DNA from: Infirmifilum sp.
GTDB taxonomy: Archaea; Thermoproteota; Thermoprotei; Thermofilales; Thermofilaceae
DNA: 17,374 bases
Assembly: GCA_041287245.1 (NCBI GenBank)
Contig: JBEULP010000114.1
Coordinates: forward strand, 1-17,374
Direction of reading: 5' to 3'
This document shows, piece by piece, positions 1 through 17,374 of this stretch. The stretch's first letter is position 1; every line of letters starts with the position of its first letter. The position numbers were made by a program, and so were the translations under genes. Under the pieces are notes generated by a model. It saw nothing but the letters and a program-made list of their open reading frames with translations, was not told where the DNA came from and made no database searches.

Positions 1-708
1 TGGATGCTGGATCAAGGCGTAAACTCCTTCGAGGAGCTTAACCAAAGCGACATAGACAGGTTTGTCGAAGACGTCGGGTACACGTGGAACATTGTGACGG
101 GACTGAGAAAACTGTTCACATGGCTCGGTAGAAGCGACTTGACGATAGCCATCCCGCGCCCGCGGATACTCGAAGCTCCAACCTTCACAGTCATAGGCGA
201 GGGCGAGGTCGAGGCGCTTGCACAGAGGCTCCGCGAGGAGCGGCACAGCGAGATGTACCCGTGTGCGACCTTCCTAGCCTACTACGCGGCGCTCACGGTG
301 AGTGAGCTTGTCAGGCTTAGATGGTGGGACGTGAGGAACGGCGTGGTACACGTCAAACGCGACGTCGAGGCGGCCATTCCACTACCGGAAAAGGCGGTGG
401 CGTCGCTGGAAGCGTGGAGGCGAGAGCTGGTCACGCGGAGGGGCGCCGCCGAGCCGGGCTATATATTTCCCGGCGCAAGGGGGGGACACCTGAGCATACC
501 CGCGGCGAAGAAGACGATTGAACAGGCGGCGCGGAGGCTGGGCATGCATATCACATATACAGACATCCGGCTGAGCGGCCTGCTACGGCTGTTAAGTATG
601 GTGGAGCATAGGAGCGACCTGACGCGGCTGACTGGGCTTAAACCCTCCCGCGCCAAGGCGCTGGCAGTAGCCCTGCAAGAGGCCGCTAAACATATAGAGC
701 AGTCTTAG
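1..708 (+). CDS. Tyrosine recombinase/integrase-fold protein, probably catalytically degenerate; may be 5'-truncated
   Basis: Box I-like AYYAALTVSELVRLRWWDV, YIFPG patch, box II-like ITYTDIRLSG...LTGL. Frame is open from base 1 (TGG ATG), so the true start may lie upstream. Confidence 0.8.
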   Translation, partial: WMLDQGVNSFEELNQSDIDRFVEDVGYTWNIVTGLRKLFTWLGRSDLTIAIPRPRILEAPTFTVIGEGEVEALAQRLREERHSEMYPCATFLAYYAALTVSELVRLRWWDVRNGVVHVKRDVEAAIPLPEKAVASLEAWRRELVTRRGAAEPGYIFPGARGGHLSIPAAKKTIEQAARRLGMHITYTDIRLSGLLRLLSMVEHRSDLTRLTGLKPSRAKALAVALQEAAKHIEQS

Positions 709-736
709 TATTTTTTCTAAACCCCCGGGGTTGAAA

Positions 737-1024
737 ATGGCCAAGTGGGTTCTAACAATCGATAACGGTAGAGTAGAAGAGTATACGACGTATCAGGAGG
801 GCGTAGAGGCATTGAAAGCCGCCTTCAAAGCCGGAGCGAAGAAGATAGAACTACGTAGAGTGCTCTCTCCCAGGGAGGAGGCGCTCCAGAAGATAAGAAC
901 ATTCCTATACACGCTACCCTTCAGGATACTCTACATCCTAAGGCTTAAAAAACCAGTTATGTACTCTGAGGAGGAATGCTTCGAGGAGGATTTCTTGGTA
1001 GATAATTTATCCAGAGGAGGATAG
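737..1024 (+). CDS. Hypothetical protein with acidic C-terminal segment
   Basis: ORF (TTG 731 or ATG 737) after GGGGG RBS-like run at 726-730; followed by T-rich tract at 1049-1054. Confidence 0.7.
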   Translation: MAKWVLTIDNGRVEEYTTYQEGVEALKAAFKAGAKKIELRRVLSPREEALQKIRTFLYTLPFRILYILRLKKPVMYSEEECFEEDFLVDNLSRGG

Positions 1025-1066
1025 GATAAATTAGCCGGATAAGTTATCTTTTTTATCCCTGGTGCA

Positions 1067-1076
1067 CACAGCTGTG
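1067..1076. promoter_or_regulatory. Palindromic motif CACAGCTGTG, copy 1
   Basis: Same 10-bp palindrome at 3771, 10867 and 13219; this copy lies between convergent genes. Confidence 0.4.
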
Positions 1077-1114
1077 CGTTTCAGGAAAAATAAAGCAGAG
1101 AAAGAACAAAACCG

Positions 1115-1273
1115 TTAAAATTCTTCTTCCTCTTCAAAATCTTCTTCTTCAAATTCCTCTTCGTCGCCTTCAAACTCCTCCTCTTCCCAGAACTTTTCAA
1201 GCTCTTCGTCCTCCTCGTCCTCAAAGTCGAACTGCTCGTCTAGCTCTTCCTCACTAAACATATATGGTTTCAT
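1115..1273 (-). CDS. Small hyper-acidic protein, 52 aa (possible nucleic-acid mimic)
   Basis: Manual translation MKPYMFSEEELDEQFDFEDEEDEELEKFWEEEEFEGDEEEFEEEDFEEEEEF; minus-strand TTATAA at 1307-1312 with purine-rich BRE-like sequence; T-rich tract downstream on the minus strand. Confidence 0.7.
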   Translation of the reverse strand: MKPYMFSEEELDEQFDFEDEEDEELEKFWEEEEFEGDEEEFEEEDFEEEEEF

Positions 1274-1367
1274 CTGTGGCTCAGTAAACAACAAGCTAAG
1301 AGAGGCTTATAAGAGTTTCTACTCGCCTCCACCTTAAAAAAGTTCTAGTTTCACCGTTCAACGATAT

Positions 1368-1379
1368 TTTTTTATAAAA
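1368..1379 (+). promoter_or_regulatory. TATA box of the RHH-helicase operon
   Basis: TTTTTTATAAAA about 30-40 nt upstream of the RHH gene start. Confidence 0.5.
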
Positions 1380-1418
1380 TTTCTTTAGTAATAGAAAAAC
1401 GCCGGGGGGGTGTTGAGC

Positions 1419-1601
1419 ATGATAAGAAAGAGAGAAGAGCAGATTGTAACAGCGTCGGTCTATCTACCGCTAAGCGCGGTTCTAGCTGTGGAAAAGATAA
1501 GGAAGAAGACAGAGAAAAATAGGACGAGAATCCTCAGAGAACTCATAATCTACGCGCTGAAGAAAAGGGGGTTTATTAGAAAAAGAAAAGGGGGGTGTTG
1601 A
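1419..1601 (+). CDS. Ribbon-helix-helix (CopG-like) transcriptional regulator
   Basis: Beta strand VTASVYLP followed by two helices (LSAVLAVEKIRKKT, NRTRILRELIIYAL); basic; directly upstream of the replication helicase. Alternative starts GTG 1410 and TTG 1413. Confidence 0.7.
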   Translation: MIRKREEQIVTASVYLPLSAVLAVEKIRKKTEKNRTRILRELIIYALKKRGFIRKRKGGC

Positions 1602-1630
1602 GCCGTCTATGCGACGTCGGGTGATGCCTC

Positions 1631-3352
1631 ATGAGTGATACACAGAACCACGATAAAAACTTTTCGGTTGAGCCAGAAAGAGATGTTATAGAACTTCAAA
1701 AGGAGCTTGAGAACATAAAAGACATCTACGGAGCCGAAGTAATGAACAGGGTTGAGAGAGTACTAAACGTGTTACGGCTCGACGGCCAACTGGATATAAA
1801 GAGTATCATGCTAACCCTGGCAGAGTGGGATAAGCTCAGCATTGAGGAAAGGATCAGCTTTTTCGAGAAGATAAGGGGGAGGCTTGACGTAAAAAAACTC
1901 GCCAAGTGGTATGCACAACACGATAACAAGTATGCTGAAAGCCTGAATAAAGCAGAGGAGGAGGGTAGGGATCCGCCACTACCCCCGCCGAGCGTAGTAG
2001 CGGTATATCTTGCCACTAATTTCAACCTGTTCAAACCGGCATTCGCGAAAATAGGCGTCGAGCCGGAGTACGGCTTGATAGTAGGGAGGAGGTTCTACGA
2101 CAAGGAGTGGCTGAACCAGGCCGCGAGGGCGATTAGCACGCTGGGCGACCCGATATTGCCGTCACCAAGGGTTTTTCCACCGTTGTTAGAGGCGTTGAAG
2201 TCATATGCTGTGATGATTACGAATGATAAGATAAACTCGAAGAAATACCTGAACTTGAAGAATGGGGCTATAGAGCTGGAAACGCTGACACTACAGGAAA
2301 AACTAGAAGACTACATATTCACATATGAGCTACCCAGTATAGAGCCGGAGTTCATACGGGACTTGCGCGAGGGCCGTATCGATGAGAACTACTTTGCAAC
2401 GTCGGACTTCTACGTGGAGATACGTCCACACTACAGCGATAAGGAGTGGGAGAAGTTAAAAGCGGTTTTAGGCGCAATCCTAGTCCCAAAACCGTTAAAA
2501 TTGATCGCGATCATAGCAGGAGAGGGGGATACGCGTAAAACATTCCTGTTCACACTTATAAAGCGCACACTAGGTAAGCAGGCAGGCGCCATTGACCTAT
2601 CTGAAATGCAACAAAACCGGTTCGCGCTCATGAACCTAATCGAAGCGAGAGCAGTACTCACGAGCGAGGAGTCTAGAACAGTCATTAAGACGATAAACAA
2701 GCTGAAGCGTATAAGCGGAGGAGACCCGCTCTTCATTGACCGTAAGTTTAAACCTCCAGTCGAGATGGAGGACAATCCGTTGAAGATATACATCTTCACC
2801 AATGAGCTACCAGCTATAAAGGAGGTGGACAAGCCATTCCTCGAGCGCCTGGTAATTATACAGCCACAAGACCCACAGCCACCCGGGCCCGAGGAAATGC
2901 GACGCATAGAGCGAGCGCTTGAAAAAACAAGCGATTTCCTCAAATTCCTACTCTATTGCTACTGGGACTTGAAGAGAAAAGGCGAGGTGATACCGGGCAA
3001 GGGAAGTGCAGAATACGAGAGCATGCTGATAAGGGCACAGAACAACATTTACGCGTTCTTCGACTGGCTCAGCACGGAAGACTCGGATTACAGCATCACG
3101 TTCGGGCCAGGGCTGAAAACACCGGCCTCGGAGTTCTACGATGCCTACCTGATATTCTGCCAGAAAAAAGGACAACAGCCAATGGGTCGCAACACAGTCT
3201 ACGCATACATAGATTCAATACTGGCCGAACACGGAGTCATCAAGACGAGGGACTCGAGCGGAATAATTTTCAAAGGCGTAAAGTTGAATAAAAAAAGTAA
3301 TGTAGAATTGCGTTCAGACGAAAATACATATGGATGGGCATGGGAAGCATAA
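1631..3352 (+). CDS. Superfamily 3 helicase replication protein (D5/P4 primase-helicase C-terminal family)
   Basis: D5_N-like YLNLKNGAIELETL, Walker A-like GEGDTRKT, Walker B VLTSEE, B' KRISGGDPLFIDRKFK, motif C IYIFTNELP, arginine finger FLERLVII, C-terminal winged helix (ASEFYDAYLIFC...IFKGVKL); RBS GGGTGA at 1619-1624. Confidence 0.9.
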   Translation: MSDTQNHDKNFSVEPERDVIELQKELENIKDIYGAEVMNRVERVLNVLRLDGQLDIKSIMLTLAEWDKLSIEERISFFEKIRGRLDVKKLAKWYAQHDNKYAESLNKAEEEGRDPPLPPPSVVAVYLATNFNLFKPAFAKIGVEPEYGLIVGRRFYDKEWLNQAARAISTLGDPILPSPRVFPPLLEALKSYAVMITNDKINSKKYLNLKNGAIELETLTLQEKLEDYIFTYELPSIEPEFIRDLREGRIDENYFATSDFYVEIRPHYSDKEWEKLKAVLGAILVPKPLKLIAIIAGEGDTRKTFLFTLIKRTLGKQAGAIDLSEMQQNRFALMNLIEARAVLTSEESRTVIKTINKLKRISGGDPLFIDRKFKPPVEMEDNPLKIYIFTNELPAIKEVDKPFLERLVIIQPQDPQPPGPEEMRRIERALEKTSDFLKFLLYCYWDLKRKGEVIPGKGSAEYESMLIRAQNNIYAFFDWLSTEDSDYSITFGPGLKTPASEFYDAYLIFCQKKGQQPMGRNTVYAYIDSILAEHGVIKTRDSSGIIFKGVKLNKKSNVELRSDENTYGWAWEA

Positions 3353-3770
3353 CTGAAAAAATACTTCCCTATACTTTTCTCTGTTTGTTTAAAACGAGCC
3401 AATCCATTCTCTTTATTTTAATGCATAAATGCAGAATTTTGGCCTTTTTTTAATTATACACCGGTGGGGGTTTCTTCCTCTAGACACCCCCCACTCCCCG
3501 GACTTCTATAGAGTTGTAAACATCCTACATTTCTACATTAATTATTCGTTCCAATCTATCAGCCTGTCTTCATTAAAAGGCTCCACTATAGCCCGAAAAT
3601 ATTTTTTAGTAGGCTTTAAATACCCTCTAAACTACCCTCCCGTGTATTTTTAGTAAATTTTTAGTTATTAACACATCTTAATATCATTTCTTTATAAACT
3701 CTTCCCGTACACTCAGCACGACACAATCAATTATATCTTTCGATGTGGTTTTAAATACTAATGCGGGGTA
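3353..3770. other. AT-rich non-coding region, candidate replication origin
   Basis: Long low-GC stretch right after the helicase gene with a G/C hairpin (3464-3494) and short direct repeats. Confidence 0.4.
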
Positions 3771-3808
3771 CACAGCTGTGAATCACGTCTCAACAACATC
3801 TTTTATTA
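3771..3808 (+). promoter_or_regulatory. CACAGCTGTG palindrome plus TATA box
   Basis: Palindrome 3771-3780, TTTTATTA at 3801-3808, in-frame GTG at 3832. Confidence 0.5.
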
Positions 3809-3831
3809 CCAACATACACAGTCTTTCAAAC

Positions 3832-4035
3832 GTGAATCCTATAGTAAATGTTAGGCGGATTAGCCACGCCGCGGGGGAGCCGGCTAATGCGGTAGAGTAC
3901 GTCCTGGACTACGGCCCGGTCAAGGTGTATTTCTACCTTGTAGGCGACCCATTTCTAGCGTTCAAGCTGAAGCATATGTTTATCAGGGAGTACTCGCTTG
4001 GAGAGCGGGGTGTACTCATAATCGAGAAGAGGTGA
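3832..4035 (+). CDS. Hypothetical protein
   Basis: ORF 3745..4035 in track; GTG 3832 lies about 24 nt after a TATA box (leaderless spacing); its end carries the GAGGTGA RBS of the next gene. Confidence 0.6.
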   Translation: MNPIVNVRRISHAAGEPANAVEYVLDYGPVKVYFYLVGDPFLAFKLKHMFIREYSLGERGVLIIEKR

Positions 4036-4041
4036 GTAGAC

Positions 4042-4650
4042 GTGTACACGCTAATCCCGGCCGCACTTGCAACCGCCTTTTTCGCGGCGCTCGGCTATCT
4101 ACACCGCACAGACGGCGTGGACACGCGAGCCATACTCAAGGTATTCATCCTGCTCTTCCCCCTCTTCCTACTCTTCGCCACATACACGGTCGCCCCGTTC
4201 GCGGTGCAAGAGTTTGAAGACACTGTTTTCCACTTTACAATCAACCTACAACAGACACTCGCCGGCACATCCCAGAAGCTACCCAACAACGACACCTACC
4301 ACTCGCTATCAGGCACGATAACGGGGACGGTCGACGGCTACGCGGGTAAGAGGCAAAACATCCTGAACTACACCGACGCCAACGCCCCCGGCGCGTCAGA
4401 GGCACCGCTACTCATACTCTTATCCTTCACCCCGCCGGTCGGCTATGCAATCGGCTCAGAGCTAATCCCATTCCTCCTCGGCATGCCGAGGCCACGTCTC
4501 ACCCCCAAGCCCACAGGCGCACAGCTGAGCGCCAAGCCCAAACGCCAAACCCAGCCCACACCGACACATCTATCCAGGACACGCCACATCCCCACCGTGA
4601 GGAACGCATACGTGGGTAGGGACGGCAGGCTCAGGGTGGTTCTCGCGTGA
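4042..4650 (+). CDS. Hypothetical membrane protein
   Basis: Two N-terminal hydrophobic segments, Thr/Asn-rich loop with NDT and NYT sequons, further hydrophobic segment and basic Pro-rich tail; RBS GAGGTGA; GTGA overlap with next gene. Confidence 0.75.
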   Translation: MYTLIPAALATAFFAALGYLHRTDGVDTRAILKVFILLFPLFLLFATYTVAPFAVQEFEDTVFHFTINLQQTLAGTSQKLPNNDTYHSLSGTITGTVDGYAGKRQNILNYTDANAPGASEAPLLILLSFTPPVGYAIGSELIPFLLGMPRPRLTPKPTGAQLSAKPKRQTQPTPTHLSRTRHIPTVRNAYVGRDGRLRVVLA

Positions 4651-4976
4651 TCATGGAACTCTCCAGGCTCTTCCTATCCTTCCTACTCAGAGAACAGGGC
4701 GGCGTCCTGAGGCAAAAACCCAGGAAGCCCCAGCTAGACCCCGACCCCCTCACCGCCTACAGCATCCCCGGCACTGATGATATCCTCCTCGAAGTGGACG
4801 GCGTCGGCCTACTAGTAGCGCCCCCCTCAGTCGCCTCAGCCTTCCGCGCCAAGCCCCCACAGGAGGAGCAAAACATACGCGTCTACGCGGCTACCAGGGA
4901 ACTCGTAAGCGAGGGACTTAGACGCGTCATCGAAGGTGCCCAGCAGAGAGGAGAGCAGAGGAGTGAGAGGCAGTGA
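4647..4976 (+). CDS. Hypothetical protein
   Basis: 4-nt GTGA overlaps with both neighbours, consistent with an operon. Confidence 0.7.
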   Translation: MIMELSRLFLSFLLREQGGVLRQKPRKPQLDPDPLTAYSIPGTDDILLEVDGVGLLVAPPSVASAFRAKPPQEEQNIRVYAATRELVSEGLRRVIEGAQQRGEQRSERQ

Positions 4977-5326
4977 AATGGTACGCGCATATAACGTCCG
5001 CCGGGCTCCTGACCGCCGCCCTCGCACCGCAACACCTACCCCTGACGCTACTCGGAGCCGTACTTCCAGACGTAGTCGAAAAGATGGTCATGGCCCCCCA
5101 CAGGAGCCTCCACGAGCTGGCCCTCTACCTGGCCCTAGCGCCGCTCATCGCCACGGGGGAGGCGGGACTCTTCCTCGGCTCAGTTCACCACATACTCCTA
5201 GACGCACTTACAATACACGGCGTACATATTTTCGGCTTCAGGGTACACGGCCCGCTGAACACCAACCGCGCTATAGACAACATTACAGTCATCCTCCTCC
5301 ACCTCCTCGCGGTGGCCATCCTCTAG
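4973..5326 (+). CDS. Membrane-bound metal-dependent hydrolase (YdjM-like)
   Basis: N-terminal His (WYAH), GAVLPD, PHRSLH and HILLDALT..GV motifs in a hydrophobic protein; T-tract terminator at 5344-5349. Confidence 0.8.
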   Translation: MKWYAHITSAGLLTAALAPQHLPLTLLGAVLPDVVEKMVMAPHRSLHELALYLALAPLIATGEAGLFLGSVHHILLDALTIHGVHIFGFRVHGPLNTNRAIDNITVILLHLLAVAIL

Positions 5327-5557
5327 CCGAGCCCCTTCAACCGTTTTTTCCCTAGCTTCTTACTATTAATATTATAGGTTGCATGCTAGTAACATATATG
5401 TTTACAGTGGCCCATCCCATCCCCGTAATAGCCCTGCAATAACCTAACAGCGTACACATCGTATCACCGTTTATTTTTTAATTAATATTATACAGGGCTA
5501 CCTATTACTATCTATAAATTAAATACTTTTATATTACCTGGGCACGTTTTACCACAT

Positions 5558-6316
5558 ATGGAGCAATACCTTGTTACGATTGGAGTAAAGAAGTCTATAC
5601 CCCTCATCCAAGAGGTAAGTAATCGCCTACGCGCCAGGCCCGAGCCTCTATCGCTTGACATCCCCCACCGCGCCAGATCATCTTCACCGAAGGTGTTGTT
5701 CCGAATGCCCACCGGTAACTACGTGCTCATCAACTCCTTTGAACCCTCCGTTTTTTCAAAACCTGGCAACAGGATTCTACTCAGTGGCCCCTGGGTGAAG
5801 ATTCCCATCTCACTCGCCGAGCCGCTAAGCCTCGAGGATCTCGGCATCATGAAGCCGAGAGCCACTACGCCGGCGGCGCGTGCAGTCATAGTAGACTACT
5901 ACTTTACGGCGAAGACCCTCATCCCACAGCTTAGAGAACAGATAGAGACGTTGCAGATGGAGCTTAGAGAGGAGCGCGAGCTGGCGAACAGGGCGCTCGC
6001 CGTCGCGGCGAGTGTGCGCACTTTGTCCAGCATCCTATCCGGGTTCAGCCCAGAGCAGATATCAGAGATAGCCGGCGACGTCAAAGTACTCTTAAACCGC
6101 GTCCAGGAGCTTCAGCTGGCCGTCGAGGCTACAGCCGACAAGATATTAGCTGAGATCAGGGGCGCGAAGCTTAAACTCGAAGCCGGGGACAGGGAGGGCG
6201 TCAAAGAGGCGCTGGATAGGGCGGAACGCATGGCGGCTGAGCTACCCAGCTTCGCCGCTAACAACCCGTGGCTAGAGATAATTATGAAGGGAGCACAGGA
6301 GAGGCGAAGAGGGTAG
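5558..6316 (+). CDS. Hypothetical coiled-coil protein
   Basis: 252 aa; beta-rich N-terminal half, heptad-rich C-terminal half; TATA-like TTTTATATTA about 25 nt upstream. Confidence 0.8.
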   Translation: MEQYLVTIGVKKSIPLIQEVSNRLRARPEPLSLDIPHRARSSSPKVLFRMPTGNYVLINSFEPSVFSKPGNRILLSGPWVKIPISLAEPLSLEDLGIMKPRATTPAARAVIVDYYFTAKTLIPQLREQIETLQMELREERELANRALAVAASVRTLSSILSGFSPEQISEIAGDVKVLLNRVQELQLAVEATADKILAEIRGAKLKLEAGDREGVKEALDRAERMAAELPSFAANNPWLEIIMKGAQERRRG

Positions 6317-6321
6317 GTAGC

Positions 6322-6429
6322 ATGAAGAAGACACCATTGCAAATCCTTCGCGAGCACAACAGGGAGAGTAGGACGGGACAACAACTGGCTCCTCGCGGAC
6401 AAGGTCAAGAAGTCCCTCGCATAATATAA
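6322..6429 (+). CDS. Possible small protein, 35 aa
   Basis: ATG 5 nt after the previous stop, preceded by GGTAGG; MKKTPLQILREHNRESRTGQQLAPRGQGQEVPRII; followed by oligo-T at 6442. Confidence 0.35.
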   Translation: MKKTPLQILREHNRESRTGQQLAPRGQGQEVPRII

Positions 6430-6441
6430 CAAATGAGACGG

Positions 6442-6461
6442 TTTTTTCTTTTTCCTTTATT
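6442..6461 (+). terminator. Oligo-T archaeal terminator
   Basis: TTTTTTCTTTTTCCTTTATT after the 5558-6429 genes. Confidence 0.5.
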
Positions 6462-6571
6462 TACAGGTAAGCGTTCCAATTGAATTCTCTTTTTAGAAAC
6501 GGTTCCAAAACATTCCTTAAACGACACATTTATAGGTAACTTCAACATTCCATTTCAAGGGGGGAAAAGGA

Positions 6572-6952
6572 ATGGCTAGGAGCCTCAACCTAGAACTCAG
6601 GAAGCTGGTGCTTCACTACTACCTCATTGGACACAACACCAGGATGATAGTTGACCGTATAGCCGCGCAGACTGGGAGGCGCTACTCCATGAGTTACATC
6701 CGCAAACTCATCTGGCAGATGAGGAAGGAGGGCCTGCTTGCAAAGCCACCGTCCTCCGGGCTCTGGGGCGAGCTTGAGGTGTGGATCCGCTCGAGTAAGA
6801 CACATGCATACAGCGCGCTGGAGGCTGTGAAGGCCGGGGACTTGAAGACTGCTACCGTTGAACTCGAAGCCGTCCTCGAGAGGCTTGAGAGGGCCCAGAA
6901 CACTTACAAGGCGCTCTACCTTGGCTACACCGGCGTAAGAGTGATGCGTTAG
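6572..6952 (+). CDS. HTH DNA-binding protein with C-terminal helical hairpin
   Basis: LVLHYYLIGHNTRMIVDRIAAQTGRRYSMSYIRKLIWQMRKEGLL fits a helix-turn-helix pattern; TATA-like TTTATA at 6529-6534. Confidence 0.7.
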   Translation: MARSLNLELRKLVLHYYLIGHNTRMIVDRIAAQTGRRYSMSYIRKLIWQMRKEGLLAKPPSSGLWGELEVWIRSSKTHAYSALEAVKAGDLKTATVELEAVLERLERAQNTYKALYLGYTGVRVMR

Positions 6953-6969
6953 TAAACGGGGGGATTGGT

Positions 6970-7398
6970 ATGAGTGGATACGAGGATATTGAAGATTTGG
7001 TTAAGAGCTTCAACATCGAGACGCGAATGGCGCTTAAAGACAAAGTGGAGCCACGGAGCGCCCAGCGTGTGCTTAAGGCGTGGAGCGAGAGCGCCGCGGC
7101 TGTTGCTGACGACCTGATCGGGTATGTGGATGTACGCCTCCAAACGTACAAGAAGGAGCTGAGCGCGGAGGAGATGGAGATCATCCGGGACTTACTCGCG
7201 TTCATAGCGTGGGTGGTAGCCGATGCCGTGGTGGCTCGTATTATTCTAGGCGATAGTCCGAGGAATGCTATTGACTGGGTGGCGAGGAGGTTGCTCTCAG
7301 CGAAGGGTTATGAGATGATAAACAGTTGGTACGAGATCGTCGTTAAAAATATTGAAGGTCTCGAGTCCCATGCAGACCACGATAAGAGTGATGAATAG
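6970..7398 (+). CDS. Hypothetical alpha-helical protein
   Basis: 142-aa ORF with G-rich RBS; stop overlaps next start. Confidence 0.75.
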   Translation: MSGYEDIEDLVKSFNIETRMALKDKVEPRSAQRVLKAWSESAAAVADDLIGYVDVRLQTYKKELSAEEMEIIRDLLAFIAWVVADAVVARIILGDSPRNAIDWVARRLLSAKGYEMINSWYEIVVKNIEGLESHADHDKSDE

Positions 7399-7844
7399 TG
7401 GGGGAGGAGTGGGAAGTCGTAGACGAGGACGAGGAGCCGGTTGAGGAGGACGAGCCGGTCAGCGAGGACGAGGAGAAAGCGGAAGTAGTTGAAAGCGATG
7501 AGGAACCAGTCGACAAGGATGAGACCGTCGTCGCGAGGCCACGGGGCGACCCCGTATTAGAATACGTCTATGGCTTCGTCGAAGACCCGCCTACCAGTAT
7601 GGGCGAGTGGAGGTTCCTCTGGATGGTTATAGAGTATCGCAAGGCTTCAGAGAGTGGAGACAAGAAGAGGGCTAGGAGGTGGGCCCGCCTCGTCCTCCAT
7701 TTCTGCCCTTACAAGCCCGAGCTATGCCCCATCTTCACGCTCACAGTGTCGAAGTGCCCCGTCAACATGTTACAGGCATGCAGGCCCATAGCGTTGGCCA
7801 TAGCAAGAAAGAGGCTGAAGAAGCTCAGAAGCCAACTCCGGTAG
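7398..7844 (+). CDS. Hypothetical protein with acidic repeat N-terminus and four-Cys C-terminal domain
   Basis: D/E-E-P-V repeats, then HFCPYKPELCPIF...KCPVNMLQAC and a basic tail; T-tract at 7862-7868. Confidence 0.75.
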   Translation: MGEEWEVVDEDEEPVEEDEPVSEDEEKAEVVESDEEPVDKDETVVARPRGDPVLEYVYGFVEDPPTSMGEWRFLWMVIEYRKASESGDKKRARRWARLVLHFCPYKPELCPIFTLTVSKCPVNMLQACRPIALAIARKRLKKLRSQLR

Positions 7845-7909
7845 ACCACTTAAAAATATTGTTTTTTTAAACGCATCTTATATTTTCACCTTTTTGGACT
7901 CTAACATGT

Positions 7910-8098
7910 ATGTCTGAGGCACAGTCAGGTTGGCTTCAACTGGTATTGGCGTGGTTTGTAGGGTTTGCCGCCGGGGTTGGAGCGGCTTGGGTACTCTCCC
8001 GTAGGAAGAGGATCAGCATTATCTACGCGCCACCGGTCGAGCTGGCGCCCGCGGGGTATGAGCAGGTCGACATTTATGCTGGGAGGTGGGGTGGATGA
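7910..8098 (+). CDS. Small single-pass membrane protein
   Basis: WLQLVLAWFVGFAAGVGAAWVL followed by SRRKR; TATA-like CTTATATT at 7877; ATGA overlap with next gene. Confidence 0.7.
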   Translation: MSEAQSGWLQLVLAWFVGFAAGVGAAWVLSRRKRISIIYAPPVELAPAGYEQVDIYAGRWGG

Positions 8099-8808
8099 GT
8101 AGTAAAGAGGTAGTTGATGAGGACGTCTTGAAGGGTATAGCCGCGGTAGTACTCGACGCTGTGAACTCGGAACTCGCCAAGGTGCTGACACCGCTTGAGC
8201 GTCGCGTCCAGGAGCTACAGCAACGTCAGGACAAGCTTGCGGCCGAGCTTGCCTCCGTCAGGGAGGCGACTGCAAAGGTCGCGATGGACACGGCGGCCGA
8301 GTTCGTCAAACAGGTCGTCCAGGCGGCGATAAAGGGTAGCGAGGAGAGCATGAAGGGACGCATCGAAGTAGCCACGGAGCCTGTGATCTCAAGGCTGAAC
8401 GCCTTGGAGTCCAGGATAAACAACATCGAACACCTCCTAGAGTCTGCAGGACGGGATCTAGGGGAGGCTGTTGCCGCCGCTACGGCCGAGGTTCAAAAGG
8501 CTGGCGAGGAGGCTGTGAAGCGCATCGAGGAGAGCGCCGCCGCGGTGTCTGGGTATAAACAGGATCTAGAGAAGATTTTACGCACGGTCGAGTCGATGAA
8601 GCTCGCCTTGGATGGTATAGTGAAGGCACAGGCGAGGATGGCTACGAAGGAAGACCTCGCGCAAATCACCCAGTTGAGGAATAGCATCTACGAGCTTATG
8701 ACCTCGATGGACGCGCTCCGACGCCGCCTGGAGGCGCTTGAGAAACAGGTAAGCCGTAGGCGTGGCGGAGGCGGTGAGGAAGAGGAGGGAGGAGAGGTAG
8801 AGATGTAG
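8095..8808 (+). CDS. Long coiled-coil protein
   Basis: Continuous heptad pattern, acidic Gly/Glu tail; ATG 8095 after GGAGGTGGGGTGG. Confidence 0.8.
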   Translation: MSSKEVVDEDVLKGIAAVVLDAVNSELAKVLTPLERRVQELQQRQDKLAAELASVREATAKVAMDTAAEFVKQVVQAAIKGSEESMKGRIEVATEPVISRLNALESRINNIEHLLESAGRDLGEAVAAATAEVQKAGEEAVKRIEESAAAVSGYKQDLEKILRTVESMKLALDGIVKAQARMATKEDLAQITQLRNSIYELMTSMDALRRRLEALEKQVSRRRGGGGEEEEGGEVEM

Positions 8809-8818
8809 GTGAGACCCA

Positions 8819-9775
8819 GTGGGCTACGTGCTCCATCTGACGCCAGAGGACATTATAGCCAGGGCTAGGGCCCAGCTCACTGCTAAGCAGTTACCCTCGG
8901 TTATTCTGAGGCCAGCTGGAACCGGTAGCTCTCTCTACGGGGTCTTCGTTAAGGTCGAGGGCATCGGCATTATCGGGCAGTACATTGGCCACATCGAGTA
9001 CACAGTCTCAGGCCCCGACGGCCCCGAGGAGATGTGGGAGATAACATATGGCTACACCGAGCTGTTCGCACGCATCGACTCGGCCAGCGCCACAGTGTTC
9101 ATACCGGTCGCCTTCGGCGCGATGAGTAAGACCGCCCGGCGGCTCATCGAGGCTGAGAGGCCCCCGCTTTACGAGCACAAGGAGGTGCGTGGCTCGATCA
9201 CCGTGCCGAAACGCGCACTCGTAAACCTTGACGACGTGATGGCCGGCCGGGACTTCGTGCTCCGCGTCGACCCCTACGGCGTCACAGTCCCCACCGACAT
9301 ACGAGAGCGCGCGGCCGAGCTTGGCAGGCAACTCGAAGTGGTGCGCCGGGCCTACACCCTGCTACAGAGGGAGTACGAGCGGGAACGCTCCAGGCGGGAG
9401 GTAGCCGAGGCACAGCTCGCCAGCCTACTCTCAGTCCACGAGGAGCTTAAAGGCAGGCTCGCCACGACCGAGGCCACCGTTAGGAGCGCGGAGACCATGC
9501 TACTTGACATGCGCTCACGGATCTCAGCCCTCTCCACAAGGGTCGCGACTGAACGCGAACTGAGAGAACAGCTGGCCAGCATCACAGAGGATCTCGCCGC
9601 CTCCATCGAGACCGCCCGTAAGGCCCTCGCCGCCGCCAGGACGCTGATATCGGAGGCCGTGGAGGCGGTGGGGCAACAGCCCGAGGAGAAGCCTGAGGAG
9701 AAAGAGGAGAAAGGGAAGCCGCCACCACCACAGGAGGAGAAGCCTGAGGAGAGAGAGGAGGGTGAGGCGAAGTGA
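8819..9775 (+). CDS. Protein with beta-rich N-terminal domain, long coiled coil and acidic Pro-rich tail
   Basis: 318 aa; RBS AGGTGA; tail PEEKPEEKEEKGKPPPPQEEKPEE. Confidence 0.8.
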   Translation: MGYVLHLTPEDIIARARAQLTAKQLPSVILRPAGTGSSLYGVFVKVEGIGIIGQYIGHIEYTVSGPDGPEEMWEITYGYTELFARIDSASATVFIPVAFGAMSKTARRLIEAERPPLYEHKEVRGSITVPKRALVNLDDVMAGRDFVLRVDPYGVTVPTDIRERAAELGRQLEVVRRAYTLLQREYERERSRREVAEAQLASLLSVHEELKGRLATTEATVRSAETMLLDMRSRISALSTRVATERELREQLASITEDLAASIETARKALAAARTLISEAVEAVGQQPEEKPEEKEEKGKPPPPQEEKPEEREEGEAK

Positions 9776-10377
9776 GTGAGAGCAGGAGGCTTAGCGACCT
9801 CTCTCTCTTCGAGCTTTACACGCTACTCGTAAAGGAGTTCGCCACCGGTGGCGACGACCCGCTCGCCAGGGAGCGCATGTCACGGATAGCAGGTGAGATG
9901 ATCCTTAAGGTGCTACAGCTACAGCCCTCCGTTCCAGAGGGCAACCCCAGGCTTACACAGACGTTTCTAGCGAGGTTCTCCGAGGCGGTCTCCGGCCTCG
10001 TCTCATCGCTCACACACCTCCAAGTCGACCTGGAGAGCGCTACTAGGAGGGTGGTCAGGGAGAGGATCTCGGAGATTGGCGCACAGCTGGGAGTACTCGC
10101 CACGCTATCCAAAGCCCCCGTCAAAGCCCCGCTGGGAGGCCTCGCATCACGCGTCGACGTCAGTAGCCTCGCACAACAGCTGGGAGGCACGCCCGCCAGG
10201 GTCTACAGCTACGTCATAACCGTCGGCAGGGCCTCATCCCGTATGCTCTCACAGTGGGCCTCCGCGCTCAACATCCCCCTGGAGGAGCTTGAGGCGTCTC
10301 TGACGGAGCTTGTAAGCCGTGGCCTGCTCAGGGTGGAGGCTAGGGGTGGAGAGCTAGAGTATATCCCAGGTGAGTAA
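9772..10377 (+). CDS. Helical protein with C-terminal winged-helix domain
   Basis: C-terminus ARVYSYVITVGRASSRMLSQW...LEELEASLTELVSRGLLRVEARGGELEY fits a wHTH; GTGA overlap. Confidence 0.75.
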   Translation: MSESRRLSDLSLFELYTLLVKEFATGGDDPLARERMSRIAGEMILKVLQLQPSVPEGNPRLTQTFLARFSEAVSGLVSSLTHLQVDLESATRRVVRERISEIGAQLGVLATLSKAPVKAPLGGLASRVDVSSLAQQLGGTPARVYSYVITVGRASSRMLSQWASALNIPLEELEASLTELVSRGLLRVEARGGELEYIPGE

Positions 10378-10711
10378 CGTGATCGAGATAGAGCTGTACC
10401 TCCTAGAGGGTTGTCCACACTGTGAACGTATGACACGCATCATCGAGACCTGTGACGCCCTCCTAGCCGAAGGCGTCAGGTTCAAGGTGTTCGAGTCTAT
10501 CACAGGCCCCCTCATCAGGGGCTTCACAGGCTCCCCGCCGATGGCGAAGTTCGGCATCAACGCGGTGCCCCAGGTCGTGATACGTGCGCGCCACGGCTCA
10601 AGGACGGCTGAGATAGTCCTCATCGGGGGGCCGGGTGACGCGGACAGGAGGGATGTCTGCCAGGCGCTTGTAGACGCCGCCCGTACGCTCAAGGCGGCTG
10701 TGGAACGTTAA
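10370..10711 (+). CDS. Thioredoxin/glutaredoxin-fold protein
   Basis: IELYLLEGCPHCERM active-site motif and cis-Pro loop FGINAVPQVVI. Confidence 0.8.
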   Translation: MSNVIEIELYLLEGCPHCERMTRIIETCDALLAEGVRFKVFESITGPLIRGFTGSPPMAKFGINAVPQVVIRARHGSRTAEIVLIGGPGDADRRDVCQALVDAARTLKAAVER

Positions 10712-10750
10712 GTTTATCCAAGTGAAAGCGGATATGAAGTGTAGAAACAT

Positions 10751-11095
10751 ATGTATGAGTTGCTTGCAGTCGCCACAGGTAGCGCGGGGGCCGGCTACAT
10801 CCTAGGCTGGGCCCTCCGCAAGCTTATAGGCGTCCTGGAAACTGTTGTCGCACTCTACGTGGGTGCCACAGCTGTGCTAGTCTACGTCGGCGTCCTATCC
10901 GTCAACGTATCCGCGCTTACATCCCTTTTATCACGCCTAACCTCCCTCTTCTCAGAATACGCGCCCCAGGTAGCCTCCCTCCTCGCCAGTAGCGCTACGC
11001 TCGGCCCGTTCGCGATCGGCTTCGCCCTCGGCTTCTTCAAGCCCCACGCCACCGCCTCGGAAGGCTCCTTCGACAGCCCCTACCTAGAAGAGTAG
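10751..11095 (+). CDS. FUN14-like membrane protein with C-terminal SPYLEE tag
   Basis: GYILGWALRKL...LVYVGVLSVN...GPFAIGFALGF pattern matches my recollection of archaeal FUN14 proteins; ends FDSPYLEE. Confidence 0.7.
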   Translation: MYELLAVATGSAGAGYILGWALRKLIGVLETVVALYVGATAVLVYVGVLSVNVSALTSLLSRLTSLFSEYAPQVASLLASSATLGPFAIGFALGFFKPHATASEGSFDSPYLEE

Positions 11096-11126
11096 CTTTT
11101 ATTACCGTGTTACGTGTTTTTTCCAC

Positions 11127-11687
11127 GTGACCCGTAAACAGCCCGAGGAATACACCAAGTACTGGTCTATGAGCGCCAGGGTATATGCGGAGCGTAGGGA
11201 GGAGGGGCTGGCCGAGCGGCTCGCAGCCATGGCCGCCAGCACCCACGCGCTCGCCGGCGCGCTTATAGTCGCCAATATTTTCAACGTGTTGCAACTCATC
11301 CCGGAGTTCTGGGACGCGCTCTCACGCTTCTCAGAGATAGCCCTACTCCCGCCCGACGTCATCCGTGCACGGTACCCCGAGTTGTACAACGGCCTCATCC
11401 TAGCCTCCAGCCTCTCCACAACCGCGCATATACTCTTCGAAGTGGCGTACTCCTCGGCTAGGCGTCAGTTCATGCCGGTGTTCACAGGCGTCTGGAGGTT
11501 CGCCTTCGCCGCGTTCTTCGTCTTCGCATTGATCACGAACGCCCTGGCGGCCATCCTCATAAAGACCCCGGCGGCCATCCTCAACACTGCAATCCTAACT
11601 GTTTCAATGCCGTTCGCCTTCAACAGCCGGTACGACCGGATCAGCGAAGAAGTGAACAAGATACGTACGACGGGTGGCGGGGTATGA
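11127..11687 (+). CDS. Multi-pass membrane protein
   Basis: About four hydrophobic segments; GTG about 23 nt after TTTTATTA (11097-11104); ATGA overlap with the CPBP gene. Confidence 0.75.
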   Translation: MTRKQPEEYTKYWSMSARVYAERREEGLAERLAAMAASTHALAGALIVANIFNVLQLIPEFWDALSRFSEIALLPPDVIRARYPELYNGLILASSLSTTAHILFEVAYSSARRQFMPVFTGVWRFAFAAFFVFALITNALAAILIKTPAAILNTAILTVSMPFAFNSRYDRISEEVNKIRTTGGGV

Positions 11688-12310
11688 ACCTACCCGGCCT
11701 GTTAGTGGCAGTAGTCCTCTACTCCATCCTGGCGGCCATTGGCGAGATGATACTCTGGCACAAGTGGAAGTCCCTCACAGAATCAGGAGTGCAACCCGTA
11801 TTCCCCCTCTCAACACGCCACACCATACCCCTCCCCATCGACCGTAAAAGCACCACGGCCGCCGCTGCAGAGGTAGTGGCGCTCTGGCCCGCGGTCGAGG
11901 AGGCTGTTTACCGCATCGTGCCATACCTCGCCGCCGGGCTACCCGGTGCGGTTGCGATGGTGCCGGTCTGGGCCTTCACCCACGCGGCGAAGTTCTACGA
12001 GTATAACAGGCACCTCCCGGACAAGGTGTACATGGACTTCCTCAAGGTTTACCTTGCCTCCCTCTCACTCATAGGCATGGGACTCGCCCTCTCCATACCC
12101 CTCTCCGGAGAGCTGTGGATACCCATACCCCTCCACATGGCCACGAACTACGCGGCCCTCCAGTCGCTCAGACGCCTGGCCGAGCCCCCGAAGAAGCCAC
12201 AATTCCTGAGGCAGACCACGCAACCCCGGAGGCCCAATCAGGGCACAGCGTCACGCCCCGTGTTCAAGTCCGCGGGCGTTGGCAGGGTCAGGACTGAATA
12301 CCTCGACTGA
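11684..12310 (+). CDS. CPBP family (Rce1/Abi, type II CAAX) intramembrane glutamic endopeptidase
   Basis: Motifs PAVEEAVYR (EExxxR), WAFTH (FxxxH-like) and PLHMATN (HxxxN) in a multi-pass membrane protein; ends TEYLD. Confidence 0.85.
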   Translation: MNLPGLLVAVVLYSILAAIGEMILWHKWKSLTESGVQPVFPLSTRHTIPLPIDRKSTTAAAAEVVALWPAVEEAVYRIVPYLAAGLPGAVAMVPVWAFTHAAKFYEYNRHLPDKVYMDFLKVYLASLSLIGMGLALSIPLSGELWIPIPLHMATNYAALQSLRRLAEPPKKPQFLRQTTQPRRPNQGTASRPVFKSAGVGRVRTEYLD

Positions 12311-12356
12311 ACAGGCAAGCTGAACACCTCTAAGGGCCGGGGAGAAAGTCGGAGAT

Positions 12357-12376
12357 AAAAACTTATTAACAAGTTT
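12357..12376 (+). promoter_or_regulatory. BRE/TATA promoter within an inverted repeat
   Basis: AAAACTT-ATTAAC-AAGTTTT; TTATTAA about 25 nt before ATG 12394. Confidence 0.5.
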
Positions 12377-12393
12377 TCCAAATTAGATACTCG

Positions 12394-12801
12394 ATGGCTA
12401 CGGAACAATTAAAAGGGCTTATAATACCACTGGCTCTGATAATCATAACCGCACTACTCTACGCCAGCGGCGTCCCACTCGGCCTCGCGGCGGCAATCGT
12501 GCTCGGAGCCTCCGCAATCGTACTCACAGTCGAGTTCCTCAAAGCTAAGGGAATAATCAACGAATCATCGTATTGGAGCGCTCTACTGCTCGGCGAGGGC
12601 CTGCTCCTCCTCCTCGCCGCTCTCTCCGCTAAAGGCATAATCCCCCTCTCAGTCGCGATAACCGGTGACCCGCTGATCGACGCCTTCATCACCAGCACCA
12701 TCGCGGCTGTGGTAGGTGTCACCGCGGCGTACTTCCTACCGAGGCTCTACGGCAAGGTCACCGGCGAACCAGAGGTGTACAGCAGTCCCTACCTTGAATG
12801 A
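12394..12801 (+). CDS. Four-TM membrane protein with C-terminal SPYLE tag
   Basis: Four hydrophobic segments; ends EVYSSPYLE. Confidence 0.8.
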   Translation: MATEQLKGLIIPLALIIITALLYASGVPLGLAAAIVLGASAIVLTVEFLKAKGIINESSYWSALLLGEGLLLLLAALSAKGIIPLSVAITGDPLIDAFITSTIAAVVGVTAAYFLPRLYGKVTGEPEVYSSPYLE

Positions 12802-12811
12802 GGTGCCCGGG

Positions 12812-13192
12812 TTGCCCCAAGGCACCGGGCTAAAAATTTTTTCTAACGCTTCCCTAGCCCTCCTACTCCTAATAATAGCTGCCTCGCTACTCCCATCCTC
12901 ACCATCCTTCGCGCTACTCCTCGGCCTCATCGCGGTAGACCCCCTCCTCGACGTGTGGCGCTACTCCTCGGGTAAAACACAGCATGGCTTCATAGCGTTT
13001 GTCCTCGAAGTAGCCAGCGCCGCGTCTGCAATGGTGATCATGGCCTTCGCCCTACTCTACCTTACATACACCTACCTCCCCCTAGCCCTCCTACTCATCT
13101 CCATAGCGGCCCTCGACGCATCCATATCCTTCCAAGAGGCCGCTGAGATGTTAATGTCGCCCAGCAGCCCCAGCAGTCCCTATTTGGAGTAA
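12812..13192 (+). CDS. Four-TM membrane protein with C-terminal SPYLE tag
   Basis: Start most likely TTG 12812 (RBS GAGGTG at 12800-12805) or GTG 12803 rather than 12716; ends PSSPSSPYLE. Confidence 0.8.
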   Translation: MPQGTGLKIFSNASLALLLLIIAASLLPSSPSFALLLGLIAVDPLLDVWRYSSGKTQHGFIAFVLEVASAASAMVIMAFALLYLTYTYLPLALLLISIAALDASISFQEAAEMLMSPSSPSSPYLE

Positions 13193-13213
13193 AAAAGGTA
13201 TTTTTTCTCTCTG

Positions 13214-13233
13214 TTATGCACAGCTGTGCATAA
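13214..13233. promoter_or_regulatory. Perfect 20-bp palindrome TTATGCACAGCTGTGCATAA (operator or activator site)
   Basis: Exact self-complementarity; lies after an oligo-T tract and upstream of the BRE/TATA-like GAAAAAATCATTAAG of the subtilisin gene. Confidence 0.65.
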
Positions 13234-13277
13234 AACAAAGCGAAAAAATCATTAAGAACCCAACCCCACTCTTTCTT

Positions 13278-14336
13278 GTGGAATACTGGCAACTCATAAC
13301 AATAGCCCTTGTAGCCCTCATCGCGCTTCTACCCCTATCCACCCCGCCACAGCCACACCTACAGCCCCGCGTCGTCATCATGCCCCTCTACCAGGCGCAA
13401 GGCGCCGTGGCGCTTAGAGACGTCTACGGCGTGAGCAGGTACACCGGCGCCGGCGTCCGCGTAGCCGTGGTAGACACCGGGGTCGACTATACACACCCAG
13501 ACCTCTCCGGGGCCGTAGAAGCGCTTGTAAGCTTCGTCGCAACAACCAAGGACGGCGCCCCGCTCGTATGGTTTGTAGGCGTAAACGGATCCCTAGGCGA
13601 CGCCAGGAGGTTTGACGAGTACGTCAAGTCCCAGGTGGGGTTCTACGCGTGGCTTGACGAGCACGGCCACGGCACCCACGTCGCAGGCATCATAGCCGGC
13701 AACGGAGTGCTTAGCGGGGGGCGCTACGCCGGCCTCGCGCCTAACGCGAAGATCTGGGCCGTGAAGATTCTAGGCGCGCAGGGCGCAGGCTCGATCGATA
13801 CGCTGGTGAAGGCCCTACGCTGGCTCGCGGATCAACCCGTCGACATAGTAAACCTCGCGCTCGGGCTCAACGCGCCGCCCCCGGATAGCCTTAGAGATGC
13901 AGTAGCGCTACTCGCCTCGAAGGGGAAGATCGTGGTCGCGGCAGCCGGTAACAGTGGCGTCATCGGGGCTGTTGAATACCCGGCCAGGTACCCGTCCGTC
14001 ATAGCTGTGGCGGCTGTGGACGCGTCGGGGCTGAGGGCGTCGTTCTCGGCTATGGGGCTCCCCAGCGACTGGAAGCCGGACTTCGCCGCCCTCGGCGTCA
14101 ACGTGGTCAGCACGCTTCCAACGTATCAATGCACGCTTGGAAGAGGCCCCTACGCCGCCCTCTCCGGTACGAGTATGGCGACCGCTGTGGCGAGCGGAAT
14201 CCTTGCACTATGGCTTGAAGCAGTTGGCCCCCAGGCCCGCGACAAGGTATTCCTCGCCGCGTCGGCCTCCATACCTGCTAGCCCCGTGGCGTATAAGACC
14301 CTGGTACTGGGGTACGGGATCCTACTCCCCCCTTAG
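13278..14336 (+). CDS. Subtilisin-like serine protease (peptidase S8) with N-terminal signal/anchor
   Basis: Catalytic triad motifs VAVVDTG, HGHGTHVAG, GTSMAT and oxyanion AAAGNSG; hydrophobic N-terminus. Confidence 0.95.
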   Translation: MEYWQLITIALVALIALLPLSTPPQPHLQPRVVIMPLYQAQGAVALRDVYGVSRYTGAGVRVAVVDTGVDYTHPDLSGAVEALVSFVATTKDGAPLVWFVGVNGSLGDARRFDEYVKSQVGFYAWLDEHGHGTHVAGIIAGNGVLSGGRYAGLAPNAKIWAVKILGAQGAGSIDTLVKALRWLADQPVDIVNLALGLNAPPPDSLRDAVALLASKGKIVVAAAGNSGVIGAVEYPARYPSVIAVAAVDASGLRASFSAMGLPSDWKPDFAALGVNVVSTLPTYQCTLGRGPYAALSGTSMATAVASGILALWLEAVGPQARDKVFLAASASIPASPVAYKTLVLGYGILLPP

Positions 14337-14375
14337 CGCAATGCTTTTATTTATGTGTTTCAACATTTTTCTGTG

Positions 14376-15092
14376 ATGATGAGAAAAATAATACTTGTGA
14401 TAATGGCCCTATTGGCGGTTTTCGTAACCGCCTCCGCGGTTGCCACCCCGCTCACCGTAAATATTAAACTCACAACCCCGTACACCAAATACTACGTCTA
14501 CACGGCCACCACGCTCGCCGCACAGGGCAACATCACCAGCAACACGTTCACCCTCAACTACAACAACACACAGTCCTACCTCGTCAAGGCAGTCGGAAAC
14601 AATACCGTTCTCGTGTTCACCATACCCAGCGGCCTCACCACGACCAGCTTCAACGTGACCACAGTCGCGACGGTTACGTTCAACACCACCTTCCTCGGCA
14701 AGTGGCCGTTCGCCCCCAAGAGCGTCCAGGCACAGGTCGCGCCGAGCGGAGCCCCCTGCAACGCGACGGTAGCCACGTCCGACGTGGTGAACATCGTGCC
14801 CCCTGCAAAAGTCAAGCTCCAGAAGGAAGTCTTCTACCCGGCGATCTACGGCTACAGGCTCTCAGCCATCTACGTCAACGGCGCCACCAGCACCAACCCC
14901 TTCAACGTGACCAGTAGCATAACCTACAGCGTCAAGGCCGAGTACGAGCCCGTAGGGATGGCCGCCATCGACCCGCTTGTAGTCGTGGCGGTGGTCGCGG
15001 CCATAGTGGTATTCGCAATAGTCCTAGCCGCGAAGAAGGGCGGCTCCGCCGCGATGGCTGTTAAGGCGTACAACAGCCCCTACCTCGAGTAA
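14376..15092 (+). CDS. Thr-rich exported surface protein with C-terminal TM anchor and SPYLE tag
   Basis: Signal peptide MRKIILVIMALLAVFVTASAVA, beta-rich body with seven N-x-T sequons, TM helix, KK, tail AYNSPYLE. Confidence 0.85.
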   Translation: MMRKIILVIMALLAVFVTASAVATPLTVNIKLTTPYTKYYVYTATTLAAQGNITSNTFTLNYNNTQSYLVKAVGNNTVLVFTIPSGLTTTSFNVTTVATVTFNTTFLGKWPFAPKSVQAQVAPSGAPCNATVATSDVVNIVPPAKVKLQKEVFYPAIYGYRLSAIYVNGATSTNPFNVTSSITYSVKAEYEPVGMAAIDPLVVVAVVAAIVVFAIVLAAKKGGSAAMAVKAYNSPYLE

Positions 15093-15102
15093 GGTGCACT
15101 TA

Positions 15103-15555
15103 ATGCCACGTCTTTTTCTACTCGTCCCCGCTGAGGTAAAGGAGATACTCGGCAACCTATCAGACCGTATAGACACAGACCCAGTGCTAGGCAAGAAGGT
15201 GAAGGGCACCGGCCTGGAGCTAAGGAAGCTCGCCGAACCCGCCGCGTCAGCGTGCGCCCGTAGCCCCAAGGTGCGCGACAACGTCGACAGGGCCGGCGCG
15301 TGGCTCGCCTGCATGGACGAGGTGCTCGGCAAGGCCGCCGAGCTGTTAAACAAGGGCGTCCCGCTCGAAGACCCCCAGTTCGACGCGGAGGTAGACGGTA
15401 GCAACATCGCCCTACGCCAGGCCGTCAAGCCGTTCTACGACGCGTGTAAAAACAACACAGCCAGGGTTTTACAAGACCCCGAGGAGGACGCGAGGCTCTG
15501 CACAGTCCACGCGTTAACCGCTACGAGGCTACGGCTCAAGGAGCTGTTCTCCTAA
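15103..15555 (+). CDS. Hypothetical helical protein with four Cys
   Basis: ATG 15103 after AAGGTG RBS (GTG 15094 alternative). Confidence 0.7.
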   Translation: MPRLFLLVPAEVKEILGNLSDRIDTDPVLGKKVKGTGLELRKLAEPAASACARSPKVRDNVDRAGAWLACMDEVLGKAAELLNKGVPLEDPQFDAEVDGSNIALRQAVKPFYDACKNNTARVLQDPEEDARLCTVHALTATRLRLKELFS

Positions 15556-15997
15556 CCGCCAGCCTCAACTCCCTAACCGAGAATCCCTCTTTCTCCAACC
15601 CTGAAGCCAGCCTGTAGAGATCCCCGTCATCACGGGCCTCAGCCCTCAAGGCCCACGGCCCGTCAACCTCAGCCTTCACCCCGCACCCCTCCACGGAGAG
15701 GTCGAGGCTGTGCCCAACCCTACTAAACTTGACCCTCACCTTGCCACAGTACTTCTTCAACGCCGCGGCGACACCCCCAGCTGTGAGCAACTCCGCGCCA
15801 AACCCGTAGGCCACCGGGTCGCCCTCCGACCTACCGTCCAGCCACAGGGTCGCCGACCTACCCGGCCCGGCGGCGACGATCAAACAGCCGGCCCCAACCT
15901 CGGCCCATAGCCCCGCCGCCCCCGCTATCTTCAACGCCGACTCCACGGCCGCCCTGCTCGGGGAGCGGGGCCGTAGCAGGTAGACCGTTGAAGCCAC
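15536..15997 (-). CDS. Hypothetical protein
   Basis: 153-aa minus-strand ORF; GTG about 24 nt from minus-strand TTTATATA (16021-16028); fills the gap between + strand genes. Confidence 0.7.
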   Translation of the reverse strand: MASTVYLLRPRSPSRAAVESALKIAGAAGLWAEVGAGCLIVAAGPGRSATLWLDGRSEGDPVAYGFGAELLTAGGVAAALKKYCGKVRVKFSRVGHSLDLSVEGCGVKAEVDGPWALRAEARDDGDLYRLASGLEKEGFSVRELRLAVRRTAP

Positions 15998-16018
15998 AAC
16001 TTATCCCCGTGGACGCTA

Positions 16019-16030
16019 CTTATATAAATT
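16019..16030. promoter_or_regulatory. Bidirectional TATA box
   Basis: CTTATATAAATT roughly equidistant from the minus-strand start at 15997 and the plus-strand ATG at 16052. Confidence 0.6.
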
Positions 16031-16051
16031 CCCCCGGTCGTGAAATTCTTG

Positions 16052-16324
16052 ATGGATGAAGATGTTACCTCTCTGTTAAAAGAATTTGTGTTACGTAAGA
16101 CCGAGGAGCGCCCGCTCACGCTCACCGCGAGGCGTATAAAGAGGCTGGCCAGGGAACTCGCCGGCGAGCAGATCGACACCATATCGGCCCGGCGGCTCCT
16201 AGACCAAATCCTCGAAGAGGCGCGCGACAACAGGCGCATATTTATACGCACCGCGAAGACCGGCGCGCGAACAGTCACGGTGGCGCCATCATGGCTGGAC
16301 AGCCCGTACTTGGACGTGGAGTAG
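16052..16324 (+). CDS. Small winged-helix-like protein with C-terminal SPYLDVE
   Basis: Helix, LTLTARRIKRL, helix ARRLLDQILEE, wing IFIRTAKTGARTVTV; ends WLDSPYLDVE. GTG 16040 is an alternative start. Confidence 0.7.
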   Translation: MDEDVTSLLKEFVLRKTEERPLTLTARRIKRLARELAGEQIDTISARRLLDQILEEARDNRRIFIRTAKTGARTVTVAPSWLDSPYLDVE

Positions 16325-16704
16325 CCGACGAGCTACTCTACCTCGTGGCAAACCTCCTCGCCCTCGAGGAGCACCTGTTCGAACTCGGAGACCTCGAAGC
16401 CGCAAGGCACGTGCGCGAAGCGAGGAGGGACGCGGTCGACAGGCTCTCGCTAATCCTAGCCGGCAAGCCCGCCTCCGAGACACGCCTCAAGGCGACGTGG
16501 TGCGCGTTGAAACACGCGTTGCTCGCCTGGTACCACGCGTACGAGGCGGCCCTCGCCACGGGCGACTTCGAGCTTGCCGGCCTCTCCAAGGGCCTCTTCG
16601 GCGCCGCCCAGCAGATCCTAGACGATACCTTTAAAGCCGGGGACACGGAGGTTAAAAAAGGTGGCGCAGTTGCGGAGGGAGAAGAGGGAGAAGGAGAGGC
16701 GTGA
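16291..16704 (+). CDS. Hypothetical helical-bundle protein, possible metal ligands
   Basis: NLLALEEH and WCALKHALLAWYHAYE motifs; GGTGG RBS upstream; acidic tail. Confidence 0.7.
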   Translation: MAGQPVLGRGVADELLYLVANLLALEEHLFELGDLEAARHVREARRDAVDRLSLILAGKPASETRLKATWCALKHALLAWYHAYEAALATGDFELAGLSKGLFGAAQQILDDTFKAGDTEVKKGGAVAEGEEGEGEA

Positions 16705-16777
16705 CAGGCGCCTCATAGACGAGCTACGGATCGAGGAGGACACATGCAACAGGTGCGACGACGACCTCAAATACTGA
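16661..16777 (+). CDS. Possible small charged protein, 38 aa, with CxxC
   Basis: GGAGGT RBS at 16647-16652, GTG start; MAQLRREKREKERRDRRLIDELRIEEDTCNRCDDDLKY; stop directly followed by a T7 tract. Confidence 0.5.
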   Translation: MAQLRREKREKERRDRRLIDELRIEEDTCNRCDDDLKY

Positions 16778-16786
16778 TTTTTTTCT
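16778..16786 (+). terminator. Oligo-T terminator
   Basis: TTTTTTTCT directly after TGA at 16775-16777. Confidence 0.5.
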
Positions 16787-16836
16787 CCCCCGGAAGATAG
16801 AAAAGCTAATAAACACTTAAACCGTAATCCTAGTTG

Positions 16837-17374
16837 ATGAAGAAGAAAATCATAGGTCTGGTTACAGCCGCACTAATCCTACTAGCCCTCTTCCTCGCCG
16901 CAACCCCAAGGCACCCGTCCCAGCTCAACGCCGGCGTCGAAGTACCCACCACAGTCGCAGTCCAAGTCCAAGTCGTCAGGAACGGCAAGGTCGTAGCCAC
17001 GTACGAGAAGGTCGGAGACCCACTCCTCTACAACTTCTGGGCCCTGCTGCTGAACAGCTTCCTCGGCCGCTACTACAACTCGCCCCTCACCATCTACAAG
17101 ACCGACGGGACGACGTTCACCCAGCCCGAGTGGGAGTGGCTCAACTCTCCCGGAACCACCCCTGTGTACGGCAACCCGTTGCTGGCTATCGGCTACGGCA
17201 CCAGTAGCCAAGCCGTTAGTTTCTACGACTACCAGCTGGGCGGGTACGCCACCTTGGCTGACGTGCCCTCCACCGGCTACAATTTAGTCGTGAACTCTTC
17301 GCACATGGTGGTTCAGGCGACCGCGTCGTTCACAGTATCCACCGCCGTGACTGTAAACGAGGTGGGGCTCTACT
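16837..17374 (+). CDS. Exported or membrane-anchored structural protein with tail-collar-fibre-like motifs (3'-truncated)
   Basis: Manual translation, open to window end: MKKKIIGLVTAALILLALFLAA...VQVVRNGKVV...LAIGYGTSSQAVSFYDYQL...VTVNEVGLY. Absent from the ORF track because there is no stop in the window. Confidence 0.8.
   Translation, partial: MKKKIIGLVTAALILLALFLAATPRHPSQLNAGVEVPTTVAVQVQVVRNGKVVATYEKVGDPLLYNFWALLLNSFLGRYYNSPLTIYKTDGTTFTQPEWEWLNSPGTTPVYGNPLLAIGYGTSSQAVSFYDYQLGGYATLADVPSTGYNLVVNSSHMVVQATASFTVSTAVTVNEVGLY

Follow-up and report, generated by a model that had tools for sequence, protein, structure and literature searches.

In this study, we followed up a sequence-only reading of a stretch of Infirmifilum sp. 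DNA (17,374 nt, referred to here as the window), which had noted that several proteins end in the same short peptide, [DSN]SPYL[ED]. The tag is restricted to a mobile element, changes in concert on the same proteins among related elements, and is replaced by other tags in distant relatives. We give a probability of roughly 60 % to the reading that the tag is a docking label facing the cytoplasm and read by a single partner encoded by the element.

Results

The contig (17 kb, within a 1.8-Mb genome) is an integrase/SF3-helicase mobile element. Pfam and PHROG scans place its core, a tyrosine integrase cut at the 5' end, an RHH protein and an SF3/D5-type helicase, at 1..3352 on the forward strand, on which all features described below also lie. 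Among the 29 window proteins of this partly assembled element, these scans turned up neither a capsid nor a packaging ATPase nor a conjugation gene, and a Pfam scan of 55 proteins from its relatives yielded none either. Scans of viral contigs returned no related element, only one 15-residue chance match and generic subtilases, so that the particle step considered below gains no direct support. Neither an att site nor a tRNA was found within the window, and a 37–51 bp match to contig C86 sits upstream of genes at both places. Towards the end of the contig lie a conserved EEH...WCxxKH protein (16291..16704, true start probably near 16324), which is a marker in common with pTPEN01-type elements, and the beginning of an additional surface protein (16834..17374), which is cut by the contig end.

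All six motifs reported previously are present, each running up to a stop codon, and the codons are as they had been given. DSPYLEE (11072..11095) ends a FUN14-like membrane protein (gene 10751-11095; PF04930) and is kept in the orthologs. The tails are additions to the element copies: all nine chromosomal FUN14 homologs, which had been expected to lack the tag, end in KKG or KVG. SSPYLE ends both TMa, a four-helix membrane protein (tag 12781..12801, gene 12394-12801), and TMb (tag 13172..13192, gene about 12803-13192, probably starting at 12803 or 12812); TMb had also been described as a four-helix protein, and while its tag was found, a hydropathy scan gives only three helices. NSPYLE (15072..15092) follows the anchor at the C-terminus of a surface protein, whose gene spans about 14379-15092, and DSPYLDVE (16298..16324) ends a soluble 94-aa protein (gene 16040-16324), which is winged-helix-like by eye only and had no Pfam, PHROG or NCBIfam match. 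A degenerate tag, TEYLD (12293..12310), ends a CPBP/Rce1-like intramembrane protease (gene 11684-12310; PF02517 at E 2.8e-4, barely under the cut-off), which is encoded beside the tagged proteins and has a putative cognate role; its orthologs carry SMYLE, EDWLE, SDWVE or NEYVE, 0–24 residues from the end. Two further membrane proteins of the module are untagged, namely a three-helix protein (11127..11687), whose positional counterpart is tagged in the distant relative G039, and a membrane-anchored subtilase (13278..14336), which in G039 is tagged N-terminally and whose insert was matched, among 401 genomes of the phylum, in this genome only.

The carriers are not homologous, as had been proposed: with the tails stripped, the best blastp E value among them was 0.36, and profile comparisons aligned the tag alone or nothing. 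The position of the tag after the last membrane helix was likewise borne out, the order being helix, basic residues, spacer and signature, with the tag 10–20 residues beyond the helix, 0–8 residues from the end and in many cases 0–1 from the stop. We infer from the basic residues after the last helix that the tag would face the cytoplasm. Within three residues of a stop, PYL[ED] occurs in five of the 5092 closed reading frames of at least 80 aa in the whole genome, and all five are on the element contig, so that the motif is commoner at C-termini of the element than at those of the host and not, as the sequence-only reading had allowed for, equally common on both. A six-frame count of SPYL[ED] over the genome gave nine matches; apart from the tags, two of these lie inside long ORFs and two belong to frames only 14 and 26 aa long. 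The relaxed pattern was found in 7 of 5252 ORFs (the five tags, one host protein and one ORF on the sister contig C47, where a sixth variant reads SSPYFEYLRR), and a loose pattern was matched by 2 of the 538 membrane ORFs of the host and by 9 of its 1644 ORFs overall. The tag belongs to no known family that we could find.

In relatives with the same gene order, the same non-homologous proteins are tagged, but the form differs from element to element (SPYLE, SPF[LI]E, SEWLE, SEWVE or xKWLE). The expectation that related elements would keep the tag therefore held for its presence on the same proteins and failed for the literal sequence [DSN]SPYL[ED]. Among 29 tags from five protein families and six elements, which are related to each other and in which tag positions were chosen by pattern in the last 40 residues and two by hand, tag identity was 0.775 within an element (56 pairs) and 0.486 between orthologs (70 pairs), a result matched by none of 20,000 within-family shuffles. 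Two pairwise comparisons show the same. Between the window and the relative L093, tyrosine is replaced by phenylalanine at five of five tags as against 9 of 74 other tyrosine sites. Between L104 and L105, whose orthologs are 77–94 % identical, glutamate changes to lysine at 7 of 237 sites, and four of these are tag sites, one each in FUN14, TMa, TMb and the surface protein; the CPBP and 94-aa proteins do not take part in this switch, and with both counted it affects four of six tags (p 4e-6). The other two Glu-Trp sites are the same in both elements, and restriction-site avoidance was ruled out as the cause, GAGTGG being still present in L105. The 94-aa ortholog of L098 carries SPVLD followed by WVE, which shows what would be an old tag with the new one behind it. 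As we read these alignments, the conserved feature is one common tag per element and not its literal sequence.

In more distant relatives the tag is a different one. In G039:C8, which has the same module, RRxL[RTE] is carried by 13 of the 16 membrane ORFs and by 0 of the 11 soluble ones; among the host membrane ORFs of G000 the count is 9 of 538. In pTPEN01, a plasmid of Thermofilum pendens (NC_008696.1), three membrane proteins have a tail of the beta-strand type, for which the host count is 1 of 538 membrane ORFs. Both patterns were derived from the data in which they are counted. The RRxL tags are found at C-termini and also at three N-termini preceding a membrane helix; the C-terminal location first described thus stands for the window, while the tag is not strictly C-terminal. 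pTPEN01 shares with the element the integrase, CPBP, FUN14, thioredoxin-like, EEH/WC and NPW-motif proteins, as well as anchored surface proteins with a common tail, and markers of its type found here are the integrase, FUN14, CPBP and NPW proteins and homologs of ORFs 6572, 7398 and 16291. It differs in the beta-strand type of its tail, and in having a DEAD-box helicase where the element has SF3, and neither the 318-aa protein nor the subtilase subfamily of the element has a match there. A literature search, covering for the most part papers outside subscription and their main texts, returned nothing on pTPEN01, on the tag or on a C-terminal motif of Thermofilum elements.

The candidate for the reader of the tag is a protein of 150 aa, soluble and helical, in which four cysteines are conserved (15103..15555), because the only lysine-to-glutamate changes between L104 and L105, opposite in charge to those of the tags, fall there (2 of 210 lysine sites, adjacent to each other). 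This is a single comparison involving two residues, and we put the assignment forward tentatively, as one that may well prove wrong. The protein had no family, solved relative or usable ESM Atlas family in our searches, was found in 0 of 3 pTPEN01-type genomes, and has weak counterparts in G039 (profile probability 5 %) and G378 (E 0.018), the latter with a lysine-rich loop opposite basic tails, at odds with charge complementarity. Alternative readers, or a scaffold, may lie in an untagged conserved block (7910..10711), which encodes a 62-aa single-helix protein, a 240-aa coiled coil, a 318-aa protein with a beta-domain plus coiled coil, a 201-aa helical plus winged-helix protein and a thioredoxin-like protein. 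A profile of the 318-aa protein had true matches in 2 of 120 genomes of the class and 3 of 401 of the phylum, the remainder being coiled-coil noise; the ESM Atlas gave no usable family for it or for the 150-aa protein, the dynein-linker matches that came up, at 0.88, falling short of the trust line.

Discussion

According to the mechanism that we favour, one partner encoded by the element would read the common tail peptide of five unrelated proteins and, on the inner face of the membrane, gather surface proteins, membrane proteins and one protein predicted to bind DNA into a single patch or particle. The product could be an enveloped particle or vesicle with element DNA, or a patch for cell contact. 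We infer that the one common reader is element-encoded, because a fixed host reader would keep the tag unchanged.

An alternative, which we regard as unlikely, is that the tag serves as a signal for processing or degradation, which the CPBP protease of the element or an AAA+ unfoldase would read and which would be removed or would trigger turnover. Every version of the module, also that of pTPEN01, contains a CPBP gene, the G378 module has a Cdc48-like ATPase, many tags lie 0–1 residues from the stop, and an element-encoded protease would account for the concerted change too. According to one report, CPBP-family myxosortases, encoded together with their targets, process C-terminal sorting signals that are tripartite, the signature preceding the membrane helix and the basic residues clustering last (10.1101/2023.06.07.544157). 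Like LPXTG, PEP-CTERM, PGF-CTERM, MYXO-CTERM and CGP-CTERM, the tags are short C-terminal signals common to unrelated surface proteins, and a CPBP gene lies beside those of the tagged proteins. In contrast to these, the element tag comes after the helix and the basic residues, 10–20 residues past the helix and 0–8 from the end; it has no cysteine, is specific to each element, and is also found on polytopic proteins, on a soluble protein, on the protease itself and at N-termini in G039. Nor does CPBP differ between L104 and L105 by a charge swap in the opposite direction. NCBIfam sorting-domain models had no match among 23 proteins, 13 of them tagged, which together with the reversed order of helix and signature agrees with the earlier statement that the tag is not of the PGF-CTERM type.

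It is improbable that the tag is a shortened arcadin-2-type helix tying the membrane proteins of the element to crenactin, the host actin. The host has crenactin (NF053560), and the gene downstream of it, which from its position we take to be arcadin-2 (NCBIfam gave it no name), ends in PDFIKGNPWLNVL. Another element protein (5558..6316) ends in the same motif, LPSFAANNPWLEII, and is predicted to bind host crenactin. As described in one study, the last 17 residues of arcadin-2 bind crenactin via a tryptophan together with further hydrophobic residues (PMC5173319; PDB 5LY3). The tags resemble this helix in being short and C-terminal with an aromatic residue after the N-cap, and SEWLE, SPWLE and SPYFEYLRR recall NPWLxxL. 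However, the NPW motif is kept in 4 of 4 hosts and 7 of 7 element proteins, where it serves as an internal control showing no co-variation with the tags. The tags themselves, in the same elements, drift in concert, passing through Y, F and W as well as P, E and K. Of the full motif, (L/V)PxFxxxNPW with a second hydrophobic turn, the tags have only the aromatic core, variable per element, and most end ahead of the second turn. RRxLR and beta-strand tags, moreover, occur in crenactin-bearing genomes.

Slightly less probable still is a reader that is another host protein (for membrane-protein insertion, a scaffold or a protease) and varies by host species, so that the tags track the host; the metagenomic relatives have no assigned host and their homologs are labelled with several genera, but host proteins are hardly tagged, although one would expect a sorting system of the host to make use of the tag itself. 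That the common ends reflect some feature of the DNA (recombination site, converted repeat, or ribosome-binding site overlapping the gene end) is very improbable and, as the force maintaining the tags, largely refuted: AGY encodes the tag serine in 6 of 6 copies of this genome and in 24 of 28 altogether, the background being 32–45 %, which makes a common DNA origin plausible, but leucine is encoded by all six codons and proline by three, serine TCC and TCG are also seen, the DNA downstream differs, no repeat family among the 20 listed covers the tags, and the motif is in frame at gene ends only, in keeping with the protein-level selection first proposed from the synonymous codons.

Returning to the docking label, we can sketch, speculatively and with more doubt than attaches to the candidate reader, a private coat-and-cargo system of hot-spring archaeal elements. 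In this scheme a small element protein would read the cytoplasmic tag on all envelope proteins and on the DNA-binding protein, build a DNA-carrying membrane particle without a known capsid, use the host actin via an arcadin-2 mimic, and swap tag and reader together. If this is true, the joint change would bar related elements from each other's machinery. The arcadin-2-like motif on the same elements offers in addition a candidate example of archaeal actin being engaged by a mobile element. The natural variants offer a built-in specificity experiment, L104 and L105 differing by one charge in four tags, and the question is testable because Thermofilum pendens is a cultured host of the relative pTPEN01.

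The module superficially resembles the crenarchaeal Cdv/ESCRT-III operon, which encodes CdvA, CdvB and CdvC, in combining a beta-domain plus coiled coil, a helical plus winged-helix protein and, in G378 only, an AAA+ ATPase. Pfam and PDB sequence searches listed no match to CdvA or Snf7; a fold search with a model of the 318-aa protein (pLDDT 81) matched the coiled coil only and hardly covered the N-terminal domain. No Vps4-type ATPase was found in the window, and the best 60 solved matches of the G378 ATPase are of the VCP/Cdc48 type and relatives, to which it is closest. An ESCRT or Cdv identity is not supported.

Sorting signals that lie in cytoplasmic tails and are recognised by a coat or scaffold are a hallmark of eukaryotes and of their enveloped viruses, and for archaea we found none described in the literature searched. 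Terminal tags are known from the cytoplasmic tails of enveloped-virus glycoproteins, eukaryotic coat and PDZ motifs, encapsulin targeting peptides and the capsid-targeting sequence of phage T4. As is proposed for the element, unrelated proteins there carry one short terminal peptide that a single scaffold or coat reads, though we found no sequence or family link to any of them. Unlike those systems, the element tag, with its presumed reader, would be private to each element lineage and replaced from one to another.

Results

The shared tail tag described in the sequence-only reading is confirmed and extended here. All six of the tail motifs that it had placed in the window were recovered, on FUN14-like, CPBP, TMa and TMb membrane proteins, a surface protein and a soluble 94-aa protein. 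The claim that these carriers are non-homologous agrees with blastp and profile comparison, in which the tail-less proteins are mutually unrelated. Of 5092 closed frames (at least 80 aa), five carry PYL[ED] no more than three residues from their stop codon, all on the window contig (C26), and hence the motif is not equally common on host C termini. With a relaxed pattern, 7 of 5252 ORFs in the genome were retrieved, namely five C26 carriers, one host protein and one protein of contig C47. The latter, a large anchored surface protein carrying a sixth tag (L107, 2-2823), ends SSPYFEYLRR. It is followed by a second integrase, and C47 also encodes a Holliday-junction resolvase. The tags use all six leucine, three proline and four serine codons, and the DNA 3' of them differs, which upholds the proposal of protein-level selection rather than a DNA repeat. 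The tag serine is encoded by AGY in 24 of 28 tags against a background of 32-45%; this excess may be a trace of a common origin of the tags by copying, which however does not explain their parallel changes.

The window is one whole 17,374-bp contig of a 1.81-Mb assembly (119 contigs, 5% contamination), and since it encodes a tyrosine integrase, an RHH protein and an SF3/D5-type helicase, we regard it as a mobile element. Capsid, packaging or conjugation genes were not recognised in Pfam and PHROG scans of the window proteins or in Pfam scans of relatives, and no relatives of the element were found in the viral contigs scanned. C47 has genes in common with related elements and overlaps contig C109 by 141 bp, and 16 of the 19 genome copies of the palindrome CACAGCTGTG are located on C17, C26, C47 and C109 (5, 4, 5 and 2, respectively; in the window at 1067, 3771, 10867 and 13219). 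Because of this overlap and clustering, the four contigs probably make up a single element of at least 33 kb. The palindrome often lies 3' of a T-run and 5' of a gene and is likely the operator of the element. The subtilase at 13278-14336 carries an insert specific to its subfamily, WxVGVNG; in a search of 401 genomes this insert was confined to these elements. The circular Thermofilum pendens plasmid pTPEN01 is a distant relative.

A profile of the 318-aa beta-domain and coiled-coil protein retrieved 30 homologs, and a narrowed search gave 13 metagenomic loci, ten of which extend at least to the FUN14 gene. The NCBI labels on homologs of this protein are Infirmifilum, Thermofilum, Thermofilaceae, Thermosphaera and Fervidicoccaceae. 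Tags were tabulated for the window and six loci, with near copies (L095, L096, L099 and L101) and loci that were too short (L094, L102 and L103) left out. They read SPYLE in the window, SPF[LI][ES] in L093, S[EP]WLE in L097 and L100, SEWVE in L098, xEWxE in L104 and xKWLE in L105. Orthologs in related elements therefore do keep a tag, although the literal [DSN]SPYL[ED] is replaced from element to element. Different proteins of one element have tags with an identity of 0.775, as against 0.486 for orthologs (29 tags, five families and six elements, after exclusion of L100, CPBP and additional surface proteins), and none of 20,000 shuffles within families reached 0.775; the elements compared are kin, and tag positions were picked by pattern, two of them by hand. 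In trees of the tail-less genes, six of six grouped the window and L093, L097 and L100, and L104 and L105 as pairs; the module thus moves as one block, and its tags changed in parallel, each in its own gene. Between the window and L093, tyrosine becomes phenylalanine in all five tags as compared with 9 of 74 other tyrosines. L104 and L105 orthologs are 77-94% identical, and from the former to the latter lysine replaces 7 of 237 glutamates. Four of these replacements fall within tags, namely those on FUN14, TMa, TMb and the surface protein; the tags of CPBP and the 94-aa protein are unchanged. Conversely, 2 of 210 lysines become glutamate, and these are adjacent residues in the ortholog of the 150-aa protein encoded at 15103-15555.

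Contig C8 of genome G039 has the same module as the window in nearly the same gene order, and here RRxL[RTE] is present within the first 25 or last 40 residues of 13 of 16 membrane ORFs and none of 11 soluble ORFs, as compared with 9 of 538 host membrane ORFs of the window genome, the pattern being derived from the G039 data that it counts and the background from another genome. Three of these tags are N-terminal and precede a membrane helix. Two tagged surface proteins are encoded there (L014 12143 to L015 5161), 3,252 and 1,087 aa long and containing repeats of the Ig-like and carboxypeptidase-regulatory types. In pTPEN01, three membrane proteins end KKRLGEVEVVLE, KKRREELVIEIG and KRLKEGLEIVVG, and similar tails were seen in genomes G013 and G020. 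In L092 (4662-5387) and L122 (4296-5015), an FVK(R/A/S)K-like motif occurs three times in the CPBP tail and may be a fourth type of tag. Another version of the module (G378:C4; L091 2-1504) includes a Cdc48/VCP-like single-ring AAA+ ATPase and a radical SAM gene. Beside the gene for the EEH...WC marker protein common to these elements, three small conserved proteins of 64-72 aa, two with cysteine pairs, are encoded (pTPEN01 27627-28309; L029; L030) and are possible structural proteins.

Chromosomal FUN14 homologs lack the tag, all nine ending directly in KKG or KVG; this count leaves out L010, an eleventh match that is not a FUN14 gene, and L003, which is the G039 element. Chromosomal EEH...WC homologs occur in the genus (L031, L032, L033, L035 and G000:C69:32410) and, as judged by eye, often adjoin a TatC-like gene and an ABC transporter.

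The host genome contains crenactin, and the gene downstream of it, which by position we take to be arcadin-2, has the same C-terminal motif as the ORF at 5558-6316 (+) in the window. According to PMC5173319, the last 17 residues of arcadin-2 bind crenactin. The ending, LP(S/D)FxxxNPW, is also found in L093, L097, L100, L102, L105, L091 and pTPEN01 (8952-9350), and NPW is constant in four hosts and seven element proteins while the tags drift. The protein from 5558-6316 is a candidate for a regulator of archaeal actin encoded by a mobile element. Away from the crenactin cluster, two host HTH-like proteins have NPW ends as well (C64:15903-16592 and C86:23125-23496), which suggests a wider set of crenactin binders.

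Discussion

The tail code is real, selected and private to the element. While the shared tag and its protein-level selection were borne out, the sorting or assembly interpretation of the sequence-only reading is supported only in part. We infer that a concerted motif change in unrelated proteins needs one common partner. A fixed host partner would hold the tag still, and because the NPW motif, which is of the host-partner type, stays constant while the tags drift, the reader would reside on the element. One data point, the Lys-to-Glu pair that opposes the Glu-to-Lys swap of the tags, points to the 150-aa protein as a candidate reader. This protein is helical with four conserved cysteines and matched no known family in family and structure database searches; weak homology was detected in G039 and G378, and it was not found in the three pTPEN01-type genomes searched.

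Alternatively, the tag could be a processing signal acting with the element's CPBP protein, which is always present in the module. However, the tags are found at either end of proteins, before or after a basic-flanked membrane helix, and on a soluble protein, and therefore docking on the cytoplasmic face would fit better than cleavage. An envelope or contact patch would fit docked proteins of this kind, as the module encodes anchored Ig-like surface proteins (up to 3,252 aa in G039), a subtilase and coiled-coil proteins.

In tripartite sorting signals, as described in 10.1101/2023.06.07.544157, the signature is located before the membrane helix. The NCBIfam sorting models gave no match among the proteins scanned, and our literature search found no description of this tag system. 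An ESCRT/Cdv identity was unsupported by Pfam and PDB sequence searches and by a fold search that matched the coiled coil of the 318-aa protein and barely probed its N-terminal domain. Possible analogues of the tag are the tails of viral glycoproteins, coat and PDZ motifs, and the cargo tags of encapsulins and phage T4.

Follow-up and report, generated by a model that had tools for sequence, protein, structure and literature searches.

The gene at 11684..12310 (+) of the window, by which we mean the whole 17,374-nucleotide stretch analysed here and which is an entire contig (G000:C26), belongs to the co-inherited core of a family of mobile elements found in Thermoproteota, and its product represents a new subfamily, specific to these elements and distinguished by its tail, within the established CPBP (Rce1-like) glutamic intramembrane proteases. 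Several neighbouring genes end in a short C-terminal tag whose form is particular to the element, and this element-specific tag system is a more surprising result than the protease; it may also be further from anything described. The reading we favour, while regarding it as evenly balanced between right and wrong, is that the enzyme is an active protease recruited by its own tail into a membrane complex of the element, with an element protein anchored in the membrane, and not the tags, as its target.

The protease reading frame has an ATG start and encodes 208 residues, and both its extent and its three motifs are as given in a preliminary description of this DNA. These are EExxxR (EEAVYR, residues 72–77, with E72, E73 and R77; 11897..11914, +), WxxxH (WAFTH, residues 96–100, with W96 and H100; 11969..11983, +) and the oxyanion-hole motif HxxxN (HMATN, residues 151–155, with H151 and N155; 12134..12148, +), and the full Rce1/CPBP catalytic set of E72, E73, R77, H100, H151 and N155 is present. 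The protein scores 21.6 bits (E 2.8e-4) against the Pfam Rce1-like family (PF02517), for which the cut-off is 22.4; nine of ten homologues match the same family at E<=1, and four homologues from related loci lie above the cut-off at 22.8–25.4 bits. Alignment of 16 homologues, sharing 16–72% identity, reveals only eight invariant columns (E72, E73, R77, P80, W96, H100, H151 and N155), six of which are the catalytic residues. We conclude from these sequence features that the product is a membrane protein of the CPBP family that has all of the catalytic residues, and that it is likely an active glutamic protease.

The catalytic residues of the CPBP family are defined, in the accessible text of both sources, in PMC5874806 and PMC11980579, the first of which gives those of MmRce1 as E140, E141, R145, H173, H227 and N231 and has its cavity opening to the cytosol. 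The six residues listed above follow the same order with similar spacing, H100 lying 28 residues past E72 compared with 33 in MmRce1, and EExxxR is helical in the AlphaFold model; the Pfam match, just under the cut-off for the protein itself, is a further likeness. The model is a confident helical bundle (pLDDT 77) of about five helices, as against eight in MmRce1, apparently arranged as one N-terminal helix followed by a four-helix catalytic core, and it ends in a basic tail of about 45 residues that is disordered from residue 171 (pLDDT <50). Further departures from Rce1 are that this tail is long, tagged and predicted to be cytoplasmic, and that the gene belongs to a mobile element. Membrane topology may be read from the positive-inside rule, and this together with homology to MmRce1 suggests that the active site, the tail and the tags of the neighbouring proteins all face the cytoplasm.

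Searches of the PDB with protease profiles matched no chain, Foldseek with the model returned nothing at E<=0.001, and MmRce1 was absent from the listings of all of the fold searches. The best VIA match to model residues 1–165 is SpdC (6u0o_A; Z 8.2, rmsd 4.5, 138 residues aligned), which raises the possibility that the protein is a non-catalytic scaffold or regulator that binds and positions a partner, such as the upstream membrane protein, the subtilisin described below or a lipid, its conserved polar residues serving in binding. SpdC is CAAX-protease-like, and its known functions are non-catalytic in the available text (10.1101/2020.05.21.109470; PDB 6u0o); like the role proposed here, these functions are carried out within a membrane complex. 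It would also suit a scaffold that the protease gene overlaps the gene of an untagged membrane protein, and that in one homologue (G058, a sequence outside the 16-row alignment) a phenylalanine replaces the motif-1 arginine. However, the catalytic residues are almost the sole invariant positions, the Z score of SpdC is tied with that of the unrelated MtrE (7.3), in a wide fold search SpdC ranks only seventh (Z 5.2), and a shared fold does not establish function. SpdC, of the SagB-SpdC complex, is an eight-helix protein encoded on the chromosome that scaffolds a cell-wall hydrolase, in a pathway that archaea lack. We consider a scaffold role for the protease improbable.

At the start of the contig are two mobile-element markers, a tyrosine integrase (4–708, +) and a D5/P4-type primase-helicase (1631–3352, +), and the contig is thus part of a mobile element. 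The core upstream module spans 8086..10711 (+) and contains four genes, all candidates for the tag reader, which encode a coiled-coil protein (8086, +), a globular and coiled-coil protein (8819, +), a helical and winged-helix protein (9772, +) and a CPxC thioredoxin-like protein (10370–10711, +). These are followed by a FUN14-family membrane protein (10751..11095, +; tag SPYLE at 11075–11089) and by an untagged multi-pass membrane protein matching no known family (11127..11687, +), whose stop codon overlaps the protease start (ATGA) and whose orthologue sits immediately 5′ of the protease in most elements. Two multi-pass membrane proteins lie downstream (12394..12801, +, tag SPYLE at 12784–12798; and 12716..13192, +, tag SPYLE at 13175–13189), the second of which likely starts at GTG 12803, judging from homologue length. 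Next are an untagged exported subtilisin (S8) protease that is also a core gene (13278..14336, +), an exported beta-rich protein that ends in a helix and a cytoplasmic tail (14355..15092, +; tag SPYLE at 15075–15089) that is Ig-like through weak Pfam matches of its homologues, and a small protein in which we see no membrane helix by inspection (16040..16324, +; tag SPYLD at 16301–16315). The protease had been described as flanked by tagged membrane-protein genes, and this holds for the next gene downstream and the second gene upstream but not for the untagged gene directly upstream; likewise four of the five tagged genes do encode membrane proteins, and 16040–16324 is the exception. The same module recurs in the longer related loci and comprises two coiled-coil proteins, winged-helix, CPxC thioredoxin-like and FUN14 proteins, the untagged membrane protein, the protease, two small membrane proteins, the subtilisin, a single-pass protein that is exported, and surface proteins of larger size.

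Some further features of the module are worth recording. The thioredoxin-like protein of 10370–10711 is without a signal peptide, and its CPxC and a downstream proline are invariant in 11 elements, which suggests a dedicated cytoplasmic thiol-disulfide enzyme of the module. In one related locus (L049:2–1504, on G378:C4) an AAA+ ATPase gene lies immediately 3′ of the winged-helix gene and is a candidate tag reader or remodeller; there is a weak DUF1257 match in L030, small genes of similar appearance occur in L021, L025 and G068, and no close orthologue of the ATPase was seen in G000. Very large exported proteins of 3252, 1087 and 1971 aa are also found in the module (L014:12146 to L016, which is G039:C8 12146–25161, and G058:C8 19837–25749), the one of 1971 aa carrying the tag of its own element at its end. 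A CdvA/PRC-barrel (Cdv/ESCRT-like) identity of the 8819 product is unsupported, an 8819 model having found coiled-coil matches only. CdvA-like proteins of Thermoproteales are treated in PMC11188069, in the available text of which these elements are not mentioned.

Five reading frames of the window (10751, 12394, 12716, 14355 and 16040) end in SPYL[ED], no more than two residues from the stop, and no frame on the other 118 contigs of the genome ends in this way. More broadly, YL[ED] falls within two residues of the C-terminus in 5 of the 50 six-frame ORFs of at least 100 aa on the contig and in none of 3315 elsewhere. The protease itself ends in TEYLD (12293..12307, +), a looser copy of the tag, and the degenerate EYLD end noted earlier is real; a membrane-proximal tag-like copy, FLRQ, of the F[LVI][KR] form, is also present in its tail (12203..12214, +). 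Its relative P0002 (70% identical, and the only one found by a word-indexed search) retains GRVRTEYLD exactly while the preceding linker has diverged, and an EYL[DE] end is retained across four lineages down to about 32% identity.

These repeated ends might in principle reflect the DNA and not the peptide, either as a repeat serving as a recombination or cassette site or as a by-product of ribosome-binding sites, with the EYLD end of the protease arising by chance. All five window tags do fit a single 17-nt pattern in which serine is always encoded by AGY, and the arginine-rich tags of some other elements could overlap purine-rich ribosome-binding sites. However, each of the five DNA matches lies at the end of a gene and in its reading frame, they differ at synonymous positions only, neither another frame nor the minus strand has a match, and in other elements AGY and TCN serine codons are mixed; the constraint therefore acts on the peptide. 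Retention of the EYL[DE] end in four lineages, together with the lack of YL[ED] ends among the host ORFs, also argues against chance, and we regard this reading as largely refuted and very improbable.

In most elements the tag is found on the same set of orthologues, and each element has its own dialect of it. For example, SPYL[ED] in the window element is replaced by SPF[IL]E in L030, SEWLE in L019, L021 and L023, SEWVE in L028, EW[FVW]E in L024 and L025, KWLE in L027, RRxLRR in G039, [VI][KR]Y[ILV] in G058, [KR]YW in G068 and KFVxR in G701, so that the charge of the tag flips between acidic and basic while the catalytic residues of the protease stay fixed. We compared the tails of four fixed orthologues in each of eight elements, keeping the two that are untagged and omitting G068, in which clear orthologues were wanting. 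The tail score is 22.9 for unrelated genes of one element (48 pairs), 13.1 for orthologues across elements (112 pairs) and 12.8 for unrelated genes across elements (336 pairs). Within one element, unrelated genes have like ends, whereas the ends of orthologues differ from one sister element to another; this pattern implies that the element encodes a reader with which many proteins have co-evolved in concert. Such an arrangement, if borne out, would give mobile elements of archaea a previously undescribed means of building a membrane machine and keeping it insulated. A scan for proteins whose residues change with the charge flip gave no clear reader, the columns found being scattered and confounded with phylogeny. 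We also note that the orthologue of the small soluble 16040 protein has a SPYLD-type end in two elements of the SEWLE dialect (L021:14609–14863 and L019:9325–9579), and that inversion or shuffling of blocks of the module distinguishes close elements (L023 and L021), the orthologues of 8086–10370 being on the opposite strand in L023, with the tags nonetheless retained.

Whether the protease belongs with this module was asked using the 8819 protein as an independent marker, searched in place of the protease to avoid circularity. Seventeen of 401 genomes match it, two of them (G378 and G224) strongly and the other 14 non-self genomes through weak coiled-coil matches; G701 and G058 are further marker genomes. 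All four elements found through the marker in these sampled genomes, on which the presence test rests, carry the protease. In G224 and G058 it shares a contig with the marker, and G378 and G701 have it on a separate short contig. Profiling against tagged proteins had been proposed as a check in the preliminary description, and among the elements checked a tagged element lacking the CPBP gene was not found. When 120 genomes of the class are ranked by protease match, the top four are the four that are marker-positive, and the protease and marker trees have groupings in common (Mantel rho 0.57, reached in 19 of 20000 permutations). About ten core genes show the same co-occurrence across the elements, and the protease is therefore not singled out as the enzyme of the tag.

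An exhaustive search for relatives of the protease gave nine representatives at 27–72% identity; where a source is named it is Thermofilaceae, Thermofilum, Infirmifilum or Desulfurococcaceae. Genome searches added G039 and G068, and a metagenome scan gave 15 loci. No relative was found in IMG/VR scans with four queries, by tblastn against phage and plasmid records, in one GTDB pattern scan or in the first metagenome scan. The stretch itself is present in three hot-spring DNA runs, all from one study, with no RNA run among those listed, and related elements occur together within the same samples as 80–95% variants. There were 11 weaker matches to the protease profile in the 120 genomes, and the 7 of these that were examined are all short chromosomal-type CPBPs without a tagged tail. 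Such short archaeal proteins and the three CPBP genes of the host share the same motifs, and the small ones are of similar minimal size, but they lie among housekeeping-type genes, and those examined end shortly after the last helix or have no motif there. The element proteases separate from the three host CPBPs by one branch with moderate support (84/80, not starred).

The tail of the protease loosely tracks the dialect of its element, and it is a real copy of the tag, if the poorest among the tagged proteins. The observed match between tail and own-element dialect was reached in 167 of 40320 permutations, a figure that overstates the case because the elements are kin, compared with 9786 of 40320 for a control internal segment of the protease; with two related elements left out the count is 6 of 720, and with narrower windows the signal is weaker (1224 of 40320). 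The element of origin ranks first for only three of eight tails; the window ranks second, and L030 and L025 fifth to sixth. Two or three aromatic-aliphatic-charged copies are present in 14 of 19 element proteases, and four of the KFVxR-type sequences have three. The family assignment made in the preliminary description is right, and of the two roles offered there, that of another recruited client is better supported than that of processing enzyme.

The processing role would have the protease bind the aromatic-aliphatic-charged core of the tag and cut the cytoplasmic tail, with the membrane helix of the client taking the place of a prenyl anchor and the degenerate tag of the enzyme acting as a pseudo-substrate or a site of self-cleavage. 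The protease is present in every tagged element checked, its own copy of the tag is systematically imperfect, and most tags lie after the last membrane helix, roughly 8–30 residues beyond it in most clients, on the side where the cavity opens; CPBP enzymes do act on C-terminal signals in the accessible part of the literature. Rce1 acts on a prenylated CAAX cysteine in the available text of PMC5874806, and in MYXO-CTERM and its kin, in what is accessible of 10.1101/2023.06.07.544157 and PMC11980579, a cysteine motif precedes a membrane helix. There is no CAAX or cysteine-bearing substrate near the protease, where the tags are SPYL[ED], and of 40 proteins only 4 have a cysteine among their last 60 residues (36 have none). 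It is not conserved in any of the 4, and is absent from all five window proteins tested, which are the four tagged membrane proteins and the protease.

A close parallel is with myxosortase MrtX and the other Mrt enzymes (of the MYXO-, JDVT-, Synerg- and CGP-CTERM systems), in that a dedicated CPBP subfamily co-occurs with a repeated C-terminal motif, and the signal takes lineage-specific forms there just as the tag takes element-specific dialects here. The accessible accounts give the Mrt signals as a cysteine motif, then a membrane helix, then a basic cluster, on exported proteins, whereas the tag follows the helix, is cysteine-free and is carried by multi-pass proteins, by a soluble one and by the protease too. 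In the NCBIfam release searched the protease matched no family at E<=0.05, and PHROGs likewise gave no match. Only one of the five SPYL[ED] proteins of the window looks exported, three being multi-pass and one without a membrane helix by inspection. A tag that lacks cysteine, follows the last helix, varies in charge and also occurs on a soluble protein is not a signal of the CAAX or MYXO-CTERM type, and the analogy drawn to these in the preliminary description does not survive. It also counts against processing that the charge flips beside constant catalytic columns, that the tag may lie anywhere between 0 and 24 residues from the C-terminus, that a helix-less protein is tagged, that tandem copies in the tail suit avidity more than a single cut and, as weak evidence, that the tail is undocked as well as disordered in the single-chain model. 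We think it unlikely that the protease is the processing enzyme of the tag.

These properties fit a docking motif better than a cut site, since the tag is cysteine-free, lies after the helix at 0–24 residues from the end, varies in charge and is carried by multi-pass proteins, a helix-less protein and the enzyme, and it is this pattern that favours a recruited active protease. On multi-pass proteins and on the helix-less protein, removal of the tag would sort nothing. We envisage that the tag would be a short docking motif for a putative element-encoded cytoplasmic hub, which would bring the tagged proteins together in a single patch of membrane that probably serves for budding or DNA transfer. 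The protease may dock at the patch through its tail, multivalently in those lineages with two or three tag copies, and would cut in or beside a membrane helix, its most likely substrates being single-pass surface proteins or leftover anchor or signal helices; together with the exported subtilisin it could then mature the structure. Several observations weigh against recruitment of an active enzyme: its own tag is the poorest copy, the putative catalytic residues are kept by SpdC, which acts non-catalytically, the G058 homologue has lost the motif-1 arginine, the charge-flip scan gave no clear reader, and the tags are on the side where the CPBP cavity opens and are hence physically reachable.

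A related possibility is that the enzyme serves exclusion or quality control, with the tag as a mark of self and the protease degrading either unassembled element proteins or the membrane proteins of a competitor that bear another dialect. The likeness of tags within elements and their divergence between them, as scored above, would be expected of such a mark, the 80–95% variants found in the same samples would provide the competitors, and CPBP genes have been linked to self-immunity in the accessible part of the literature. Two dialects (SPYLD-type and SEWLE) nevertheless coexist in the single elements L019 and L021, and the protease, whose core is not unusually variable, has been inherited together with the module. 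We hold this explanation to be improbable.

More speculatively, and although we think it unlikely, the element family could have a private addressing code, in which at least six unrelated C-terminal ends have been rewritten to an element barcode. A dedicated, cysteine-independent Rce1-like protease, docked or checked by its own barcode, would read and cut this code, maturing a membrane structure (a vesicle, a virion envelope or a transfer apparatus) and preventing its mixing with the parts of competitors. The mobile elements of these archaea are poorly known, and neither the element family nor the tag turned up in the open-access literature that we searched; subscription papers and supplements might list the genes. 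Few prokaryotic CPBP proteins have known substrates, and those that are tied to C-terminal signals need a cysteine; for the subfamily described here the candidate substrates and partners form a short closed list within one gene cluster and are directly testable.

Several minor features of these elements can be noted. In ESM Atlas the leads for the untagged membrane protein of 11127 were all sub-0.9. A small untagged membrane protein (window 4973–5326) is conserved in Thermofilaceae-type loci and has a homologue with a weak YdjM match. No CRISPR match to the element was seen in the host, which has one short array. Genes for a Holliday junction resolvase (Hjc) lie inside related elements (L025:3121–3540 and L021:7514–7834), and a 37-nt stretch of the window (1288–1324) is 92% identical to G000:C86 31534–31570. 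On the minus strand at 1115–1294 is an extremely acidic short ORF of 59 aa, possibly a DNA mimic. At the end of the window, 16834–17374 encodes an exported protein interrupted by the contig end, with no library match found; its homologues are of about 390 aa with a conserved FRISP-like strand at the end, which we take to be reminiscent of phage tail-collar-fibre domains. Finally, two related imperfect intergenic palindromes, at 1048–1095 and 13194–13253, are centred on ACAGCTGT and are possibly operator sites for the ribbon-helix-helix protein encoded at 1410–1601.
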